This document shows, one piece after another, positions 1 to 64,000 of a stretch of DNA of 64,000 bases (its first letter is position 1; every line of letters starts with the position of its first letter). Made by a program: the position numbers and the translations under genes. Under the pieces are notes generated by a model. The model was not told where the DNA came from. It was given only the letters and a program-made list of their open reading frames with translations, and did no database searches. This DNA comes from Acidilobaceae archaeon (GTDB lineage: Archaea > Thermoproteota > Thermoprotei_A > Sulfolobales > Acidilobaceae): positions 9,304 to 73,303 of the forward strand of contig JBCNVO010000044.1 in the NCBI GenBank assembly GCA_039630105.1, written 5' to 3'.

Positions 1-1
1 T

Positions 2-1108
2 TACATAGAGGCAGCACTCGGCCTCCGCAGGTTCATAGACGAGGAGGGCAACCCGGTGGAGGAGGTGAAGGTACATTTGAGCCAGGAGTTGTTGCTGAGG
101 ATGTACGCCACTATGGTCAGGGCAAGGCTCCTGGACGAGTGGTTGCTCAAGATGCAGAGGGTGGGGAAGGTTGCCTTGCATGCTCCGAACGCTGGGCAGG
201 AGGCAATTGCTGGCGCTGCAATGGCCCTGAGGGAGGAGGACTGGCTCTTCCCTAGCTACAGGGAGCTCTCTGCCTACATAGCCAGGGGGATGAGCGAGGA
301 GGAGATATTGGACAGAGCCATGGCAAATGCGGACGATCTGCTTAGGGGGAGCGAGTTCGCTGTATATGGCAACAGGAAGTTCAACATAGTGCCTGCCCCC
401 GTTCCTGTGGGAACCCAGATACCCCTTGCTGTAGGCGCTGCCATATCAGCGAAGATCCTGGGTCACAAGGTGATAACTATGGTCATCTTCGGGGACGGCG
501 CCTCCTCAAGGGGAGACTTCCACTCGGGCATGAACTTCGCCGGAGTGTTCAAGGCCCCCGTCGTGTTCATTCTCCAGAACAACGGCTGGGCCATTTCTCT
601 CCCAGCTATGAGGCAGACTGCAGCGAAGACCCTGGCAGCCCGCGGGGTGGGCTACGGGGTGCCCGGGGTCAGGGTGGACGGGAACGACGTCATAGCTATG
701 TACGTTACTGCGCTCGAGGCCGCAGAGAGGGCGAGGACTGGGGAGGGGCCTACGCTAATAGAGGCCCTGACCTACAGGCTGGGGCCTCACACTACAGCAG
801 ACGATCCTGACAAATACAGGTCTAGGGAGGAGGTGAAGCTAATGGAGAGGCTCGATCCTATTGCCAGGTTCGGCAAGTACCTGAAGGGAAGGGGCATAAT
901 GAGTGAGAAGGAGGAGAGGGAGATCTGGAAGGAGTGGGGGGAAAAAATAGAGAAAGCGGTCAAGAGGAGCTACGAGAAGCCTCCCTTGCCCGTGGAGGTG
1001 ATCTTCGAGAACGTCTACTCCGAGCCCACCTGGAACCTGGAGGAGCAGGCGAAGGAGCTGAGGGAGTCTCTGAGGGTCACGGAGGAGCTGGGGATGAGGG
1101 TGGAGTGA
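2..1108 (+). CDS. 2-oxoacid dehydrogenase E1 component, alpha subunit (TPP-dependent); 5' end probably outside the window
   Basis: 350-aa ORF from GTG 56 with E1-alpha-like sequence (GDGASSRGDFHSGMNFAG, TYRLGPHTTADDP). The frame stays open to nt 2. The upstream in-frame residues (RRFIDEEGNPV) look like the E1-alpha N-terminus, so the gene may be 5'-partial. First gene of an E1a-E1b-E2-E3 string. Confidence 0.85.
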   Translation, partial: YIEAALGLRRFIDEEGNPVEEVKVHLSQELLLRMYATMVRARLLDEWLLKMQRVGKVALHAPNAGQEAIAGAAMALREEDWLFPSYRELSAYIARGMSEEEILDRAMANADDLLRGSEFAVYGNRKFNIVPAPVPVGTQIPLAVGAAISAKILGHKVITMVIFGDGASSRGDFHSGMNFAGVFKAPVVFILQNNGWAISLPAMRQTAAKTLAARGVGYGVPGVRVDGNDVIAMYVTALEAAERARTGEGPTLIEALTYRLGPHTTADDPDKYRSREEVKLMERLDPIARFGKYLKGRGIMSEKEEREIWKEWGEKIEKAVKRSYEKPPLPVEVIFENVYSEPTWNLEEQAKELRESLRVTEELGMRVE

Positions 1109-1109
1109 T

Positions 1110-2087
1110 ATGGCTGTCATGAACATGGTACAGGCTCTGAACAGCGCTCTCAGGGAGGAGATGAGGAGGGACAAGAGGGTCGTCGTGCTGGGAGAGGACG
1201 TGGGGAGGAGGGGCGGCGTCTTCCTCGTGACAGAGGGGCTCATCGACGAGTTCGGGCCTGAGAGGGTGATGGACACCCCTCTCACGGAGGGCGGCATTGT
1301 GGGAGTTGCAGTAGGGATGGCCCTATATGGTCTTAGGCCTGTGGCAGAGATACAGTTCATTGACTTCGTTTACGAGGCCTTTGACCAGATCGTGACCAAC
1401 TTGTCCAAGATAAGGAGGAGGACAGGTGGCACGTACTCTGCGCCAGTCGTGATCAGGGGCCCCTGCTGCGGAGGCGTGAAGGGAGGTATGTTCCACAGCC
1501 AGAGCAACGAGTCCTATTTCGCCCACACAGGAGGGCTGAAGGTAGTCATGCCCTCAAGGCCTTATGACGCGAAGGGCCTCCTCAAAGCCTCCATAAGGGG
1601 AGAGGACCCAGTGATCTTCCTGGAGCCAAAGATCTTGTACAGGGCGATAAGGGAGGAGGTGCCTGAGCAGGACTATACTGTGCCCCTCGGGGAGGCCAGG
1701 GTGGTCCAAGAGGGCTCCGACGTAACGCTCGTGACCTGGGGAGCCATGGTGTACAGGTCCCTGGAGGCAAGCAAGATAGCGAGGGCAAAGCACGGCTGGG
1801 AGGTGGAGGTCATAGACCTGAGGACCCTCCTCCCCTTCGACAGGGAGGCCATAATCGGGAGCCTGGAGAAGACAGGGAGGCTGGTGGTCGTGCACGAGGC
1901 CCCTAAGACCCTTGGGCTTGGCGCAGAGATAGCTGCTTACGTAGCAGAGAACGCCATAGAGCTCCTGAGGGCCCCCATAGCCAGGGTGGCGGGCTTCGAC
2001 GTGCCCTACCCTCTGGCTCACGAGAAGCTATACCTGCCAAACGAAGCCCGGATTTATATGGCGCTCTCCAAGGTGATGAGCTACTAG
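1110..2087 (+). CDS. 2-oxoacid dehydrogenase E1 component, beta subunit
   Basis: 325-aa ORF starting 2 nt after the E1-alpha stop. Transketolase-like pyrimidine-binding and C-terminal domains (DTPLTEGGIVGVAVGMALYGLRPVAEIQF, DLRTLLPFD). Confidence 0.9.
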   Translation: MAVMNMVQALNSALREEMRRDKRVVVLGEDVGRRGGVFLVTEGLIDEFGPERVMDTPLTEGGIVGVAVGMALYGLRPVAEIQFIDFVYEAFDQIVTNLSKIRRRTGGTYSAPVVIRGPCCGGVKGGMFHSQSNESYFAHTGGLKVVMPSRPYDAKGLLKASIRGEDPVIFLEPKILYRAIREEVPEQDYTVPLGEARVVQEGSDVTLVTWGAMVYRSLEASKIARAKHGWEVEVIDLRTLLPFDREAIIGSLEKTGRLVVVHEAPKTLGLGAEIAAYVAENAIELLRAPIARVAGFDVPYPLAHEKLYLPNEARIYMALSKVMSY

Positions 2088-3272
2088 GTGGTCCATGTGG
2101 AGGTCAGGTTACCTGACATAGGGGAGGGGCTTACAGAGGGGGAAATAGTAGAGTGGTTGGTCAAGGAAGGAGATAGGGTGAAGCAGTTTCAGCCCCTCGT
2201 TAAGGTGCTCACTGCGAAAGCAACTGTGGAGATACCTTCGCCCTTCGAGGGGGTGGTGAAGAGGCTCCTTGCAAGGCCAGGCGACGTGGTGAAGGTCGGA
2301 GAAGTCATAGCTGAGATTGCTAAAGAGGCAGAGCCTGTCGCAGAAGTGAAAGAGGAGAAAGCTCAGGTAGCCCTCATCAGGGCCCCGCCTCGCGTGAGGA
2401 AGCTGGCAAGGGAGCTGGGAGTAGACCTGGCACTGGTGAAGGGGACGGGGCCGGGAGGAGCTATCACTGAGGGCGACGTCGTGAAGGCAGCAGAGGAGAT
2501 GAAGAGAGCTGTCGCAAAGGTAGAGGAGAGGCCTGCAGCAGTAGCTCAGCCAGCTGTGCAGAGGGAGGAGAGGATAGCGCTGAGGGGCATAAAGAGGCTC
2601 ATGTCCTTAAAGATGGCAGAGGCAAAGGCGAAGATACCCCACGCTTACATAGCAGAGGAGGTGGACTTCACAGAGCTGACAAAGCTCCGCGAGAGCCTTA
2701 AGGAGGAGGCTGAGAGAAAGGGAGCAAAGCTCACGCTACTGGCGTTCATCGTGAAGGCTGCGACGAAGGCCTTGAAGAGCTACCCGCTCATGAACGCAAG
2801 CCTTGACGAGGGGAAGGGGGAGATAGTGGTCAAGAGGTTCTACAACATAGGGATCGCTGTGGACACGGAGGACGGCCTCGTCGTGCCTAATATAAAAGAT
2901 GCGGATAAGAAGGGGCTGTTCCAGATAGCGCGGGAAATTCAGGAGCTGTCCCAGAAGGCGAGGGAGGGGAAGCTCTCCCTCGAGGAGGTGAGCAACGGCA
3001 CCTTCAGCATAACGAACATAGGCTCTATTGGCACTGTTTTCGGCATGGCCGTGATCAACTACCCAGAGGCAGCAATCCTAGGCGTGCACAGGGTGCAGGA
3101 GCTCCCCAGGGCAGTAGACGGGAAGGTGGAGCTGAGGAAGATTGGCATCATTACCCTAAGCTTCGACCACAGGTTCATAGAGGGCGCTTATGCCACTAGG
3201 TTCCTGCTCCACCTCAAGCGCCTGCTAGAGAACCCGGTGCTAATAATGGCGCCAGAGGAGGAGTTTAAGTAG
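2088..3272 (+). CDS. 2-oxoacid dehydrogenase E2 component (dihydrolipoamide acyltransferase)
   Basis: GTG start directly after the E1-beta stop. N-terminal lipoyl domain (LVKVLTAKATVEIPSP), peripheral subunit-binding domain (PRVRKLARELGVDL), and catalytic domain ending in SFDHRFIEG. Confidence 0.9.
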   Translation: MVHVEVRLPDIGEGLTEGEIVEWLVKEGDRVKQFQPLVKVLTAKATVEIPSPFEGVVKRLLARPGDVVKVGEVIAEIAKEAEPVAEVKEEKAQVALIRAPPRVRKLARELGVDLALVKGTGPGGAITEGDVVKAAEEMKRAVAKVEERPAAVAQPAVQREERIALRGIKRLMSLKMAEAKAKIPHAYIAEEVDFTELTKLRESLKEEAERKGAKLTLLAFIVKAATKALKSYPLMNASLDEGKGEIVVKRFYNIGIAVDTEDGLVVPNIKDADKKGLFQIAREIQELSQKAREGKLSLEEVSNGTFSITNIGSIGTVFGMAVINYPEAAILGVHRVQELPRAVDGKVELRKIGIITLSFDHRFIEGAYATRFLLHLKRLLENPVLIMAPEEEFK

Positions 3273-3282
3273 GTGAGCTAGG

Positions 3283-4650
3283 GTGGAGAGGTACGATCTC
3301 GTCGTGATAGGAGGAGGGCCTGGCGGCTACCCTGCAGCCATCCGCGCCTCGCAGCTCGGGCTGAGGGTAGCGCTGGCGGAGCAGAGGAGGTTGGGGGGAG
3401 AGTGCACGAACTACGGCTGCATTCCCACCAAGTCCATGCTAAGGCCTGTGAACTCCCTCTACGAGCTCTCCAAGATGGGTTTCGTGAAGGGCTCCCCTGA
3501 GCTGGACTTCGCAGAGTACATGAGCTGGGTAGAGTCTGTTAAGGCGAAGATCTCAGAGAGCCTCGAGTCCCTCCTCAGGAGGTACGAAGTTGACATATTC
3601 GAGTCCAGGGCTAGGTTCAGCAATGGGGCAGTGGAGCTGGAGAGCGGCCCCTCCCTCAAGGCAGGCAAGGTGGTGATAGCAACAGGCACTGAGCCCGCCT
3701 CCCTGCAAGGCCTGGAGGCAGACGGCGCCGTCGTTCACGACAACAGGACCATACTGGGCCTGAGGAGGAAGCCCTCGAGAGTGCTGATAGTAGGGGCTGG
3801 ATACATTGGCGTGGAGTTCGCGGGCCTCTTCGCGAAGCTGGGCGCAGAGGTACACCTCGTAGAGGTCCTGGAGAGGCCTCTGCCTACTATGGACGAGGAC
3901 TTCTCCAAGCTCGTCTCTAGAAGGCTCTCCAGGCTCGGCGTAAAGATCTACACTTCTACTTACGTCAAGGAGGTGGAGAGGAGGGAGAGCTACCTGAGGG
4001 CAGGCTTAACGAGCGGGCTAAGCGTGGAGGCAGACCTGGCACTTGTGGCAGTGGGGAGGAAGCCTAACTCTGCAGGCCTCGGGCTGGAGAGGGCTGGCGT
4101 GAGGACAGACGGGAAGGGATATGTGGTGGTGGACGAGGGCATGAGGACCAGCAACCCCGACATATTCGCTGCTGGGGACGTAGCTGGGCCCCCGCTGCTA
4201 GCGCACAAGGCCTTCGCGCAGGGGATCGTAGCTGCGGAGAACGCTGCGGGCATGAGGTCCTTCTACGAGCCAAAAGTGGTCCCCTCCGTTATATTCTCAG
4301 ACCCAGAGATACTCAGCGTGGGCTTGACAGAGGCGGAGGCAAAGAGGGCTGGCTACGACGTGGGGGTTACGAAGCTACCTATAGGTGGAGTGGCGAGGGC
4401 GCTGATCGAGGACTCAGTAGACGGCTTCGTGAAGCTGGTTTACGAGAACGGCAGCAAGGTGATCTTGGGCATTCACATGGCAGGCCCTCACGCCTCAGAG
4501 CTGGCAGGGGAGGCGTCGCTAGCAATAGAGATGGGGGCCACGCTGGAGGACTTGGCCCTCACCATTCACCCCCACCCCACTGTCTCAGAGGCGCTCCAGG
4601 AGGCAGCAGAGCTAGCGCTAGGGAGGCCAAAACATTACTACAAAAAGTGA
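3283..4650 (+). CDS. lpd: dihydrolipoamide dehydrogenase (E3)
   Basis: 455 aa. FAD fingerprint VVIGGGPGG, redox-active disulfide GGECTNYGCIPTK, second dinucleotide fold VGAGYIGVE, C-terminal HPHPTVSE interface motif. Confidence 0.9.
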   Translation: MERYDLVVIGGGPGGYPAAIRASQLGLRVALAEQRRLGGECTNYGCIPTKSMLRPVNSLYELSKMGFVKGSPELDFAEYMSWVESVKAKISESLESLLRRYEVDIFESRARFSNGAVELESGPSLKAGKVVIATGTEPASLQGLEADGAVVHDNRTILGLRRKPSRVLIVGAGYIGVEFAGLFAKLGAEVHLVEVLERPLPTMDEDFSKLVSRRLSRLGVKIYTSTYVKEVERRESYLRAGLTSGLSVEADLALVAVGRKPNSAGLGLERAGVRTDGKGYVVVDEGMRTSNPDIFAAGDVAGPPLLAHKAFAQGIVAAENAAGMRSFYEPKVVPSVIFSDPEILSVGLTEAEAKRAGYDVGVTKLPIGGVARALIEDSVDGFVKLVYENGSKVILGIHMAGPHASELAGEASLAIEMGATLEDLALTIHPHPTVSEALQEAAELALGRPKHYYKK

Positions 4651-4663
4651 GGACTGGGGTGGC

Positions 4664-5083
4664 TTACTCTCCTCCTATCTCCTCGAGGTGCTCCAGGTAC
4701 CTCTTGTAGGCCGCAGCTATGTCCCTAACAGACAGTATGCCCTTTGCCTTGCCCTCCTCGTCCACTACTGGCAGATGCCTGATCCTCTTCTCTGTCATGA
4801 TTATCACAGCCTTAGAGAGGGCCTCTCCCTCGTGGATCGTCAGGGGCTCTTTCGTCATGACCTCCCCTATCCTAGCATTGAGGGACTTGCCCTCCGCCAC
4901 TACCCTCACTAGGTCCCTCTCAGTGAAGATGCCGAGGACCTTGCCCTCTGGGCTGACGACGATTATGCTGCTTATGCCCTCCTTGTACATTGTCTTCACA
5001 GCATCTAGCACTGTGGCAGTAGGCTGAACGACGATAGGAGGTTTCTTCATGACGTCCACAACCTTTACAGCTGCATAGCTCAT
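4664..5083 (-). CDS. CBS-domain pair protein
   Basis: 139 aa with two CBS repeats (VMKKPPIVVQP...GIFTERDLVR and VMTKEPLTIHE...GILSVRDI). Confidence 0.8.
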   Translation of the reverse strand: MSYAAVKVVDVMKKPPIVVQPTATVLDAVKTMYKEGISSIIVVSPEGKVLGIFTERDLVRVVAEGKSLNARIGEVMTKEPLTIHEGEALSKAVIIMTEKRIRHLPVVDEEGKAKGILSVRDIAAAYKRYLEHLEEIGGE

Positions 5084-5137
5084 TTTCTACACCTGCCTAA
5101 TTATACAGTCTAGACTAATATTCCTTTCCCGCCATGG

Positions 5138-5587
5138 TCATATTGGAACGAAATATAATATGTCGCTCAGCATCCCTCTTCTCTCCTCTCTTGCTCTGAA
5201 AACGGGCCTTGTCTTGAGCCCCACGAAGACGTTCTCTGCTTTCAGATAGTGAACTATGCCTCCCTGAGCTCCCTCAGGCCTGAGGAGCGCTATGACCTGC
5301 GGTTCCCCCATCTTCTCCTCCCTTAAGTCTCTATATATTACAGTGTAGGATTCTACTACCCAAGGCCCCTGAAGCTCCACTAGCTCCCCCTTGCTGTGAT
5401 CAGGACAATAGGGACGTGCTGGTACCAACACCTTATCGCTGCACCTTATGCCCAGCAGCTTGCCCTCCAGCAAAGCCTCTGCGACCCTTGCACCAGTCAC
5501 GCCAGGCGGGTATACGTACTTCTCTACCTCCATCTCCCCCTCCACGTAGAGCACGTCCCCATGACTGACCCTCTTGTTCATCCTCAC
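5138..5587 (-). CDS. DUF35 OB-fold protein with a degenerate Zn-ribbon
   Basis: The ORF track gives 5138-5602. I prefer the in-frame GTG at 5587, which forms a GTGA overlap with the upstream stop. The ribbon region reads RCSDK...YCPDH (only two Cys) and is followed by an OB-fold-like C-terminus. Last gene of the thiolase-fold/DUF35 operon. Confidence 0.65.
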   Translation of the reverse strand: MRMNKRVSHGDVLYVEGEMEVEKYVYPPGVTGARVAEALLEGKLLGIRCSDKVLVPARPYCPDHSKGELVELQGPWVVESYTVIYRDLREEKMGEPQVIALLRPEGAQGGIVHYLKAENVFVGLKTRPVFRAREERRGMLSDILYFVPI

Positions 5588-6111
5588 CACCTCTCGAAAC
5601 ACTCTATGTCAGTTATGCTCCCCCTCCTCTCCCCCTCTGGCCTCCAGCGGGGCCTCACCCTTGCGCCAAATATCTTGCCTTCCTTCACCTCCTCCTCGCC
5701 CGCCCCGCAGAGCCTGTGGAAAATGCCTGGGAAGTCGGGCTCGTCCCCCTTGTAGCCAGGGGCGTCCAGCCTGATAATGACAACTATCTCAGGCTCCCTC
5801 AGCCTAGCCCTCCTCGCAGAGATGTAGCTCACGGAGACCGTCTCCACCCTTCCAGTGCCCGGCAGCTCCACCCAGTCTCCAGCTGGCGAGTGGCAGTACT
5901 CGCAGAACTCGCGGGGCGGCACCATGATCCTTCTGCAGGAGCTGCAGGCCCTCCCCAAGATCTTCCCCTCCTTGAGGCCCTTGAGGAAGAGGGAGAGGGC
6001 TTGTCCGGCGCTGTAGACGTACTTTGCCACAGGCTTGTATTCTATGACTCCTGCCATCCTCCTGAGCTCCTCCTCCCTCACGTACCTCCCAGGGATCTCC
6101 ACCTTGATCAC
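5584..6111 (-). CDS. DUF35 OB-fold / Zn-ribbon protein (acyl-CoA-associated)
   Basis: Complete CxxC...CxxC ribbon (ACSSCRRIMVPPREFCEYCHS) followed by an OB-fold segment. The ORF track start is 6156. The GTG at 6111 gives a GTGA overlap with the stop of the upstream thiolase-fold gene. Confidence 0.75.
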   Translation of the reverse strand: MIKVEIPGRYVREEELRRMAGVIEYKPVAKYVYSAGQALSLFLKGLKEGKILGRACSSCRRIMVPPREFCEYCHSPAGDWVELPGTGRVETVSVSYISARRARLREPEIVVIIRLDAPGYKGDEPDFPGIFHRLCGAGEEEVKEGKIFGARVRPRWRPEGERRGSITDIECFERW

Positions 6112-7295
6112 CTCGACAGCACTATGACCGTGCCTGCCTGCATCAGGTCTCCCCAAGAGTTTGCCACTCCCTTGTGCACAGGCCTCTTCACCTGCCTCGC
6201 CCCAGCCTCGTACCTCAGCTGCCAGAAGAGCTCTGCAGTCTTCATAACTCCAGAGGCTGCTATGGGGTTGCCCATGCCTAGCAGCCCTCCGCTGGGAGAG
6301 ACTGGAAGCTCCCCGCTCCTCTCAAAGTAGCCCTCCTTGAGCAGCTTGGGGGCCTCGCACTTCCTAGCCAGCATGAGCCCCTCCAGGTTGTGGAGCTCCT
6401 TGTAGTCGAAGGGGTCGTGGGGCTCCGCCAGGTCTATCTCCTTCCAGGGCCTCTCTATGCCAGCCATCTTGTAGGCCATCCTAGCTGCCTGTTCCACGTA
6501 CCTCGGGTAGGAGAGGTCTCTGTTGTACCAGAAGGAGCTGTCCAGAGTAAAGCCCACTCCCTCCACCCACACTGGCGTGTCAGTGATCCTCCTGGCAACG
6601 TTCTCCCTTGCCAGCACGAGCGCTGCTGCCCCGTCGCTCACGGGGCTTATGTCCAGGAGCTGCACAGGCCAGACCAGCGTCTCGCTCCTGAGCACGTCCT
6701 CCACAGTTATGTCTGCTGCAGCCTGCGCATGAGGGTTGTCCAAGGCGTTTCTCTTGTTCTTGACAGAAACTAGGGCTATGTCCTCCTTCCCTACCCTGCA
6801 CTCGTGCATGTACTTAGCCATCTCGAGCGCAAATATCCAGATGAGGTTAGGCCCTAGGGGCCTCTCGAGCACAGGGTGCCAGATGTAGGCGAAGACGCCC
6901 TGAGGGTGGGGGTAAGCGTGACTCATCTTCTCCTCCCCCACTGCAAGCACAGTCTTGCACAGACCACTTGCCGCGTGCCACCATGCAGTTATTGGTACCA
7001 TTACCCCAGTGCCCCCTCCCACTGCCACTCTGATCACTGGCTTGGAGAAGCCCCCTGCTCCCTCAGCCAGGTACTCTCCCTTCATGTGCACGCCGTCGAA
7101 AGCATCTACAGCAGAGCCGATCACTATGCAGTCTATGTCCTTTAGCGTGAGGCCTGCAGAGTCGAGAGCTCTGCTGGCTGCCTCCCAGGCGAGCTCCTGT
7201 GGGGTCTCGAGGAGCCTCCTGGCGAAGAGGGTAAGGCCTGCCCCTACTATCGCCACCCTGTCCTTCACGTGTAGGTTCGTCCTCATCTCCCTCAC
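6108..7295 (-). CDS. thiolase-fold (SCP-x / archaeal thiolase-like) protein lacking the canonical Cys and His
   Basis: 395 aa, alignable by eye to archaeal thiolases (ASG..VLAVGEEKMS, ISPVSDGAAALVL, PVSPSGGLLG). The nucleophile position reads RVAVGGGTG (expected xxACASG), and the GHPxGATG box reads GMGNPIAASG. The GTG start forms a GTGA overlap with the upstream gene. Confidence 0.8.
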   Translation of the reverse strand: MREMRTNLHVKDRVAIVGAGLTLFARRLLETPQELAWEAASRALDSAGLTLKDIDCIVIGSAVDAFDGVHMKGEYLAEGAGGFSKPVIRVAVGGGTGVMVPITAWWHAASGLCKTVLAVGEEKMSHAYPHPQGVFAYIWHPVLERPLGPNLIWIFALEMAKYMHECRVGKEDIALVSVKNKRNALDNPHAQAAADITVEDVLRSETLVWPVQLLDISPVSDGAAALVLARENVARRITDTPVWVEGVGFTLDSSFWYNRDLSYPRYVEQAARMAYKMAGIERPWKEIDLAEPHDPFDYKELHNLEGLMLARKCEAPKLLKEGYFERSGELPVSPSGGLLGMGNPIAASGVMKTAELFWQLRYEAGARQVKRPVHKGVANSWGDLMQAGTVIVLSR

Positions 7296-8437
7296 CTCGA
7301 GACGACTGCGACAGCAGAGGTGTAGGTGGGAACTCCCCTCCAGCTTGCAACGATGGCCCTCTCCCCCTCCACCTGCGTTCCCCCTGCCTCCCCCCTGAGC
7401 TGCAGAACAGCTTCCAGCAGCCTCACCAAACCCGTGGCTTCGAAAGATATGCCCAGGGAGAGGGTGCCCCCGCTTGGGTTCACTGGGTAGCTGCCCCCTG
7501 CATAGAAGTGGCCTGCCTCAAGCAGCCTGTGGGCCCCCTCTGGAGCTAAGCCCAGCTCCTCCAGCGAGAGGAGCTCCATGAAGCTGAACCTGTCCTCCAC
7601 CTCTGCGAAGTCAGTCTGCTTTCGCGGGTCACTTATGCCCGCCTGCCTGTAAGCCTCCCTAGCTGCGAGCTTCATAGAGGGCATCCTCCCCCACTCGTGC
7701 CACTCCATGGCACCGCTCCCCACCTCAGTGGCCCACCAGATCCCCTCGAGCCACACGGGCTCTCCCCCCAGCTCCCTTACCTTCTCCTCCGAGGCGATCA
7801 CGAAGTTTATCGCCACGTCTGTGTACCCAGCTATCTCGTGCGAGGTGAGGGGGTAGATGATCGGCTCTGAGCCCAGTACGTCCTCCAGAGTTATCTTTGC
7901 AGAGTGGGGAGCCCTCGGGTTCCTGAGGCCCCTGTTCCTGTTCTTCACTGCCACTAGGGCGAAGTGCTCCCTCCTTGCCCCGCTCCTCCTCATGTAAGCC
8001 ACTGCGTCGAGCCCTGCAGGGAAGAAGGGGTTGCCAGGCCTGAGGGCTCTTATCTGAGGATCTAGGGCAAGCTCGTAGACCTCTTGAAGAGTCTTGATAT
8101 CACTGGGCTTTGCATGGGCCTCTACTGCCACCACCTCTGCCATGCCGCTCCTTATCATCATGTAGGCCTGACCTATGCACTGCAAGCCGTCCCCAGCGAC
8201 AGTCATAGTAGGCCTCATCACTCCCCCTATCGGGTCTGGCGCAAACTCGTCGCTTATGGCTATGCCCTCCCAGAAGTCCTCCTGGCACGAGACGAAGACG
8301 TCTATGTCCTCCCTTGCGTCCACTCCTGCGTCATCGTAAGCCCTTACTGAGGCCTCGTACATCATCTCAGCAAAGGACAGCTCCGGGACCGAAGGCCTGA
8401 AGCCCTGCCACCCCACGCCTAGGAGAGCTACCCTCAA
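7292..8437 (-). CDS. thiolase-fold protein paralogue, also lacking the canonical Cys and His
   Basis: 381 aa with a TTG start. Thiolase-like N and C halves ([12 protein letters not shown]...QLRGEAG). The nucleophile region reads TVAGDGLQC with no Cys at the aligned position. The His box reads LGISFEATG. Confidence 0.75.
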
Positions 8438-8468
8438 CTGCTTCTCCTCGTGGGCTCAGTCTAGGAAG

Positions 8469-8475
8469 TTATATA
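8469..8475. promoter_or_regulatory. TATA-like box (TTATATA) in a divergent promoter region
   Basis: This is the only A/T-rich element in the 68-nt gap. It lies about 30 nt from the TTG start of the NUDIX gene (8506) and about 32 nt from the TTG start of the thiolase-fold operon (8437). Confidence 0.45.
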
Positions 8476-8505
8476 CACTTCACCCGAGAAAGGGGGGCAC
8501 GCGTT

Positions 8506-8982
8506 TTGGGTAGGGAGTACCCGGATAGCCCGCAGGTAGGGGTGGGCTGCGTAGTGATCAGCAAAGGGGAAGTGCTGATAGTTAGGAGGAAGTTCCCGCC
8601 TGGGGAGGGGAAATGGAGCGTGCCAGGGGGGCACGTGGAGCTGGGGGAGGACCTGCTGGAGGCAGCGGCGAGGGAGCTAGAGGAGGAGACAGGTCTAAGG
8701 GCAGAGCCTCTAGGAATAGTGAACGTGGACACCCTGGTCGTAAGGGATCCGAAGGGGAGGATCAAGTTCCACTATGTCCTGGTAGACGTGATCATGAGGG
8801 AGCCGAAGGGGGAGCTCAAGCCCTCTGAGGAGATCGCAGAGGCCAGGTTCTTCCCGCTGGAGGAGGCCCTCCGGCTTGATTTGACAAGTTCCTCTAGGGG
8901 GTTGCTGGAGAAGCTGGCCAGGGGGAGGCTGCCTACACAAAACCCTTTACCTCAGGACAAGTACGAATATGCTGAGGCGTAG
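8506..8982 (+). CDS. NUDIX hydrolase
   Basis: Nudix box [24 protein letters not shown]. Confidence 0.85.
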
Positions 8983-8985
8983 AGA

Positions 8986-9240
8986 GTGGGCGTGAGGGTA
9001 AGGGTCTACGGAGACCTCAGGGAGGTGCTGGGGTGGAGCCAGAAGGAGGTGGAGGCAGGGAGGAACTTGGGGGAGACTCTCAGAAAGGTTCCCCTCTTGT
9101 GGGAGTCCGTGAACAAATACCCCTTCGACACGTTAATGGTGCTGATAAACGGCCAGAACGTCCGGCTCTCCGGGGGCCTAGAGGCATCTGTAAAGGAGGG
9201 AGACGTCATAGACATCTTCCCGCCCGCAGCAGGCGGCTAG
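8986..9240 (+). CDS. moaD: MoaD/ThiS-family ubiquitin-like sulfur carrier
   Basis: 84 aa, beta-grasp-like, ending in the diagnostic C-terminal Gly-Gly (FPPAAGG). Adjacent to MoeA and FdhD-like genes. Confidence 0.7.
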   Translation: MGVRVRVYGDLREVLGWSQKEVEAGRNLGETLRKVPLLWESVNKYPFDTLMVLINGQNVRLSGGLEASVKEGDVIDIFPPAAGG

Positions 9241-11198
9241 AACTCCCTCACTACCTCCCCCATCAGAGGGTCGGGCCTGTAGCCGCCTAGCCTCTCCAGC
9301 TCCTCCTTAAAGCGCTCTCCCTTCAGGTGGGAGAGCAGTTTCCTCACTGCTTCCTTCCCCAGCTTCTCCTTTGGAATGAGGAAGTCGTACCTCTCCCAGC
9401 CAAGGCTCACGAAGTCCAAGTCGTATATCCTTGCAGCAGCCCTTATGGCAAGTCCCACGTCAGCCTTGCCTTGGGACACAGCTGCAGCCACTGCAGTGTG
9501 GGTCCTCACCTCGTAACTGTAGCCCTCAAGGGAGGAGGTCAGCTCCTCCAAGCTCAGCCCTCTCCTCTTTGCTAACTCCCTCAGCCTAGAGTCTAGCAGG
9601 AACCTGGTGCCAGAGCCCCTGTTCCTGTTAACCAGCCTTAGCCTCAGGAGGTCCTCTACGTCCCTCACCCCCATAGGGTTCCCTCTCTGCACGACCAGCC
9701 CTTGCTCGCGCAAGTACCCCCTCACGAGCACCACTCCCCTTGCTCCGTACTTCTCGAGGACGGGCACGTTGTACTCGCCGCTCTCCTCGTCCACTATGTG
9801 CAGCCCTGCAACGTCTGCCTCCCCCCTCACCGCGGACCTCATCCCCTCGAGGGAGCCCACGTTTATGGTCTTCGCGCGAATGCCTGAGATAGAGAGGAGC
9901 CTGTCCAAGGCTATGTCGTGGCTCCCCACGACGTACAGCTCTGCAGGGGAGTACTCGTGGGAGAAGAGCGTTACCTCTACCTCCTCCCCCTCCTGCAGGT
10001 ACTCTGCAGTCTCGGGCACCTGGATGAAGCCGTCGGCCTGAGCGAGCACTTTTATGGCCCCCGACTCTGCAGAGAGGGGGTAGGCAACAACGCCTTTCCC
10101 CGTGTCTATGAGGCTGACTGGGTAGAGCCCTCTCCTCCCCCTTGCCCCCTCCGCCCTCACTGCCAGCCTAGCTTTCAACTTCTGCTCCCTCTCCTCGAGA
10201 CACAACATCTTGAGGATCACTGGCTTCACGATCAGGCTGAATATCATGAGCGCAGAGCTGGGATAGCCTGGGAGCCCTACGAGCACCTTGCCTCCCCTCG
10301 ACAAGGCCAGAACAGTGGGCTTGCCCGGCTTGACCTTCAGGCCGTGGGCTATGACGCCCGGCGGGCCCATCTCAGCGAAAACTTTGTATATCATGTCTGT
10401 AGGCCCCGCAGAGGTGCCGCCGGAGACTATGACCATGTCGTAGCGAGCCTCTGCCTCTCTCAGGGTCTTCCTCATCTCTTCCATATCGTCCCTCACTATC
10501 CCTAGCAGGTGGGGCTCTGCGCCTAGCTTGAGCAGGGAGGAGTACACAGTGTAGCTGTTTATGTCGTAGATCTTCCCCACGCTGAGGGGCTCGCCTGGGG
10601 GCACAAGCTCGTCTCCAGTGGAGATCACTGCTACCCTAGGCCTTCTGAAGACTGGCACGTCCCTTACTCCAAGGGCTGCGAGGACCCCTATCTCCCTCTC
10701 CCCCAGTCTCGTGCACCTCCTCAGCACCATCTCGCCAGCTGCTATGTCGCCGCCTGCGCTGAGCACGTTCTCCCCTGGCACAGCTGGCCTGTAGAGCAGC
10801 ACCTTCTCCCCTGACCTCTTGGTGAACTCCACCATTGCCACAGCGTTTGCCCCCCCAGGGAGGAAGGCGCCAGTGGAGATCTCCACAGCTTCCCCTCTCC
10901 CTACCCTGATCTCTGCCCTGCTGCCAGGGGAGATGGAGCCCACCACCCTCAGCTCCACTGGGGAGAGCTCGCTGGCGCCGAACGTGTCCTCAGCCCTGAG
11001 CGCATAGCCGTCCACAGTGGACCTGTCGAAGTGGGGCACGTCTATCGCTGCGTAGACTTCCTCTGAAAGCACCCTGCCGAAGGCCCTCTCCAGGCTCACC
11101 CTCTCTGTCCCGAGAGGTCGCAGGCTGGCTGACCTCTCCAGAGCCCCTAGGGCTTCTTCGGGGGTGAGGAGCTTGTGGTATATTACCCTCTCCTTCAT
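9237..11198 (-). CDS. moeA: molybdopterin molybdo/tungsto-transferase MoeA fused to a C-terminal periplasmic-binding-protein-like domain
   Basis: 653 aa. MoeA hallmarks (DVPHFDRSTVDGYAL, VISTGDELV, VIVSGGTSAGPTD, KPGKP). An extra ~240 aa resembles the PBP-like/ModA-type fold (VVGSHD..., NRNRGSGTR...). Confidence 0.85.
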   Translation of the reverse strand: MKERVIYHKLLTPEEALGALERSASLRPLGTERVSLERAFGRVLSEEVYAAIDVPHFDRSTVDGYALRAEDTFGASELSPVELRVVGSISPGSRAEIRVGRGEAVEISTGAFLPGGANAVAMVEFTKRSGEKVLLYRPAVPGENVLSAGGDIAAGEMVLRRCTRLGEREIGVLAALGVRDVPVFRRPRVAVISTGDELVPPGEPLSVGKIYDINSYTVYSSLLKLGAEPHLLGIVRDDMEEMRKTLREAEARYDMVIVSGGTSAGPTDMIYKVFAEMGPPGVIAHGLKVKPGKPTVLALSRGGKVLVGLPGYPSSALMIFSLIVKPVILKMLCLEEREQKLKARLAVRAEGARGRRGLYPVSLIDTGKGVVAYPLSAESGAIKVLAQADGFIQVPETAEYLQEGEEVEVTLFSHEYSPAELYVVGSHDIALDRLLSISGIRAKTINVGSLEGMRSAVRGEADVAGLHIVDEESGEYNVPVLEKYGARGVVLVRGYLREQGLVVQRGNPMGVRDVEDLLRLRLVNRNRGSGTRFLLDSRLRELAKRRGLSLEELTSSLEGYSYEVRTHTAVAAAVSQGKADVGLAIRAAARIYDLDFVSLGWERYDFLIPKEKLGKEAVRKLLSHLKGERFKEELERLGGYRPDPLMGEVVREF

Positions 11199-11902
11199 AG
11201 CTCTACCCTCTCTGGGTAGGTCAGAACCTTTGCTTCCCCTCCCCTCACTAGCACTAGCGTGAGGCCGAGGAGAGCAGCGCTCCTGAAGCCGCCGTAAAGC
11301 AAGCTCTTGAAGCCCACAAGTATCGGGATACCAGAGTTAGCGACCATGGAGACGAGGTCGCTGGAGATCCTCCCAGAGGCTATGGCGACAGCTGATCCAG
11401 GATCTAGGCCTGAGATCAGCAATGCCCCTATGGCCTTTGCCACTGAGGAGAAGCGGCTGACGTCGAAAGCTACGATGCCCCTCCTAGAGCTCACCTCGTA
11501 TATGCCTGCGGCCTGCACTCCGTGGAACCTGTTCCTCTCCTCGAAGTCCCCCACCGCCTCCCAGAAGGTCTCCCTGTCCACCTTCAGCCTGGACCTCACG
11601 GGAGCTCCCCTCTCTACGAGACCAACGCAGTCGTCCACGAAAAGCCTAGGTCTCCTGGGCTCCCCCTTGAGCTTCACCTCAACTCTCCTCTCGTTTCTAG
11701 CAATGCCCAAAATGTCGCGCGGAGAGCTTGCTATGCGAGAGCCTACTAGGAAGCCCACTACTGCCTCCTCTACGTAGCTGGGGCTCATGACGAGAGTCGT
11801 CACGTAAGAGTTGTTAGCGTAGAGATCGAAGGCCTCGTCAACAGGCATTTTGATGCCCAGCTCCTCCCTGAACTCTGCCCTTGCCTCCTCGACCTGGAAC
11901 AA
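11195..11902 (-). CDS. fdhD: FdhD-like sulfurtransferase / Mo-bisPGD cofactor maturation protein
   Basis: 235 aa resembling FdhD family blocks (HGVQAAG, DVSRFSSVAKAIG, SGRISSDLVSMVANSGIPILV). 4-nt overlap with moeA. Confidence 0.6.
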   Translation of the reverse strand: MFQVEEARAEFREELGIKMPVDEAFDLYANNSYVTTLVMSPSYVEEAVVGFLVGSRIASSPRDILGIARNERRVEVKLKGEPRRPRLFVDDCVGLVERGAPVRSRLKVDRETFWEAVGDFEERNRFHGVQAAGIYEVSSRRGIVAFDVSRFSSVAKAIGALLISGLDPGSAVAIASGRISSDLVSMVANSGIPILVGFKSLLYGGFRSAALLGLTLVLVRGGEAKVLTYPERVEL

Positions 11903-11959
11903 GCTCTCCCCCGCATAGAAGGAGGAAAGTTATTATTGGCGAGGAGCCCGGGAGCTGTG

Positions 11960-12059
11960 TGGTGGGCCCGGAGGGATTCGAACCCCCGACCTACGGGTCT
12001 GGAGCCCCAGCCCACGCTCTGGCGTGGTCCGCCGCTCTGCCTGGCTGAGCTACGGGCCC
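11960..12059 (-). tRNA. tRNA-Trp (anticodon CCA) with a ~23-nt intron in the anticodon stem; CCA 3' end encoded
   Basis: Hand fold of the reverse complement. Acceptor GGGCCCG/CGGGCCC, D arm GCTC-AGCCAGGCA-GAGC, T arm GGGGG-TTCGAAT-CCCTC, discriminator A, then CCA. Removing ACCACGCCAGAGCGTGGGCTGGG (about 12006-12028) gives the anticodon arm GCGGG-CTCCAGA-CCCGT. Confidence 0.8.
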
Positions 12060-12087
12060 GCGCCCCTTCTTGAGAAGGGCCTGAAGA

Positions 12088-12570
12088 CTATAAACCTTTC
12101 AGGCTCTCCAGGAGCTTCTTCATGACCCTCAGCGTGAAGCCCCAGAGGACCAGGTCTCCCTCGAGCAGCACGCCGATCACCTTCCCCCTCCTCGGGTGCA
12201 CGACCTCTGCGGGCTCCTCCTTTGCTACGGAGAGAGGTATCCAGCCCGCAAAGTCTACCTCTCTGCTCTTGGGCCTGGGCTCTATGGGGCCCTTGGGAGT
12301 GCCAACTACGATCATGACCTTCCTCCTCCCCCTCCCTGCCACCTCCACGCCAAGATCTCCAAGCACCCTCACTGCGAAGGGCGGCACGTTCACCTCCTCC
12401 CACGCCTCCCTCAGGGCCGCCTGATGAGGGGTCTCACCGCCCTCTATCGAGCCTCCAGGGAAGGCTACGTCGCAGGCCCAGTAGCTCTCCACCTCGCAGG
12501 ACTTCCTCACTACGAGGATCTTAGGCTCCTTTCCCCAGACGAGAGCGAGGACAGCTGAGTCTGCTTCCAT
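12088..12570 (-). CDS. NUDIX hydrolase (CoA-pyrophosphatase-like)
   Basis: Nudix box FPGGSIEGGETPHQAALREAWEEVN. Confidence 0.8.
   Translation of the reverse strand: MEADSAVLALVWGKEPKILVVRKSCEVESYWACDVAFPGGSIEGGETPHQAALREAWEEVNVPPFAVRVLGDLGVEVAGRGRRKVMIVVGTPKGPIEPRPKSREVDFAGWIPLSVAKEEPAEVVHPRRGKVIGVLLEGDLVLWGFTLRVMKKLLESLKGL
12089..12095 (-). promoter_or_regulatory. TATA-like box (TTTATAG on the minus strand) for the tRNA-Trp gene
   Basis: Lies about 30 nt upstream of the tRNA 5' end (12059) and overlaps the 3' end of the NUDIX gene. Confidence 0.45.
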
Positions 12571-12591
12571 GGCCCCTCAGGAGAGGAGCTG

Positions 12592-13449
12592 TCAGGCTAA
12601 TATGGCTTTGATGTCCTTTGCTCTGGCGCTCAGGTAAGCGTAGAGGTTGTGAGGGTGGATGCTCTCATAGCTCTCAGCCTCCACCTCTATTAAGGCGTCT
12701 CCCCTCAGCTTTGCCTCCTCCACCACGTTCTTGGCTGCCTCCCTCACCACGTCCTCGAGTAGCTTAGGCCTCCTGAAGGCCTCCCTCACCAGCTTTGCCT
12801 CCTCAGCCCTCTTCAGGAGGGAGATGGAGGGGGCGGAGAGGCTTGCGAAGAGCGCCCTGGCGAGCTTCTCTACCCTCACCTGCTCCCCTCCCGTGACGAC
12901 CCTAGCCCTCAAGTTCACCCTCTGCATGTGGCTCACGCTCTCTCCGAAGGCTGCTTGTGCATACTCGAGGGCGCTGGGGCAGACTGTCATGCCTGTGACC
13001 TCTGCCGAGACCTTCCAGCTCCTCCCCCCTCCCTTCGTCATCTGCACCTCGGCCTCTATGTGAATGGGCTCTGTGCCCTTGATCCCCTCGAACTCCACTG
13101 GAACGTAGTAGACAGTCCTTGCCCTCGCAACGGCCTTTCTGGCATAGGCGTGCTTCTCCAGCAGCTTCCTGGCCACCTCTTCTAGGTACTCCTCTATGCT
13201 CCTCCCCTCCCCAGAGAGCACCTCCAAGACCTCCATGTTCCTTGAGAGGTGGGCACCTCTCCTGTCTTCAGAGATCTCTACGTATAGCTCCAGGGCTACG
13301 TCCAGGGTTACCTCGCCCTCTGGCGTGAGCAGCCTGATCCTTCTCTTCACGTCCTTGAAGCCTACTTTCTCTATGACCAGGGAGATCTCAGGCGCCCTGT
13401 CCTGCAGCTCCACTCCGGCTCCTAAAGAGGAGCCAAACGCTGAGCCCAA
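12592..13449 (-). CDS. mptA: GTP cyclohydrolase MptA/FolE2 family (type IV)
   Basis: 285 aa. N-terminal LQDRAPEISLVIEKVGFKDV and the RRGAHLSRNMEVL block match my recollection of the FolE2/MptA family. Confidence 0.65.
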   Translation of the reverse strand: MGSAFGSSLGAGVELQDRAPEISLVIEKVGFKDVKRRIRLLTPEGEVTLDVALELYVEISEDRRGAHLSRNMEVLEVLSGEGRSIEEYLEEVARKLLEKHAYARKAVARARTVYYVPVEFEGIKGTEPIHIEAEVQMTKGGGRSWKVSAEVTGMTVCPSALEYAQAAFGESVSHMQRVNLRARVVTGGEQVRVEKLARALFASLSAPSISLLKRAEEAKLVREAFRRPKLLEDVVREAAKNVVEEAKLRGDALIEVEAESYESIHPHNLYAYLSARAKDIKAILA

Positions 13450-13453
13450 ATAT

Positions 13454-15067
13454 TCAAGTCAGTTTGGAAAGCAGCGTTAGGTTGAGCTCTGCTATAGCTA
13501 CCGGGTACTCTAGGCCTACGTAGGACAGGACCTCAGGCCTCACCTCTCCCAGGAAGCCCACTACCTCTCCTTTCACAAGCACTTCTCCCGTCCTGCCGAC
13601 CATCGTTATAGCGTTCTCCCCAGGCCTCACAGAGAACTCTATGCCCAGAGCCCTGAGGACGCTGTAGAGGGGCGCCTGGACCTGCTCGTAGCTGACCTCC
13701 TCGTCCATGACGGCTATGGCAAGGTGCTCCTCGTCCACTATCTTGCCAGCCCTGAAAGCCACAGGCCCTATCTCGAAGACCTTCACGGGCTTGCTGGCAT
13801 GAGAAGCCTCAGAGAGCGTTTTCAGCATGGTGCTCGCAATGTTAGGCCTGAGCACGCTGTACTCTATCTGCACGGGGTTCAGGACCTCAACTGCTACCTC
13901 CCTAAGGCCCATGGACTCTAGCAGGGAGGGGCTAGTCAGGGAGAGCTGCATGACCTCTGTGAAGCCCATGCCTACTAGCAGGGAGCGGAGCCTCCTCTCC
14001 AGCAGGGAGAGCCTGTCGTAGCTCCCCCTGAGGGCGTACAGCTCCTTTGGCCTCTCGGGACCCAGGTTCTCGTAACCTATGTATATGGCTATGTCCTCTG
14101 CCAGGTCTATCGGCCTGAACACGTCCACGCGGAAGGGCGGCACCCTCACTATCAGCTCTTCGCCCTCGAGCTCCACATTGTACCTCATCCTCCTTAGCAA
14201 GGTCGCCGCCTCCTCCAGCGACAGCCTAGCCCCGAGCGCCCCCACCACCTCCCTCCCGCTGGCCCTGATCACCTTCTGCTCTAGGAGCGGGTACTCTGCC
14301 CCCCCTATCAGGACCTTGCCCACCCTCCCCCCTCTCTCCGCCAGGTTGACTGCCAGCAAGTCCAGGATCGCGGATGCTGTCTCGAGGCTAGTGGCTGTCA
14401 CGTCTATGAAGAGGTCCTTCGTGCCTACCTCAACCCTCGTCAGCTCGGAGTTCAGGACGGGGGGGACTGCTATGATCTCGCCCCCTGCCTCGAGGACAGG
14501 GTGCAGGCCTCCCTGCCTCGATATCGTGCCGTACTCGAGCCCCTTCTCGCTCTCCTCTAGCACCTCCCGGATCCTCCTCCTCCCCCCGCCGAGGGGCAGG
14601 AACTCTCTCTCCACGCTCTCCATCCTGTAAACGATCTGCTTGGAGGGGAGCTTGGAGAGGTCGTGGAAGCCTATGGCTGCCTTCTTCCTCCTCCTCCCAA
14701 GCCCCTCGTTCAGCTTCTCCTGGAACTGTATGAGCTCTTCCAGGAAGTCCTCGCTGTCCACGTTAACTCCATATACCACTGCAGCAACCACGTAGGGCCT
14801 TGTGGGCACATTCCCTACCTCTACCCTTACCCCGCTCCCCTCTGACGGGGGCTCCTTCCAGCCCTCCTCCCCCATAATGCCCCTAACTGCCCTGGCCAGC
14901 CCCTCTCCAATGAACATGTCAGGCCTGTCAGCGTTGATCTCCACTGCAACATATCCTTCTGCCTCTTCTGACTCGCACTTGAGCCTGAAGAGGGCCTCCC
15001 TCAGCTCCTCAGTGCCTAGTCCTGTCAGGCTGCTCAGCCTCCAGGGCCTGAACCTCAGGACTGGCAC
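13454..15067 (-). CDS. pheT: phenylalanine-tRNA ligase beta subunit
   Basis: 537 aa, archaeal-type PheT (B3/4 and B5 domains plus a class-II-like C-terminal domain). Lies immediately downstream of pheS. Confidence 0.9.
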   Translation of the reverse strand: MPVLRFRPWRLSSLTGLGTEELREALFRLKCESEEAEGYVAVEINADRPDMFIGEGLARAVRGIMGEEGWKEPPSEGSGVRVEVGNVPTRPYVVAAVVYGVNVDSEDFLEELIQFQEKLNEGLGRRRKKAAIGFHDLSKLPSKQIVYRMESVEREFLPLGGGRRRIREVLEESEKGLEYGTISRQGGLHPVLEAGGEIIAVPPVLNSELTRVEVGTKDLFIDVTATSLETASAILDLLAVNLAERGGRVGKVLIGGAEYPLLEQKVIRASGREVVGALGARLSLEEAATLLRRMRYNVELEGEELIVRVPPFRVDVFRPIDLAEDIAIYIGYENLGPERPKELYALRGSYDRLSLLERRLRSLLVGMGFTEVMQLSLTSPSLLESMGLREVAVEVLNPVQIEYSVLRPNIASTMLKTLSEASHASKPVKVFEIGPVAFRAGKIVDEEHLAIAVMDEEVSYEQVQAPLYSVLRALGIEFSVRPGENAITMVGRTGEVLVKGEVVGFLGEVRPEVLSYVGLEYPVAIAELNLTLLSKLT

Positions 15068-15070
15068 TTC

Positions 15071-16537
15071 TCACCACCTCGCCCTGAACCTCCTTATGAA
15101 GTCCACGTCGCTGGTATACAGGATCCTTATGTCTGGTATGCCGAAGCTCGCTGCTGCAAGCCTCTCTATACCAAAGCCCCAAGCCCCTATCGGGTAGTCC
15201 AGCCCTGCCATCTCCAGCACCTCTGGCCTGAACAGCCCTGCGCCGTACAGCTCCAACCATTTGCCGCTGGGGAGCTTCACGTAGCCCTCCACGCTGGGCT
15301 CTGTGAAGGGGAAGTAGGCGGGCTTGAACTTTGCCTCTAGCCCTAACCTCTCAGAGATGTCCTTGAGGGTGCCGAGGAGCTCCCTAAACGTGTAGCCCGG
15401 ATACCCCTCTATCCCGTCCAGCTGGTGGAACTCGGGGAGATGGGTCGCATCCACAGCGTCCCTTCTGTAAACTCTCCCTATTGTGAAGAACCTCATGGGT
15501 GGTCTAGGCCTACTGATCAGGGTGCGAGCTGAGACGGAGGTGGTCTGGCTCCGCAGCACTAGCCTAGCTGCCACCTGCGGGTCCCACTTGTACTTCCAGC
15601 TCCTCTCATGCGCCTCTGCAACCCTCCCGATGAGCTCCCCGTACTCTGACAGCTCGGCAGCCTCTCCCTTCAGCCAGAGGGAGTCGTGGATCTCCCTGGC
15701 TGGGTGATCTTGCGCTTGGAAGAGGAGGTCGAAGTTGAAGAGCTCTAGCTCCACCACGTTCCCCCTCACCTCCTTGAACCCCATCTCCTTGAAGAGGTCG
15801 CGCAGGAGCTCAATGAACTCTGCCAAGAAGTGCGCCCTCGCGGGGAGCACCTCTGGAGGCTCTGCCCTCACGTCATATGACCTGAACCTGAAGGACCTCC
15901 AGCTCCCGCTCCTCAGCATGGAGGAGGTGAGCCGGGACGCCTCTACCCTTGCCTCCCTGAGGACCTCCTGCAGGTCCTTTGTTACAGAGACCAGGAGCTC
16001 CCTCTCCTCTACCTCCTCTACGAGCCCTCTGCCCTTCAGCTCCTCGAACAGCTCCCTCTGCGGCGACCTCCCCTCCCTGCACTCCTCCAGGGCCCTCCTT
16101 AGGGCTGCTACCCTCTCCAGCGCTTCTTCCCTCGGCAGGGAGAACCTCACCATGCCCCCTTCCACTGCTATCAGCCCCTTCCTCCTCGCCTGCCCTATCG
16201 CTATCCCTGCCTCCTCCCCTAGCCTTGCAGAGAGCTCTGACAGCAGCGCCCCTCCCTCGCCTATGCTCCTCACCAGCCTCTCCTCTGGCAGCCCTCTCTG
16301 GAGCACGTTTTCCCCCCTCTGCGTGAGCCTAGGCCTCCTCGTCGAACTCTCCCTGACCTCTAGTATCCCTTTCTCCTTCAGCAGCATGAATATGCTGGCC
16401 AGCTTTGACCTCTCGAGCCCTAGAACTGCAGACGCTTGGGAGAGGGAGCCAGAGGAGAAGCCCCTCTCCCTCATCAGCTTAACTACTTCGTACTCTCCCT
16501 CGCTGAGGGCATAAACAATAGTCGATCCCGCTCTCAC
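15071..16537 (-). CDS. pheS: phenylalanine-tRNA ligase alpha subunit
   Basis: 488 aa. Class-II motifs (FRFRSYDV..., GRVYRRD, GAGLFRPEVL, AWGFGIERL). Confidence 0.9.
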   Translation of the reverse strand: MRAGSTIVYALSEGEYEVVKLMRERGFSSGSLSQASAVLGLERSKLASIFMLLKEKGILEVRESSTRRPRLTQRGENVLQRGLPEERLVRSIGEGGALLSELSARLGEEAGIAIGQARRKGLIAVEGGMVRFSLPREEALERVAALRRALEECREGRSPQRELFEELKGRGLVEEVEERELLVSVTKDLQEVLREARVEASRLTSSMLRSGSWRSFRFRSYDVRAEPPEVLPARAHFLAEFIELLRDLFKEMGFKEVRGNVVELELFNFDLLFQAQDHPAREIHDSLWLKGEAAELSEYGELIGRVAEAHERSWKYKWDPQVAARLVLRSQTTSVSARTLISRPRPPMRFFTIGRVYRRDAVDATHLPEFHQLDGIEGYPGYTFRELLGTLKDISERLGLEAKFKPAYFPFTEPSVEGYVKLPSGKWLELYGAGLFRPEVLEMAGLDYPIGAWGFGIERLAAASFGIPDIRILYTSDVDFIRRFRARW

Positions 16538-16631
16538 CTGAAGGTCGGGGCTTATAGGTTATGTGGTCAGTCCTCACACGGCCTCTCACAGGCAATGCCT
16601 CGACCCGGAGTCGCTCCTCATCCCGCCTCGA

Positions 16632-19286
16632 CTATTCGTAAGAGCCTAATATTTTGTCCAGGCTCCTCTGGCCCGTTATCTCCTCCCACTCCACTCCGAA
16701 AGACTCCAGTATCTGCTCGAAGGCAGTCCTCATGTGCTCCACGTACTTGCTGACGTCCACCTCGGAGAGCTTTGCAAGGCTTACGGGCTTTACTCCCACA
16801 GAGTCCTTCGTCTTCACGAAGGAGATTATGTTGCCCCTAGAGACGGGTATCCCCTCTGCCTGCAAGATCCTTGCTGCCTTCACGTGCTGCGGCGTGGTCT
16901 TCTTGTACCTCTCTGGATCCTTTGACAGCATGACCCTTATCGCTAGCTCGTCGAGAGTGTAGCCCCTGTTCTTCACCTTCTTGTACATCTCGAGCAACCT
17001 CTCCCTGATCTTCCCCAGCACCACGTAGGCGCTCTCAGGGTCCTCCAGCTCGCCCAGGACCTCCACCACCTTCCTGAACTCGTTCTTTATGAACTCTGGA
17101 GTGCTGCTCTTCTTGCCGACCATGCCCTTTATGATCACCTCCCCCTTCTCCGTCACGCCTATGTAGTTCTTCTTCAACCCTCCGAAGAGCACTACCTTGA
17201 ACCTCTTGTCTAGCTCGAGCTCCAGCCCGTACGTGTCTGCCACGTACTTGATCAGGAACTCCAGGTCCTCCCTCTTCGGGTCCCACACGAATATGCTGTC
17301 TGTGTCTCCATAGATTATGTAGAGAGACCTCTTCCCTGCCACCTTCAGTGTGTCTGTGAGCACTGTCCTGCCTATGGCAGTGACGCTCTCTGCCACGGAG
17401 AGGCTGTAGAACGGGAACGCCTCGTTTCCGAAGACGCCGTAGCTAGCATTAATGTAGACCTTGAGGGCAGACTGGACAGCATCGTACCACCTCCTCTGCT
17501 CCTCTGGCAGGCTGCTGTCCTTTGCCCTCTTCTTGTATACCTTCACCCTGAACTCCCTGAGTAGGCCCACGATCTCGCTCGTGATCCCCCTGAAGTCAGT
17601 GCAGACCTCGTAGCCTACCTCAGGGATCTTCCTCCTCTCTTCACACCTAGGGTTCTCTATCGTCTCGTAGCTGAGGTTCCAGTTCTTGACTATCGAGGGG
17701 TACAGGCTGGCATAGTCGAGGACAGCCACGTTGAAGAAAAGGCCAGTAGGCGGCTCTAGGACTATGGCTCCCCTGTACCTCTTGTCCTTTATCGTGGCCC
17801 TGCTCCTCGCCTCCCCCGCGCTCAGCTCCTCCCTGCTAGGGATGAGCCACCCCCTCCTCCTGTGCTCCCAGTTCATGAGCCCCCTGATCCAGGCGGACAC
17901 TTGGTGCCTCGTGACGTCCTCCAGCCCAAGCTTGCTTATCCTCATAACCATGATTATGAGGTTCCAGACCAGGTCGTTCGAGAACGTGGTCAGGTCCCTC
18001 GTTATCATAGCATCTCTAGCATTGTACTCTATCAGCTTGCTCAGGCTGACCCTGGAGACTATCTCGTCCAGCTTCACCTTGCTCACGCCTAGCAGAGCTT
18101 CTGCCACGCTCTCCAGCCTGAGCTCCCTGTAGCTCCCTCCGAAAGCGTAGACCTGGAGGGCCTTTATGCCGAAGAGCTTGTGCAGGTCCACGTGGAGGGA
18201 GTGCCTGAAAGTGATCATATCCTCGTGGACCTCCATAGGTATGTGGAGCTCCTCTACCCCTAGGCTCAACATTCTGTTGTAGAGGTAAGGTAGATCGAAG
18301 GCGTCGCCGTTGAAGGTGAGGATCACCGGGTACTTCTCCAGCTCCCTCATGAGCTCGAGGAGCATAGCTCTCTCTGAGTCGAAGACCTCCACCTCTGCTA
18401 CCTCCCTCGGTATCTCCCCTCCCAACCTGACCCCCTCCCTGTGCAGGGCTAGCACCTTTACCCTGCCCTCGTTGTCTGCTATGGCAACGCTGATGACAGG
18501 GTATGGTGCTTTCTCAGGATCTGGAACCTTCCCTGCCTCAGGAGTGTAAACCTCTACGTCTATAGCAGCCCTCCTGACCTTCGGCGGCCTCTGCTCGAAG
18601 AGGTAAGCTAGTTCCCTCGTCATCTCAGAGTACTCCTTCGACTCGCCTTCTGCCATGCTCATCACGCTAGAGAGGAACGCTGGGTCTATGTCCCAGCCAG
18701 ACCTCTCCGTCTTCCTCGCTGCCCTGTACCTCATGCCCGGCACGAGCAAGTTGTCGAATATGTAGTTGTGATGGTACCTTATGTCTGCCTCCCAGAACTT
18801 GAAGCCCTTGTCCCCCACAATGCCCCTGAGCCTCCTCACTGCCAGCGGGTTGTCTACTATGATCTTGGTGAGCCTTGCCCTCTCCCTCCTTATTGAGCGG
18901 AACTTGCTCACTATGTCCATTTGCACTATGAGCTCGCTGTCCTCTGCGCTCATGCCGAGCCTCTGGAGGTCCTCTGGGGCTGCGTCTGTGAGGAAGTAAG
19001 GCTTGTGATCCGTCCTGTCCACCCACCTCACCATCTTCCCCTCGTCGCTCACGAGGAAGGCTACTGCTCTGTTCAGCCTCCCGTCATACCTTACGTCTAG
19101 CAGGTAACCCTCTACCTCTCCGCTGCCGTTAACCACCTCTCCGAGAGACCAGGAGCGGGAGGTCCTTTCTGCTTTCACCTCTCTCAGCCTGTCCTCATAT
19201 GAGAAGCTCTCGAAGATGTTCTTTACTCTTTCCCTCACGTCATATTCCATGTACTCGTCCAGCGTCCTGCTGTTCCTCCTGTTCAC
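16632..19286 (-). CDS. polB: family-B DNA polymerase (crenarchaeal PolB1/Dpo1-like)
   Basis: 884 aa. Exo I AAIDVEV, Pol A DYASLYPSI, Pol C YGDTDS, KKxY-type motif KKNYIG. Confidence 0.95.
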   Translation of the reverse strand: MNRRNSRTLDEYMEYDVRERVKNIFESFSYEDRLREVKAERTSRSWSLGEVVNGSGEVEGYLLDVRYDGRLNRAVAFLVSDEGKMVRWVDRTDHKPYFLTDAAPEDLQRLGMSAEDSELIVQMDIVSKFRSIRRERARLTKIIVDNPLAVRRLRGIVGDKGFKFWEADIRYHHNYIFDNLLVPGMRYRAARKTERSGWDIDPAFLSSVMSMAEGESKEYSEMTRELAYLFEQRPPKVRRAAIDVEVYTPEAGKVPDPEKAPYPVISVAIADNEGRVKVLALHREGVRLGGEIPREVAEVEVFDSERAMLLELMRELEKYPVILTFNGDAFDLPYLYNRMLSLGVEELHIPMEVHEDMITFRHSLHVDLHKLFGIKALQVYAFGGSYRELRLESVAEALLGVSKVKLDEIVSRVSLSKLIEYNARDAMITRDLTTFSNDLVWNLIIMVMRISKLGLEDVTRHQVSAWIRGLMNWEHRRRGWLIPSREELSAGEARSRATIKDKRYRGAIVLEPPTGLFFNVAVLDYASLYPSIVKNWNLSYETIENPRCEERRKIPEVGYEVCTDFRGITSEIVGLLREFRVKVYKKRAKDSSLPEEQRRWYDAVQSALKVYINASYGVFGNEAFPFYSLSVAESVTAIGRTVLTDTLKVAGKRSLYIIYGDTDSIFVWDPKREDLEFLIKYVADTYGLELELDKRFKVVLFGGLKKNYIGVTEKGEVIIKGMVGKKSSTPEFIKNEFRKVVEVLGELEDPESAYVVLGKIRERLLEMYKKVKNRGYTLDELAIRVMLSKDPERYKKTTPQHVKAARILQAEGIPVSRGNIISFVKTKDSVGVKPVSLAKLSEVDVSKYVEHMRTAFEQILESFGVEWEEITGQRSLDKILGSYE

Positions 19287-19304
19287 CCCATGCCCTAAAC
19301 CCTA

Positions 19305-19721
19305 TTGAGACAGCGCAGCGTATTAGGGGGGTCCTGCGGCACGCTGCCTGTGTCAGGTATTTACCTCACTATTATACCCTTGCTTGCACGTGGCTGGCGG
19401 TGCAAAGGCTTGGCAATAGGGCAGGTCCTCGGCTACGCTGGCGGCGCTCTGGCTGTAGTTTCTGGCATTGTGAGCATTACCCTGCAGAAGCCCCTCATAT
19501 CGGTGCTGACTGGCATAAGCCTTGGCTTCATACCTGCGAGCCTCCTCCCCGTACTGGGAGGCATCGGCATTATAGGTGGGCTCATGGCCCTCTATTTCTC
19601 CTACGCCAGAGCTCCCTTGTACGTCATGATCGGGGGGATCCTGGGCTTGGCCCCGCCCTGCGGCCTCTCAGTACTTGCCATTATAGGCGGCTACCTCATG
19701 ATGCGGGAGAAATCAGGTTAA
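19305..19721 (+). CDS. small integral membrane protein (3-4 TM helices), function unknown
   Basis: Hydrophobic, Gly-rich ORF. The real start is probably the in-frame TTG at 19410, about 33 nt downstream of a TATTATA element at 19371-19377. Confidence 0.45.
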   Translation: MRQRSVLGGSCGTLPVSGIYLTIIPLLARGWRCKGLAIGQVLGYAGGALAVVSGIVSITLQKPLISVLTGISLGFIPASLLPVLGGIGIIGGLMALYFSYARAPLYVMIGGILGLAPPCGLSVLAIIGGYLMMREKSG

Positions 19722-20772
19722 GTAGCACAGTAGTGAACACTTTTTCGTGCTCGTCGTAGTCCACCTTTTTGAGCAGCGCGTCAGCCATAGCTAGGGAGGC
19801 CAGTGCTATGATTGTCCCCATGGCCCTGCTCCCCAGCAGAGCCCTTGCCAGTACGTACTGCCTCCTCAGCCTGTTCGCCACGTGCTCCAGCGAGAGGGCT
19901 ATGGAGCTGTTGAGGTCCCCGCTCCTCTCGAAGCTCCTGAGGGACAGCTCTGCAGCTAGGGAGTTGGGGTAGAGGCCTCCGCCCGTGAGGGGCTTCGTGA
20001 GGCCTGCCGCGTCTCCCACTACATGCACAGAGCCTGAACTCAGCCTCTCCCCAGGCGGTCCCACTAGGACAGGCCCTCCGTAAACCCTCCTCCTCTCCCC
20101 CAGCCTGAAGGCCCTCTCGAGCTTCGCCAGAGACTGCCTGAGGATCGCAGCGCTGCTCGCAGCGAGCCCCGCCACTATCAAGTCTCTGGCCCCAAGCACC
20201 CAGGAGAAGAAGCCTGGCGATATGCTTTCGTCGAACACCACTAGGACCTCCCTCAGCCCCCTGCGGTTAGGGTACTCTGCGTTCACCCCCCTGAGGGGCC
20301 TCCCCGTAAAGCCCAGGGAGAGCTGTTTCCTGAGAGAGCCTGCATGCCCCTCTGCCAGGATCACTGTGTCGTACTGAAAGCGTAGGCTCCCCACCTCCAG
20401 GGCCCCGCTGCTCAGCACGCGGCTCACCCTCTCCCCCCTGAACTTCAGGCCGAGGGAGAGGGCTTCCTCGAGCATGAGCTCCTCCAGCCTCGTCCTGTCT
20501 AGCTTGTATATCTTCCCCTTCACCTCCACCTGCAGCCGCCTCCTCCCTCCCATGAGGTAGAGCCCCCGGTAGGAGCTGACTGCGCTCTTCCAGGCAGGGC
20601 TGCCTATCAGCTTCATGACCCTCTCTGAGACTATGCCTGTGCAGTGGGGCGGATACCCTACTCTCCCGTGCTCCTCGTAAAGAGTAACGTCTATGCCTGC
20701 CCTCAGCAGCTTGAGGGAGAACATGAGGCCTGCAAACCCTCCTCCTACGATCGCTGCCTTCAGCCCGCCCAC
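19696..20772 (-). CDS. FAD-dependent oxidoreductase, geranylgeranyl-reductase / FixC-like family
   Basis: GTG start. N-terminal dinucleotide fold AAIVGGGFAGL...LYEE, and a GD motif VHVVGDAAGLTKPLTGGG. Divergent from etfBA. Confidence 0.75.
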   Translation of the reverse strand: MGGLKAAIVGGGFAGLMFSLKLLRAGIDVTLYEEHGRVGYPPHCTGIVSERVMKLIGSPAWKSAVSSYRGLYLMGGRRRLQVEVKGKIYKLDRTRLEELMLEEALSLGLKFRGERVSRVLSSGALEVGSLRFQYDTVILAEGHAGSLRKQLSLGFTGRPLRGVNAEYPNRRGLREVLVVFDESISPGFFSWVLGARDLIVAGLAASSAAILRQSLAKLERAFRLGERRRVYGGPVLVGPPGERLSSGSVHVVGDAAGLTKPLTGGGLYPNSLAAELSLRSFERSGDLNSSIALSLEHVANRLRRQYVLARALLGSRAMGTIIALASLAMADALLKKVDYDEHEKVFTTVLLNLISPAS

Positions 20773-20803
20773 CTTCCATGTTATCTTTTTTAAGTATTCT
20801 TAC

Positions 20804-20811
20804 TTATAAAA
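20804..20811 (+). promoter_or_regulatory. TATA-like box (TTATAAAA) upstream of etfB
   Basis: Lies 16-23 nt upstream of the ATG at 20827, in a 54-nt A/T-rich divergent gap. A second A/T tract (TTTTTTAAG, 20786-20794) faces the minus-strand gene. Confidence 0.5.
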
Positions 20812-20826
20812 CCAGAGGAGAGCTGC

Positions 20827-21627
20827 ATGAAGGACGTGGCTGTGCTCGTGAAGGCCTCCCTTAACCCAGAGATCGTTAGACAAGCCTCCGACGGGAGGTT
20901 CGACATAGACTACACGCCCCTGAAGATCTCTGACATAGACAGGAACGCCCTCGAGGAGGCAGCGAGGCTGAAAGGCATGCTGGGCGGGAAAGTGTACGCG
21001 ATCTCTGTCCTCAGCTGGGGCCCTGTGAGGGCAAGGGACAAGGACGTGAAGTTGGCTGTGCAGGAAGCATTGGCGAAGGCAGCAGACGAGGCCTACCTAG
21101 TGGAGGACGAGGATCTCCTCCCCACAGACCAGTCAACAGTTGCCAGCGCCATAGCTGCACTTATGAAGAGCAAGGGGCTGAGGCCGCTCATAGTGCTAGC
21201 TGGAGAGGCGAGCGTTGACGAATCTACCTCCCAGGTGCCTGCAAGGGTGGCAGCAAAGCTGGGCTACGCCTTCGTAGGCCACGTGAACAAGATAATGGAG
21301 GTAAAGGGGGACAGAGCAGTCGTGGAGAGGGACGTGGAGGAGTACACAGAGGTCCTGGAGGTCCCCCTGCCTGTAGTGATCAGCGTCACCCAGAGCATGA
21401 ACGAGCCGAAGCCCCCCACCCTTATCCAGATAAGGATGGCCTCGAGGAAGCCCCTCTACGTCCTCAGCACCAAGGACATAGGCCTGACCTCCAGGCCTGC
21501 GAGGAGCATTGAGGAGATGAAGGTGGTCACCACCAGCAGGAAACAGGTGGTCATAGAGGAGGCTAACGTGGAGAAGGCTGTGGAGAAGCTCCTCGAGCTC
21601 CTGCAGAAGGAGGGGGTGTTGAGGTGA
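20827..21627 (+). CDS. etfB: electron transfer flavoprotein beta subunit
   Basis: 266 aa with an EtfB/FixA-like layout. 4-nt overlap with etfA. Confidence 0.85.
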   Translation: MKDVAVLVKASLNPEIVRQASDGRFDIDYTPLKISDIDRNALEEAARLKGMLGGKVYAISVLSWGPVRARDKDVKLAVQEALAKAADEAYLVEDEDLLPTDQSTVASAIAALMKSKGLRPLIVLAGEASVDESTSQVPARVAAKLGYAFVGHVNKIMEVKGDRAVVERDVEEYTEVLEVPLPVVISVTQSMNEPKPPTLIQIRMASRKPLYVLSTKDIGLTSRPARSIEEMKVVTTSRKQVVIEEANVEKAVEKLLELLQKEGVLR

Positions 21628-22529
21628 GCCCCATGATCATGGTGGTCTCCCAAGCCCCTGAGGACGTGGGGGAGCTCCTAGCTGTAGCTAGGAAGCTGGG
21701 GGAGCCATTCGTCCTTGCCTTCCAGAGCTCTGCAGAGAGAGCAGATGAGGTGGCAGCATATGGACACAAGGTGTTCACGCTCATGAGCGACAGGCCTGAG
21801 GCCCTCTTCGCTGCAGCAAACAACCTCTATGCTGAGCTCAAGCCTCAGCTCATCATAGGGCCCTCCACGAAGAACGTGAGGGACGCGCTGGCCCTCCTTG
21901 CAGGCCTTCACGACCTCCCGCTGGCTTCTGAGGTAACGGGAGTGAGGGACGAGGGCTCCCACGTGAGCTACTCCAGGGGCTTCATGAGCGAGAGAGTGAT
22001 CATGACTGCCAAGGTCCCCAAGCCTGCCGTCCTCCTGCTTAAGCAGAAGGTAGCAGAGCCTGCAGAGAGGAGAGGGAAAGGGGAAATTGTGGAGGTGAGG
22101 GCAGATCCGCAGGGCGTGAAGTTGCTGGAGAAGAGGCCTAAGGAGTTCTCTGGCGTGAAGATCGAGGACGCAGAGGTTGTGGTGGGGGTAGGGAGGGGCT
22201 TCAGGAGCAAGGAGGACATAAGGCTAGCCCAAGAGCTGGCAAAGGCCCTCGGGGGCCAGGTGGGAGCTACGAGGCCCGTTGCGACAGATCTGAAGTGGCT
22301 TCCGGAGGACGTGTGGATAGGAATAAGCGGCAAGAGGATAGCTCCAAAGCTGTACTTTGCTGTGGGGGTGAGCGGTGCTCCCCAGCACATGGCTGGGGTA
22401 TCTGACGCGAAAGTGATAGTAGCTATAAACAAGGACAAGACTGCCCCGATATTCAAGTATGCAGACTACGGCATAGTCGGAGACCTGTACAAGGTGCTGC
22501 CAGTGCTCGTCGCTAAGCTCAAGAGGTAG
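21624..22529 (+). CDS. etfA: electron transfer flavoprotein alpha subunit
   Basis: 301 aa. FAD-binding C-terminal block PKLYFAVGVSGAPQHMAG...VIVAINKD. Confidence 0.9.
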   Translation: MSPMIMVVSQAPEDVGELLAVARKLGEPFVLAFQSSAERADEVAAYGHKVFTLMSDRPEALFAAANNLYAELKPQLIIGPSTKNVRDALALLAGLHDLPLASEVTGVRDEGSHVSYSRGFMSERVIMTAKVPKPAVLLLKQKVAEPAERRGKGEIVEVRADPQGVKLLEKRPKEFSGVKIEDAEVVVGVGRGFRSKEDIRLAQELAKALGGQVGATRPVATDLKWLPEDVWIGISGKRIAPKLYFAVGVSGAPQHMAGVSDAKVIVAINKDKTAPIFKYADYGIVGDLYKVLPVLVAKLKR

Positions 22530-22534
22530 TGACG

Positions 22535-22541
22535 TTTTAAA
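22535..22541 (+). promoter_or_regulatory. TATA-like box (TTTTAAA) upstream of the PCNA gene
   Basis: Lies 33 nt upstream of the TTG at 22575 in a 45-nt gap. Confidence 0.4.
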
Positions 22542-22574
22542 CCTCTTTTCTAAACCTAGAACCTGGGAGGACTG

Positions 22575-23315
22575 TTGAGACTGTTTTATGACAGGGCAGA
22601 GAGGTTCAAGCACCTGACCTATGCTCTGTCGAGGCTCAACGACGAGGTGTTCCTGGAGGCAAACAAGGAAGGGGTGAGGTTCTGGCTAATGAGTCCGGAC
22701 AAGACCTCAATGGCATACATATACCTCCCATACCATGCCTTCTCAGAGTTCAAGGTGCCCGTCGAGACTGTCCTCTCCCTCTCCACGGACGAGCTCGACA
22801 AGGTGATGAGGAGGGCAGCTAGGAACGACCAGCTCCTGGTAGAGGACAGGGGGGAGACCCTTGACCTCGTTCTCGTGAGCAAGAGGGAGGGGATAGAGAG
22901 GCGCTTCTCCCTCTCAGCCTCCAGGAGGGAGGAGAGGTTCAGGGACCTCAGGATGAAGCCGACTGCAGAGTTCACGATGAACTCCGAGGACTTCAGGACC
23001 CTTCTGAGCGACGTGAAGCTCGTGAGCGACAGCATAACCCTCAGGGCAGAGGAGGGACAGGTGATTGCTATGGCCAGGGGCGAGGAGAAAAGTTACGTGT
23101 GGGTGCTGAAGGAGGGCGACCCTCTGCTCAGCCTTAGCGTTCGCGAGCCGGCAGAGGCCTCGTACTCCAGGAGTGCTCTAGAGGTAGCCTTGAGGCCTGC
23201 CGCAGCGTCGCGGGAGATCAGGATAAGCTATGCCACAGAACACCCTATGAAAATGAGCTTTGCTGTTCAGGGAGAAGAAATAATGGTAATTTACGTAGCC
23301 CCGCTGGCGGAGTAG
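22575..23315 (+). CDS. pcn: DNA polymerase sliding clamp (PCNA)
   Basis: 246 aa with a TTG start. Two-domain PCNA-like repeat pattern and a C-terminal YVAPLAE tail resembling the archaeal PCNA end (yLAPrie). Confidence 0.7.
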   Translation: MRLFYDRAERFKHLTYALSRLNDEVFLEANKEGVRFWLMSPDKTSMAYIYLPYHAFSEFKVPVETVLSLSTDELDKVMRRAARNDQLLVEDRGETLDLVLVSKREGIERRFSLSASRREERFRDLRMKPTAEFTMNSEDFRTLLSDVKLVSDSITLRAEEGQVIAMARGEEKSYVWVLKEGDPLLSLSVREPAEASYSRSALEVALRPAAASREIRISYATEHPMKMSFAVQGEEIMVIYVAPLAE

Positions 23316-23317
23316 CC

Positions 23318-24937
23318 ATGAACAAGGTAGTAAACGTTGAGGAGGCGCTGGCAGGCATAAGGGACAGGACAGTAGTAGCGATCTCTGGCTTCAATGTGGC
23401 TGTGCTGCCAGAGTACCTGCTCCTGAAGCTGTACGAGAAGTACAAGAAGACAGGTCACCCCAAGGACCTGTTCCTCATAGCAGAGGCCTTCCCTGGAGCG
23501 CCTGGGAGGGGCATGGACTACATAGCCAGGGACATGATGAACACTGGCGACTTCGGCTTCCTGAGGGGCCTCCTCTTCCCCTTCTACGGCTTCAGCGAAG
23601 TCCTCCAGAAGATGATCCTTGAGAACATAGTAGAGGCCTACTCCTGGGGCCTTGGCATACTGTCCTACTGGTTCAGGGAAGTGGGGAGCGGCAGGCCAGG
23701 GGTGCTCACGAAGGTAGGGCTGGGCACCATCTTCGACCCGAGGAGGGAGGGAGGTGCCCTGAACGAGCTGGCGAGGAAGAGGAGGAGCGCGACAGTGGAG
23801 ATAGTTTACGTGGGGGACGAGAAGTACCTCCTGTACAGGGCTCCCAAACCTGAAGTGGCCTTAGTTAGGGGGACCACTGCTGACGAGATCGGGAACCTCA
23901 CGATGGAGGACGAGGCTGTATATGGCACTGCCCTCAACATAGTGCAGGCTGCAAAGGCCCTGCCCAGCAAGGGGATAGCAATTGCCCAGGTGCTGAGGCT
24001 GGCCAGGTTCGGCAGCCTGAGGCCTCAGTACGTAGTGATCCCTGGTCCTCTCATAGACTACGTCGTCGTGGCCCCCAAAGAGTACCACAAGCAGACGGCG
24101 AACATAGACTATGACCCCGTAGTGTCGGGCAGGATCATACCTCCAGAGTGGCAGCCACGGGAGCCTGTTCCTCTGGACGTGAGGAAGGTCATTGCAAGGA
24201 GGGTGCTCCTGGAGCTGGTGGAGGTAGTGAAGGAGAGCAAGAGGCCCATTATAATAAACCTCGGCATAGGGATCCCAGCAGAGGTATCTAACATAATAGC
24301 GGAGGAGAGGCTCTCTGAGTACATTTACTCCACTGTCGAGTCCGGCCCCTGGGGAGGGGTGTCGCTCCTTGGCCCCGACTTCGGGGCAGTGAGGGGGCCT
24401 TTTGCCATACTCTCCATGCCAGACCAGTTCAGTCTGTATGAGGGCGGAATCATAGACGCTGCCTCGCTGGGCTTCCTGCAGGTGGACGAGGAGGGCAACG
24501 TGAACCCCTCCATGTTGCCAGGCAGGATGCCTGGGCCAGGAGGCTTCCCTGTGATAGCCGATGGGGCGCCCAGGCTCATATTTGCTGGGGAGTTCAGCGC
24601 TGGCAACAGGGAAATATTCGTAAGGGACCGGCAGATCAAGATAGAGAGAGACGGCAACATCGCGAAGTTCGTCAAGAGGGTCTACAAGGTCATCTGGAAC
24701 GGGAGGGAGGGGCTGAAGAGGGGGCAGAAGGTGCTGTACGTTACGGAGAGGGCTGTCTTCAGGCTCACGCAGGAGGGCCTCGAACTCATAGAGGTAGCTC
24801 CAGGAGTGGACGTGGAGGAGCATATACTGAGCAAGATGGAGTTCAAGCCTGTGGTGAAGGAGTACGAGCTGATGGACAAGAGGCTCTTCGACGAGGAGTC
24901 CATAAAGCTCTTGGCAGAGCTGAGGGGGAGCCTCTGA
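23318..24937 (+). CDS. acyl-CoA:acetate / 3-ketoacid CoA-transferase (fused alpha-beta, YdiF-like)
   Basis: 539 aa. N-terminal family-I CoA-transferase fold (VAISGFN), a second half with the conserved glutamate region STVESGPWGG, and GxGGF (GPGGFPV). Confidence 0.8.
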   Translation: MNKVVNVEEALAGIRDRTVVAISGFNVAVLPEYLLLKLYEKYKKTGHPKDLFLIAEAFPGAPGRGMDYIARDMMNTGDFGFLRGLLFPFYGFSEVLQKMILENIVEAYSWGLGILSYWFREVGSGRPGVLTKVGLGTIFDPRREGGALNELARKRRSATVEIVYVGDEKYLLYRAPKPEVALVRGTTADEIGNLTMEDEAVYGTALNIVQAAKALPSKGIAIAQVLRLARFGSLRPQYVVIPGPLIDYVVVAPKEYHKQTANIDYDPVVSGRIIPPEWQPREPVPLDVRKVIARRVLLELVEVVKESKRPIIINLGIGIPAEVSNIIAEERLSEYIYSTVESGPWGGVSLLGPDFGAVRGPFAILSMPDQFSLYEGGIIDAASLGFLQVDEEGNVNPSMLPGRMPGPGGFPVIADGAPRLIFAGEFSAGNREIFVRDRQIKIERDGNIAKFVKRVYKVIWNGREGLKRGQKVLYVTERAVFRLTQEGLELIEVAPGVDVEEHILSKMEFKPVVKEYELMDKRLFDEESIKLLAELRGSL

Positions 24938-24984
24938 GGGGAGTCTATGCCCTCCTCCTCTTTCTCTGCGACTCCTCCCTGAGA

Positions 24985-25380
24985 GTGGGCTCCCTCGGCA
25001 CCCTCCACTTCCCCCCAGGTCTTTACCTGTACGTGGGGAGCGCCAGAGGGCCGGGAGGGGTAATGGCCAGGGTTTCGCGTCACCTGAGGAAAGAGAAGGC
25101 CTTGCGCTGGCACATAGACTACCTGACCTCACCCGACTGCTCCCGCCCTATCTTCGTGGCAACAGCAGAGAGCCCCTTTGACGCAGAGGAGAAATTGGCT
25201 GCAGAGCTTGAGAGCTCCCCCTGCTTCTCCCCGTCCTACAGGGGCTTTGGCTCCAGCGACAAGAGGAGCAGGACCCACCTCTTCCGCTGCGAGTGCAGCC
25301 TTGAGAGCTGCGCTATGGAGGTCCTGGGCGCTATGAGTAGGGCAGGGCTGAGAGGAGATCTCCATTTATTTAGCCGCTGA
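24985..25380 (+). CDS. DUF123 / GIY-YIG-superfamily (Uri-like) protein; true start probably upstream near 24934
   Basis: GLYLYVGSARG...RVSRHLRKEKALRWHIDYL matches my recollection of DUF123. The coordinates given run from the first canonical start (GTG). The in-frame upstream residues GVYALLLFLCDSSLR also match the family N-terminus (see finding). Confidence 0.7.
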   Translation: MGSLGTLHFPPGLYLYVGSARGPGGVMARVSRHLRKEKALRWHIDYLTSPDCSRPIFVATAESPFDAEEKLAAELESSPCFSPSYRGFGSSDKRSRTHLFRCECSLESCAMEVLGAMSRAGLRGDLHLFSR

Positions 25381-25403
25381 CCTCCCCTACGTGGGCGAAA
25401 CCC

Positions 25404-26753
25404 TTGATCTTGGAGGAGAGGCTAGAGCTCCTCTGGAAGGACCTCCTTCAGAAGGAAGAGGAGAGGACTAGGAGGAGCAAGACAGTTTTCGAGAGGGCGA
25501 GGAAGGTCCTGCCAGCTGGCGTCACCTACCACACTCGTTACTTCAACCCCTACCCCATATACGTTGAGAGGGCTAAGGGGTCGAGAGTCTGGGACGTGGA
25601 TGGGAACGAGTACATAGACCTCTGGATGGGCCACGGCACCCACATCCTGGGCCACTCGCCAGAGGTAGCGCTGAACGTCGTAGGGGAGATCTCGAAGGTG
25701 GGAACTCACCTCGGCTACGAGAACCCCTATGCAGTAGAGTACGCAGAGCTCCTCGCGAAGGTGGTGCCTAACGTGGAGATGGTGAGGTTCTCGAACAGTG
25801 GCACAGAGGCAAATATGTACATTGTAAGGTTGGCGAGAGCTTACACGGGCAGGAAGTACCTGATCAAGATGGAGGGGGGGTGGCACGGAGGATACGACGT
25901 GCTCCACACTGGTGTAACTCCTCCCTTCACTGGGCCTGACTCTGCAGGCCTCCCAGAGGAGACCATAAAGTACACAATAGCAGTGCCTTACAACGATCTG
26001 AACGCCATGGAGGAGGTCCTGAGAAGGTACCCGGTAGCTGCAATTATACTGGAGCCTGTGATCGGCGCCGGCGGGTGCATTGAGCCCGTAGAGGGCTACC
26101 TCAAGGGGGCGAGGGAGCTAGCAGACAAATACGGAGCCCTCCTGGTCTTCGACGAGGTAATAACGGGCTTCAGGCTCTCCCCTGGAGGCGGTCAAGAGTA
26201 CTTCAACGTGGACGCAGACATCGTGGTCATGGGCAAGATAGTGGGAGGAGGGTATCCGGGGGCAGGGGCTTTCGGGGGGAGGAGGGAGATAATGGAGATG
26301 CTGGACCACATAAAGCACCCAGACCCGAGGTCGAGGCCCTTCCACGGCGGCACCTTCACAGGCAACCCCGTCTCCATGCTTGCCGGCATGGCCATGGTGA
26401 GCTACCTCCACAAGAACAGGGTCCTGTACGAGAGGGCAAAGGAGACGTGGGAGTGGGCAAAGAAAGAGATAGACAAAATCTGCGAGGAGAACGACAGGGC
26501 CTGCTGGGCCACTGGCACAACCACCATGGTTGGAGTGCACTTCACGAGAGTGAGGCCGAGGAACGTGAGGGAGGCATATGAGCTCAGGTGGAGCAAGAGG
26601 GCAGAGCAAGCCCTTCACGTCTACTCCAGGCTAAGGGGGATCTTGTATATGTCGGAGAAAATGCCCCACTTCCTCCCCTCCCTTATTCACACTCAGGAGG
26701 AGGCAAGGGCCACTGTGGATGTAGTGAGAGAATTCCTCTCCCTCCTAAGATAG
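25404..26753 (+). CDS. class-III aminotransferase, glutamate-1-semialdehyde 2,1-aminomutase-like
   Basis: 449 aa with a TTG start. Blocks FSNSGTEAN, DEVITGFRL, and the PLP lysine block MGKIVGGG. Confidence 0.85.
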   Translation: MILEERLELLWKDLLQKEEERTRRSKTVFERARKVLPAGVTYHTRYFNPYPIYVERAKGSRVWDVDGNEYIDLWMGHGTHILGHSPEVALNVVGEISKVGTHLGYENPYAVEYAELLAKVVPNVEMVRFSNSGTEANMYIVRLARAYTGRKYLIKMEGGWHGGYDVLHTGVTPPFTGPDSAGLPEETIKYTIAVPYNDLNAMEEVLRRYPVAAIILEPVIGAGGCIEPVEGYLKGARELADKYGALLVFDEVITGFRLSPGGGQEYFNVDADIVVMGKIVGGGYPGAGAFGGRREIMEMLDHIKHPDPRSRPFHGGTFTGNPVSMLAGMAMVSYLHKNRVLYERAKETWEWAKKEIDKICEENDRACWATGTTTMVGVHFTRVRPRNVREAYELRWSKRAEQALHVYSRLRGILYMSEKMPHFLPSLIHTQEEARATVDVVREFLSLLR

Positions 26754-27821
26754 GAGCCTCGGCAGGCTCTCCGAGTAGGGCCTCGTGGCTATCCCCTTTT
26801 CTGTCACTATGCCAGATATGAGCTCTGGCGGCGTCACGTCGAAGGCTGGGTTGTAGACCTCCACGTCCCTCAGCGTTAGCTCTGCCCTCCCCATTGCAGT
26901 GATCACCTCCTCCTTCCCCCTCTCCTCAATAACTATCTCTGTGTCCCACGACCTCTGGACTGTGCTGGTAGGGGCTGCCACGTAGAAGGGCTTGCCTGCA
27001 TGGTTTGCAGCGAGAGCTACTTGCAGCGTCCCTATCTTGTTCGCCACATGCCCAGTGAGGACTATCCTGTCTGCCCCCACTATGGCAAGGTCTGCCAGAC
27101 CCCTCTTCATAGTTATGGCAACAGCTCCGTCCACGATGAGCCTGAAGGGTATCCCCTCCTTCTTCAGCTCCCAGACGTTGAGCCTAGCTCCCTGGAGCAC
27201 AGGCCTCGTCTCCGTCGTTATTACCTCCACCCTCTTCCCCTCGTACCAAGCATACCTCACTATCCCAAGAGCTGTCCCGAAGCCTGCAGTAGCGAGGGCT
27301 CCCGTGTTGCAGTGGGTGAGCACCCTTGAGCCGTCCTCTATCAGCTTGGAGCCTACCCTCCCTATCTCCACGTTAGTTTTCACGTCCTCCACGTAGATCT
27401 TCATTGCCTCCTCCACTACTCCCTCCCTCACCTTGCCCAGATCTCCGGACAAAGCGTCCCTGCGAGCTCTCCCCATTACCCTCTCCAGGGCCCAGAAGAG
27501 GTTGTAGGCAGTAGGCCTGGTCGACGCCAGCACCCTCCTCGCCTCCTCCAGCTCTTCCAGCAGCCCCTCCACACCCCTCGCCCTGCTCCCCAGGGCAGCG
27601 AGGGCCATTCCAAAGGCAGCGGAGACGCCTATCGCTGGCGCTCCCCTTATCTCCAAGCTCCTGATCGCTTCAGCCACCCTCCTGTAGTCCCTCGTCCTCC
27701 TGTACACCTCCTCGAAGGGGAGCAGCCTCGTGTCCAGCCAGACGAACTCCCCCCTCTCCTCGTCGAAGTAAAGGGGCTTGATCTTGAGGAACTTCTCCAG
27801 CTTGTTTAGCTCAGAGTTCAA
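26745..27821 (-). CDS. mtnA: methylthioribose-1-phosphate isomerase (eIF-2B alpha/beta/delta-related family)
   Basis: 358 aa. Blocks WLDTRLLPFEE, IRGAPAIGVSAAFG, and VGADRI..G.VANKIGT. Confidence 0.8.
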   Translation of the reverse strand: MNSELNKLEKFLKIKPLYFDEERGEFVWLDTRLLPFEEVYRRTRDYRRVAEAIRSLEIRGAPAIGVSAAFGMALAALGSRARGVEGLLEELEEARRVLASTRPTAYNLFWALERVMGRARRDALSGDLGKVREGVVEEAMKIYVEDVKTNVEIGRVGSKLIEDGSRVLTHCNTGALATAGFGTALGIVRYAWYEGKRVEVITTETRPVLQGARLNVWELKKEGIPFRLIVDGAVAITMKRGLADLAIVGADRIVLTGHVANKIGTLQVALAANHAGKPFYVAAPTSTVQRSWDTEIVIEERGKEEVITAMGRAELTLRDVEVYNPAFDVTPPELISGIVTEKGIATRPYSESLPRLLS

Positions 27822-27873
27822 GGGAGAACCCTATTTGATGCAGGGCTAAGGCTAAATAAGATCGGGGAACGCT

Positions 27874-28734
27874 GTGGAGGGAGAGATGGAGCACTGCTCT
27901 GCTGTCCCAGCCCTCTCCCTTGGTCTGTACTACGAGCCCTCCCTGCACCCTAAGCCTGGAGCTGTAACGCCCTTAGCCCCCCACCGCGACAAGGACTTCC
28001 TCGACTTCGTATACAACGCTTCCCTCATAGAGCTGTCCCTCATGGAGTCCTGCAGGAGAGCCTCCATATCTGCTGGGCTTAGGAAGTACAGGGAGCTTGC
28101 AGTCGCTGCAGGCCTCAGGACGAACGTGGCCTTGGGCTCTGCCCTCCTCCACATACCCCTGTCCTCCGTCCTGAGAGAAGGCCTTTCGCCTCCAGAACAG
28201 CTGGCCCGCAGGGCCCACTACATGGTGACAGAAGGCGGGGAGGAGGAGGCGAGGGAGTACTACTTGCTGCTCGAGACCTTCAGGCCCTCCCACCTGGGCA
28301 GGTACGAGGGTCCCGTCCCCTCAGTCGGCTCTGGCTACCCGCGCTCCTTCGCCAGCGTGCTGAGGGCAGCCTCCTGGGACATGGTCCACAGGGAGCTCCT
28401 CAGCGGCTACAAGCTCTCCCTGGGAGTCCTAAGGGAGCTGAGGGGGGAAGGACCTCTGAAGTCCAAGGCCTTGAGGGCCCTCCTCCTGCTCCTCTCTGAA
28501 CACGGCGACACCCTCATAGGCAGCAAATACGGCTTCGCAGCCTACAAGAAGGTAAAGGAGGAGGCAAGGGAGGCCCTGCTGCTTTCTGAAAGGGTGGGAG
28601 AAGAAAAGGCAGTGGGCTGGCTCGACGAGCTCTGGAGGTCGAGGGGCTGGAACCCCGGCGCGGCCCTTGACGTCCTGAGCGTCTCGATCAGCTTATACAG
28701 CTACGAAAAAGTCCTGCCCTTCATTTCCTCCTAG
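27874..28734 (+). CDS. triphosphoribosyl-dephospho-CoA synthase (CitG/MdcB)-like protein
   Basis: N-terminal HPKPGAVTPLAPHRDKDFLDFVYNAS resembles the CitG family block. The start may be the ATG at 27886, which lies 26 nt downstream of a TAAATAA element (27853-27859). Confidence 0.5.
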   Translation: MEGEMEHCSAVPALSLGLYYEPSLHPKPGAVTPLAPHRDKDFLDFVYNASLIELSLMESCRRASISAGLRKYRELAVAAGLRTNVALGSALLHIPLSSVLREGLSPPEQLARRAHYMVTEGGEEEAREYYLLLETFRPSHLGRYEGPVPSVGSGYPRSFASVLRAASWDMVHRELLSGYKLSLGVLRELRGEGPLKSKALRALLLLLSEHGDTLIGSKYGFAAYKKVKEEAREALLLSERVGEEKAVGWLDELWRSRGWNPGAALDVLSVSISLYSYEKVLPFISS

Positions 28735-29926
28735 CTATCATGGGCTGGTACTTCAGCCCAGCGGGCCCTATGTACTTCTCCGTAGGCCTGATCAGCCTGT
28801 TGTCGAGTACCTGCTCTATGTAGTGGGAGGTCCAGCCCACTATCCTGCCCATGGCGAAGACAGGGGTGTACATGGGTATGGGGATGTCGAGTTGGTAGTA
28901 GAGTATGGCAGTGTAGAGGTCTATGTTTGCAGGCAGCTTCTTCGACTCCCACATGACCTTCTCCGAGTTCTTCAGCACCTTGTACCAGGTCTCGCCGTCC
29001 TTCAGCTTCCTCACGAACTCTGCAGCCACGTCAGTCCTGGGATCCTTGATCTTGTAAACTCTGTGCCCGAAGCCCATGATCCTCTCCTTCTTTACCAGCT
29101 TCTCCTTGATGTACTCCACCACGTACCCCTCTATAGGAACGCCCTTCTCGCTCGCCTTCTTCTTCACCTCCAGGAACATCTTCATGGCCTCCTCGTTTGC
29201 TCCGCCGTGGAGCGGGCCCTTGAGGGCAGATATGCCTGCGGCAGTAGCGCTGTACATGTCGCTGAGCGTGCTGCCCACGACCCTCACAGTAAAGGTAGAG
29301 GCATTGAAGCCGTGGTCCATGTAGAGCACGAGAGAGGACTCGAAGGCCCTCACCTCCAGCTCGCTGTGATCCCTCATAGTTATCATCCTCAGCACGTCGT
29401 GGGCATGGCTTAGCTCCCCCTCAGGCCTCAGGAAGGTGCCGTTGTGGGCAAGGTTGTAGGCAGCAGCAAAGATCACTGGTAGCTGGGCAATCAGCCTTAT
29501 CTGGTGCTCGTAAAGGTAGTCCCTCTCTATCCTCCACTCGGGGGCATATATCTGGCCCAAAAGCATAGCGCCGTATGCTCCGTAGTACATGGGGTGGGTC
29601 TGGGGGAGGAGCTTTAGGGCATCGTACACTTTCTCCGGCACCCTGGTCCTCCAGAAGTCTATCTTCTTCCTGTACTCGTTGTACTCCTCCTCCGTGGGCA
29701 AGGTGCCGTAAGAGATGAGGTATGCTGCCTCGTAGAAGTCAGCGTTCATCGCCAGGTCCTCTATCGTGTACCCTCTGTAAAGCGTGATCTCCCCCCTGGG
29801 GTCCACTCCGCTAATGTGTGTGGTGTCGGGTATGACCTGCTCAAGCCCCTTCGGCACCACGACGAAAGAACCCAGACCAGGGATCTCCTCTATCTTAACA
29901 TCTATCTTCTTCAGGAGCTCACTCAA
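28721..29926 (-). CDS. citrate synthase (or 2-methylcitrate synthase)
   Basis: 401 aa. Blocks LHGGANEEA and the signature GFGHRVYKIKDPR. Confidence 0.9.
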   Translation of the reverse strand: MSELLKKIDVKIEEIPGLGSFVVVPKGLEQVIPDTTHISGVDPRGEITLYRGYTIEDLAMNADFYEAAYLISYGTLPTEEEYNEYRKKIDFWRTRVPEKVYDALKLLPQTHPMYYGAYGAMLLGQIYAPEWRIERDYLYEHQIRLIAQLPVIFAAAYNLAHNGTFLRPEGELSHAHDVLRMITMRDHSELEVRAFESSLVLYMDHGFNASTFTVRVVGSTLSDMYSATAAGISALKGPLHGGANEEAMKMFLEVKKKASEKGVPIEGYVVEYIKEKLVKKERIMGFGHRVYKIKDPRTDVAAEFVRKLKDGETWYKVLKNSEKVMWESKKLPANIDLYTAILYYQLDIPIPMYTPVFAMGRIVGWTSHYIEQVLDNRLIRPTEKYIGPAGLKYQPMIARRK

Positions 29927-29984
29927 GGCCTACACCTCTATCAAATGACGAATTTGGCTTAATAAATATATCATAATATCAGAA

Positions 29985-31100
29985 TTATGCCTCCGAGAGG
30001 AGCTCCATGGGCTCTAGGCTGAGCTCCTCTGCAAGGCCTGAGTAGGAGAGGATCCCGGAGACCATGAGCCTCTCTGCGTCCTCCCTGCTCAGTCCCCTGG
30101 AGAGCAGGTAGAAGAGGTGATCTTGCGATATGTGAGATATCCCTGCAGAGTGGTTGCCCTTCGCGACGTCGCCTGAATGGATCTCCAACACGGGCACAGC
30201 AAAGCCCCTCGCCTCCTCCCCTATCATGACCACCTGCAGCTCTATCTCAGAAGATGCCTGGTAGGCGCTCTCCTCCACTATTGCAGAGCCGCGGAGGGAG
30301 AGGTAGCCCCTGTTCAGGGCTGCCCCCCTACCGCTGACTGTCACCTCGCTATATGCTCCCACGTTGTAGGAGTTGAGGATGAAGTCTGCCTTAGTGCCCC
30401 CTCTCGCCAACGAGCTGGCAAGGGCCTTCAGCTTTGCCTCCTTGCCCTTCACCACGTAGTCCACCTGCACCCTGCTCATCTTCCCGCCCACTACCAGGCT
30501 CCTGGACTCCACCTCAGCTTCATCGCTAATCAGCAGCTTCCCTGCAGTGAAGGCCACGCTGTCGCGGGAGTGGAGGGAGAGGAGGTGAACGCCGACCTTT
30601 GACCTCGGCTCGAATACTCCCTCGAAGAGGAAGGTCTTCAGGTTATGGCCAGAGGGCAGGACGTCGACTATGTACAGGTTGCCTGAAGACCCCTCAGCTG
30701 CCCTCAGCGTGAGGTGGTGCCCCATGTATGATTCGCCTCCTGTGCTGAGGACGAGCACGTTCCCGAAGTCCCCCCTCAGCTCCAGGTGAGCCCCTGCCCT
30801 CCAGCTAGCTGCATGGTAAGCAGTTACCTTGTCGCCCACCTGGAGGAGGCTGAAGGGCTCCCTCGGCGACCCAGATATCTCCACGCCCTCTGCTTTAGCG
30901 AAAGATATCTCCTTCCCGAGCTTCAGGTGAGCCTTCAGGTGAGACAGGTAGCGCGGGATCTCTAGCTCCCTCTCGGAGTAGGGCAGTCCGAGCCTCTCCT
31001 CAAAGGCCTTCCAGTCCGTGTAGTACTTTACTGTGGGGGTGTCAGCGATCTGTTGGAAGGGGAGGGCGCGGAAGAGCTCTACGTACTTTTGCCTTGCCAT
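29985..31100 (-). CDS. sufD: Fe-S cluster assembly protein SufD
   Basis: 371 aa, SufB/D beta-helix-like, immediately downstream of sufB with no gap. Confidence 0.8.
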   Translation of the reverse strand: MARQKYVELFRALPFQQIADTPTVKYYTDWKAFEERLGLPYSERELEIPRYLSHLKAHLKLGKEISFAKAEGVEISGSPREPFSLLQVGDKVTAYHAASWRAGAHLELRGDFGNVLVLSTGGESYMGHHLTLRAAEGSSGNLYIVDVLPSGHNLKTFLFEGVFEPRSKVGVHLLSLHSRDSVAFTAGKLLISDEAEVESRSLVVGGKMSRVQVDYVVKGKEAKLKALASSLARGGTKADFILNSYNVGAYSEVTVSGRGAALNRGYLSLRGSAIVEESAYQASSEIELQVVMIGEEARGFAVPVLEIHSGDVAKGNHSAGISHISQDHLFYLLSRGLSREDAERLMVSGILSYSGLAEELSLEPMELLSEA

Positions 31101-32531
31101 TTAGCCATAACCACCTAGCTTCTTGAACTCGAGCTGGATGACCTTTGTCAGTACCTGCGCGTACTCGAAGGGCAAGTCCACCATGATCTCGTCCAGGAAG
31201 CCCAGCACTATGAGGCTCTTTGCCTCGTCCTCCTCTATGCCCTTGCTCTGCATGTAGAAGAGCTGAGCCTCGCTCAGCCTGCCCGTCCTTGCCTCGTGGC
31301 TTACAGTAGCTGTGGGCTCGTCCACCTGGTTGTGCGGGTAAGTGTATGCCTTGCTCTTACTGTCGAATATCATTGCCTCACACTCCACGTTCGACGTAGC
31401 TTCCCTCGCCCCCTTCGCTATCCTTATGATACCTCTGTAAGTGTTAGTGCCCCCCTCTGCGCTCACAGACTTGTTTATTATCTTGCTCTTTGTGTTCTTG
31501 CCCACATGTATGGCCTTGCTCCCCGTGTCCTTGAGCACGGGGCCCTTTGCGAGCTGGATCACTGTGTTCCTCGTGGCGCTGTTGTCCCCCTTGAGCACAG
31601 TGCTGGGGTAAGTGTAGGTGATCTTGCTCCCAATGCTCCCCTCCACCCAGTCCACTCTCGCGCCCTCCTCTGCTATCCCTCTCTTGTTGTTGAAGTTTAT
31701 GACGTCCCTGCTCCAGTTCTGAACAGTCACTATCTTCACCTTTGCTCCCTTGTGGGCATATGCCTCCACCATCCCGTCGTGGAAGCTGAACCTGCTCAGC
31801 CTGGGGGCGCTGCAGCCCTCTATCCACGTTATCTCTGCGCCCTCATCTGCTACGATGAGGGAGTGCTCGAACTGACCCTCTGCAGACTTGCCAATGAGGA
31901 AGAAGGACTCTATGGGCTCCAGTATCCTGACCCCCTTGGGGACGTAGATGAAGACTCCTCCGCTCCAAAGGGCTCCGTGAAGAGCAGAGAACTTGTGCTC
32001 AGTGTAGGGGAAGACCTTGAGGAAGTACTCCTTCACGAGATCTGGGTACTTCTTCACAGCCTCCTCTAGCGGCATGACTATGACTCCCTTCTCGTTCAGG
32101 TACTTCTTGACCCTAGCGTAGACTGTCTCGCTGTCGTATATTGTGGTCAGGCCTGCGAGGAGCTTCTTCTCCAGCTCTGGTAGCCCTAGCCTGTCGTAGT
32201 AATCCCTGAGCTCCTTTGGCAAGTCTTCCCAGCTGCTCACCAGCTGGGCCTCTGGCTTGGAGTAGACCACCAGCTGCTCTAGGTCTATGCTCTCTATGCC
32301 AGTCACCCACTTTGGCATGGGGAGCTTGTGGAAGAACTCGAGGCTCTTGAGCCTGAGCCTCTTCATCCACTCTGGCTCCCCCTTTATCCTGCTTATCTCC
32401 TCTATAGTGCTTGGGTTTATGTCCCCCTTCAGCTCAACTTCGCTCTTGTAAGGCCTCTCGTGTCCTAGGAGCTCCACTGCAGCATCCGTGCTCCTGAAGA
32501 TCTCCTCCCTCAGCTCCACAGGCTTGCCCAC
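31101..32531 (-). CDS. sufB: Fe-S cluster assembly protein SufB
   Basis: 476 aa. The C-terminal FYMQSKGIEEDEAKSLIVLGF block is typical of SufB. GTG start preceded by AGGAGGTG. Confidence 0.9.
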   Translation of the reverse strand: MGKPVELREEIFRSTDAAVELLGHERPYKSEVELKGDINPSTIEEISRIKGEPEWMKRLRLKSLEFFHKLPMPKWVTGIESIDLEQLVVYSKPEAQLVSSWEDLPKELRDYYDRLGLPELEKKLLAGLTTIYDSETVYARVKKYLNEKGVIVMPLEEAVKKYPDLVKEYFLKVFPYTEHKFSALHGALWSGGVFIYVPKGVRILEPIESFFLIGKSAEGQFEHSLIVADEGAEITWIEGCSAPRLSRFSFHDGMVEAYAHKGAKVKIVTVQNWSRDVINFNNKRGIAEEGARVDWVEGSIGSKITYTYPSTVLKGDNSATRNTVIQLAKGPVLKDTGSKAIHVGKNTKSKIINKSVSAEGGTNTYRGIIRIAKGAREATSNVECEAMIFDSKSKAYTYPHNQVDEPTATVSHEARTGRLSEAQLFYMQSKGIEEDEAKSLIVLGFLDEIMVDLPFEYAQVLTKVIQLEFKKLGGYG

Positions 32532-32545
32532 TCGTCACACCTCCT

Positions 32546-32558
32546 TTAACGCTGTTAA
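32546..32558. promoter_or_regulatory. perfect palindrome TTAAC-GCT-GTTAA 14 nt upstream of the sufB start
   Basis: Read directly from the sequence. It shares the 11-mer TTAACAGCGTT (minus strand) with the trxB upstream site and the TTAAC-N3-GTTAA form with the sufC site. Confidence 0.5.
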
Positions 32559-32587
32559 CGAAGAGTTATATGGGGAGGTAATAACCC

Positions 32588-33337
32588 TCATTTCCTCCAC
32601 TCCCTCGCGACTGCGTATCCCTTCTCCTCTATCGCATATGCAAGCTCAGCTCCCCCTCTTGCCACAACCTCTCCCCCTATGATGACTGTCACCTCGTCTG
32701 GAGCTACGTGTTTCAGGAGCCTTGCGTAGTGGGTTATGAGCATGACTCCCTTCCCCTCGTCCCTGAAGCGCCTCACGTACTCTGCCACCTTCTTTATCCC
32801 GTCGATGTCCAGGCCAGAGTCGGGCTCGTCCAGGATAACGACCCTAGGCTTCAGGAGGGTTGCCTGGAGGAGCTCGCTCCTCTTCCTCTCCCCGCCACTG
32901 AAGCCCACGTTGGTCTCCCTCTGGAGGAACTCCACGCCCAGCCCTAGCTCTGAAGCTATGGCCCTCATGTTCCTCATGAGGCTCGGGTCCTTCACCTTCG
33001 TGAGCTCTGCCTCTCCGAGCCTCTTGTTGTTTGCAGCCAAGATCAGGGTGCCCAGCCTCACTCCGGGGAGCGCAGGCGGGTCCTGCATCCCCAGGTATAT
33101 CCCCTTGAGGGCCCTCTCGTGAGTCTCCATTTCCAGTATGCTCTCCCCGTCTAGGAGTATGTCGCCCTCCACCACCTGATAGCCTTCCCTGCCCATGATG
33201 GCATAGGCAAGGGAGGACTTGCCGCTCCCGTTGGGTCCCATTATGGCGTGCACTGTGCCGTATTTCACGCTAAGGCTCACTCCCTTCAGAATAAGCTTAT
33301 CCCCTATCCTCAGTGATAGGTTCCTGACCTCCAGCAT
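32588..33337 (-). CDS. sufC: Fe-S cluster assembly ATPase SufC
   Basis: 249 aa. Walker A GPNGSGKS, ABC signature FSGGERKR, Walker B VILDEPDSGLD. Confidence 0.95.
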   Translation of the reverse strand: MLEVRNLSLRIGDKLILKGVSLSVKYGTVHAIMGPNGSGKSSLAYAIMGREGYQVVEGDILLDGESILEMETHERALKGIYLGMQDPPALPGVRLGTLILAANNKRLGEAELTKVKDPSLMRNMRAIASELGLGVEFLQRETNVGFSGGERKRSELLQATLLKPRVVILDEPDSGLDIDGIKKVAEYVRRFRDEGKGVMLITHYARLLKHVAPDEVTVIIGGEVVARGGAELAYAIEEKGYAVAREWRK

Positions 33338-33348
33338 CTTCGCTCACT

Positions 33349-33361
33349 TTAACACCGTTAA
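33349..33361. promoter_or_regulatory. perfect palindrome TTAAC-ACC-GTTAA 11 nt upstream of the sufC start
   Basis: Read directly from the sequence. It occupies most of the 33-nt gap between the Grx-like gene and sufC. Confidence 0.5.
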
Positions 33362-33370
33362 ATGAGACTA

Positions 33371-34108
33371 TTAAATCTGATCTAGACCCATCACGTACTC
33401 TATGTACTCTTTGTCTCCATATATCGTGGACTGCTCCCTAGCCACCTTCTCCATTAGCCTCTCCCCCTCTCCCTCCAAGATGCTGAGGGCCAGCTCTACC
33501 CCCCTCTCGTTCCTCCTCATCGGGTTCAGGGGCAGCCCTGCCCTCCCTATGCTGGCCTTTGCCAACAACCAAGAGTAGAAAGCCACCTTGTCTGCCCTCG
33601 CCTCTCTCCCCCCTGCCCAGTAAAGCTCCCTCACATATGCCATGCTCACAGTCCTGGCTATCTTCGCCTCAACGCTCTCGTAAAGAGCCTTAGAGGACCT
33701 CAGCAACTCCATAAAGACCTCCCTCTCGTCCAGACCTGAGAAAGGTGACCTGAGGGCAGCCCTCACGAAGTTATGAGACAAAGCGGGGGCAATGTCGCCG
33801 TGGAGGAGCGAAACCGACGAGGAGAAGGAGCTGCTCACCAGAGCCCTCACGAAGGCTTCTTCAGGCCTCCCTATGCTCGGTGCGTAGTTCCCAGAGGCCA
33901 TCTGTTCCACCTCCTCTGCAGCTAGGGGATCTGTGGCAGCTGGCAATCCCTCCACCTCCACCCAGGGAACGCTCACTATCCCTCTAGAGAGAGGCGCCTG
34001 GGGGCTCCTGAGCACCTTGAACTCGAGGCCTCTGAGGAGCTTCCCCTTGAGCTCCTTCACAAGGTGGTAGCTGGAGTAGCAGGTGGAGTGAACGTATACA
34101 GTTATCAT
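33371..34108 (-). CDS. hypothetical protein: N-terminal thioredoxin/glutaredoxin-like fold with a CxxS motif plus a helical C-terminal domain
   Basis: 245 aa. ITVYVHSTCYSSYHLVKEL...SVPWVEVEG fits a Grx-like beta1/active-site/alpha1 and cis-Pro pattern. I recognise nothing in the remainder. It sits directly upstream of sufC and has a 4-nt overlap with the kinase gene. Confidence 0.45.
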   Translation of the reverse strand: MITVYVHSTCYSSYHLVKELKGKLLRGLEFKVLRSPQAPLSRGIVSVPWVEVEGLPAATDPLAAEEVEQMASGNYAPSIGRPEEAFVRALVSSSFSSSVSLLHGDIAPALSHNFVRAALRSPFSGLDEREVFMELLRSSKALYESVEAKIARTVSMAYVRELYWAGGREARADKVAFYSWLLAKASIGRAGLPLNPMRRNERGVELALSILEGEGERLMEKVAREQSTIYGDKEYIEYVMGLDQI

Positions 34109-34734
34109 GCTTTCACCCGCTTAAACGTCTCCGTCCAGTTAAAAATGAACCTCTCTACGTCCCTGAAGGCGCTCAGGGAGCACTCTGCCTTGTACCTCCT
34201 CAGCAGCTCCTTGAGCTCCTCCCCTATTGAAATTCCCATCCTAGGCAGGAGGCCTCCCAGCAGGGAGGGAACGTTGGAGCAGCCCTCCCCTGAGGACTCG
34301 TAGTCCACTATCATGGCCCTAGCTCCTCTGTGTGCCCCGCTGAATAAGACGTTCTTCCAAGGCCTGTTGATCTCGAGGTGCTCTATGTTCGCTGCGTCGA
34401 GCGCCCTGGCTGCCCTCAGGGCCTCTGCTATAGCCCAACTTTCCACGCCTTCCTCCACTAGCTCCCTCAGCTCAGGCCCTAGCACTGCCTCCATGATCAC
34501 TACGTCGTCGTCCCAATAAAGGGGTCTTGGAGCAGCCCCTGCCCTGCTGGCAAGCTCCAGCACCTCCCCCTCCCTGAAAAGGCTCTCCCTCTTGCTGTCG
34601 GTCCTCCTGACCTTCGCTGCCACGACCTCCCCCTCGAGGAGAGCTGCGACCACTACGCTCGAGTGCCCCTTCCCCAGCACCTTGATCCTCGCGAGGGGGA
34701 GCTCAGACCTGCCGAAGCTGAGAACCCTCTCCAC
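34105..34734 (-). CDS. small atypical Ser/Thr protein kinase-like protein (archaeal COG2112-type)
   Basis: G-loop LGKGHSSVV, Lys AAKVRR, catalytic-loop-like IEHLEINRPWKNVLF, DFG-like IVDYES. The start is taken at the first canonical start codon (GTG 34734) downstream of the cca stop. The 309-aa ORF in the track overlaps cca and is not credible. Confidence 0.6.
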   Translation of the reverse strand: MERVLSFGRSELPLARIKVLGKGHSSVVVAALLEGEVVAAKVRRTDSKRESLFREGEVLELASRAGAAPRPLYWDDDVVIMEAVLGPELRELVEEGVESWAIAEALRAARALDAANIEHLEINRPWKNVLFSGAHRGARAMIVDYESSGEGCSNVPSLLGGLLPRMGISIGEELKELLRRYKAECSLSAFRDVERFIFNWTETFKRVKA

Positions 34735-34817
34735 TCCGACACGCGAGAGCCTGAGGGCCCTCTCAGCGCAGCCCTCGCCGCTAGGGTAGCAGAGCGCAAG
34801 GAGTGCCTGAGGAGAGC

Positions 34818-36158
34818 TCAGCTCGTGTCCGAGGGAAGCAAGAGGGGTAAACCTGTGAGGGACCAAGGCCTTACGCCCTCTCTTTGCAGGCACTCTATGC
34901 CCTCGCTGCACTCCTCTACAGAGCAGCTTGCTGCCTTGAGCACCCTTGCCACCTCCTCCCCAGAGATCACCTCCCTTGCCCTCGTGACCTTCCTCCTCCT
35001 CAACCCTACGAGGTGCCCCTCCTCCCCTACCCACACTAGCCCCTCCTCAGCCCTCTTCGCCAAGAAGTCCTGGGAGCCCCTGGCGCTGTCCCAAGGCCTC
35101 GGGCCCCTCCTTACCTCAAGCTCTGGCAGGGAGAGGGACTCGAGGCCTATGAGGAGGAGAGCCTTGGAGGAGTAGTCGGACCAGAAGGCCTTCCAGGAGC
35201 TCACGAAACCCCTCTCCTCGAGGCGTGAGCTGGCTAGGCTCAGGGCTCTCCTGAGCATGCCTATGACGTTCTCCTTTGGGAGTTCGTCGTAGCTGCCCCG
35301 GCACGCTACCAGCAGGGAAGGGCCTACCTTCTGGGGGGACCTCAGCTGGGGGACCAGGAGTTTCTCAGAAGGGCGGGAGAGGTAGAGTCCTGCCATTACC
35401 ATGAAGGCCGAGAGGCTCGGGAGGGTGACAGAGGCTGCAGCGTTCCTAGCCGGGTCCACGGGGTCCACGAATATCACGGGCGAGTCCTTGTACTTCTCCC
35501 TCAAATACCTCTCGTTCCCGACCCCCTCTATGTCTATGTACACCTGGGGCCTCCAGGAGAGGGAGGCCTCTAGGACCTTCCTGAAGCTCCCGTACCTGAT
35601 CACGAGGAGCTCTGCCAGGTAGCCAGAGAACCCCCCTGCCTCTGCCCCGTATACCCCTATGGCCTCCATGAAGGACTTGAGGAGCCTTATCTCATCTGCC
35701 AAACACGGATCTTCTGCCACCTTCCCCGCCACGTAGCGAGTGTGGAAAGGGGTCCTGCCCACTCCCAGCCTGCTGGGACTCTCTGCCCTTGTCGCAGGGA
35801 CGACCTCCGCCTCCAGCCCCATCAGGCTAACAGTCACGTAGGGGTGTTCTGCGTACTTGACGAGGAAGGGCAGGGGGGAGAGGCACTCCGTGAGGACCTG
35901 GAGGCTCCTCTCCTTCACCCAACTCTCTGACATCTCGAACAGCACGAAAACGTCTACCTCCCACTTCCTGCTCAAGATCGTGCCCTTTGCGAAGCTCCCC
36001 TCTAGCTCCACCTCTGCAGCTATTCCCCTCCTCTCTATGCAGGAGCTAACCTTCTGCTTCAGGTACTGGTAGAGGGAGCTGAGGAGCCTGAGCTGGAGGG
36101 CTGAGGGCCTCAGGGCCTCGAGAGCCCTCTCCTCCACCTCAGCCCTCCCACAGCTCAT
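34818..36158 (-). CDS. cca: CCA-adding tRNA nucleotidyltransferase (archaeal class I)
   Basis: 446 aa. N-terminal nucleotidyltransferase block ELEGSFAKGTILSRKWEVDVFVLF. Confidence 0.8.
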   Translation of the reverse strand: MSCGRAEVEERALEALRPSALQLRLLSSLYQYLKQKVSSCIERRGIAAEVELEGSFAKGTILSRKWEVDVFVLFEMSESWVKERSLQVLTECLSPLPFLVKYAEHPYVTVSLMGLEAEVVPATRAESPSRLGVGRTPFHTRYVAGKVAEDPCLADEIRLLKSFMEAIGVYGAEAGGFSGYLAELLVIRYGSFRKVLEASLSWRPQVYIDIEGVGNERYLREKYKDSPVIFVDPVDPARNAAASVTLPSLSAFMVMAGLYLSRPSEKLLVPQLRSPQKVGPSLLVACRGSYDELPKENVIGMLRRALSLASSRLEERGFVSSWKAFWSDYSSKALLLIGLESLSLPELEVRRGPRPWDSARGSQDFLAKRAEEGLVWVGEEGHLVGLRRRKVTRAREVISGEEVARVLKAASCSVEECSEGIECLQREGVRPWSLTGLPLLLPSDTS

Positions 36159-36715
36159 CTCGCCTTTACCTCGAAGATGGTCTCGTATATAGGTCCCTTG
36201 GGGGTAAGGGTGCTCTTCTTGAGCCTCACGCTGTCCACCACCATAGAGCCTAGCTCCACGTCGGAGAGCTCCTGGAGCATCTTAATGAGAGCAGGGCTTG
36301 GTCTCCCCTTCATCCTTGCCAGCGTGAGGTGGGGGACGAACTTCTCCCTCTCTGCTGGCACCCCCACTGACCTCAGCAGCCTCTCCACCCTCTCCCTCAG
36401 CAACGTCATCTCCTCTGCCCCCTTGCCCACTCCAACCCATATCACTCTCGGCTCCACTGTGCTGGGAAAGGCGCCGAGGCCCCTCAGCTCCAGGGCGAAC
36501 TTCTTGAACTCTAGAGCAGACAGGGCCCTAGAGATCTGTGCCACGAGGGACTGGGGCACCTCCCCAATGAACCGCAGGGTGAAGTGCATGTTCTGCTGCT
36601 CCACAGGCTTCATGGGAGCGCCGCTGGAGAGGAGGGAGCTCTTAGCCCTCTCTAGCGCAGAGAGCAGCAGGGGGTCCTCTATGTCTACAGCCACGAAAGT
36701 CCTGACGTAGCTCAT
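36155..36715 (-). CDS. thpR: RNA 2',3'-cyclic phosphodiesterase / 2'-5' RNA ligase (LigT/ThpR, 2H family)
   Basis: 186 aa with two HxT/S motifs (HFTLRF and PHLTLAR). Confidence 0.85.
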   Translation of the reverse strand: MSYVRTFVAVDIEDPLLLSALERAKSSLLSSGAPMKPVEQQNMHFTLRFIGEVPQSLVAQISRALSALEFKKFALELRGLGAFPSTVEPRVIWVGVGKGAEEMTLLRERVERLLRSVGVPAEREKFVPHLTLARMKGRPSPALIKMLQELSDVELGSMVVDSVRLKKSTLTPKGPIYETIFEVKAR

Positions 36716-36752
36716 CCTAGCCCTCGCCGAGGAGAGAGGTCAGGGCTTTAAT

Positions 36753-37814
36753 TTATGGGAACAGCTCCAGGTCGTACTCCCCTGGCCCTATCTTCTCCTG
36801 CATCCTGAGGCCCTCTGGACAACCCTTCCCCAGCCTAATGGGCTCAGGAATGGAGCTCAGCAGCGCTACCCTGCTCACCACGCTCTCCCCTATCAGGGGG
36901 TAACCGGTGAGCTCTGAAAGCCTCATGCTCACCTTCTTCAGGTAGTCGAAGGGGGCCTGGTCCTCCTTGGAGAGTCTCTGCCTGCTCGTGCCCAGCCACA
37001 TGTAGGACTTTATCTCCACATAGGTGGGCCTTGCCAGGTCCACTAGCTTTGCAAAACCTCTTAGGGCCTCCTCAGTGTCGTTGAACCCCTTGACCAGGGT
37101 TATCCTTATGGCAGTGGGACTGGTGAAGCTGGGGAGCATCTCGAGTGACTCGAGCGTGAGCTCCCAGGCCCTCGGGACTAGGGGGCGGGTGAAGTAGTCG
37201 TAGCTCCTCTTGTCCCATGCCTCCAGGCTCACATAGAGCTGGCTTGGCTCCTCCTCCAGGTTGCCGAGAACGTCAGGCCTCACGCCCCTCGTCACAACGA
37301 AGGTGGTCATCCCCCTCCTGTGTATCTCCTTTATGAGATCGCCGAGCATTGGGTAGAGCGTGGGCTCCCCTGTGAGGCTCATGGTCACGTGTACAGGATT
37401 GAAGGCCTCCTCCACCATCCTCGGGTCTATGCCCGGCATCCCCTTGTAGCCGCTCATGAGCCTCCTGTGCTCCTTTATGAGCCCGTCCACGAGCTCTTTG
37501 GGGTCGTCGTAAAAGGGTAGCCTCGTCTCGTCCATCTCCACCCCCACGTCCTGAGGCCTTATCCTCCAGCAGTGCATGCAGGCGTTCCAGCACCAGAAGG
37601 CAGAGGGACTCATCTGTATGTCCCTGTGACTCTCTATGCCGTAGAACTTGCACTTGTAGCAGTGCCTCCCCTCCATCATGGCCATGTGGGTCCAGTGGCA
37701 CTTCTTCACCACACTGTGCCTGCCCACGAAGTGGTACTTTTGCCTAGCCAGCCTCTCTGTGAGAGGAGCCCACTTCTCAGGCAAGTCCTTCCTTATTAGC
37801 CCCTTCCCCCTCAC
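36753..37814 (-). CDS. taw1: tRNA 4-demethylwyosine synthase (radical SAM, Taw1/TYW1)
   Basis: 353 aa. Radical-SAM CWNACMHC (C75/C79/C82) and the upstream auxiliary-cluster region KKCHW...HCYKCKFYGIESHRD. Confidence 0.85.
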   Translation of the reverse strand: MRGKGLIRKDLPEKWAPLTERLARQKYHFVGRHSVVKKCHWTHMAMMEGRHCYKCKFYGIESHRDIQMSPSAFWCWNACMHCWRIRPQDVGVEMDETRLPFYDDPKELVDGLIKEHRRLMSGYKGMPGIDPRMVEEAFNPVHVTMSLTGEPTLYPMLGDLIKEIHRRGMTTFVVTRGVRPDVLGNLEEEPSQLYVSLEAWDKRSYDYFTRPLVPRAWELTLESLEMLPSFTSPTAIRITLVKGFNDTEEALRGFAKLVDLARPTYVEIKSYMWLGTSRQRLSKEDQAPFDYLKKVSMRLSELTGYPLIGESVVSRVALLSSIPEPIRLGKGCPEGLRMQEKIGPGEYDLELFP

Positions 37815-38793
37815 CTCTTCCCCCCATCAGACCTTTCTCCAAAAGGTATTGATATGCGCTATATGCAGCAACAGAACCCATGGCTGCAGCTGTCACCACC
37901 TGCCTGAAGCCCCTCCAGAGACTAGTAGCGTCTCCTGCAGCAAATATTCCAGGTATGTTCGTCTCCATCCACTCGCCCACTTTCACATAGCCCTGCTCAT
38001 CCGTCTCCACGCCTATCCTGCGGAACAGCTCCACTGGGGGCTCCTGGCCTATCTCCACGAAAACCCCGTCCACATCCAGAGTGGCCTCTCCCTTAGGTCC
38101 CCTGACCTTCACAGCCCTCACCTCCTCCTCCCCCAAGATCTCTGTTACCACGCTGTTCAGCACCAGCTCCACGTTCTCCCTCCTCTTAACGTCCTCCACA
38201 AGCACAGGCTTGGCCCTGAAGCTGTCCCTCCTGTGGATCAGGTATACCTTGCCCACGTAGCCGCTTAGGAGAGCTGCCCCCTCTAGAGCTGCATCTCCTC
38301 CCCCTACGACAGCCACTGCCCTCTTGCCCTTGTAGAGCGGTCCATCACATATACTGCAGTAGCTCACCCCCCTCCCCTTGAACTTGTCCTCCCCAGGGAC
38401 CCCCAGCTTCCTCCTCCTGCTCCCCGCAGCCAATATCACTGCCTTAGCGAATATCTCGTTACCCCCGCTGCCCACTATCCTGAACTCCTCCCCCTCCTTC
38501 TTTATGTCGACCACCTCGAACCCAGTAACCACCCTCACTCCAGAGCCCTCTGCGTGCTCCCTGAACTTGCTGGTGAGCTCAGATGCCTTGATCTTGCTGA
38601 ACCCAGGGTAGTCGTCTATCCACTCCGTCCAGTTCAGCTGGCCTCCAACGTCTATGGTCACGACCACAGACTTCAGGAGGAACCTTGCGACATATACAGC
38701 TGCAGACAGCCCAGCGGGCCCGCCGCCGACTATGACTATGTCGAACCTCTCCCCCTTCTCCAGCCTAGGCTTCCTCGCTATCCTCAGAGACAT
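37777..38793 (-). CDS. trxB: thioredoxin reductase
   Basis: 338 aa. Blocks VIVGGGPAG, active site CSICDG, GGGDAALEGA, HRRDSFRA and AAGD. The 3' end overlaps taw1 by 38 nt. Confidence 0.9.
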   Translation of the reverse strand: MSLRIARKPRLEKGERFDIVIVGGGPAGLSAAVYVARFLLKSVVVTIDVGGQLNWTEWIDDYPGFSKIKASELTSKFREHAEGSGVRVVTGFEVVDIKKEGEEFRIVGSGGNEIFAKAVILAAGSRRRKLGVPGEDKFKGRGVSYCSICDGPLYKGKRAVAVVGGGDAALEGAALLSGYVGKVYLIHRRDSFRAKPVLVEDVKRRENVELVLNSVVTEILGEEEVRAVKVRGPKGEATLDVDGVFVEIGQEPPVELFRRIGVETDEQGYVKVGEWMETNIPGIFAAGDATSLWRGFRQVVTAAAMGSVAAYSAYQYLLEKGLMGGRGEGEGANKEGLA

Positions 38794-38804
38794 GTCTTCC
38801 CCAG

Positions 38805-38817
38805 CAAACGCTGTTAA
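38805..38817. promoter_or_regulatory. CAAAC-GCT-GTTAA site 11 nt upstream of the trxB start (one imperfect half-site)
   Basis: The minus strand reads TTAACAGCGTTTG. Its first 11 nt are identical to the sufB site. Confidence 0.45.
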
Positions 38818-38838
38818 TAGAGGTTAAGAGGGTTTTGA

Positions 38839-39654
38839 TTATACGGGCATGTCCTTCTCCTCGTATATCGTTATGGCTAAGAAGAGCGCTATGACACAGA
38901 GCAGCGTGAGGACCGTCACGTCCACTGCAGAGACCGTTCCCTTTACAGCGACCTCCAGCGCCGGGTAGTACCTCGATGCAGTCAGGTAGCCTAGGGACTC
39001 CAGGCTTGTGCCCAGGCTCATCGTGTCCACGGCATAGTCCAGCACCACTAGGCCTGCTGCCACCGGTTTCACCAGCGCAGCTGGGAGTACAGTGCCCAGC
39101 AGCATGCCTACAGAGACGCAGAGGGCAAGGTAGGGGAGACTGTGGAGGTGAAGTAGGAGGATGTTCCTGCCCATCAGCTCCTCCGTCCCAAAGAAGAGGG
39201 AGGTAAGATGGGTTATGATCAGGGAGGACAGGCTGGCGCCGCCCACGATTACCATTATGGACACGAACCTGGAGAGGAGGAGCCTGCGCCTGGAGATCGG
39301 CAAGGAGAGGTACAGGGGCCCTGTCCTCTCCAGCAAGTCGTCAACGACAGCCCCTGCGCCTGCATATGCAGAATATGCTCCCAGCAACACTATGTGCACC
39401 AAAACGAAGTAGTTGATCACGTAGTATGCCTCTAGGCTCAGCGTCTCTGGCACCCCCTTGCCGAAAAGCTTGATGAAGTCCTCTGGGAACTGTCTGAAGA
39501 GCTCCTCGTATATCTTCTGCAACTCCTCCCCCTCTCCAGCCCCCCAAGACCACACTGTGATCACGATGAACAGGAACATCACGAGGGACCATCCCAGCAG
39601 GGCCCTCCTCCTGAGCCTGAGGTCGAGCGATATGTAGCTGAGCACTTTGCTCAC
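38839..39654 (-). CDS. ABC-2 type transporter permease
   Basis: 271 aa with about 6 hydrophobic segments. 4-nt overlap with the upstream ABC ATPase gene. Confidence 0.6.
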   Translation of the reverse strand: MSKVLSYISLDLRLRRRALLGWSLVMFLFIVITVWSWGAGEGEELQKIYEELFRQFPEDFIKLFGKGVPETLSLEAYYVINYFVLVHIVLLGAYSAYAGAGAVVDDLLERTGPLYLSLPISRRRLLLSRFVSIMVIVGGASLSSLIITHLTSLFFGTEELMGRNILLLHLHSLPYLALCVSVGMLLGTVLPAALVKPVAAGLVVLDYAVDTMSLGTSLESLGYLTASRYYPALEVAVKGTVSAVDVTVLTLLCVIALFLAITIYEEKDMPV

Positions 39655-40538
39655 CTCTTGTAAATGTGGAGGAACACCTCCTCGAGCGTCATGTTCCTCA
39701 CCTCTATGTCCTCCAGTCCGTGCTCCGCGAGCAGGGCCAAGATCTCAGAGTACTTGCCCTCAGCTATTATTGTGACCTCCCTCCCGCCCTCTGCCAGCTC
39801 TGGCCTTCCCAGACCTTCCAGCTTCCTCGGATCTAGAGGCCTGCCGAGCCTTGCCCTAATTATCTTGCCGAGCTTTGAGAGGAGGGAGGGGAGGTCCTCG
39901 AGAGACACCACTTTCCCTCCCTTTATGAGGCACACTCTGTCTGCTACCTTCTGCACCTCTCCCAGCACGTGGGAGGAGAAGAAGACTGTCTTGCCCCTCC
40001 TCACCTCCTCCCTCAGGAAGCTGAGCAGCCTCTCCCTCATGAGTGGGTCTAGGCCTGTGGTGGGCTCGTCGAGTATGAGCAATTCTGGGTCATGGGAGAG
40101 GGCCAAGGTTATAGCTAGTATCTGCCTCATCCCCTTGGAGTATTCTTCCACTCTCTTCTCCAGGTCCAGGGGGAGGAGCGAGAAGACCTCCTCTGCCCTG
40201 CTCTGCCCCCCTCTTATCTCTGCAAAATACCTGAGCACCTCCCTCCCCTTGAGGCCCCGGGGGAAAGTGAAGTCCTCTGCCAGGTAGCCGATCTCTGCCT
40301 TAACCCTTGCCATAGCCCTGTCGTCCCTCGTGTCCGCCCCCATGACGATTGCCCTCCCCCTCGTAGGCCTGAGGAAGCCAAGGAGGAGCCTTATGGTGGT
40401 CGTCTTCCCTGCACCGTTAGGGCCTAGGTAGGCAAAGGCCTCTCCCTTTCTGACGCTGAAGCCCACGTCCTCTATCCCGACCTTCCCGTCGTAGTACTTC
40501 GTGAGGCCCTCAGCTACAATTAACTCTGTCACGCTCAA
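39651..40538 (-). CDS. ABC transporter ATP-binding protein
   Basis: Walker A GPNGAGKTT, signature YSKGMRQ, Walker B LILDEPTTGLD. Confidence 0.9.
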   Translation of the reverse strand: MSVTELIVAEGLTKYYDGKVGIEDVGFSVRKGEAFAYLGPNGAGKTTTIRLLLGFLRPTRGRAIVMGADTRDDRAMARVKAEIGYLAEDFTFPRGLKGREVLRYFAEIRGGQSRAEEVFSLLPLDLEKRVEEYSKGMRQILAITLALSHDPELLILDEPTTGLDPLMRERLLSFLREEVRRGKTVFFSSHVLGEVQKVADRVCLIKGGKVVSLEDLPSLLSKLGKIIRARLGRPLDPRKLEGLGRPELAEGGREVTIIAEGKYSEILALLAEHGLEDIEVRNMTLEEVFLHIYKR

Positions 40539-40579
40539 GTCCCTTAGTAAGAGTATAAGTTGTAGAGAATATATAGAAG

Positions 40580-40858
40580 TCAGATGCGGTGAACGAACTC
40601 CACTTCTACTTCGTCCACTCCCTCCACTCCTCTGAGCGTGTTCTCCAGCTCGTCCGTGCCCCCCTCTGTCTCCTCTGGTATGGTGACGAGTATCCTCAAG
40701 GCCTTGTAGCCGAAGGCAATGGGGATCTCGCTGCTCCCTACCAGCGCGTATTCCTGGGGGAGGCTCGTCCTGATCCTCTCCAGAAGGCCGTTGTGGTCTA
40801 CCTCAACACCAGTGGGGAACACCCTCACCGCCACGACTACCCTAGCCACCCTCCTCAC
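40580..40858 (-). CDS. translation elongation factor aEF-1 beta
   Basis: About 90 aa counted from the GTG at 40858 (or 40849). EIPIAFGYKALRILVTIPEETEGGTDELE matches the aEF-1beta core. The 114-aa ORF in the track overlaps the upstream Zn-ribbon gene. Confidence 0.75.
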   Translation of the reverse strand: MRRVARVVVAVRVFPTGVEVDHNGLLERIRTSLPQEYALVGSSEIPIAFGYKALRILVTIPEETEGGTDELENTLRGVEGVDEVEVEFVHRI

Positions 40859-40859
40859 C

Positions 40860-41075
40860 TCATGGGCCTTCGAAGCCACAATTAGGGCACTTATATGTGG
40901 CTCCCTGGATCCTGTCTTTCTCACATCTCCATATGAGGAAAACGCCGCAGTTAGGACAGAAGAAGGAGACTGCCTTCTCTGCAGGGTTGATCACTCTGCC
41001 AGAGCTGCAAGTAGGCGGTTTAACGCTGTCGTAAACGTCTATCTTCCTCACGACCTCTGCCCTAGACATTTTCAC
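40860..41075 (-). CDS. Zn-ribbon protein (COG2888-type, usually paired with aEF-1beta)
   Basis: 71 aa with CPNCG...CEKD...CPNCG cysteine pairs. The conserved neighbourhood with aEF-1beta is from memory. Confidence 0.65.
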   Translation of the reverse strand: MKMSRAEVVRKIDVYDSVKPPTCSSGRVINPAEKAVSFFCPNCGVFLIWRCEKDRIQGATYKCPNCGFEGP

Positions 41076-41110
41076 CCCCCTTTGCCCTGCCTCTCGAGTT
41101 TAAAAGCTTG

Positions 41111-41980
41111 CTAGAGCAGCTTGCTGACCAGCCTGGGTATGTCGAAGGGAGTTCTAGCTACTGCTATGCCTGCCCTCTCCAGGGCCTTGACCTTCCCAGC
41201 GTAGTCTCCCTGCCCCATCATTATTATCGCCCCAGCATGTCCCATCCTCTTGCCAGGCGGGGCTGTCCTCCCTGCAACGAAAGCCACTACGGGCTTCGTG
41301 AACCTGCCCTCTGCCACCATCTTCGCTGCCCTCTCCTCCATATCGCCCCCTATCTCCCCCAGCAACACCACGGCCTTAGTTTCCCTATCCTTCTCGAAGA
41401 GCTCGAGCGCCTCAGGGAAGGTGAGCCCTACTATGGGGTCTCCCCCTATCCCTATGACAGTGGACTGGCCTATGCCCTCCCTGGTGAGAGCATAGCTCAC
41501 CTCGTATGTAAGGGTTCCGCTGCGCGACACAACAGCTACAGGCCCCCTGGAGAACACGTGGCCTGGCATTATGCCCACCTTTGCCTCCCCTGGTGTGATT
41601 ATGCCTGGACAGTTTGGTCCAATGACTGTGACGCCCTTGCTCTTTGCATAGTTAACTGCCTTGAGGGTCTCGTGGACTGGGATGCCCTCTGTGATCACTA
41701 CCACGAGCTTCACGCCTGAGTCCACAGCCTCATACAATGCGTCTGTAGCAAACCGTGCAGGTACGAAAATGATCGAAGCGTTAGCATCCCTTTCCCTCAC
41801 TGCCTCTGCCACAGAGTCGTAGACTGGCACGCCGTGGACCTCTGTACCCCCCTTCCCCGGCGTTACGCCTGCAACCACCTTGGTGCCATATTCTAGCATG
41901 AGTTTGGCGTGGAAGGAGCCCTCCCTTCCTGTTATGCCCTGCACCACGACCCTAGTGTCCTTGCTGACTAGGATCGCCAC
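41111..41980 (-). CDS. sucD: succinyl-CoA synthetase alpha subunit
   Basis: 289 aa. Blocks [21 protein letters not shown], and the phosphohistidine loop MGHAGAI. Confidence 0.95.
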
Positions 41981-41981
41981 C

Positions 41982-43130
41982 TCACTTCCCCTCCTCTACT
42001 GCAGCCATTGCCGCCTCCCTTGGGTCGCTGAACACCCTTATCCCCGCTCCCTCCAGGATCTTCCTCCCCTCCTCCTCCCTCGTGCCAGAGAGCCTCACGA
42101 ATATCTTCTTGCTCAGCCCCCCGTGCTCCCTTATGGCCTCCACTATCCCCCTAGCTACCTCGTCCCCCCTCGTTATCCCTCCAAATATGTTGATGAAGAC
42201 GCTCTTCGCCTTCGGGTACTCAAGCAGGAGGAGCAGGGCCTTCTTGACCCTCTCTGCGCTTGCCCCGCCGCCTATGTCGAGGAAGTTAGCAGGAGCTCCT
42301 CCGTACTCGTAAACGAGGTCCATGCTCGTCATGGTGAGCCCTGCACCGTTCCCTATTATCCCCACGCTCCCCTCTAGCTCCACGAAGGCCATCCCTGCCT
42401 TCTTGCCCTTTGACTCCCAGATGCTGACCTCCCCTCCCTCCAGCCTTTCTATGGCTAGCTCAGGGTGCTTGTAGGCAGCGTTGTCGTCCACTATTATACG
42501 GGCATCCAGCGCTACCACTCTGTCCTCCAGCACTGTGAGAGGGTTCGTCTCCACGAGGTCAGCGTCGTAACTGGTGAAGACCTCGTAAAGGGCCTGTATC
42601 ATGGAGGCAAAGCTGTTGAGGGCTCCTCCCGAAAGGCCCAGGCTCCTCGCTATAGCTCTTGCCTCATATGCCCGAAGGCCCGCGTATAGGTCTACGTACC
42701 TCCTCGTTATGCTCTCAGGCCTCTCCCTCGCTATCTCCTCTATGTCCATCCCCCCGAACCTGCTTGCCAGGATCACTGGCTTCCTCTCGCTCCTGTCCAA
42801 GGTGATGGAGGCGTAGAGCTCCACGTCGTGCTTCACCGCCTTCTCCACGAGGATGAACGCAGGTTTCAACCCCTTGATCGGGTGCTCGAAGAGCAGCTCC
42901 ACCAGCTTTGTAGCCTCCTCCACGCTGTTAGCTAGCCTTATCCCTCCCGCCTTCCCCCTCCCTGCCACCAGCACCTGGCTCTTCACCACTAGAGGAGGCT
43001 CGAGCCTAGAGGCCTCCAGCTTTGCCCTTGCGTCCTCTCCCCTTGCTATAACTACTCCCGGCGGCACCTCTACTCCATGTCTTCTGAGGATCTCCTTGGC
43101 CTCGAACTCGTACAGCTTCAACTCCTGCAC
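41982..43130 (-). CDS. sucC: succinyl-CoA synthetase beta subunit
   Basis: 382 aa. ATP-grasp N-terminus ([14 protein letters not shown]) and C-terminal [13 protein letters not shown]. Confidence 0.95.
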
Positions 43131-43186
43131 CGCCTTGGGACCAGCACAAGACCCTTAAAACTTCTCTCGGCCCTACGCGAGGGAAC

Positions 43187-43741
43187 ATGCCAAGGGCGGA
43201 GAGCGGCCAGAAGGTGCTGGACAGCTACCAGCTGCTGAGAATGGGAGAGGGGGAGCTCAAGGAGGTGAGGGAGTGGGCCTTGAGGAGCGCCTCCATTCTA
43301 GTCACCTCCCCCTCCATGGTCTACGTGAGCCCCTCCCTACCCATAGTCGTGGGAGTGGGGAGCATCATATCCCACGAGAGGCCACCGATCGGTAACGCGT
43401 ACGAGATCCTGAGGACCAGCTGGGTCGACGGCTGCAGGGTCGGAGAGAGGGAGCCCTCCTTCGAGAGGGCAGAGGGGGAGGCAGTGAGGATGGAGGGCGT
43501 CGCAGTGGCCCTAGATCCCAGGGACCCAGTGTCCCTCTTCCTCAACGGCTCCAGAGGGCCTCACGACGTTGTGGTAGGGGAGGAGGCAGGGGCCATAGTG
43601 CTCATAGCGGGAAGGTCTGCTGTGTTGAAGCTCAAGGGCTACAAGTCCCTCCTGCTGTCAGGCGAGGCTTTCAGGAGGGTCGAGTACATAGCCCCCCTCG
43701 CCTCCTCGTGCAGAGGTGAACAGAGCCTTGAAGATCACTAA
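43187..43741 (+). CDS. hypothetical protein
   Basis: 184-aa ORF with host-like codon usage. A TATA-like CTTAAAA lies about 26 nt upstream. I recognise no motif. Confidence 0.4.
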   Translation: MPRAESGQKVLDSYQLLRMGEGELKEVREWALRSASILVTSPSMVYVSPSLPIVVGVGSIISHERPPIGNAYEILRTSWVDGCRVGEREPSFERAEGEAVRMEGVAVALDPRDPVSLFLNGSRGPHDVVVGEEAGAIVLIAGRSAVLKLKGYKSLLLSGEAFRRVEYIAPLASSCRGEQSLEDH

Positions 43742-44015
43742 GAGGGAGCTCTCTGCCTCCATACTCCTCCATAGGTCCTTCGGGGAGAGGGAGGTCAACG
43801 TTGAGGAGGCGCTCTCCCTGCTCAGGAGGGAGATGTGCCTCACTAGGTCCTCAGCGCTTAACGTGGTGAAGAGGCTGAGGAAGCTCGGCTTCCTCGAGAT
43901 CAGGAAGAGGGAGGACTCCATAGTCGTGCTCCCATATAGCCCCCTGAGGCCTCTGGAGGCAATGGCTCTCTCGCACTTGTCCTCCCGGAAAGAGAGGTGT
44001 AGAACAGCGAAATGA
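43716..44015 (+). CDS. small winged-helix (wHTH) DNA-binding protein, putative
   Basis: 99 aa. LTRSSALNVVKRLRKLGFLEIRKRED looks like a recognition helix plus wing. It overlaps the preceding ORF by 26 nt; an alternative TTG start lies at 43728. Confidence 0.4.
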   Translation: MNRALKITKRELSASILLHRSFGEREVNVEEALSLLRREMCLTRSSALNVVKRLRKLGFLEIRKREDSIVVLPYSPLRPLEAMALSHLSSRKERCRTAK

Positions 44016-44018
44016 TTC

Positions 44019-44025
44019 TTTTAAA
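44019..44025 (+). promoter_or_regulatory. TATA-like box (TTTTAAA) upstream of cdc48
   Basis: Lies 35 nt upstream of the TTG at 44061. It is the only A/T-rich element in the 45-nt gap. Confidence 0.4.
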
Positions 44026-44060
44026 CTTCTAGCATAACTATGGCCTAGGGACCTGGGACC

Positions 44061-46226
44061 TTGTCGAAGGAGAAGGTAAGAGAGGTGACGCTGCGGGTAG
44101 CAGAGGCGAAGCCCAAGGACTCGGGGAAGAAACGTATCAGGATAGACGTAGACATAATGAAGTACCTTGGCTTGGAGTCAGGAGACATAGCAGAAATAGA
44201 GGGGAAGAAGAAGACAGTTGCCATCGTTTGGCCTGCTCTGCCAGAGGACACTGGCCTAGAGGTCATCAGGATGGACGGGCTCATCAGGAAGAACGCGGGA
44301 GTTAACATAGGCGACAGGGTTGTGGTGAGGAAGGTTACTGCAAAGGCTGCAACGAGGGTGAAGCTAGCACCGACTACTTACATAGGGAACGACGAGTCCC
44401 TCAAGAGGCACGTGAAGAAGAGGTTGGTGGGAACCCCCGTAGTGGAGGGGGACATAGTTATTGTGCAGGTGATAGGTCAGGCCATCCAGCTCCAGGTGGT
44501 CGACGTGAGGCCAAGGGGGGCAGTGGTCATAACAGAGGAGTCCAATGTGGACGTGCTCGACAAGCCTGTCGCTGTCTCCTCGCCGAAGATCACTTACGAG
44601 GACATAGGGGGTCTCGCGCACGTAGTGGCAAGGGTAAGGGAGCTGGTGGAGCTCCCGCTGAGGTACCCAGAGTTGTTCAAGAGGCTGGGCATAGATCCGC
44701 CAAAGGGCATCTTGCTCTATGGCCCTCCTGGCACAGGCAAGACGCTCCTGGCAAAGGCTGTGGCGAACGAAGTGGACGCGCACTTCATCCCAGTTAACGG
44801 GCCAGAGATCATGAGCAAGTTCTACGGCGAGAGCGAGCAGAGGCTGAGGGAGATATTCAAGGAGGCCGAGGAGAAGGCTCCCTCCATCATATTCTTCGAC
44901 GAGATCGACGCCATAGCTCCGAAAAGGGAGGAGGTGACTGGGGAGGTAGAGAAGAGGGTTGTGGCTCAGCTCCTAACTCTCATGGACGGGCTTAAGGAGA
45001 GAGGTAAGGTAATAGTAATAGGCGCAACCAACAGGCCTGACGCAGTGGACCCGGCTCTCAGGAGGCCTGGGAGGTTCGACAGGGAGATAGAGATCAGGCC
45101 TCCTGACAAGGACGCGAGGGCTGAGATACTGAGGGTCCACACGAGGTACATGCCCCTCTCTGAGGACGTGGACATAGGCAAGATAGCTGAGATAACGCAT
45201 GGTTTCACAGGCGCAGACATAGCAGCCTTGGCAAAGGAGGCAGCCCTCTCGGCCCTGAGGCGTTTCGTGAGGTCCAGCGCTGTGGACCTCTCGAAAGTGG
45301 AGAAGGTGCCTGTCGAGATCCTGAGAGACCTCAAGGTCACAATGAACGACTTCACGGAGGCTATGAAGTTCGTGAGGCCCTCGCTCATAAGGGAGGTATA
45401 CGTGGAGGTCCCCAAGGTAAAGTGGGAGGACATTGGGGGGCTGGAGGAGGCAAAGCAGGAGCTGAGGGAGGCAGTGGAGTGGCCTCTGAAGCGCCCTGAG
45501 GTTTTCGAGAAAATGGGCATAAGGCCTCCCAAGGGCATTCTGCTCTACGGCCCGCCTGGCACCGGTAAGACGCTGCTTGCAAAGGCTGTGGCCACAGAGA
45601 GTGGGGCTAACTTCATAGCGATTAGGGGGCCAGAGGTGCTGAGCAAGTGGGTGGGGGAGAGCGAGAAGGCCGTGAGGAAGGTCTTCGAGAGGGCCAGGCA
45701 GGTAGCCCCAGCAGTCATATTCTTCGACGAGATAGATTCCATAGCCTCCACCAGGGGTTACAGGTTCGACTCTGGAGTTACGGACAGGGTGGTGAACCAG
45801 CTGCTCACTGAGATGGACGGGATACAGGCCTTCAAGAACGTAGTGGTCATGGCAGCGACGAACAGGGCAGAGCTTCTGGACACTGCCCTCCTGAGGCCAG
45901 GGAGGTTCGACAGGATCATATACGTGCCGCCCCCGGACAAGGCTGCTAGGAAGGAGATCTTCGAGATCCACTTGAGATCGGTGCCTTTGGCAGAGGACGT
46001 AGAGGTGGAGAAGCTCGCAGAGCTCACAGAGGGCTACACGGGGGCTGACATAGAGGCTGTGGTGAGGGAGGCAGTCATGCTCAAGCTGAGGGAACGCTTC
46101 GAGGCAGAGCCAGTGAAGATGGAGCACTTCATGGAGGCTCTAGGGAAGGTGAAGCCCAGCCTGACGAAGGAGGCGGCAGCCAGATACGAGAGGACCTATC
46201 AGGAGCTCAAGAGAGTTATAGGCTAG
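44061..46226 (+). CDS. cdc48: CDC48/VCP-like AAA+ ATPase
   Basis: 721 aa. N-terminal double-psi barrel region, then two AAA modules each with GPPGTGKT and DEID Walker motifs. Confidence 0.95.
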
Positions 46227-47854
46227 AGCCTAGCCAGATACACTTTCTCCCTCCCCAGCGTAACTCCCTCTTGAGGCGAGTACTCTTCTGGGAGCACGGC
46301 GCAGTCAACGTACGAGAGCTTGTAGAGTATCTCTGCTGTCTCTGCCCTCGATACCTCCACCTTCCTCCCCTCGTAGAGCTCTGAGTAGACATCGTAGACT
46401 GCTGCGAGCCTACACTCGCCTTTGCTCACGAGAAGGATCCTCCTCTCCACCTCCTTCAGCACCTCCCCCACATAACCTGCCCTGGAGCTGGAGACTAGGA
46501 GATTGCCTGAGCCTCTCAACACAGTTACTGTCCTGAACCTCTCTTTCCCTCCTGGGTATATGATCTTGTTCCCATATTGGGAGAGGTCGATGAGCCTCGT
46601 GTCCACGAGAGACACTATTGACTCCTCTGGCGCCTGGACCTGTAGTGCCTTGAGCTTGGAAAAGGCCTCCAGCAGCTTCCCAGATTCTACAGAGGAGTGC
46701 GCGTTTGCCTTTGGAAGGCTCGCTATGGAGTAGCTCTCCACTGCCACTGGGTATCCCAGCAGGCCTTCTCCCGTCTTAATTGTGGCCAGAGGGAGGTAGA
46801 GCCTCCTCCTGGGGTCTAGCCTAACGTTGGTCCCCAGCAGCACCTCCACGCTCCTCTCCTCTGCTGCCGCTGGAAGTCCCAGGGAGTCCAGGAGGCCCAT
46901 GACGAAGGAGTTCATGACGTTCACTGCGGCCCTCGGGTTACCAGGGAGACCTATCACGAGGCTCCATCCTACAGTGCTCACTATCGTGGGCTTGCCAGGC
47001 TTTACCCTCAGTCCTCTCACCAGCACCTGACCCATGGAAGCCAGCACCTTCGGCAAGACGTCTCCCGTGCCGAGGCTGGTGCTGCCGCTAGCTATCACTA
47101 CGTCGCTCCCCTTAGCTCTCCCCAGCGCTCTCTCCACATCCTGCTCTGTGTCCTCTACGATGCCAAGGTCAGCTACCTCGTACCCTAGCGAGGACATGAG
47201 GGAGGCTATGTAGTGTCTGTTGGCATCGTACGTCTTCCCCGCCGCGATCGGGCTCCCCGGCTCCAGGAGCTCCCTACCAATGCTGAACACTGCCACCTTC
47301 GGCTTCCGAGAGGCCAAGACTTTGTCCACGCCTAGAGATGCGAGGGAGGCGACAGAGACTGGAGTGATCCTAGAGCTGCGGTGGAGGACCACGTCGCCGC
47401 TGGAGACGTCGGTGGCAGGAAGGGCCATTCCGTCGCCGAGAGAGGGAGGCTCTCGGATCGTCACGAGATCTCCTACCACCTCTACGCTCTCTAGGGGCAC
47501 TACGGCCTCAGCCCCTGGCGGGACTATGGAGCCCGTGTCCACATACGCGCACTCTCCTCTCCCTATCCTAGGGGGGATCCCCTCCCCGATAGCCTGCCTG
47601 AAGGCAAGCCTCAGCGTCATGGGCCTCTGGGGGGAGGCATGCGCTAGGTCCAGGAGAGAGACTGCATAGCCGTCAAGCGTCGAGCGTGGCAGGGGAGGGA
47701 GAGGCATGGGTGCCCTCACGTCCTCTGCCAGCAGCCTGCCGTGAAGGGCTGAGAGGGGGACCCTCTCAGGGTCTCTCAGGAGGGACTCAACTATTCTCCT
47801 CCCCACTGCCCTCCTTACTCTCTCGACAGCCTGCGCTGGCTCCAGGAGTTCCAT
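46223..47854 (-). CDS. moeA: MoeA-family molybdopterin molybdo/tungsto-transferase paralogue with a ~140-aa uncharacterised C-terminal extension
   Basis: 543 aa. Blocks [30 protein letters not shown] and KPGKP. I recognise nothing in the last ~140 aa. Confidence 0.8.
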
Positions 47855-47885
47855 GCCCTACCTACTCTCCCCTCTCCTTCAGTGC

Positions 47886-47893
47886 ATATATAA
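47886..47893 (+). promoter_or_regulatory. TATA box (ATATATAA) upstream of tatC
   Basis: Lies 31 nt upstream of the ATG at 47925. Confidence 0.5.
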
Positions 47894-47924
47894 GACCTTC
47901 TGAACGTTTCCCATCGCTAGGACC

Positions 47925-48713
47925 ATGGGCAAAGAGGCCACTATATGGGAGCACCTGGAGGAGCTGTTGATAAGGCTCAGGAAAGCCCTCATAGTTTTTG
48001 CCCTGGCGACCCTGATCGTCCCCTTCCTCCCAGTGAGCCTCTCCTCCTACGAGCCCCTCGTCTACAGAGTGCCGAGGACTCTCATAGATCACACTGTGCC
48101 GGACAAGATAGAGGTTTTCGGGAAGGAGGTGGAGGTGAAGCTCTCCCAGACCAGCCCCTTCGGAGGCCTGAAGATCTTGCTCTACTCTGCCCTGCTCATA
48201 GGGTTCCTTGTCTCCAGCCCCTACATTGCCTACCAGCTCTACGCCTTCATAGAGCCTGCCCTCTACCCAAGGGAGAAGAGGTGGTTGTTGTTCGGGGGCT
48301 TTGCCGCAGTGATCCTCTTCGTTGTCGGAGCCTCCCTAGCTCTGCTAGTAGTTCTCCCCTTCACCTACAGGATCATGTTCATCCTCTCATACCTGGTGGT
48401 GGGGGACATGCTGATAGCCTTCGCAGATCCTGTGGACATAATGTCCTCTGCGCTGTTCATAACTGTCGCGACAGGACTGGCCTTCGAGATACCCCTCCTG
48501 ATCTTCATCCTCGTCTACCTCGACATAATCAGGGTGAGCTCCATAAACAGTCCCTACCTTCGTTACCTTCTGCTCTTCTCTGCCATAATTGCTGCCCTGA
48601 TAAGCCCAGACCCTTCAGGGATCGGGATGATAATTATGCTAGTCCCCTACTTCTCCCTGATAATAGGGGCTGTGTTGCTGGCTAACTTTCTGAAGGGGCG
48701 CTCCCGCCCTTGA
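47925..48713 (+). CDS. tatC: Sec-independent (Tat) protein translocase subunit TatC
   Basis: 262 aa with 6 TM segments. Blocks [36 protein letters not shown] and ISPDPSG. Confidence 0.85.
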
Positions 48714-49218
48714 GCGACTTGATCACGATCCTCATGGGCAGCGGCACCTTCCTTGCCCCCCTCCTCAGCGCCTCCTTGATCTTGTCCTCGCTCCCTGCCC
48801 TCCCCCACACGTCTATCACCACCTGCCCTACGTTCACCCTCGCTGCTGTCCCTATGGGCTTCCCGAAGGCCAGCCTCATGCCGTCCTGGAGCCTGTCAGC
48901 GCCAGCGAAGGCCATCATCTTGTTCTCCCTCAGCACGTGGTGCGGGTAGACGCGGATCCTCATGTAGTAGTTTGCCTCCCCGAGCAGGGTCGTGAGGGTC
49001 TTGTTGACCATTATCCTCGCTGCCTCCAAGGCGTTGTGCCTCACGTTTCCTGACTCGAGAGCAATCAGTTCCCCTTTCACCTCCCCCTCCTCCATGAGGG
49101 CTCTGTTGCCCATCTCGAACTTGGTTATCTTCGGCATCGGCACGCCAGGCACGTACTCCTTCCTCGTGTAGGGCGGGCCGCTGAAGTGTGTGTAGCACCT
49201 TGCAGGCCTAAGGGGCAT
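48682..49218 (-). CDS. rpl10e: 50S ribosomal protein L10e (uL16)
   Basis: [22 protein letters not shown]... is a typical L10e N-terminus. The start is taken at the second ATG (49218). The 3' end overlaps tatC convergently. Confidence 0.9.
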
Positions 49219-50194
49219 GCCTCTCACCTCCCATGGCGCTCTCTCTGAGGCTTAAAAGCGGAGAAGTGGCATATGGAGGAGAGGAAATGTCCAGCTCCTC
49301 CATGAGCTCGCAGAGCTTGCATATGCTCCTGCCTGGAGCTGTGGGGGCACCGCACCTGGAGCACTTGCTTACCCTCTCCTCCCCTGGCATCAGCAGCTCG
49401 TCGAGCAGCTCGAGAGCTCGGAACAGGGCCCCAGGGCTCCTCCTCTCCAGCCTGTAGAGCTCCCCCCTGAGCCTTGCCCTAAGCGTAGGGTGCTCAGATA
49501 TGTACATACACTCTACCCGCTGGAAGGGGAAGTTCCTTATCATAGCGTAGGTCGCAGACTCCCACTCGTATATCTTCCTCAACGGCTTCACCCTCTTTAC
49601 TCCTGCGCCTTTGCTCAAGGGGTGGAGCCTCATGAGGCCTGCCAGATCCCCCCTCAAGATGTTCATGATCGCTGTCTGCACCTCGTCGTCCAGGTTGTGG
49701 GCTGTGGCCAGCTTGTCCGCCCCCAGCTCCTCTGCCACACTGCTCATGATCCTTCGCCGAGCTACGCCACAAAAGGTGCAGGCAGAGGTGCTGCTCCCCC
49801 TAGCCCTAGCTTCCCTCACCATATCGTGAACGCTGAGCCCAGCGAAGTTCTTCACCCTCACCACCAGGAGCTCCACTCCGTAGCCCCTTGCCACCTCCCT
49901 CAACCTTGCCACGTCCTCCTCCCTGTTATATCCAGGAATCCCCTCCACTATCGAGAGGCCCACTAGTTTCGAGGGGTCGTGGAGGAGGGAGATGCTCTCG
50001 AGGAGGACGTAGCTGTCCTTCCCCCCGCTGAGGGCAAGGAGGACTCTGTCCCCAGGCTCTATCATATTCCACTTCTCGATCTCTGACTTTATCCTCGAGC
50101 GAACGTCCTCCAGGAAGCACTCTCTACAAATGGCTCTCGACCCGACTGGCTGGAAGACTGCTGCCTTTCTCGCGTTGCAAACGGGGCAGATCAT
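49208..50194 (-). CDS. PP-loop tRNA 2-thiolation ATPase (TtuA/NcsA-like) with N- and C-terminal Zn fingers
   Basis: 328 aa. CPVC...CRECF at the N-terminus, PP-loop SGGKDS, and C-terminal CSRCG...CKLC. Confidence 0.8.
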
Positions 50195-50217
50195 TAGGAT
50201 CGAGGATTCAGCACTCG

Positions 50218-53200
50218 ATGAGCTTATTATGCTTGCCTGCTTATAATTGGTGCCCTAGCGTGAGTTCTCCAGAAAGGAAACCTGCGCGTGACCCTTATCC
50301 ACTAGTGAAGGAGCTAGCGGAAAGGTTCAAGGAACACCCCTTCATAATTCCTTTCTATGACATGACAGACAAAGATATAGAGGTCTTTACTCACCAGCTA
50401 GAAGCCCTTGCCCTCGCAGCAGCTCGAAGTCCTCTGAGGTTCTTCTTGGCTGACGAGATAGGCCTCGGCAAAACCATAACAGCCATCTCTCTCATGAAAT
50501 TGCTCACAAGAGATAGGAGGAGGGCGCTGATTTTAGTGCCCAAGATCCTCATGCGTCAGTGGTGCCGCGAGCTCCTCAGGATGGGAATTAAAGACAGCAA
50601 ATATCTGAAGAGAACGGGGAAGGGGCTCTCCGCGTGTTCTTGCGAAGAGGACTCTATCTGTATCAACCTTCATAACGTGAGTGACGTTCTAGTCGCATCT
50701 ATGGACTTAGCGAAGAAGAAAGATGTCCACAAAGAACTGGGGAAGTTACTGAGAGAGAAGAATTGGAATCTTATTGTGGTAGATGAGGCCCACCGCCTCA
50801 GCTCCCATCCGCGTGCCACAGAGAGGTTCAGTATGATAGGGGAAAAGCTCGTGAAGGAATCGCCTCAAGCCAACGTGATCTTCCTTTCCGCGACCCCTCA
50901 CAGGGGGTATCAAGACGATTATGTGAATAGACTCTGGCTCCTCGACCCGGCTCTTGACGCAGAGAGGTTAAGGAAGGAGACAGACGACCAGGTACTAAAG
51001 GTATTCTACTCCGGTGTTCACAGAGCTCTCCTCCTCCGCAGAACGAGAAGGGATGTGAACCAATATGAGGGGAAGAAAATCTTCACGAACGCCCATTTCC
51101 AGTCCATACCAGTGAAGACGCAGGAGTTAGAGGAGCAGTTCATGGAAAAGCTTAGGGAGGCCCTGAAGAATCTCGTGAAGTTTGCCAACAAGTTCGAGAA
51201 AGAAAACAAACCCCATGCGAGAGCTATGCAGCTGTTAGCTGTCACCCTTTTCAAGAGAGCCTCTTCCAGCCCCAAGGCAGCGTTTCTAACCCTCACGCGC
51301 ATGAAAGACAAGAGAGAAAGTGCGGAAAGAGCTGCAAAGAAGGAAAATCTGGACGAGGAAATCAAGAATTTTGTAAGAAAAGTCGAGGGCGAGGTTTTCC
51401 CATACGAGGACATCGAGTGGGACGAGGGGGAGGAGGAGCTCGAGGAGAGCAGCATATACGATCAGATTGCTGAAAAGGGTATGACAAGCATATATGCTAT
51501 GAACGAGAGAGAAGGAGGGCGCATAATCGAGAACATTATACAACTCAAAGGAATTTTAGAGGAGCTAGAGAAGGGCGACTCGAAGCTCAGAGAACTGATC
51601 AAGCTAATCGAGAAGGAGAGGAATAGTGGGGCTAGTAAGATAATAATCTTCACGGAATTCAAGGACACGCTGGACTATCTGAGGGAGCGTCTCCCATGGG
51701 GAGATAACGTACTGACCCTCAGCTCTGAAGAGGCTCGCAGTTCTGGCAAGCTGCGCGACATAACGCAGAAGTTCGCCAATGATGATAAGTACTGGCTCCT
51801 CATTTCCACAGACGTAGCGTCAGAGGGAGTTAACCTTCAGGTTGCCAATGTGCTCATAAACTACGAAGTACCGTGGAGCATGGTCAAACTGGTACAGAGG
51901 GTAGGGAGGATCTGGAGGTTAGGGCAGAAGAGGGACGTCAAGATCTATTTTATGTTCCTCGATACGAAATCTGACAGAGCAGCCTGGGAGAAGGTCTATG
52001 AGAAAGTACTCGAGGCGAAGAGGGCTGGCATCCGTACAGAGCTCTCAGAGGAGGCCCTCCTAAGGTTCCAGAGCCTCACGTCGCGGCTTACATCGCACGA
52101 CGATATGTCCTCGGAGTTCAAACTCATCCTAACGTATCTCGAGGGCGGCGAGGAGGAGCTAGAGAGGTCAGTGGACAAATCTCTCGGGGATTTAGACAGG
52201 GACATAGAATTCGCAAAGAGAGCCATAATGCGGGAAAGCATGGATCCGGGGGAAGTTCAGGAGCTAATGTATAGGGCTTTTGGATTCCCCACCTCTGAAG
52301 AGCTCAAGAACTCTATGGAAAAGCTCACAAAGCTGATAGGAGGCTACGAGGAAGGGAACCCAGTAAAGGTGCTCTACAGCAAGTTTGGGACCTCGCCTAG
52401 AGACTCGAGCACGAGGAAAGACTTCCTACACGTGAGGAGCAGTGCAGACATCGGGAAAGTATGGCTCACAGAGATGATAGTTAAGACGAGGGATGGGAAG
52501 ATCCTGTACCGCCAGCCTCTCGCTATAACTGAAGGGAAGATCCTGAAGGGGAGGGACCTCATAGAGATGGTCGCGAAGGCTATGGGAGGGAAACACGAGA
52601 TCAGGAGGGAGCATGAAATCAGTGAGGAGCGGGAAAGACTCGCTAGAGAAAGGGAGGCAGTGAAGAGTCAGCTGGAGGGAGAGGTGAGGGAGCTTCTGAA
52701 AAGGGAGGTAGAGGAACTTCTAGAGCCGCTGAGGAGATACGGGGAGAATATGACAAACGTAAGAGGGAGCTCTCTGACAATGTCTGAAGAACCCGACGTA
52801 GAGATCGCTGAGCCCTTCGCAGTCATAGAGCACGGAGAGATAGAGGAGGAAGAGGCCATCGATGTCTTTGAGGAGCTGAAGAAGATGATAACTAGGGAGC
52901 CAATGAGCCCAGAAGTCTTGGGGGAGAGGCTGATGGAGCTCAGAGAGAGGGGAGCAAAGGCGGAGTCAATTTTCAGGGCCTTCGAGACCATGGTAGAAAG
53001 GATGGGCGACCTAGGGAGAGCACTAAAGGAGAGCTTTGGGAGCAAGAAAGAGATAGATGAGAGCCTCAAGAGAGAGATCGAGAGGAAGGCGATAGAGGCA
53101 GTCATGAAGTACGAGAGGGAACACGGAAGGGAGCCCAGGGACGTCTCTCTGGAGCCCTGCTCAGAGGAGAGGTGCTACGACGTGGAGAGCTGGCAGGGAG

Positions 53201-53463
53201 GGGAGCTAGTGAGGAAGATAGAGGTGAAGGGGCACATGGGGGATGAGCTAGTGGCGGAGCTCACTGAGAACGAAATGAGGGAGGCGGAGAGGTCAGGGAA
53301 AAAGTACTGGATATACATAGTGACTGGGGCATGCCTGGCAGAGAACTGCAGGGAGTTGGAGATTCATGAGTTCCCGGATCCCCTCAACATGATGGAGGTA
53401 AAGGAATTGACGAGGTTGGTAAAGAGGTACGAGCTGAGGCCCAAGAGCTCCCCAGATCAATAA
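50218..53463 (+). CDS. SNF2-family (RapA/HepA-like) SF2 helicase fused to a C-terminal DUF3883-like PD-(D/E)xK nuclease-fold domain
   Basis: 1081 aa. Helicase motifs DEIGLGKT (aa 79-86), VVDEAH (187-192), LSATP (223-227), IIIFTEF (475-481), STDVASEGVNLQ (530-541) and QRVGRIWRLGQ (560-570). C-terminus: CYDVES...RKIEVKG...YWIYIVT. The central part has visibly lower G+C than the neighbours. The start is uncertain (in-frame GTGs at 50260 and 50305). Confidence 0.8.
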   Translation: MSLLCLPAYNWCPSVSSPERKPARDPYPLVKELAERFKEHPFIIPFYDMTDKDIEVFTHQLEALALAAARSPLRFFLADEIGLGKTITAISLMKLLTRDRRRALILVPKILMRQWCRELLRMGIKDSKYLKRTGKGLSACSCEEDSICINLHNVSDVLVASMDLAKKKDVHKELGKLLREKNWNLIVVDEAHRLSSHPRATERFSMIGEKLVKESPQANVIFLSATPHRGYQDDYVNRLWLLDPALDAERLRKETDDQVLKVFYSGVHRALLLRRTRRDVNQYEGKKIFTNAHFQSIPVKTQELEEQFMEKLREALKNLVKFANKFEKENKPHARAMQLLAVTLFKRASSSPKAAFLTLTRMKDKRESAERAAKKENLDEEIKNFVRKVEGEVFPYEDIEWDEGEEELEESSIYDQIAEKGMTSIYAMNEREGGRIIENIIQLKGILEELEKGDSKLRELIKLIEKERNSGASKIIIFTEFKDTLDYLRERLPWGDNVLTLSSEEARSSGKLRDITQKFANDDKYWLLISTDVASEGVNLQVANVLINYEVPWSMVKLVQRVGRIWRLGQKRDVKIYFMFLDTKSDRAAWEKVYEKVLEAKRAGIRTELSEEALLRFQSLTSRLTSHDDMSSEFKLILTYLEGGEEELERSVDKSLGDLDRDIEFAKRAIMRESMDPGEVQELMYRAFGFPTSEELKNSMEKLTKLIGGYEEGNPVKVLYSKFGTSPRDSSTRKDFLHVRSSADIGKVWLTEMIVKTRDGKILYRQPLAITEGKILKGRDLIEMVAKAMGGKHEIRREHEISEERERLAREREAVKSQLEGEVRELLKREVEELLEPLRRYGENMTNVRGSSLTMSEEPDVEIAEPFAVIEHGEIEEEEAIDVFEELKKMITREPMSPEVLGERLMELRERGAKAESIFRAFETMVERMGDLGRALKESFGSKKEIDESLKREIERKAIEAVMKYEREHGREPRDVSLEPCSEERCYDVESWQGGELVRKIEVKGHMGDELVAELTENEMREAERSGKKYWIYIVTGACLAENCRELEIHEFPDPLNMMEVKELTRLVKRYELRPKSSPDQ

Positions 53464-53468
53464 CCTTC

Positions 53469-53476
53469 TTTATTAA
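53469..53476 (+). promoter_or_regulatory. TATA-like box (TTTATTAA) upstream of the acyl-CoA dehydrogenase gene
   Basis: Lies 31 nt upstream of the ATG at 53508, directly after the helicase stop. Confidence 0.5.
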
Positions 53477-53507
53477 TGCCCAGCCTGCCTCCCTTGGGAA
53501 GAGATCT

Positions 53508-54647
53508 ATGGGCGGGGACATAGAGTCCATAAGGGCGAGCACGAGGGAGTTTGCAGAGAGGAGGCTGAGAGGAGTTGCGAAGCTCATAGATGAGAGGAAC
53601 GCTGTGCCAGAGGAGATCCTGAGGGAGGTAGCAGAGATGGGCTATTTCTCGCTCAAGGTGCCAGAGGAGTACGGCGGTCCAGGCCTTTCTGTTCTGGAGA
53701 GCGCAGTAGCGATAGAGGAGCTCTCCAGGGTCTCGAGCGCCGTGGGCATTATGGCCACTGTGAGCGGGACCATGGTGCCCTACCCGATCGCAAGGTACGG
53801 CACCCCTGAGCAGAAGGAGAGGTACTTGAGCATCCTTGCCAAGGGCGGCATTGGAGCTTTCGCCCTCTCTGAGCCCTGTTGCGGGAGCGACGCTGCTTCG
53901 ATAGCCACGAGGGCTACGCTAGAGGGGGACGAGATAGTCATAGAGGGCACAAAGACCTACATAACGAATGCTCCCTACGCAGACTTCTTCCTCGTGGCAG
54001 TGAGGACAGGGAGGGAGGAGGACAGGCACAAGGGCATATCCCTCGTGATCCTCGACAGATCTCCTTGCATGAAGATGTCCAAGCTCGAGATGATGGGCTA
54101 CAGGGGGAGCGGCACCTCAGAGCTCAGGCTGGAGGAGTGCAGGACGAGCAAGGAGAACCTGATAGGGGAGCTGAACACGGGCTTCAAGAAGATCATGATG
54201 ACGCTGAACGAAGGTAGAGTGACTACTGCGGCAACGGGGCTAGGGATAATGCAGGCTGCCTTCGAGGAGGCCTTCAGCTATGCTAGGCAGAGGACCAGCA
54301 TGGGGGTGCCCATAATAGAGCACCAGATGGTGCAGCACCTCCTCGCAGAGATGAACGTCCTACTCGAGACCTCAAGGCTCATAGTTTACGAGGCTGCAAG
54401 GAGGCTGGACGCAGAGGACCCTGAGATCGCTAGGTACGCCAGCATAGCGAAGCTGTTCACAGCCAGCAGGGGGGTGGACTTGGTCAGGATGGCCATGCAG
54501 GTCATGGGAGGGGTGGGCTACAGCAAGGACAGCACCGTGGAGAGGCTCTACAGGGACATAAAGATGATAGAGATAGGCGATGGAACTAACGAGATACAGC
54601 GTATGGTCATAGTGAGGAGCCTGCTGGGGAAGATAAGGGCTGACTAA
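53508..54647 (+). CDS. acyl-CoA dehydrogenase
   Basis: 379 aa. Blocks ALSEPCCGSDAAS, TKTYITNAP and IGDGTNEIQRMVI. Confidence 0.9.
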   Translation: MGGDIESIRASTREFAERRLRGVAKLIDERNAVPEEILREVAEMGYFSLKVPEEYGGPGLSVLESAVAIEELSRVSSAVGIMATVSGTMVPYPIARYGTPEQKERYLSILAKGGIGAFALSEPCCGSDAASIATRATLEGDEIVIEGTKTYITNAPYADFFLVAVRTGREEDRHKGISLVILDRSPCMKMSKLEMMGYRGSGTSELRLEECRTSKENLIGELNTGFKKIMMTLNEGRVTTAATGLGIMQAAFEEAFSYARQRTSMGVPIIEHQMVQHLLAEMNVLLETSRLIVYEAARRLDAEDPEIARYASIAKLFTASRGVDLVRMAMQVMGGVGYSKDSTVERLYRDIKMIEIGDGTNEIQRMVIVRSLLGKIRAD

Positions 54648-55687
54648 ACTACTACCCTTCTGCTCGAGGCCCTCCTCAGCCTGTTCATTATCGCCAGCCC
54701 CAGCCCCCTCTCCTCAAAGCCCTCTGCTATTGCTGCATCAACCCCTAACTCGTCCACCTTCCTAAGCGCGTCGAACAGTGTCTTTGCTACAGAGAACAGA
54801 TCGCTCCTTGAGCCCAGCTCTATCACCCTGAGCCCCTCGTAGAACCTAGCTGTCTCTTTCGAGGCAAGCACGACCACCCTCTCATGCCTCTCTGCCTCCC
54901 TCCTCACTGCGCTTGCATATGCCTCCAGCTGGGAGTACTCTCTTGCCTCCACCAGGATCAGGGGAGTCTTGGGGGCATAGTGCCTGTGCTTCATTCCTGG
55001 CGCCAGCGCCCTCGAGGCCTCCACTAGCCCCCTCGCGAAGTCTGGCACTACCACCTTCTCCCCCAGCACCCTCTCTATCTCCTCCAAGGGATAAGCCCCA
55101 GGCCTGAGGAGCAGGGGCGGCTCAGAGAGCAGGTCAACTATGGTGGACTCCACGCCGTAAAGGGTCTCCCCAGCATCTATGATCACCTCTACCTTTGAGC
55201 TCAGATCTTTGACGACGTGCTCCCCCCTCGTGGGACTAGGCCTTCCAGAGGGGTTAGCGCTCGGAGCTGCTATGGGCGAGGAGAGCTCTATGAGCTTCAG
55301 GGCTACGGGGTGGGCTGGCATCCTCACTGCAAGGGTCTCGAGCCCCGCTGTGACTGCGTAGGGAACCCTCGGCGACTTCCTCACCACTATAGTGAGTGGC
55401 CCAGGCCAGAACCTCTCTGCCAGCCTGTAGGCCTTCTCTGGGACGTGGGAGGAGAGGAGCCCCAGCTGTTCCATGCTGCATATGTGGACTATCACAGGGT
55501 TGTCGAGGGGCCTGCCCTTGACCTCGTATATCCTCCTGACTGCCCCCTCGTTCAGAGCATCTGCCCCCAGCCCGTAGACTGTCTCGGTGGGGAAAGCCAC
55601 TAGTCCTCCTGCCTTTATGACTCTGGCAGCAGGGAGGAGTTGCTCCTCCAGGAAGGAAGAGGGATCTAGCCTTATGATCTCTGTGAT
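54644..55687 (-). CDS. sua5: threonylcarbamoyl-AMP synthase Sua5 (YrdC domain plus Sua5 C-terminal domain)
   Basis: Blocks PTETVYGLGADA, KGRPLDNPVIVHI, SANPSGRPSPT and APGMKHRHYAP. The first canonical start (GTG 55600) would remove about 29 conserved N-terminal residues that are encoded in frame. I extend the gene to the ATC at 55687 (see finding). Confidence 0.85.
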   Translation of the reverse strand: MTEIIRLDPSSFLEEQLLPAARVIKAGGLVAFPTETVYGLGADALNEGAVRRIYEVKGRPLDNPVIVHICSMEQLGLLSSHVPEKAYRLAERFWPGPLTIVVRKSPRVPYAVTAGLETLAVRMPAHPVALKLIELSSPIAAPSANPSGRPSPTRGEHVVKDLSSKVEVIIDAGETLYGVESTIVDLLSEPPLLLRPGAYPLEEIERVLGEKVVVPDFARGLVEASRALAPGMKHRHYAPKTPLILVEAREYSQLEAYASAVRREAERHERVVVLASKETARFYEGLRVIELGSRSDLFSVAKTLFDALRKVDELGVDAAIAEGFEERGLGLAIMNRLRRASSRRVVV

Positions 55688-55689
55688 CG

Positions 55690-56511
55690 CTATCCCCTCT
55701 TCTCCTTTACCCTGTTCACAAGCGTTCTGAGGGCTTTGAAGAACGAGGGGCCGTAATGGGCAAGGCTGTCGTACTCCATCATGACCAGCCCCTCCCTTAC
55801 TCCCCTCAGGTCCCCGAGTCCCCTGCTCTCCAGCTTGGGGAGGAGCCAGCTCCTCTCGAGCTCTACGCTGAGCTGGAACTCGAAAGCAAATATGTCAGGG
55901 TCAAAGGCCCTTATGGCAGCAGGGTCGGGGTTTATTATCCAGCTATCTCTCGTGGAGTCGAAGGTGGAGCGAGCTCCCAGGTAGATGAGGCCGTCTGCTA
56001 TGTAGGAGAGCCCTCCTGGGGATACAGGGCCTCCCAGGTCTATCTCGTAATGGATCTTAGTGCCAGAGAGGGCCCCCCTGAGGGCCCTTGCCTCCTCCTC
56101 CAGCTCCCTTGCGAGCTCTCTCGCCCCCTCCAGCTCCCCCATCACTGCCCCTACCTTCACCACGAACTCGAAGAGGCCTGGCAACGTGAGGGGGAGGGAT
56201 ATGGGGAAGACTGTGTAGCCCTTCTGCACTAGCTCCCTCATAGCCACAAGCTGTGCCCCTGTGGTAACTAGTATCAAGTCTGGCCTGAGGGGCTCCAGCT
56301 TAGAGTAGAGGACCTTCCAGTAGCTCCCCACCTTCGGCTTCTCCCTCGCCGCTGGCGGCTTGTTGCAGTATATGCTCACCCCAGCCACCCTGTCCTTCAT
56401 CCCCAGCATGTACAAGGTCTCTGTTATGGCTGGGGAGAGGCTCACTACCCGCTGGGGGCTATCTGGGACCTCCACCTCCCTGTCCAGGGCCTCTGCATAT
56501 AGCTTTACCAT
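55690..56511 (-). CDS. BtuF/FecB-type (class III) substrate-binding protein homologue without a signal peptide
   Basis: 273 aa. VVSLSPAITETLYMLGMKDRVAGVS and PDLILV are typical of the cobalamin/siderophore-binding protein family. The N-terminus MVKLYAEALDREVEVPD has no hydrophobic leader. Confidence 0.7.
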   Translation of the reverse strand: MVKLYAEALDREVEVPDSPQRVVSLSPAITETLYMLGMKDRVAGVSIYCNKPPAAREKPKVGSYWKVLYSKLEPLRPDLILVTTGAQLVAMRELVQKGYTVFPISLPLTLPGLFEFVVKVGAVMGELEGARELARELEEEARALRGALSGTKIHYEIDLGGPVSPGGLSYIADGLIYLGARSTFDSTRDSWIINPDPAAIRAFDPDIFAFEFQLSVELERSWLLPKLESRGLGDLRGVREGLVMMEYDSLAHYGPSFFKALRTLVNRVKEKRG

Positions 56512-56558
56512 TTCCCTCTCCGAACTCCTTTCTGCTCTTCCCTCTCTTATAACTCTAG

Positions 56559-56577
56559 CCTGGACACCCTGTCCAGG
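56559..56577. promoter_or_regulatory. perfect 8-bp inverted repeat CCTGGACA-CCC-TGTCCAGG in the divergent btuF-like / mcm intergenic region
   Basis: Read directly from the sequence. It lies between a TTATAA element (56546-56551, facing the minus-strand gene) and an A-rich element (about 56614-56624, facing mcm). Confidence 0.4.
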
Positions 56578-56643
56578 AATAAGTTTAACGTGGGAATCTT
56601 AAACAGATAAAGGTTTCAAAAAGTAAACCTCGCGGTAGTCGTC

Positions 56644-58344
56644 ATGACAGATCTGTACTCGAAGGAGGCAAAGGAGGAGCTTCAGAGGGCCTCGAGGAGG
56701 TGGGAGGAGCAGGTCTTGCCAGAGTGGCTCAGCAGGATGCCAGAGAGGGAGGAGCAGTTCACCACTCTCAGCGACATCCAGCTGAGGAGGATCTACACCC
56801 CCTTGGACCTGAAGGACTACGACTACATGGCCAAGCTGGGCTTCCCTGGCGAGTACCCGTTCACCCGCGGGATCCACGCTACTATGTACAGGGGGAGGAT
56901 ATGGACGATGAGGATGTTCAGCGGCTTCGGGGGGCCTGAGGAGACCAACGAGAGGCTCAAGATGTTGATAAGGGCAGGGGAGACAGGCCTAAGCCTTGCC
57001 TTCGACAACGCTACCCTAGTAGGAGTGGACCCGGACGATCCCCTAGCAGAGGGCTCAATAGGCATAGTGGGCGTGAGCGTCCCCACGCTAACAGATATGG
57101 AAGTGGTGTTCAAGGACATAAACCTGGGCGAGGTCACCACAAACATGACCATTAACCCGCCAGCCCCCGTCCTCCTCTCCTTCTACGTTGCTGTGGCAGA
57201 GAAGCAGGGGGTCAGCTACGACAGGATAGGCGGCACAACGCAGAACGACCCGCTGAAGGAGTTCATTGCCCAGAAGACCTACGTGTTCCCCCCAGAGGCC
57301 GCAGTGAAGATAGCCATAGACGTCATGGAGTGGAGCGTGAGGAACCTGCCTAAGTGGAACCCTGTGAGCATCAGCGGCTACCACATAAGGGAGGCTGGGG
57401 CTACTGCAGTTCAGGAGCTCGCCTTCACCCTTGCTGATGGCATAGAGTACGTGAGGCAGCTGAAGGCTAGGGGGATGGAGGTGGACGAGTTCGCCCCAAG
57501 GCTCAGCTTCTTCTTCGACTCCCACATCAACTTCTTCGAGGAGATAGCAAAGTTCAGGGCTGCCAGGAGAATGTGGGCAAAGATAATGAAGGAGTGGTTC
57601 GGTGCAAAGAAGCCCAGGAGCATGTGGATGAGGTTCCACGTGCAGACTGCGGGCTGCAGCCTCTACCCACAGCAGCCCTGGATCAATATAGTTAGGACTG
57701 CCATAGAGGCCCTGGCAGCAGTGCTAGGGGGCTGCCAGAGCCTCCACACTAACTCCTTCGACGAGCCCTTCAGGGTGCCGAGCGAGTTCGCTGCAAAGAT
57801 AGCCTTGAGAACACAGCAGATCATAGCTCACGAGACAGGGGTGGCTGACGTAGTAGACCCGCTCGCGGGCAGCTACTTCGTGGAGTGGCTAACTGACGAG
57901 GTGGAGGAGAGGGCTTGGAAGTACATAGACAAGATAGAGAAAATGGGAGGGATGCTGGAGGCAGTCAAGAAGGGGTTCCCGCAGAGGGAGGTGGAGGAGG
58001 CCTCCTACAGGTTCCAGAAGGAGGTGGAGGAGAGGAAGAGGATAATCGTGGGGGTGAACGAGTACAGGGAGGAGGAGTCGGAGGACGTGAGGAAGGTGCC
58101 CTTGCTCGAGTTCGACCAGCAGGAGGTAGAGAGGAGGCAGGTCGAGAGGGTGAGGAGGGTCAGGTCAATGAGGGACGGGGAGAGGTGGAAGAGAGCGCTG
58201 GAGGAGCTAGAGAGGGCTGCAGAGAGGGGGGAGAACGTCATGCCCTACGTGCTGAGCGCAGTAAAGGCCTACGCTACGATCGGGGAGATCATGGGCACCC
58301 TGAAGAGGGTGTATGGGACATATGCAGAGCCCCCGTACTACTAG
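56644..58344 (+). CDS. methylmalonyl-CoA mutase, large (catalytic, substrate-binding) subunit
   Basis: 566 aa. Blocks [27 protein letters not shown] and TNSFDEP. Confidence 0.95.
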
Positions 58345-58756
58345 GAGGATCAGGGTGCTTGTGGCAAAGGTAGGGCTTGACGGCCACGACAGGGGAGCGA
58401 AGGTCATAGCCAGAGCTCTCAGGGACGCAGGTTTCGAGGTAGTGTACACAGGCTTGAGGCAGACAATAGAGCAGGTGGTGGCAGCAGCCATTCAGGAGGA
58501 CGTGGACATAATAGGCATAAACCAACACGAGGGCTCCCACTTCCACGTTGCAAGGAAGCTCCTCCAGAGGCTCCAGGAGAGCGGGGCAGGAGACATACCT
58601 GTAGTTATGGGAGGGAGCATACCGCTGGTGGACGTGGAGCCCCTAAAGGCAATGGGGGTAAAGGAGGTCTTCCTGCCAGGCACTCCCATTGTGGAGATAG
58701 TGAGGAGGCTGGAGGAGATAGCCTCTGAAGGGAAGCATTTAGCCCCCAGAACTTAG
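58313..58756 (+). CDS. methylmalonyl-CoA mutase, small (cobalamin-binding) subunit
   Basis: 147 aa. B12-binding motif [12 protein letters not shown] (DxHxxG) and GGSIP. Confidence 0.9.
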
Positions 58757-58771
58757 GGGTAAGGGGGGACC

Positions 58772-59731
58772 TTGTCGGACCCTTTAGTGCTCATAGAGAG
58801 GGCCAAGGCAGGGGACAAGAGGGCTCTAGGGAGGCTGCTGACCCTTCTGGAGGAGCTGAGCGCTGACAACGCTTGGGTGCTCGAGAGGCTCAGCTCTGAG
58901 AGCGGGAAGGCCCACGTGGTGGGCATTACTGGCATGCCAGGGGCAGGGAAGAGCACCCTCATATCCAGGCTGGTGAGGGCCTTCAGGGACATGAACTACA
59001 GGGTAGCTGTCATTTCCATAGATCCCACTAGCCCCATCAGCTCAGGCTCGATAATGGGGGACAGGCTGAGGATGCAGGAACATGCTACAGACCCGGGGGT
59101 TTTCATCAGGAGCGTGACGAACAAGGGCATCCTTGGCGGCGTGAGCCTTGCAGCCCTAGCCATGATAGAGGCTTTCGACGTCATGGGATATGACAAGGTA
59201 ATAGTGGAGACTGTGGGGGTAGGGCAGAGCGAGACTGACATAATGAACGTGGCAGACACCATAGTAGTGCTCACCATGCCCGGCGCAGGGGACGACGTGC
59301 AGGCCCTCAAGGCAGGGGTCTTCGAGATAGGGGACATCTACGTGGTGAACAAGAGCGATAGGCAGGATGCCGCCAAGACCTACGAGTACATGCTATTCGT
59401 CGCAGAGAAGGAAGCGCTGGGCAGAGGGGGCTCCTGGAGGCCTGCAGTGGTGAAGACCAGCGCTGCGCTAGGCCTAGGCATCAGGGAGCTGGCTGAGACC
59501 ATAAACAAGCACTTCAGCTATGCGATCGAGTCGGGGGAGAAGGAGAGGAGGCTCATAGCCAGGAGGACTCACCTGGTGAAGCTCGTCGCAGCAAGGCTGC
59601 TCCTCCAGTCCCTGAACGAGGTGATGGAGGAGGAGAGGGAGAGCGTTGGGAAGGTGGCAAAGGACATGAGGGGGTTCTACGAGGAGGCAATGAGGATAGT
59701 GGAGCTAACTGGAAAAAGGCTGCTCAAGTGA
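58772..59731 (+). CDS. meaB: MeaB/ArgK-type G-protein chaperone of methylmalonyl-CoA mutase
   Basis: 319 aa with a TTG start. P-loop GMPGAGKST, ETVGVGQSE, and NKSD (NKxD). Confidence 0.9.
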   Translation: MSDPLVLIERAKAGDKRALGRLLTLLEELSADNAWVLERLSSESGKAHVVGITGMPGAGKSTLISRLVRAFRDMNYRVAVISIDPTSPISSGSIMGDRLRMQEHATDPGVFIRSVTNKGILGGVSLAALAMIEAFDVMGYDKVIVETVGVGQSETDIMNVADTIVVLTMPGAGDDVQALKAGVFEIGDIYVVNKSDRQDAAKTYEYMLFVAEKEALGRGGSWRPAVVKTSAALGLGIRELAETINKHFSYAIESGEKERRLIARRTHLVKLVAARLLLQSLNEVMEEERESVGKVAKDMRGFYEEAMRIVELTGKRLLK

Positions 59732-59734
59732 TCG

Positions 59735-60373
59735 CTACTCAGGCGGCGGGAGGGACCTCTTCAAGAGCTCCACGTGCTCCTCTACCAGGCTAGCCTCGTC
59801 GTAGGGCTGGAGCTTCAGGGCGCCGTTCTCCACCTTGAGCCTGTGGAAGAAGAACTTCCTCTGCTGGAGGTCTGCTGTGAAGACCCTCAGCTCCTTGAGC
59901 GAGGAGAGGTAGCCTGCCAGCTTTGGCTCAGCAAGTATGTTGCTCAGCTGTTTCGTAGCTAGCCAGGTCCTCACGTGGACTACGAGCGCCCCGCTGAAGC
60001 CTGCCTCCTGGAGCGCCTCCACTGCTGCCTTTGCCTTCTCTGCCACCTTGCTCATCTTCTCCTCCCCTCCGAAAACTATGAAGGCTGCGTCGGGCCTGAA
60101 CTCCCCCAGAGCTGCCCTGATCTTCTCCACCAGCTTGGCCCTGTCCTCCTCGTACATGAGTATCCTTGCCAGGTCAGCCCTGTAGCCCCCGTGGGCAAGG
60201 AGAGATGCAGATATGGCTGCAGAGAGGGAGGAGCATATCCTGTCTGGTAACGTTATGATGAGCACCCTCTCGAAGCCCTTGAGGAGCTTGCCTGCTATCA
60301 CGTAGCCTGTGAGGGACCTGAGGTACACCTCCTCCTCCAGGCTGGCCCTGCTCATGGCGCTCACGTTCCTCAC
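59735..60373 (-). CDS. hypothetical protein
   Basis: 212-aa ORF with host-like composition. No motif recognised. Confidence 0.4.
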   Translation of the reverse strand: MRNVSAMSRASLEEEVYLRSLTGYVIAGKLLKGFERVLIITLPDRICSSLSAAISASLLAHGGYRADLARILMYEEDRAKLVEKIRAALGEFRPDAAFIVFGGEEKMSKVAEKAKAAVEALQEAGFSGALVVHVRTWLATKQLSNILAEPKLAGYLSSLKELRVFTADLQQRKFFFHRLKVENGALKLQPYDEASLVEEHVELLKRSLPPPE

Positions 60374-60414
60374 CAGTTCACCCCCTGCCTCCCCTCCAGA
60401 TATACTTTACGTCC

Positions 60415-61716
60415 TTACATAGCTCTAGATTTCTCACAGATCTTCTCGCCGGCTAGGAACTCCAGGATCGTCTTGAGGTTCACGTAGACGTTAACGACGG
60501 AGAAGCCGAAGAAGACGGCAGGCACCAAGGCCCCTATCGCGAAGGTGCCGATATCATAGTACGTTATCTCGTGCTTCAAGGTCAGCACTCCATAGTCCAT
60601 GATGAAGAGAATGGGGAGGGTCAGGAGGTATAGGGCAGAGTTGAAGACCGTGTAGGTGAGGAAGAGGAGCTCCACAGTCTTCGCCCTCCGCTGGTGGCAG
60701 AGGAGGAGGAGCGGGAAGAGGGAGAGGAAGTACTGCTCGTGGACAACCTTGCTGAAGCCGAGGAAGAAGGACATGGTAACTAGCACTCCCTCTGGGAGGC
60801 CTGCGCCGTTCTTGAACATTAGGGCTACCAGGGCAAGGTAGGAGAGGAGGAAGAGGACAGAGTATGCGCTCAGCGCTGCAGAGGTCAGCTGGCTGTCCTC
60901 TGCCAGGACAAGGGCCCTCAGGGGCGTCATGCCGCTAGGGTTCCTCAGCCCGTGGAAGAGGAACGCAGTGTACAGGAACTCCTGCGGCGAGAGGAGGAGA
61001 GGGGCGAGGGTGGGGAGCTGGCCTGCGAGGAAGCCGATGGAGAAAGCTACGATTGCCCCCCAGCCCTTCCTATACGAGTATAGCAGGAAGGGGGGCAGAG
61101 AGAACAGGGAGTAGGGCTTTGCCAGGCTCAGCCCGAAGGAGAGGCCTGAGAGGAAGAACTTGCCCCTCTCAGCAAATATGAGGGCTAGGAGGAGGAAGAG
61201 ACCCACTAGGCCGTCGAACATCCCCCAGGCAGCTGATATCATCAGGACGTAGGGGCTGAAGGCATAGGCTGCTGCTATCTCAGTGCTCCTCCTGCTGAGC
61301 AGGTAGACTATTACCAGGTCAGCCAGAATGAGGGGGAGCTTGACGATGGCGAGGAAGAGGAAGACGTCGTTAGAGGCAACGAAGCCCTCCTCAGGCACTA
61401 GGCTAAGGGCAGCGTTGCTCTCTATCTTGATAGGCCTGGGATCTCCTCCCAGCGAGAGGTAGAGGAGGTAGAAGGGGAGGAGGAGGTACGTCAGGTGAGG
61501 TGGGTAAGCGTAGCCTTCGAAGAAGAGGGGGAGGCCAGTGGCGTTCTGGAGCCTCACGCTCCTCTCGTAAACGTAGGAATAGACGTTATCTCCCCGAAGG
61601 GTGAGGTAGAGGCTCTCCTGGATCATAGCCATATCCCAGAGGTGTGCTGAGAAGGGAGCTATGGCCAGGCGCACGAGGAAGGCGAAGAGGAGGAGCTTTG
61701 CTACATCTTTCTCCAT
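60415..61716 (-). CDS. polytopic integral membrane protein, possibly a GT-C-type glycosyltransferase
   Basis: 433 aa with 10 or more hydrophobic segments. The N-terminal pattern resembles GT-C/DUF2029-like enzymes. The functional call is weak. Confidence 0.4.
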   Translation of the reverse strand: MEKDVAKLLLFAFLVRLAIAPFSAHLWDMAMIQESLYLTLRGDNVYSYVYERSVRLQNATGLPLFFEGYAYPPHLTYLLLPFYLLYLSLGGDPRPIKIESNAALSLVPEEGFVASNDVFLFLAIVKLPLILADLVIVYLLSRRSTEIAAAYAFSPYVLMISAAWGMFDGLVGLFLLLALIFAERGKFFLSGLSFGLSLAKPYSLFSLPPFLLYSYRKGWGAIVAFSIGFLAGQLPTLAPLLLSPQEFLYTAFLFHGLRNPSGMTPLRALVLAEDSQLTSAALSAYSVLFLLSYLALVALMFKNGAGLPEGVLVTMSFFLGFSKVVHEQYFLSLFPLLLLCHQRRAKTVELLFLTYTVFNSALYLLTLPILFIMDYGVLTLKHEITYYDIGTFAIGALVPAVFFGFSVVNVYVNLKTILEFLAGEKICEKSRAM

Positions 61717-62525
61717 AGCGCCCAGCCCAAGGCCACTGATCCCGCAGCTACGAGCGGGAGCAGGATCTGGACGAGCCTATGGTTCACCACGTTCGTGGCG
61801 AGGAGAGATATGGGGCTCACCAAGGTGGACTCTATCTCCCCCACAATGCTCAGGGAGAACCTCTCCCCGTAGTGCTCAAGAGCAACGGTGCAGCGGTGCC
61901 TCTCGTCCCTCATTACCTTGATCTCAACGGGAGAGGAGAAGTTGAGCTCCACCTGCCCTCTCCCCACCCCCTTCACCTCGAAGCCTATCGAGAGCCTATC
62001 TCCCACGAACTCCAACGTGCTCCTCCCCCTGTCCAGCTCTATTCCGTTCACCTTGCTGCAGTTCCTCCCCTTCATGACTATGACGAACTCGCTCCTCCCC
62101 TCCGACTCCAGAGCTATGTTCACCCTCTCCTCCTGTGGCATTATGACCTTCCTCACGTCTGTGCCCTCCTTTAACTTGTAGCTGACGACCATCACGTCCT
62201 CGTTCTTTCTGAGCGTTACGTTATCGAGGTCGTGGTAGAGGCTGTAGCCGTTCACTGTGGTCTCCCTGTCGTCGAACTCTATGAGCAGTATAGGCCTGTA
62301 GGAGGAGTTGGGGGCGTAGATGTACACTCTGGGCTTCCCGAGGCCCTCTGGGAAGCCTGCCATCCTCACCTCTAACTTGTTGTTCCTGTAGTAGTAAGCC
62401 CCTCTCTCGAAGCCTACCCACTCGCCGTTCCTGAAGAAGCTGTTAACTAGGGGAATGAAGGAGAGGGCTATTATGTAGATGGCCACCATGACGAAGACCA
62501 GCCTATTTAGAGCGGTGAGCTTCAC
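61701..62525 (-). CDS. membrane-anchored beta-rich protein (N- and C-terminal TM helices), function unknown
   Basis: 274 aa. N-terminal LVFVMVAIYIIALSFIPLV and C-terminal ILLPLVAAGSVALGWAL hydrophobic helices. Overlaps the downstream membrane gene by 16 nt. Confidence 0.4.
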   Translation of the reverse strand: MKLTALNRLVFVMVAIYIIALSFIPLVNSFFRNGEWVGFERGAYYYRNNKLEVRMAGFPEGLGKPRVYIYAPNSSYRPILLIEFDDRETTVNGYSLYHDLDNVTLRKNEDVMVVSYKLKEGTDVRKVIMPQEERVNIALESEGRSEFVIVMKGRNCSKVNGIELDRGRSTLEFVGDRLSIGFEVKGVGRGQVELNFSSPVEIKVMRDERHRCTVALEHYGERFSLSIVGEIESTLVSPISLLATNVVNHRLVQILLPLVAAGSVALGWALWRKM

Positions 62526-63312
62526 CTCTCACCAGCTCCTCCAGCTCCCTTTTCAGCACGAGAAGGGGGGCGCCGTCGCTGCTCTCGCGGAGAAGGGCAC
62601 GGATCTTGATCGGAGTTACGGACACTATGCCGTTGAGGGCAGCCCACACGTCGCTCCCCTCCTGCGCGTCCCAGTAGCTCTCCCTGACGTCGCCCTCCTT
62701 GAACTTCATGACAGATCCGTTTAGCTCGTACCTGAGCCTGTAGCTGTTGAGGGCAAGCCTTGTAATCATGACCCCCTTTGGGGAGAGGGGGACGTTCAGG
62801 TTCAGCAGGTCATAGAGCCTGCTCCAGAGGGGGTAGCCCCTTGCCAGCCTGGCAGCTATCCTGCCAGCCAACCTATAGTGCTCCTCTGGAACCAGCTTGT
62901 AGCTCACTAGGCTGACTGCTATGGCAGGTATGTCGTGCAGAGAGGCCTCTATGGCAGCGCCTATCGTGCCGCTGGTGAAGAAGTCCTCTAGACCTAGGTT
63001 CGGACCTATGTTCACGCCCGAAACTACGACGTCAGGCCTAGAGCCCATGAGCTCTAGCCCTATGAGGACTGACTCTGCTGGGGTTGCGTTCAGCGCCCAG
63101 GCCTCCTCGGCCCCCTCCAGCCTCACCCTCCTGATCTCCACCTCCCCGTTCCTCCCAAGCCTCTTGAAGCTAACAGTCTTGCTCATGCCGCTCATCTGCT
63201 CCCTGGGAGCGCTGACGTAGACTTTGAAGCCTGCCACGCTGAGCTCTGCGACCAGCGATCTGATCCCGATGCTCTCTATGCCGTCGTCGTTGACTGCAAG
63301 GGCAACTGGCAA
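62503..63312 (-). CDS. surE: 5'/3'-nucleotidase SurE
   Basis: 269 aa with a TTG start. N-terminal LAVNDDGIESIGIRSL and GVNIGPNLG blocks. Confidence 0.85.
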   Translation of the reverse strand: MPVALAVNDDGIESIGIRSLVAELSVAGFKVYVSAPREQMSGMSKTVSFKRLGRNGEVEIRRVRLEGAEEAWALNATPAESVLIGLELMGSRPDVVVSGVNIGPNLGLEDFFTSGTIGAAIEASLHDIPAIAVSLVSYKLVPEEHYRLAGRIAARLARGYPLWSRLYDLLNLNVPLSPKGVMITRLALNSYRLRYELNGSVMKFKEGDVRESYWDAQEGSDVWAALNGIVSVTPIKIRALLRESSDGAPLLVLKRELEELVRGEAHRSK

Positions 63313-63412
63313 AGGCCCCTCCCTCCTCCCCTTCCATGCGTGCTAATATAAGTTTGATCGCTGTAGCTTGCCTCTTTAGGTTCCAGAAGAGGCTCCTGTC
63401 GGAGGGATACAC

Positions 63413-64000
63413 TTGGTGGAGCTCGCAGAGCTGCTGGAGCTGGGGAAGCCCGTAATAATGCTCTTCGTCACGCTGGACCCAGTGGGCACCATTCCATACT
63501 ACCAAGCCCTGGTTTCGGGCATGGAGGCCAGGAGGAGGAGCCGCCTGCTCAGGTTCTCCATATTCGTCGCCTCCCTCCTCCTCGTCCTCTTCATCCTGGT
63601 AGGGGAGCTGATCTTCATGCTCTTCAACATAGCCTTCAGCGACTTCCGGGTCGCAGCGGGGCTCATCCTGCTCATAACTTCCGTGGCGCTCCTCCTCGAC
63701 ATACAGCTAGGGGCCATTAGGCCTGGCACTGAGAACATAGCCATAGTCCCGCTTGCCACGCCCCTCCTCGCAGGCCCTGCAGCCATCTCCATCTCGATAT
63801 ACATCAAGTACCACTGGGGGCTCGAGGTGGCCATATTCTCCATAGCATTCGTGGCAGCCCTTTCCTACCTGATCCTGGCGTCGAGCGACCTCATATTCAG
63901 GCTTGTGGGGAGGCAGGGGCTCGTAGTAGTGGACAAGTTCATGAGCCTGATAATGGCTGCCCTTGCAGTTTCGCTCATAAGAAAGGGGTTGGAGGAGGCT
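63413..64000 (+). CDS. MarC-family (UPF0056) integral membrane protein, 3'-partial at the window end
   Basis: Not in the ORF track because it has no stop codon inside the window. My translation from TTG 63413 gives LVELAELLELGKPVIMLFVTLDPVGTIPYY...IVPLATPLLAGPAAIS, which is typical of MarC. Confidence 0.7.
   Translation, partial: MVELAELLELGKPVIMLFVTLDPVGTIPYYQALVSGMEARRRSRLLRFSIFVASLLLVLFILVGELIFMLFNIAFSDFRVAAGLILLITSVALLLDIQLGAIRPGTENIAIVPLATPLLAGPAAISISIYIKYHWGLEVAIFSIAFVAALSYLILASSDLIFRLVGRQGLVVVDKFMSLIMAALAVSLIRKGLEEA

Follow-up and report, generated by a model that had tools for sequence, protein, structure and literature searches.

All solved DUF35 structures (6ESQ, 6OK1, 5M3K, 7PXP and 9MYR) show the protein bound to an enzyme of the thiolase fold. 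Two of the known pairs, Ltp2-ChsH2(DUF35) from Thermomonospora curvata (PDB 6OK1) and Sal-Shy(DUF35) from Comamonas testosteroni (PDB 9MYR), are steroid side-chain retro-aldolases, and the catalytic base of Ltp2 and Sal is a Tyr that abstracts the beta-hydroxyl proton. PhlABC (PDB 5M3K) and MucABC (PDB 9VBO) are multicomponent acyltransferases that transfer acyl groups to phenols by Friedel-Crafts chemistry, and the archaeal fatty acid synthase complex has at its core the ketothiolase/DUF35 pair Saci_1121/Saci_1120 of S. acidocaldarius (bioRxiv 10.1101/2024.07.05.601840). In this study, we analysed a four-gene unit in a 64,000-nucleotide stretch of DNA from an Acidilobaceae archaeon (hereafter the window). 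The unit represents a conserved hot-spring archaeal gene set whose database labels are those of ordinary thiolases and small zinc-ribbon proteins; a literature search for a published characterisation found none.

All four open reading frames that an earlier note had placed on the minus strand between 5138 and 8437 were found there. The thiolase-fold paralogue B (7292..8437, 381 aa, TTG start) is followed by the thiolase-fold paralogue A (6108..7286, 392 aa from ATG 7286; the frame 6108-7295 encodes 395 aa if GTG 7295 is the start), by DUF35-1 (5584..6111, starting at GTG 6111 or GTG 6102) and by DUF35-2 (5138..5581), whose frame spans 5138-5602 and whose start was set at ATG 5581 from orthologue N-termini. 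The earlier note had read the three junctions as GTGA start/stop overlaps. The upstream TGA does share nucleotides with an in-frame GTG at 7292-7295, 6108-6111 and 5584-5587, but other starts are better supported for two of the genes: the orthologue N-termini agree with ATG 7286 for A and ATG 5581 for DUF35-2, and the recorded gene model of A (P0005, MRTNLHVK...) also begins at ATG 7286. The tight packing and probable coupled translation were retained, whereas obligatory 4-nt overlaps were not. We favour starts lying 2-5 nt past each stop, in which case GAGGTGA would serve as a Shine-Dalgarno element. On the minus strand, this element spans the B stop at 7292..7298, 5 nt before ATG 7286, and the A stop at 6108..6114, preceding the DUF35-1 GTG start(s); at the third junction, GAGGTGGTGAGG (5582..5593) spans the DUF35-1 stop, 2 nt before ATG 5581. 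Over the whole window GAGGTGA is 3-fold over-represented (52 sites vs 16.8 +/- 4.2 expected). A TATA-box-like TATATAA on the minus strand (8469..8475), 32-38 nt upstream of the B TTG start, is presumed to be the operon promoter.

Both thiolase-fold proteins matched Thiolase_C_1 in Pfam and scored above their NCBIfam equivalog cut-offs, A with PRK06065 (NF004721, 742 bits vs a cut-off of 455) and B with PRK06066 (NF004722, 555 bits vs 516). The AF2 model of A (pLDDT 84) gave TM 0.85-0.89 to 6ET9/7YVY and that of B (pLDDT 88) TM 0.85-0.89 to thiolases, and both proteins are confidently assigned to SCP-x-type thiolase folds. In the tree, A and B were each monophyletic (support 100/99 and 100/100) and formed sister clades with weaker support (84/74), separate from the canonical thiolases (96/88); the branches of B were much longer. 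In our reading, the two subunits arose by an ancient duplication.

To read the catalytic positions, we aligned A and B pairwise with HMMER to the solved thiolases 7YVY, 4YZO, 7PXP and 6HSJ, and with MAFFT to the canonical thiolase encoded in the same genome (C14:8038-9252; CATG, HDCF, GHP). The two methods concurred. The nucleophilic Cys is replaced by Gly94 in A (VGGGTG) and Ala81 in B (VAGDG), HDCF reads HDPF in A and EDRF in B, and GHP reads GNP and GIS, so that the three catalytic positions are Gly, Pro and Asn in A and Ala, Arg and Ile in B. In the 395-aa numbering, the key residues of A are Gly94, His293 (Tyr in most orthologues), Pro295 and Asn343. Neither the four Cys residues of A (56, 113, 166 and 313) nor the two of B (51 and 87) lie in the register of the catalytic loop. 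These results bear out the claim that both proteins lack the Cys/His set; the motif survey behind it was right at the Cys and GHP positions but had overlooked the third motif, HDCF. Judged by these residues, neither A nor B can carry out thiolase chemistry, despite their annotation.

The substitutions behaved differently in the two proteins. All orthologues of A have Gly in place of the nucleophile, and 28 of 29 have YDPF in place of HDCF; this signature Tyr is replaced by His in the window's A and its two closest relatives, and the Asn lies exactly 50 residues past it. The near-invariant segments of A (GG[AG]TG, EEKMS, Y/H-DPF, PSGG, GNPIAAAG and WGDLMQ) are at active-site loops, and the loops of the CoA-thioester framework are retained (DGAAA, PSGG, G-x-P...G). 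Among 28 orthologues of B, the nucleophile position varies between A/S/T/P, the HDCF position between E/D/N/S/T and the GHP position between I/V/Y/W/F/N. A and B are thus not equivalent at the sequence level: because A is invariant at its substituted positions and B variable at all of them, A is probably the catalytic subunit and B probably a non-catalytic pseudo-enzyme partner.

Both DUF35 proteins matched zf-ChsH2 and OB_ChsH2_C in Pfam, and the predicted contrast between an intact and a degenerate zinc ribbon was confirmed. DUF35-1 (PF12172, 41.9 bits; PF01796, 43.5 bits; best solved relative 3IRB/SSO2064) has an intact C4 ribbon (CSSC...CEYC), kept in 19/19 orthologues, and an OB fold carrying an insertion. 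DUF35-2 is the orthologue of S. solfataricus SSO2064 (PDB 3IRB, E 1e-14); its ribbon retains two of four Cys (RCSD-K...YCPDH) and scores 25.5 bits for PF12172, above the 23.2-bit cut-off, while its OB domain, at 17.4 bits, falls under the cut-off. The degenerate DUF35-2 ribbon occurs only in Acidilobaceae, the window's GTDB family, and, partly, in Thermoproteaceae, and three of the four DUF35 proteins of the window's genome share it. By sequence comparison, it is a lineage trait and not peculiar to this operon.

We then examined conservation in a sample of 251 Thermoproteota genomes, counting A above the cut-off. A was present in 55, with a B-type gene immediately upstream in all 55, and the order B-A-DUF35-DUF35 recurred in about 30 of 35 loci; the treatment of the four genes as one unit is borne out by this conserved order and strict pairing. 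Between genomes of the Desulfurococcales, Sulfolobaceae, Pyrobaculum and Vulcanisaeta types, A shares 58-83% identity, and its mean column identity across the phylum is 76%. The equivalent in S. acidocaldarius is Saci_2230-2233, reported as an operon (PMC6746942), and Saci_2230-2235 are co-regulated (bioRxiv 10.1101/2021.07.28.454237; PMC11486757).

The E1alpha-E1beta-E2-E3 2-oxoacid dehydrogenase operon (2..4650, plus strand), described earlier as adjacent, is indeed a convergent neighbour, and the arrangement recurs: E1alpha/E1beta adjoin the unit in four other loci (L022, L023, L029 and L030) of two further GTDB families. Overall, 13 of the 23 loci have an acyl-CoA dehydrogenase next to the unit, 11 have an ACS/PrpE-like ligase and 5 an OADH E1; a 2-oxoacid ferredoxin oxidoreductase (OFOR) is its neighbour in Sulfolobaceae, and a canonical thiolase-DUF35 pair is divergently adjacent in two loci (L016 and L018). 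In the window, 45 kb separate the unit from the nearest acyl-CoA dehydrogenase. The neighbourhood is conserved yet generic. No hydratase is encoded within the unit, and a MaoC-type dehydratase was not found in the window's 90%-complete genome and turned up in no more than 5 of 13 genomes of its family. The genome's HMGCS cluster lies on a separate contig (C41), and its HMGCS-associated thiolase likewise lacks its Cys, indicating that Cys-less thiolase-fold partners recur in this lineage.

The observed fold, loss of thiolase residues, conservation, A-B pairing and neighbourhood led us to a tentative proposal, plausible but short of probable: an uncharacterised heteromeric C-C lyase of the retro-aldol type, acting in short/branched acyl-CoA catabolism. 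A and B would form one heteromeric complex, in which a separate DUF35 protein probably caps each of them. A would be catalytic, with Gly for Cys, Asn for the GHP His and Tyr (His in this lineage) at the HDCF motif, and B would most likely be a structural or substrate-shaping partner. Short or branched acyl-CoAs made by the 2-oxoacid dehydrogenase or ferredoxin oxidoreductase would be desaturated by the neighbouring acyl-CoA dehydrogenase, before a retro-aldol-type C-C cleavage of the 3-hydroxyacyl-CoA, which would release acetyl- or propionyl-CoA together with an aldehyde or a ketone. Against an aldolase, the known proton-donor positions are altered in A (Sal Cys304 is Pro295 and Ltp2 Tyr344 is Asn343), and with His in place of the signature Tyr, the residue underlying the analogy is missing here and in two relatives. 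In sequence, A also matches archaeal thiolases (E 1e-42) far better than it does Ltp2 (5e-20) or Sal (2e-18), so any aldolase function would be convergent. The lack of a hydratase in the unit, the scarcity of MaoC-type dehydratases in the family and the generic neighbourhood, with its distant acyl-CoA dehydrogenase in the window, likewise count against the proposal.

The earlier note had left both an aldolase/lyase and a scaffold as live options, and our results support that view. As a scaffold, A and B would be pseudo-enzymes that, with the DUF35 proteins, organise other acyl-CoA enzymes for channelling, the possible clients being an acyl-CoA dehydrogenase, a hydratase, a dehydrogenase and a real thiolase, much as the S. 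acidocaldarius KT/DUF35 pair brings in a reductase and a dehydratase. The complete loss of thiolase catalytic residues from both proteins fits such a role, as do the Cys loss in the HMGCS-associated thiolase, the conserved loops A 129-146 and B 54-73, of low confidence in the monomer models as expected for interfaces, and the precedent of Saci_1121/1120, which recruits Saci_1104 and Saci_1085, encoded elsewhere (bioRxiv 10.1101/2024.07.05.601840). The near-invariant active-site loops of A are, however, typical of a working pocket, and its column identity is high for a pure scaffold; we consider this role, and those clients, rather unlikely. We rate as similarly doubtful another Cys-independent chemistry, such as enoyl-CoA hydration/isomerisation, aldol/Claisen-type synthesis, or decarboxylation of a (methyl)malonyl- or 3-carboxyacyl-CoA. 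T. brucei SLP, with a Tyr-Asp-x-Phe motif (YDCF), slowly decarboxylates malonyl-CoA (PMC12329534), A lacks the known aldolase proton donors, its conserved and unique acidic residues (EEKM, WGD) could support acid-base chemistry, and with no hydratase in the unit the complex might itself accept enoyl-CoA. Yet the SLP rate is very low and the authors of PMC12329534 suggest that SLP is an aldolase, and a carboxyltransferase making carboxylated acyl-CoA was found in none of 13 genomes of the window's family.

The annotated function, an acetoacetyl-CoA or 3-ketoacyl-CoA thiolase with the residue loss an alignment artefact, agrees with the database names ("acetyl-CoA acetyltransferase", "thiolase domain-containing protein") and the unambiguous fold, but it is very improbable and close to refuted by several independent, concordant alignments, the lack of a Cys in register and substitutions kept in all orthologues. 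The possibility that these are decaying paralogues of real thiolase/DUF35 pairs is negligible. The missing catalytic residues, the fast evolution of B and DUF35-2 and the degenerate DUF35-2 ribbon would fit decay, but conservation of the unit refutes it: apart from a lone in-frame stop in one genome, frames are intact in all 55, and A exceeds most enzymes in conservation. Even a genome of 1.1 Mb retains the unit, and S. acidocaldarius both transcribes and regulates it.

The proposed lyase resembles Ltp2 and Sal. Like them, A has an SCP-x-type thiolase fold with a DUF35 partner, here a predicted one, and Gly for the nucleophilic Cys; the HDCF equivalent begins with Tyr (YDHF and YDCY in the Ltp2/Sal pair, YDPF in family A), and a non-His residue lies 50 positions on (Tyr294/Tyr344 in Ltp2, Tyr302/Gln352 in Sal, Asn343 in A). 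The motif equivalence and the Sal Gly are taken from PMC12329534. Ltp2 and Sal also act downstream of an acyl-CoA dehydrogenase step, a likeness to the context of the four genes. Unlike Ltp2 and Sal, A is closer to archaeal thiolases, lacks the proton donors and, in the window, carries His for Tyr; the DUF35 proteins are free-standing, present in two copies and unfused to a MaoC hydratase, a second, divergent thiolase-fold subunit is present, and the archaeal host has no steroid metabolism.

Ltp3 and Ltp4 have been proposed to act together as an aldol-lyase on branched acyl-CoA, and to our knowledge no DUF35 gene pair accompanies them. These adjacent actinobacterial thiolase-like genes are essential for C24-branched side-chain degradation, according to Wilbrink et al. 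2012 as cited in PMC10398937. Compared by description, they are, like A and B, two adjacent thiolase-like paralogues without thiolase function, but they are bacterial, sterol-specific and themselves biochemically uncharacterised.

Among crenarchaeal thiolase-fold/DUF35 pairs, Saci_1121/Saci_1120 has to be co-expressed and brings in further acyl-CoA enzymes. Saci_1121 has thiolase activity, which is not expected of A and B, and the four genes correspond instead to Saci_2230-2233, of which the main text of bioRxiv 10.1101/2024.07.05.601840 makes no mention. PhlABC and MucABC combine one active and one inactive thiolase-superfamily subunit with DUF35 (PMC2954200), but PhlC retains the catalytic Cys, PhlA is KAS III-like whereas A and B are SCP-x-type, and they have one DUF35 type against two here. 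The archaeal thiolase/HMGCS/DUF35 complex, the best structural match of the A and B models (TM 0.88-0.89), also has two different thiolase-superfamily enzymes joined by DUF35. Its thiolase, however, has the Cys/His set and its partner is HMGCS, whereas the four-gene operon combines two SCP-x-type proteins, neither of which has the catalytic set, with two distinct DUF35 proteins. The earlier observation that the unit matches neither this complex nor Ltp2-ChsH2 exactly holds.

The four-gene unit on the minus strand at 5138-8437 comprises, from upstream to downstream, B (7292-8437; 381 aa, TTG start), A (6108-7295; 395 aa, or 392 aa when begun at ATG 7286), DUF35-1 (start at GTG 6111 or GTG 6102, stop at 5584) and DUF35-2 (5138-5602, with an ATG at 5581). 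A TATATAA element lies upstream of B at 8469-8475. Downstream of the unit is a CBS-domain gene on the same strand (4664-5083, minus), beyond which an E1alpha-E1beta-E2-E3 2-oxoacid dehydrogenase operon (2-4650) runs convergently with the unit. Pfam searches detected Thiolase_C_1 in both A and B, Thiolase_N in A, and the ChsH2-type zinc ribbon and OB fold (zf-ChsH2, OB_ChsH2_C) in DUF35-1 and DUF35-2. A was assigned to the NCBIfam equivalog PRK06065 (741.8 bits, cut-off 455) and B to PRK06066 (555 bits, cut-off 516), families that carry just the name "thiolase domain-containing protein". The AlphaFold2 models showed the five-layer alpha-beta-alpha-beta-alpha thiolase fold with N and C domains in both proteins (pLDDT 84 for A and 88 for B), and they superposed on archaeal, SCP2-type and DUF35-bound thiolase-fold structures at TM about 0.8-0.9 (Foldseek TM 0.82-0.89 against 6ET9, 7YVY and 6HSP).

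The catalytic positions were then located by HMMER alignment to solved SCP-x-type thiolases, namely P. furiosus 7YVY, benzoylsuccinyl-CoA thiolase 7PXP and zebrafish SCP2-thiolase 6HSJ. The results showed that the nucleophilic Cys is replaced by Gly94 in A (VGGGTG vs AACASG) and by Ala81 in B (VAGDG vs NCSTG), that the HDCF/HDAF motif reads HDPF in A and EDRF in B, and that the GHP motif reads GNP and GIS, respectively. Neither the acid/base Cys of HDCF nor the His of G-H-P is present in A or B. MAFFT alignment with an own-genome control, an SCP-x-type thiolase with CATG, HDCF and GHP that is followed by a DUF35 gene (C14:8038-9252), gave the same assignments, and none of the Cys of either protein (four in A, two in B) fell in catalytic register. 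The nucleophilic Cys of the C-x-S/T-G loop was missing in all 29 A and all 28 B orthologues. Because several independent alignments and the C14 control agree, the earlier note was correct that both proteins lack the thiolase catalytic residues, and these alignments led us to reject an ordinary thiolase with misaligned residues. The genome also encodes a type-II thiolase with every catalytic residue present (C8:19706-20917).

We next consider how the unit is distributed. In an even sample of the phylum Thermoproteota, A scored above its curated cut-off in 55 of 251 genomes, and among 14 named control genomes S. acidocaldarius was the only one with an A match. A B-type gene lay directly upstream of A in 55/55 genomes, with 36 of these 55 B genes passing their own cut-off since B diverges faster. 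The order B-A-DUF35-DUF35 was found in about 30 of 35 fetched loci, including P. aerophilum (AE009441.1) and a Saccharolobus MAG; such loci are presumably also those of S. acidocaldarius, S. tokodaii and Aeropyrum pernix. Among the exceptions, three loci had A and B alone (two of them Vulcanisaeta-like), one had a single DUF35 of hybrid type, and one was a basal divergent pair (genome G165). The co-occurrence that the earlier note had wanted checked holds for A and B in every sampled genome with A and for the full four-gene order in most loci. A shares 58-83% identity across genomes named Desulfurococcales, Caldisphaera, Saccharolobus, Pyrobaculum, Thermoproteus and Vulcanisaeta, with a mean column identity of 76% over 32 sequences. 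In the maximum-likelihood tree, A and B were each monophyletic (100/99 and 100/100) and formed sister clades with weaker support (84/74), the G165 pair stood at their base, the canonical and mevalonate-cluster thiolases were separate from A/B (96/88), and the branches of B were several times longer than those of A. The tree and the 55/55 pairing suggest that A and B represent an ancient duplication whose products have been kept together since.

In the Sulfolobaceae locus L006 (G030:C14), A is followed by a single 149-aa DUF35 gene (2669-3118) with a DUF35-1-like start and a DUF35-2-like end, which looks like a DUF35-1/DUF35-2 fusion through deletion. The basal unit of G165 (L024, G165:C4, 6660-9492) pairs two Cys-less thiolase-fold genes with a single DUF35; its downstream thiolase-fold gene has YNPF and NP, its upstream one has CETS and NP, and it branches below the A/B split.

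The two thiolase-fold subunits differ in what they conserve. Across A orthologues, Gly94 and Asn343 (of GNP) are invariant and Pro295 is conserved, and the first residue of the HDCF equivalent is Tyr (EPYDPFDYKEL) in 28 of 29 sequences. The window's A has His at this position, as do its two closest database clusters (P0006 and P0007, 83% identity), which shows that the Tyr-to-His substitution is real and lineage-specific. The His293 codon, CAC at 6417-6419, is a one-base change from TAC/TAT, fixed in a small clade. The counterpart of the SCP2-thiolase motif HDCF is YDHF in the retro-aldolase Ltp2, YDCY in Sal and, in the trypanosomal SLP, YDCF; the motif Tyr serves as catalytic base and takes the proton of the beta-hydroxyl, the thiolase-nucleophile position is Gly in Sal, and Ltp2 Tyr344 and Sal Gln352 each lie 50 residues past the motif Tyr (PMC12329534). 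Asn343 of A lies exactly 50 residues past position 293. The active-site loops of A further carry conserved polar motifs that are family-specific, EEKMS replacing VEKM and W-G-D-L-M-Q at the C-terminal oxyanion-hole loop, and these are candidates for its missing acid. B varies at all three positions, with A/S/T/P at the nucleophile, E/D/N/S/T at HDCF and I/V/Y/W/F/N at GHP, and retains motifs of its own (QEDFWEG, GD[GS], [AS]H[AG]KPSD, LEA[ST]G and SWRGxPT). From these patterns we read A as the putative catalytic subunit and B as a putative pseudo-enzyme partner. The strongly conserved loops A 129-146 and B 54-73 were poorly modelled in the monomers and might fit buried interfaces.

The two DUF35 proteins also differ. 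DUF35-1 matched both Pfam domains above cut-off, and its C4 ribbon was present in 19/19 orthologues, with an insertion in the OB fold. For DUF35-2, the ribbon match scored 25.5 bits (cut-off 23.2) and the OB-domain match fell below its cut-off at 17.4 bits; the protein keeps two of the four ribbon Cys (C-S-D...C-P-D-H), so that an intact and a degenerate ribbon stand side by side as the earlier note had described. The closest solved relative of both proteins is 3IRB, S. solfataricus SSO2064, which DUF35-2 matches over residues 13-132 (E 1e-14); the near-identical N-terminus encoded in the Saccharolobus-type locus L001 shows that SSO2064 is the orthologue of DUF35-2. Among orthologues, the DUF35-2 ribbon is C4 in Sulfolobaceae and several other families and has three Cys in Thermoproteaceae; the two-Cys form occurs only in the window's GTDB family, which includes Aeropyrum. 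Asp or His might replace the missing zinc ligands, much as Shy has a Cys3His site, or the protein may no longer bind zinc. The two-Cys pattern (C-x-D ... C-P-[DEH]) is found in three of the four own-genome DUF35 proteins, namely DUF35-2 (window 5138-5581), one beside the canonical thiolase (C14:~9290-9779) and one in the mevalonate cluster (C41:5108-5512), and only DUF35-1 keeps C4. We therefore rejected a tie between the degenerate ribbon and operon function. The two-Cys ribbon is a lineage habit rather than an operon feature, and its distribution suggests that zinc binding was lost or changed lineage-wide in the Aeropyrum-containing family.

The earlier note had read all three gene junctions as GTGA start/stop overlaps. 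An in-frame GTG does overlap each upstream TGA, but ATG 7286 and ATG 5581 are favoured as starts: the A protein on record begins with MRTNLHVK, corresponding to ATG 7286, orthologues start at the equivalent residue, and ATG 5581 agrees with where DUF35-2 orthologues begin. Obligatory overlaps are thus not supported by the recorded gene call or by the orthologue N-termini. Relatives from the window's GTDB family have spacers of 8-25 nt with GGTG or GGAGG motifs, and the Pyrobaculum junctions are ATGA overlaps. GAGGTGA lies across the stops of B and A (7292-7298 and 6108-6114), with a near copy across the DUF35-1 stop, and is three-fold over-represented in the window (52 observed vs 16.8 +/- 4.2 expected). 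The motif agrees with the consensus archaeal Shine-Dalgarno sequence expected from the 16S 3' end; a motif search across the assembly did not find the 16S rRNA 3' end or anti-Shine-Dalgarno sequence. GAGGTGA occurs 684 times in the 1.1-Mb genome, and its excess would fit an organism that relies heavily on internal starts led by Shine-Dalgarno motifs. With spacers of 5 nt, 5 nt (or an overlap) and 2 nt, the genes are packed in a way that suits coupled translation, and the junctions are probably not four-base overlaps.

To describe the neighbourhood, ORFs were clustered from 23 loci, comprising 22 fetched loci and the window's own stretch of contig C39. An acyl-CoA dehydrogenase gene adjoined the unit in 13/23 loci, an ACS/PrpE-like AMP-forming ligase was nearby in 11/23, and 2-oxoacid dehydrogenase E1alpha/E1beta genes were adjacent in 5/23 (the window and four loci of two other families); Sulfolobaceae loci had a 2-oxoacid:ferredoxin oxidoreductase. 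The acyl-CoA dehydrogenase gene overlaps the end of DUF35-2 in P. aerophilum and lies just upstream of B in Saccharolobus and S. acidocaldarius. The neighbouring dehydrogenase and ligase matched only generic short-chain models, with scores below curated cut-offs. In two other families, a canonical thiolase-DUF35 pair is divergently adjacent to the unit (L016, 9302-10916; L018, 8422-10001); these thiolases have CASS/CGSS, HDCF and GHP, and two further genes lie nearby in L016, one methylmalonyl-CoA-mutase-like and one KAS III/type III PKS-like. The window's nearest acyl-CoA dehydrogenase gene is at ~53370-54647 (+) and is the best own-genome match to the unit-flanking dehydrogenases elsewhere. 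A 685-aa enoyl-CoA hydratase/3-hydroxyacyl-CoA dehydrogenase-like fusion is encoded just past the window end (C39:73311-75368, -), and acyl-CoA oxidation genes are abundant on this contig. The own genome, which is 90% complete, yielded no ACS-like ligase. A MaoC domain was likewise not found there and was present in only 5 of 13 family genomes, and a MaoC hydratase was accordingly rejected as an obligatory partner. Published work on S. acidocaldarius treats Saci_2230-2233 as an operon (PMC6746942); Saci_2230-2235 respond together to growth on xylose (bioRxiv 10.1101/2021.07.28.454237), and Saci_2232-2235 are up with other lipid-metabolism genes under nutrient excess (PMC11486757).

Every solved DUF35 is bound to a thiolase-fold enzyme and crenarchaeal ketothiolase/DUF35 proteins needed co-expression, from which we infer that the four proteins form one complex. 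In the reading we tentatively prefer, and to which we give somewhat less than an even chance, this complex performs an A-catalysed retro-aldol-type cleavage of a 3-hydroxyacyl-CoA. A would bind the substrate, and its Tyr (His in the window) would take the hydroxyl proton; the C2-C3 bond would be cleaved to give an aldehyde or ketone and an enolate, which would be held by conserved loop amides and Asn343 and then protonated by some acid. B and the two DUF35 proteins would shape the site and may dock partner enzymes. The missing thiolase residues would suit a pure scaffold, and the conserved polar motifs of A would suit another Cys-independent chemistry; we regard each of these two as unlikely. 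With the alignments against the one and the conservation of the unit against the other, very little weight is left for an ordinary thiolase or for decay.

The 2-oxoacid dehydrogenase, acyl-CoA dehydrogenase, ACS-like ligase and thiolase neighbours also led us to consider an HMG-CoA lyase analogue in the canonical leucine pathway. The acyl-CoA carboxyltransferase domain (PF01039) was found in 0/13 genomes of the window's GTDB family, so a carboxylase-dependent route to HMG-CoA is not available there, and the analogue is disfavoured for this family. The case against it is not decisive, since canonical HMG-CoA lyase above cut-off was absent from the order too (0/61 genomes), with no HMGL-like match whatever in the own genome. 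Family members apparently do without any biotin-dependent acyl-CoA carboxylase. With both enzymes missing, the standard leucine route seems unavailable despite the accompanying dehydrogenase genes. The complex could instead be a carboxylase-independent lyase for tertiary 3-hydroxy-3-methylacyl-CoAs from leucine or isoprenoid chains, a proposal we consider improbable. By this route, a branched-chain 2-oxoacid dehydrogenase or ferredoxin oxidoreductase would yield isovaleryl-CoA, which an acyl-CoA dehydrogenase would turn into 3-methylcrotonyl-CoA; hydration would give 3-hydroxyisovaleryl-CoA, and A/B/DUF35 would split this into acetone and acetyl-CoA. Similarly, isoprenoid lipids could supply 3-methyl-branched acyl-CoAs, from which the complex would release a methyl ketone and acetyl-CoA. 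Such tertiary substrates are not oxidisable to 3-keto compounds, by analogy the type of problem that Ltp2 solves for steroids.

The unit is thus genuine and conserved in archaea, mis-annotated and so far uncharacterised, and it encodes a putative complex on the thiolase-fold/DUF35 theme. The Tyr-to-His change in A, the two-Cys DUF35-2 and the adjacent 2-oxoacid dehydrogenase operon are specific features of the window, and the carboxyltransferase is missing family-wide. Genes of the unit are annotated as acetyl-CoA acetyltransferases across Sulfolobus, Aeropyrum, Pyrobaculum, Vulcanisaeta and many uncultured Thermoproteota, and as a result enzymes incapable of thiolase chemistry enter metabolic reconstructions and tallies of "thiolase/DUF35 pairs". 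Our search of the literature on SSO2061-2064, Saci_2230-2236, ST0096/4YZO, PRK06065/6 and archaeal thiolase-like aldolases with DUF35 returned expression data and annotation only, and no characterisation was found. If A is a retro-aldolase, aldolase chemistry in the thiolase fold arose independently in archaea; the unit would then be a new architecture, combining a catalytic subunit, a pseudo-enzyme paralogue and two distinct DUF35 clamps, and would fill an unassigned step in archaeal short or branched acyl-CoA catabolism. Should the tertiary-lyase proposal be true, it would reveal a previously unknown archaeal route of leucine or isoprenoid-chain catabolism, mirroring Ltp2 on a tertiary alcohol. 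Thermostable C-C lyases for CoA thioesters are of biocatalytic interest, and Saci_2230-2233 are directly testable, as S. acidocaldarius has genetics and established homologous co-expression for thiolase/DUF35 pairs.

Among known systems, the thiolase/HMGCS/DUF35 complex and PhlABC resemble the unit in pairing two thiolase-superfamily subunits through DUF35, but neither A nor B has the catalytic Cys. HMGCS is not at the unit locus; the own-genome HMGCS, thiolase-like, DUF35 and HMG-CoA reductase genes form a mevalonate cluster at C41:3872-7881. The "thiolase" of this cluster is itself without any cysteine, having Glu at the nucleophile (VEAGEASG vs IEAACASG in 7YVY) and keeping HDSF and GHP. 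In 30 genomes of the order (loci L036-L064), the nucleophile position of the mevalonate-cluster thiolase is Cys, Glu or Asp depending on the lineage, all Glu forms falling into one well-supported clade, and S. tokodaii ST0096 (PDB 4YZO) has Ser at this position. Either the HMGCS-bound thiolase has turned scaffold, or a carboxylate became the nucleophile. No correlation was found between the A/B unit and this Cys-less thiolase, the Glu type also occurring in genomes without A.

The unit probably works most like the steroid side-chain retro-aldolases Ltp2-ChsH2 and Sal-Shy, with which the A family shares the Gly at the nucleophile position (B has Ala, Ser, Thr or Pro), the Tyr of Y-D-x-F/Y and a non-His residue at GHP. 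However, it lies outside their clade. A is nearer archaeal thiolases (PDB E-values of 1e-42, against 5e-20 for Ltp2 and 2e-18 for Sal) and scored 115 bits against the NCBIfam lipid-transfer-protein model PRK07855 (cut-off 469). It is without their proton donors, with Pro295 at the position of Sal Cys304 (YDC) and Asn343 at that of Ltp2 Tyr344; the window's A has H293-D-P-F in place of the Tyr motif, and DUF35-1 and DUF35-2 are free-standing rather than fused to a MaoC hydratase. The unit thus matches neither thiolase/HMGCS/DUF35 nor Ltp2-ChsH2 exactly, as the earlier note had suggested. Actinobacterial Ltp3/Ltp4, by their description, are a possible analogue of the A/B pair, being adjacent thiolase-like genes required for branched sterol side chains according to Wilbrink 2012 as that work is cited in PMC10398937.

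Follow-up and report, generated by a model that had tools for sequence, protein, structure and literature searches.

A solitary, strongly diverged HmaA-type helicase-nuclease, probably acquired as a single gene by an Acidilobaceae archaeon, that may act alone

Introduction

The HmaA protein of the Hma system received its name through PADLOC (Payne et al., 2021), with 1,638 loci in 26 phyla (PMC8565338). In 2024 the HmaA of Halomonas meridiana, which joins a Snf2 motor to a NOV_C domain, was reported to protect E. coli from T4 on its own, its NOV_C domain being a nickase that nicks supercoiled DNA with Mn2+ (PMC11232893). The Hma module was re-described in 2026 (NAR) as a Type-1, DUF499-centred BREX-related helicase-nuclease occurring in 2,446 taxa (203 archaea) (PMC12839542). 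Besides the effector, Hma systems usually have HmaB, HmaC, a small protein (~145 aa) and an MBL-fold protein.

Several other antiviral systems share parts of this organization. DrmD of DISARM and BrxHII of type 3 BREX possess a closely related SNF2 motor but no C-terminal NOV_C domain, and their partners are DrmA/B/C/MI and PglX/PglZ, respectively. ZorD of type I Zorya likewise couples an SNF2-family ATPase to a PD-(D/E)xK-type nuclease, although this nuclease is Mrr-like rather than NOV_C and ZorD works downstream of the ZorAB membrane motor. Hna (ResIII/Helicase_C_2) and Nhi (SF1 DUF2075 with an N-terminal nuclease; Table 2 in PMC11232893) also carry helicase and nuclease in one polypeptide, a single gene being sufficient, but at ~840 and ~610 aa they are smaller than the protein described here and have no NOV_C.

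That protein is encoded in a 64-kb stretch of DNA, called here the window, which forms part of the 84-kb contig of an incomplete Acidilobaceae MAG. A sequence-only reading had taken it for an undescribed single-gene helicase-nuclease system of defence-like logic, with an architecture unnamed in archaea. The domain reading and the defence-like logic, which fits the HmaA family, were upheld by the analysis; the novelty was not.

Domain organization

The plus strand carries an intact ORF encoding an SNF2 motor and a C-terminal NOV_C/DUF3883 nuclease, with a long non-catalytic middle between them, the same domain order as in HmaA:

50218..53463, plus strand: longest ORF, HmaA-type SNF2 helicase/NOV_C nuclease, 1081 aa
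50290..50391, plus strand: conserved N-terminal segment "...PLVKELAERFKEHPFIIPFYDM..." (aa 25-58), ahead of the motor in all archaeal homologues
50392..51207, plus strand: SNF2 ATPase lobe 1 (aa 59-330), motifs I-III, nearest solved relative by sequence RapA (E = 1e-25)
51208..51582, plus strand: interlobe insertion, charged and helical (aa 331-455), family-conserved
51583..52017, plus strand: SNF2 ATPase lobe 2/Helicase_C (aa 456-600), with TDVASEGVNLQ and motif VI
52018..53067, plus strand: middle region (aa 601-950), helical bundles and an alpha/beta domain
53068..53445, plus strand: NOV_C/DUF3883 PD-(D/E)xK nuclease (aa 951-1076), from Pfam, model and conserved residues
53179-53181, 53221-53223, 53227-53229 and 53272-53274, plus strand: catalytic residues D988, E1002, K1004 and E1019

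The ORF does open at 50218, as first read, but as the true start this codon is doubtful: the real start lies probably downstream, because ATG 50218 falls within the ancestral spacer between ncsA and acd, and in the family alignment no other protein shares residues 3-17. In-frame alternatives are TTG 50233, GTG 50260 (1067 aa), GTG 50305 and ATG 50362. GTG 50260 agrees with the N-termini of the homologues, in all archaeal members of which, as here, only 40-58 aa precede the motor. ATG 50362, the start in NCBI record MEN2999799.1 (1033 aa, currently annotated as 'helicase-related protein'), cuts off the conserved HPFxxPF segment and probably truncates the conserved N-terminal region.

Pfam places SNF2-rel_dom at aa 75-311 (E = 1.5e-15) and Helicase_C at aa 456-569 (E = 2.1e-20). 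Motif I DEIGLGKT (aa 79-86, nt 50452-50475), motif II DEAH (aa 189-192, nt 50782-50793) and motif III SATP (aa 224-227) of the first lobe, and FTE (aa 478-480), TDVxxEGxNLQ (aa 531-541) and motif VI QRxGRxWRxxQ (aa 560-570, nt 51895-51927; QRVGRIWRLGQ in the window protein) of the second, are all invariant columns in a 52-sequence family alignment, and the motor has the complete SNF2 motif set that had been read from it. The charged insertion between the lobes, with the motif FKRASSSP at aa 345-352, is family-wide and not particular to this protein.

Residues 580-950 had been described as free of recognizable motifs, but the region is homologous across the family, with 22% mean identity in the alignment. 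Neither the family alignment nor the model of aa 601-950 displays a conserved D/E-x-K. This would be compatible with 'inactive REase / alpha+beta' modules as in BR helicases, a group described with N-terminal TUDOR, inactive REase and alpha+beta middle modules (PMC12839542). The structure model shows, with confidence, an alpha/beta domain spanning ~aa 737-797 (nt 52426-52608), which has no catalytic motif and which no significant structural match names. Compared with the other HmaA members, the window protein adds three lineage-specific insertions, at aa 145-155 and, as helices, at aa 873-891 and 899-942 (nt 52834-53043).

At the C-terminus NOV_C (PF13020) matches aa 954-1038 with E = 1.4e-14 and a score of 54.3 bits, the cut-off being 22.1. 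The tetrad D...ExK...E, D1084/E1104/K1106/E1121 in Halomonas HmaA, corresponds to D988/E1002/K1004/E1019 here; D988, K1004 and E1019 are invariant in the family, and conservation of E1002 reaches 90% or more. AlphaFold models aa 940-1081 with a pLDDT of 90.9, and in the PDB this model is matched best by archaeal Hjc resolvases (Foldseek probability 1.00, E ~2e-3, TM about 0.5-0.6, 10-20% identity), the predicted fold being Hjc-like, as reported for Halomonas HmaA (PMC11232893). Profile, residues and model all bear out a DUF3883-like PD-(D/E)xK module with a D...ExK signature. Hjc itself is a stand-alone dimeric resolvase, and the match, as modelled, shows a shared PD-(D/E)xK fold and not a shared function.

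Family membership and genetic context

The window protein is almost certainly a member of the HmaA family. Its top PADLOC model is HmaA (PDLC00659, 2.6e-69), a model with no curated cut-off, against which it scores 232 bits and operon-encoded archaeal homologues 189-207 bits. It aligns end to end with ~980-aa archaeal proteins of equal architecture (coverage up to 97%, 30-38% identity), and its identity to any other protein found is at most 38%. The bacterial HmaA profile has an N-terminal extension of ~90 aa that is missing in the archaeal members and in the window protein, whose match begins at position 93. Other assignments were rejected. PADLOC also returned DrmD (2.2e-59) and BrxH (~1e-50), but the protein reaches 218 bits in the NCBIfam DrmD model NF038317, with an equivalog cut-off of 610, and no DrmA/B/C genes are found near the helicase gene. 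The ZorD model (NF041790), with a cut-off of 1500, gives 56 bits and matches lobe 2 only, and for RapA, a bacterial RNA-polymerase-associated SNF2 ATPase with no nuclease and a different biology, the score is 133 bits against 576 (NF003426).

The homologues lie in a conserved operon context. In the six homologue look-ups (nine places shown) DUF499 is directly upstream of the helicase in every case, DUF1156 is present wherever the contig extends far enough and an MBL-like gene follows downstream, the operon order being DUF1156 methylase, DUF499 ATPase, helicase-nuclease and MBL-fold. Among metagenome loci, DUF499 is upstream in 67/67 with at least 1.5 kb of upstream DNA, and an MBL-fold gene is downstream in 60/65 with at least 1 kb of downstream DNA. 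The homologues' partner proteins match the HmaB and HmaC models, so that HmaB-HmaC-HmaA operons are indeed where these homologues reside, and the system genes are contiguous in all sampled archaeal loci.

The gene studied here stands without partners in the 64-kb window, as the sequence-only reading had held. No match was obtained by tblastn in the window for DUF1156 (five proteins as queries, E <= 1e-6) or for DUF499, neither the small protein nor the MBL-fold partner is found within it, and the only other ORF of more than 800 aa encodes DNA polymerase B. The protein is also the most diverged member sampled and has the longest branch. Of 183 columns conserved in at least 90% of the family it keeps 150 (82%), whereas other members keep a median of 97.8% and at the lowest 90.3%; conserved surface positions are altered, and the substitutions affect non-catalytic positions. 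Such low retention together with the longest branch could mean that constraint has been relaxed or that the function has changed. Nothing is unusual about the gene other than its lack of partners and its strong divergence.

Insertion site and base composition

In the two nearest Acidilobaceae genomes (L006 and L007) ncsA and acd are directly adjacent, ~100-120 nt apart, within the order MCM-PBP-Sua5-ACAD-NcsA-L10e-TatC-MoeA-CDC48, and no helicase gene lies between them. Hence, the helicase gene is a ~3.2-kb insert of coding sequence only, and its position as a single gene between a tRNA-thiolation gene and an acyl-CoA dehydrogenase gene is corroborated by synteny. The locus is organized as follows:

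49208..50194, minus strand: left flank, NcsA/TtuA-like PP-loop tRNA thiolation protein, divergent host gene
50195..50235, no strand assigned: ancestral spacer at the left junction, holding ATG 50218 and CTTATTATG
50236..53445, no strand assigned: approximate extent of the inserted, very probably foreign DNA, ~3.2 kb, essentially coding only, edges ±10 nt
50241..50248, plus strand: TATA-like TTATAATT, within the insert close to its left end
53446..53507, no strand assigned: ancestral spacer at the right junction, with the last five codons (SSPDQ), the stop and the acd TATA box
53508..54647, plus strand: right flank, acyl-CoA dehydrogenase (acd), host gene

The junctions were mapped by split alignment against the 119-nt ncsA-acd spacer of L006, whose homology runs on the left to ~50229-50235 and resumes on the right from ~53435-53445; the score of 69 is significant against shuffles (-5±10, maximum 22). 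Both ends of the ORF extend into this ancestral spacer. The A/T-rich CTTATTATG (50223-50231) sits where the relatives have an ncsA promoter-like box and is a putative ncsA promoter element, and the acd TATA box TTTATTAA (53469-53476), which had been recognized from the start, is conserved in L006. No clear promoter of the helicase gene itself was found; TTATAATT is a possible candidate, judged by its resemblance to a TATA box. The neighbourhood consists of housekeeping genes with no defence island, in contrast to Hma loci.

The gene is compositionally foreign. Its GC of 0.511 is the lowest among 58 ORFs, compared with 0.586±0.018 in 40 host genes (z = -4.3), ~40% of this drop stemming from amino-acid composition (0.558 would be expected under host codon preferences), and genes of the HmaA family have a mean GC of 0.449. 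GC3 is 0.647 versus 0.757±0.031 in host genes (z = -3.5), and the codon pairs AAA/AAG (p = 3e-6), GAA/GAG (p = 8e-13) and AGA/AGG (p = 5e-7, Fisher) are shifted, in accordance with the A+T shift and the preference for AAA, GAA and AGA noted earlier. The last 120 codons are host-like, also as noted, with a GC3 of 0.775; the partial shift of codon usage to host values, chiefly at this 3' end, suggests long residence. Horizontal acquisition as a single-gene insert is very probable.

A model for the orphan effector

We propose, with a probability of about 0.6, that the protein is a solitary, strongly diverged HmaA acquired as a single gene, an orphan effector and perhaps one that acts alone. In the model, one Acidilobaceae lineage would have gained an hmaA-type gene horizontally, as ~3.2 kb of coding sequence that inserted into the short stretch separating the divergent ncsA and acd promoters, leaving behind the DUF1156 N6-adenine methylase (HmaB), the DUF499 AAA+ ATPase (HmaC), the ~145-aa protein and the MBL-fold protein. 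By analogy with the family, the SNF2 motor would bind double-stranded DNA and move along it using ATP, bringing the metal-dependent nuclease of Hjc-like fold to nick or cut the DNA of an invading virus or plasmid, and the protein would act as a stand-alone effector, like Halomonas HmaA expressed alone. The gene would be expressed, still functional and able to defend without a methylase. The 1081 codons, uninterrupted despite ~62% amino-acid divergence, argue that purifying selection has acted over most of the branch, while the near-invariable presence of DUF499 in the family (none of 67 loci without it) suggests that the effector ordinarily needs its partners. That the gene currently encodes a functional stand-alone defence effector has, in our estimation, somewhat under an even chance. 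More tentatively, and rather doubtful at this stage, the lineage may carry a naturally methylase- and ATPase-independent HmaA that, once orphaned, evolved its own means of sensing foreign DNA or telling it apart; candidate changes behind such self-sufficiency are the helical insertions at aa 873-942 beside the nuclease and those conserved surface positions that are altered.

Alternative explanations

A lone effector captured by chance without the partners that it needs could instead be a non-functional passenger, drifting and decaying. The lowest retention of conserved positions, the longest branch, the absence here of partners that accompany all 67 informative loci, and an insert without an obvious promoter whose ORF ends both in ancestral spacer are what such a gene would display. 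The ORF is nevertheless intact, no catalytic residue of the ATPase or the nuclease has been lost while the changes fall elsewhere, the fold predicted for the C-terminal domain is a confident one, and the drift of codon usage towards the host speaks of long residence, so that we regard decay as unlikely. The partners might also act in trans from elsewhere in the genome, completing an Hma/BR Type-1 system. The family's tight linkage to DUF499 and DUF1156 would lead one to expect them, the inspection covered 64 kb of the 84-kb contig, and in Halomonas hmaA is split from hmaBC by embedded genes (PMC11232893). But the window holds no partner match, the archaeal loci sampled are contiguous, and a single-gene insert absent from both nearest relatives means that the partners would have needed a separate acquisition; this arrangement seems improbable.

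The protein could have been repurposed for host DNA transactions, e.g. the processing of forks or junctions, with an SNF2 translocase driving an Hjc-like nuclease, in keeping with its housekeeping neighbourhood, the resemblance of its nuclease fold to Holliday-junction resolvases, and the insertions placed just before the nuclease with changed conserved surface positions. Absent from the two closest relatives, however, the gene has no core role and is foreign in composition, the family offers no precedent, and the Hjc match (TM ~0.5, 10-20% identity) reflects the general PD-(D/E)xK fold; we consider repurposing decidedly improbable. Least credible of all is the original view of an undescribed, unnamed single-gene helicase-nuclease defence system: the gene is solitary and no homologue exceeds 38% identity, but architecture, HMM match, full-length homology and literature identify the named HmaA family.

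Implications

The gene can be renamed an HmaA-type SNF2/NOV_C helicase-nuclease. In Thermoproteota the prevalence of defence systems is generally below that of other archaea, save for CRISPR-Cas, restriction-modification and argonautes (PMC12988326), and the locus provides a precisely mapped, coding-sequence-only acquisition in a hyperthermophilic crenarchaeon, at a site flanked by two divergent promoters. Since the sampled archaeal HmaA clade is essentially always found in a methylase-ATPase-effector-MBL operon, an intact orphan is a rare natural experiment on whether the effector works, and is tolerated, without its modification and sensing partners, a question addressed so far for the effector alone by just one heterologous experiment in E. 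coli (PMC11232893). If the lineage does carry a methylase- and ATPase-independent HmaA, the Hma/BR effector would be a self-sufficient immune module in nature, and not merely when over-expressed in E. coli.

Domain organization and family of the helicase-nuclease

The 1081-aa ORF at 50218..53463 (+), whose residues are numbered here from ATG 50218, was confirmed. The SNF2_N, Helicase_C and DUF3883 modules predicted in the sequence-only reading were recovered by HMM search as three Pfam domains above gathering scores, and every motif it had named was found at its residue, in conserved columns.

Domains and motor motifs of the window protein
aa 75-311: SNF2-rel_dom, Pfam E = 1.5e-15, above gathering score
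aa 456-569: Helicase_C, Pfam E = 2.1e-20, above gathering score
aa 954-1038: NOV_C (PF13020, formerly DUF3883), Pfam E = 1.4e-14, 54.3 bits against a cut-off of 22.1
aa 79-86, 189-192, 224-227 and 478-480: motor motifs DEIGLGKT, DEAH, SATP and FTE
aa 531-541 and 560-570: lobe 2 motor motifs TDVxxEGxNLQ and QRxGRxWRxxQ

All the listed motifs occupy invariant or near-invariant columns in the family alignment (52 sequences). In the same alignment the nuclease residues D988, K1004 and E1019 never vary, and conservation of E1002 reaches at least 90%. AlphaFold2 predicts aa 940-1081 with confidence (pLDDT 90.9, pTM 0.85), and the top PDB matches of this model by Foldseek are the archaeal Holliday-junction resolvases Hjc (2wiz, 2wcw, 1ob9 and 4tkd; probability 1.00, E ~2e-3, TM ~0.5-0.6). 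Hence, the PD-(D/E)xK fold of the C-terminal domain is confirmed at the level of the predicted structure. The region between motor and nuclease was aligned across homologues within the longer segment aa 580-1081; family-wide, conservation is lowest in aa 601-950, with a mean identity of 22% to the window protein and of 32% among homologues. The model of aa 580-1081 (pLDDT 78.8) combines bundles of helices with an alpha/beta domain, confidently modelled at ~aa 737-797 and lacking any catalytic motif; this predicted module would fit the 'inactive REase / alpha+beta' modules known from helicases of BREX-related (BR) systems. Foldseek gave no significant match to this model besides Hjc for the C-terminal domain, and Pfam detected nothing over the middle region but a sub-threshold TPR-S match (E = 0.12).

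The top PADLOC model for the window protein is HmaA (PDLC00659, E = 2.6e-69, 232 bits), followed by DrmD and BrxH; on the same model, the helicases encoded in operons reach 189-207 bits, less than the window protein. The NCBIfam models of DrmD, DpdE, RapA and ZorD match the motor only and far below cut-offs; assignments to BrxH and Hef were likewise rejected, on scores far below curated cut-offs or matches confined to the motor. When 5.8 billion protein clusters were searched, the window protein itself came back, followed by hundreds of ~980-aa proteins of the same Pfam architecture. Among the matches listed, these show 30-38% identity with coverage up to 97%, and come mostly from Thermoproteota, Bathyarchaeia, Korarchaeota, Nitrososphaerota and Methanomethylicia, with some bacteria. 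Membership of the window protein in the HmaA family is nearly certain. The name Hma (helicase, methylase, ATPase) goes back to Payne et al. 2021, who reported 1,638 operons in 26 phyla (PMC8565338). A 2026 study describes these systems anew, as Type-1 DUF499-centred BREX-related, and places them in 2,446 taxa, of which 203 are archaeal; 79% of them carry the helicase-REase fusion, for which there are earlier sightings from 2013 and 2020 (PMC12839542). In the light of both papers, the statement of the sequence-only reading that an SNF2, linker and DUF3883 protein is not a named system was incorrect, the architecture being that of HmaA. Its observations (ORF, motifs, domains, composition and insert) hold, while its interpretation is supported in part.

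Within the family, the window protein stands apart: identity to its nearest neighbour is 38%, every other sampled homologue having one at 47% or more, and it forms the longest branch of the neighbour-joining tree. By leave-one-out comparison it retains 150 of the 183 columns whose conservation among the other sequences is 90% or higher (82%; median 97.8%, lowest other 90.3%). The conserved positions lost are non-catalytic, for example F142C, P143E, G156D, Y158L, H986C and Y1036T, and lineage-specific insertions occupy aa 145-155, 873-891 and 899-942.

Residues 3-17 of the long ORF have no counterpart in the homologues. Homologue N-termini lie 21-25 residues ahead of a conserved HP(F/L)xxP(Y/F) motif, here H40-F46, a spacing reproduced by GTG 50260 (V15), which from this comparison would best fit the homologues among the in-frame starts; TTG 50233 and GTG 50305 are further candidates. 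The NCBI start, ATG 50362 (M49; MEN2999799.1, 1033 aa), cuts off the N-terminal HPFxxPF segment conserved in all archaeal homologues.

Insertion between ncsA and acd

Genes flanking the helicase-nuclease
49208..50194 (-): ncsA, NcsA-like tRNA thiolation
53508..54647 (+): acd, acyl-CoA dehydrogenase (ACAD)

Scanning species-representative genomes with the neighbouring NcsA-like protein gave two close relatives, both Acidilobaceae MAGs, SKYB59 (L006) and SKW39 (L007), with 84% and 72% identity to the window in NcsA and 90% and 87% in ACAD, respectively. Both retain the order MCM-PBP-Sua5-ACAD-NcsA-L10e-TatC-MoeA-CDC48. The synteny comparison proposed in the earlier reading finds the flanking genes adjacent in both, the ACAD start lying ~100-120 nt from NcsA with no helicase between. 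The window itself holds two MoeA-like molybdopterin molybdenumtransferase paralogues, at 9237-11198 (-) and 46223-47854 (-), one of them fused to a C-terminal PBP-like domain (PF12727) and the other giving no MoeA_C match.

The SKW39 spacer is too diverged for junction mapping, which leaves SKYB59 as the sole informative relative. Its 119-nt spacer, aligned to the window as two pieces, sets the ancestral spacer on the left up to ~50229-50235 and on the right from ~53435-53445, with a score of 69 against -5±10 for shuffles (maximum 22). From this split alignment, the foreign segment would span about 50236-53445, little beyond the coding sequence. ATG 50218 falls inside the ancestral spacer, in the region of an ncsA promoter-like box, as do the final five codons and the stop of the ORF, and the acd TATA box, TTTATTAA at 53469-53476, is conserved just downstream of the insert. 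Given the order ((window, SKYB59), SKW39), suggested by the NcsA and ACAD identities, one gain is supported as more parsimonious than two losses; gain is also favoured by composition.

A repeat search found no target-site duplication or att-like repeats at the junctions. The best local alignment of the left with the right junction, GAGTTCTCCAGA / GAGCTCCCCAGA, lacks significance, as 22% of shuffles do equally well, and an apparent duplicate of the acd TATA region on the left is not significant either. No integrase-sized partner was found near the insert. A viral vector was considered and rejected: a scan of IMG/VR gave only distant or partial SNF2 matches, the best lying on a truncated contig, at 30% identity across aa 450-1077. 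ARAGORN detected no tRNA anywhere in the window; Rfam reports a 97-nt tRNA at 11963-12059 (-) (50.2 bits), 38 kb from the insert, and its length suggests an intron-containing archaeal tRNA.

The A+T shift that the earlier reading counted by hand is borne out by computation. The gene has the lowest GC among the 58 window ORFs (0.511; 40 host genes, 0.586±0.018; z = -4.3) and a GC3 of 0.647 against 0.757±0.031 in host genes (z = -3.5). Codon choice departs from the host for AAA:AAG (25:65 versus 78:755; Fisher p = 3e-6), GAA:GAG (39:106 versus 95:1390; p = 8e-13) and AGA:AGG (24:51 versus 114:1030; p = 5e-7). Amino-acid composition accounts for ~40% of the GC deficit, the GC expected under host codon preferences being 0.558, and homologous metagenome genes have a mean GC of 0.449. 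The composition is compatible with a donor of lower GC and partial adjustment toward the host, and we consider horizontal acquisition of the gene very likely.

The GC3 deviation is graded 5' to 3': it is greatest in the first 240 codons (GC3 0.56-0.60), and the last 120 (53101-53460, the nuclease-domain end) have a GC3 of 0.775 and host-like K/E codon choice, as the earlier reading had perceived.

Operon context of the homologues

In all six homologue look-ups (nine places) the same operon holds a DUF1156 methyltransferase, a DUF499 ATPase, often a ~145-aa protein, the SNF2/NOV_C protein and an MBL-fold protein of ~410-430 aa. The partners match PADLOC HmaB (~1e-43) and HmaC (~1e-54). When 80 further metagenome loci were surveyed by tblastn with partner proteins, DUF499 lay upstream in 67 of the 67 whose sequence extends at least 1.5 kb in that direction, and the MBL-fold gene downstream in 60 of the 65 that extend at least 1 kb on that side. 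The same partner proteins gave no tblastn match anywhere in the 64-kb window; the window gene is an orphan there as well as an outlier of the HmaA family.

Archaeal Hma operons (homologue loci L001, L027 and L029, and also the metagenome loci L031-L110) contain two conserved genes beyond the three-gene definition. In one homologue lineage (L003-L005) the operon adjoins a 698-aa protein and a 1608-aa DEAD / Helicase_C / MZB protein (DruE-like).

Further genes at homologue loci
L001 7103-7534; L027 9016-9624; L029 7316-7750: ~145-200-aa protein between DUF499 ATPase and helicase
L001 10515-11753; L027 13118-14422; L029 10798-12096: MBL-fold protein of ~410-430 aa directly downstream of helicase
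L003 14378-19204; L004 13496-18322; L005 9715-14541 (-): 1608-aa DruE-like protein

The ~145-200-aa protein has no Pfam or PADLOC match. The MBL-fold protein matches Lactamase_B / Lactamase_B_2 and weakly RMMBL but no PADLOC model, and 'MBL' and 'lactamase' are absent from the text of the 2026 BR paper and of the 2024 Hma-embedding preprint. The L003-L005 context is of the defence-island type, whereas that of the window gene is housekeeping. Elsewhere, the operon has Mrr_cat nucleases on its flanks in L029 and L030, and in L027 it has an integrase and a MazE-like gene nearby. The DUF499 ATPase of L028 is in two ORFs, 6177-7586 (469 aa) and 7610-9598 (662 aa), which may be due to a frameshift, mark a pseudogene or be a true split.

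A proposed solitary effector

A horizontally acquired orphan HmaA effector is the best overall reading, to which we assign a probability of about 0.6. In the proposed mechanism, the SNF2 motor would move along double-stranded DNA and bring the metal-dependent NOV_C nuclease to invading DNA, and the effector might be active alone, by analogy with a Halomonas protein. A present-day stand-alone defence function, suggested by the intact ORF and catalytic residues, is put forward tentatively, at slightly under even odds.

The same intact ORF and catalytic residues have to be set beside the loss of conserved columns when the gene is viewed as a decaying passenger, which we judge unlikely. That it serves a system whose partners are encoded elsewhere in the genome would accord with the close company of methylase and ATPase at homologous loci, their absence from the window speaking against it, and is rated lower still. 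Repurposing for host DNA processing, with the housekeeping surroundings on one side and the foreign composition and the lack of a precedent in the family on the other, appears quite improbable, and a truly undescribed system, for all the divergence of the protein, extremely so given the HmaA match. Within the 64 kb of this MAG, the window gene is a divergent, solitary addition to the already known HmaA family, and the point worth following is the natural persistence and function of an HmaA effector without its methylase and ATPase.
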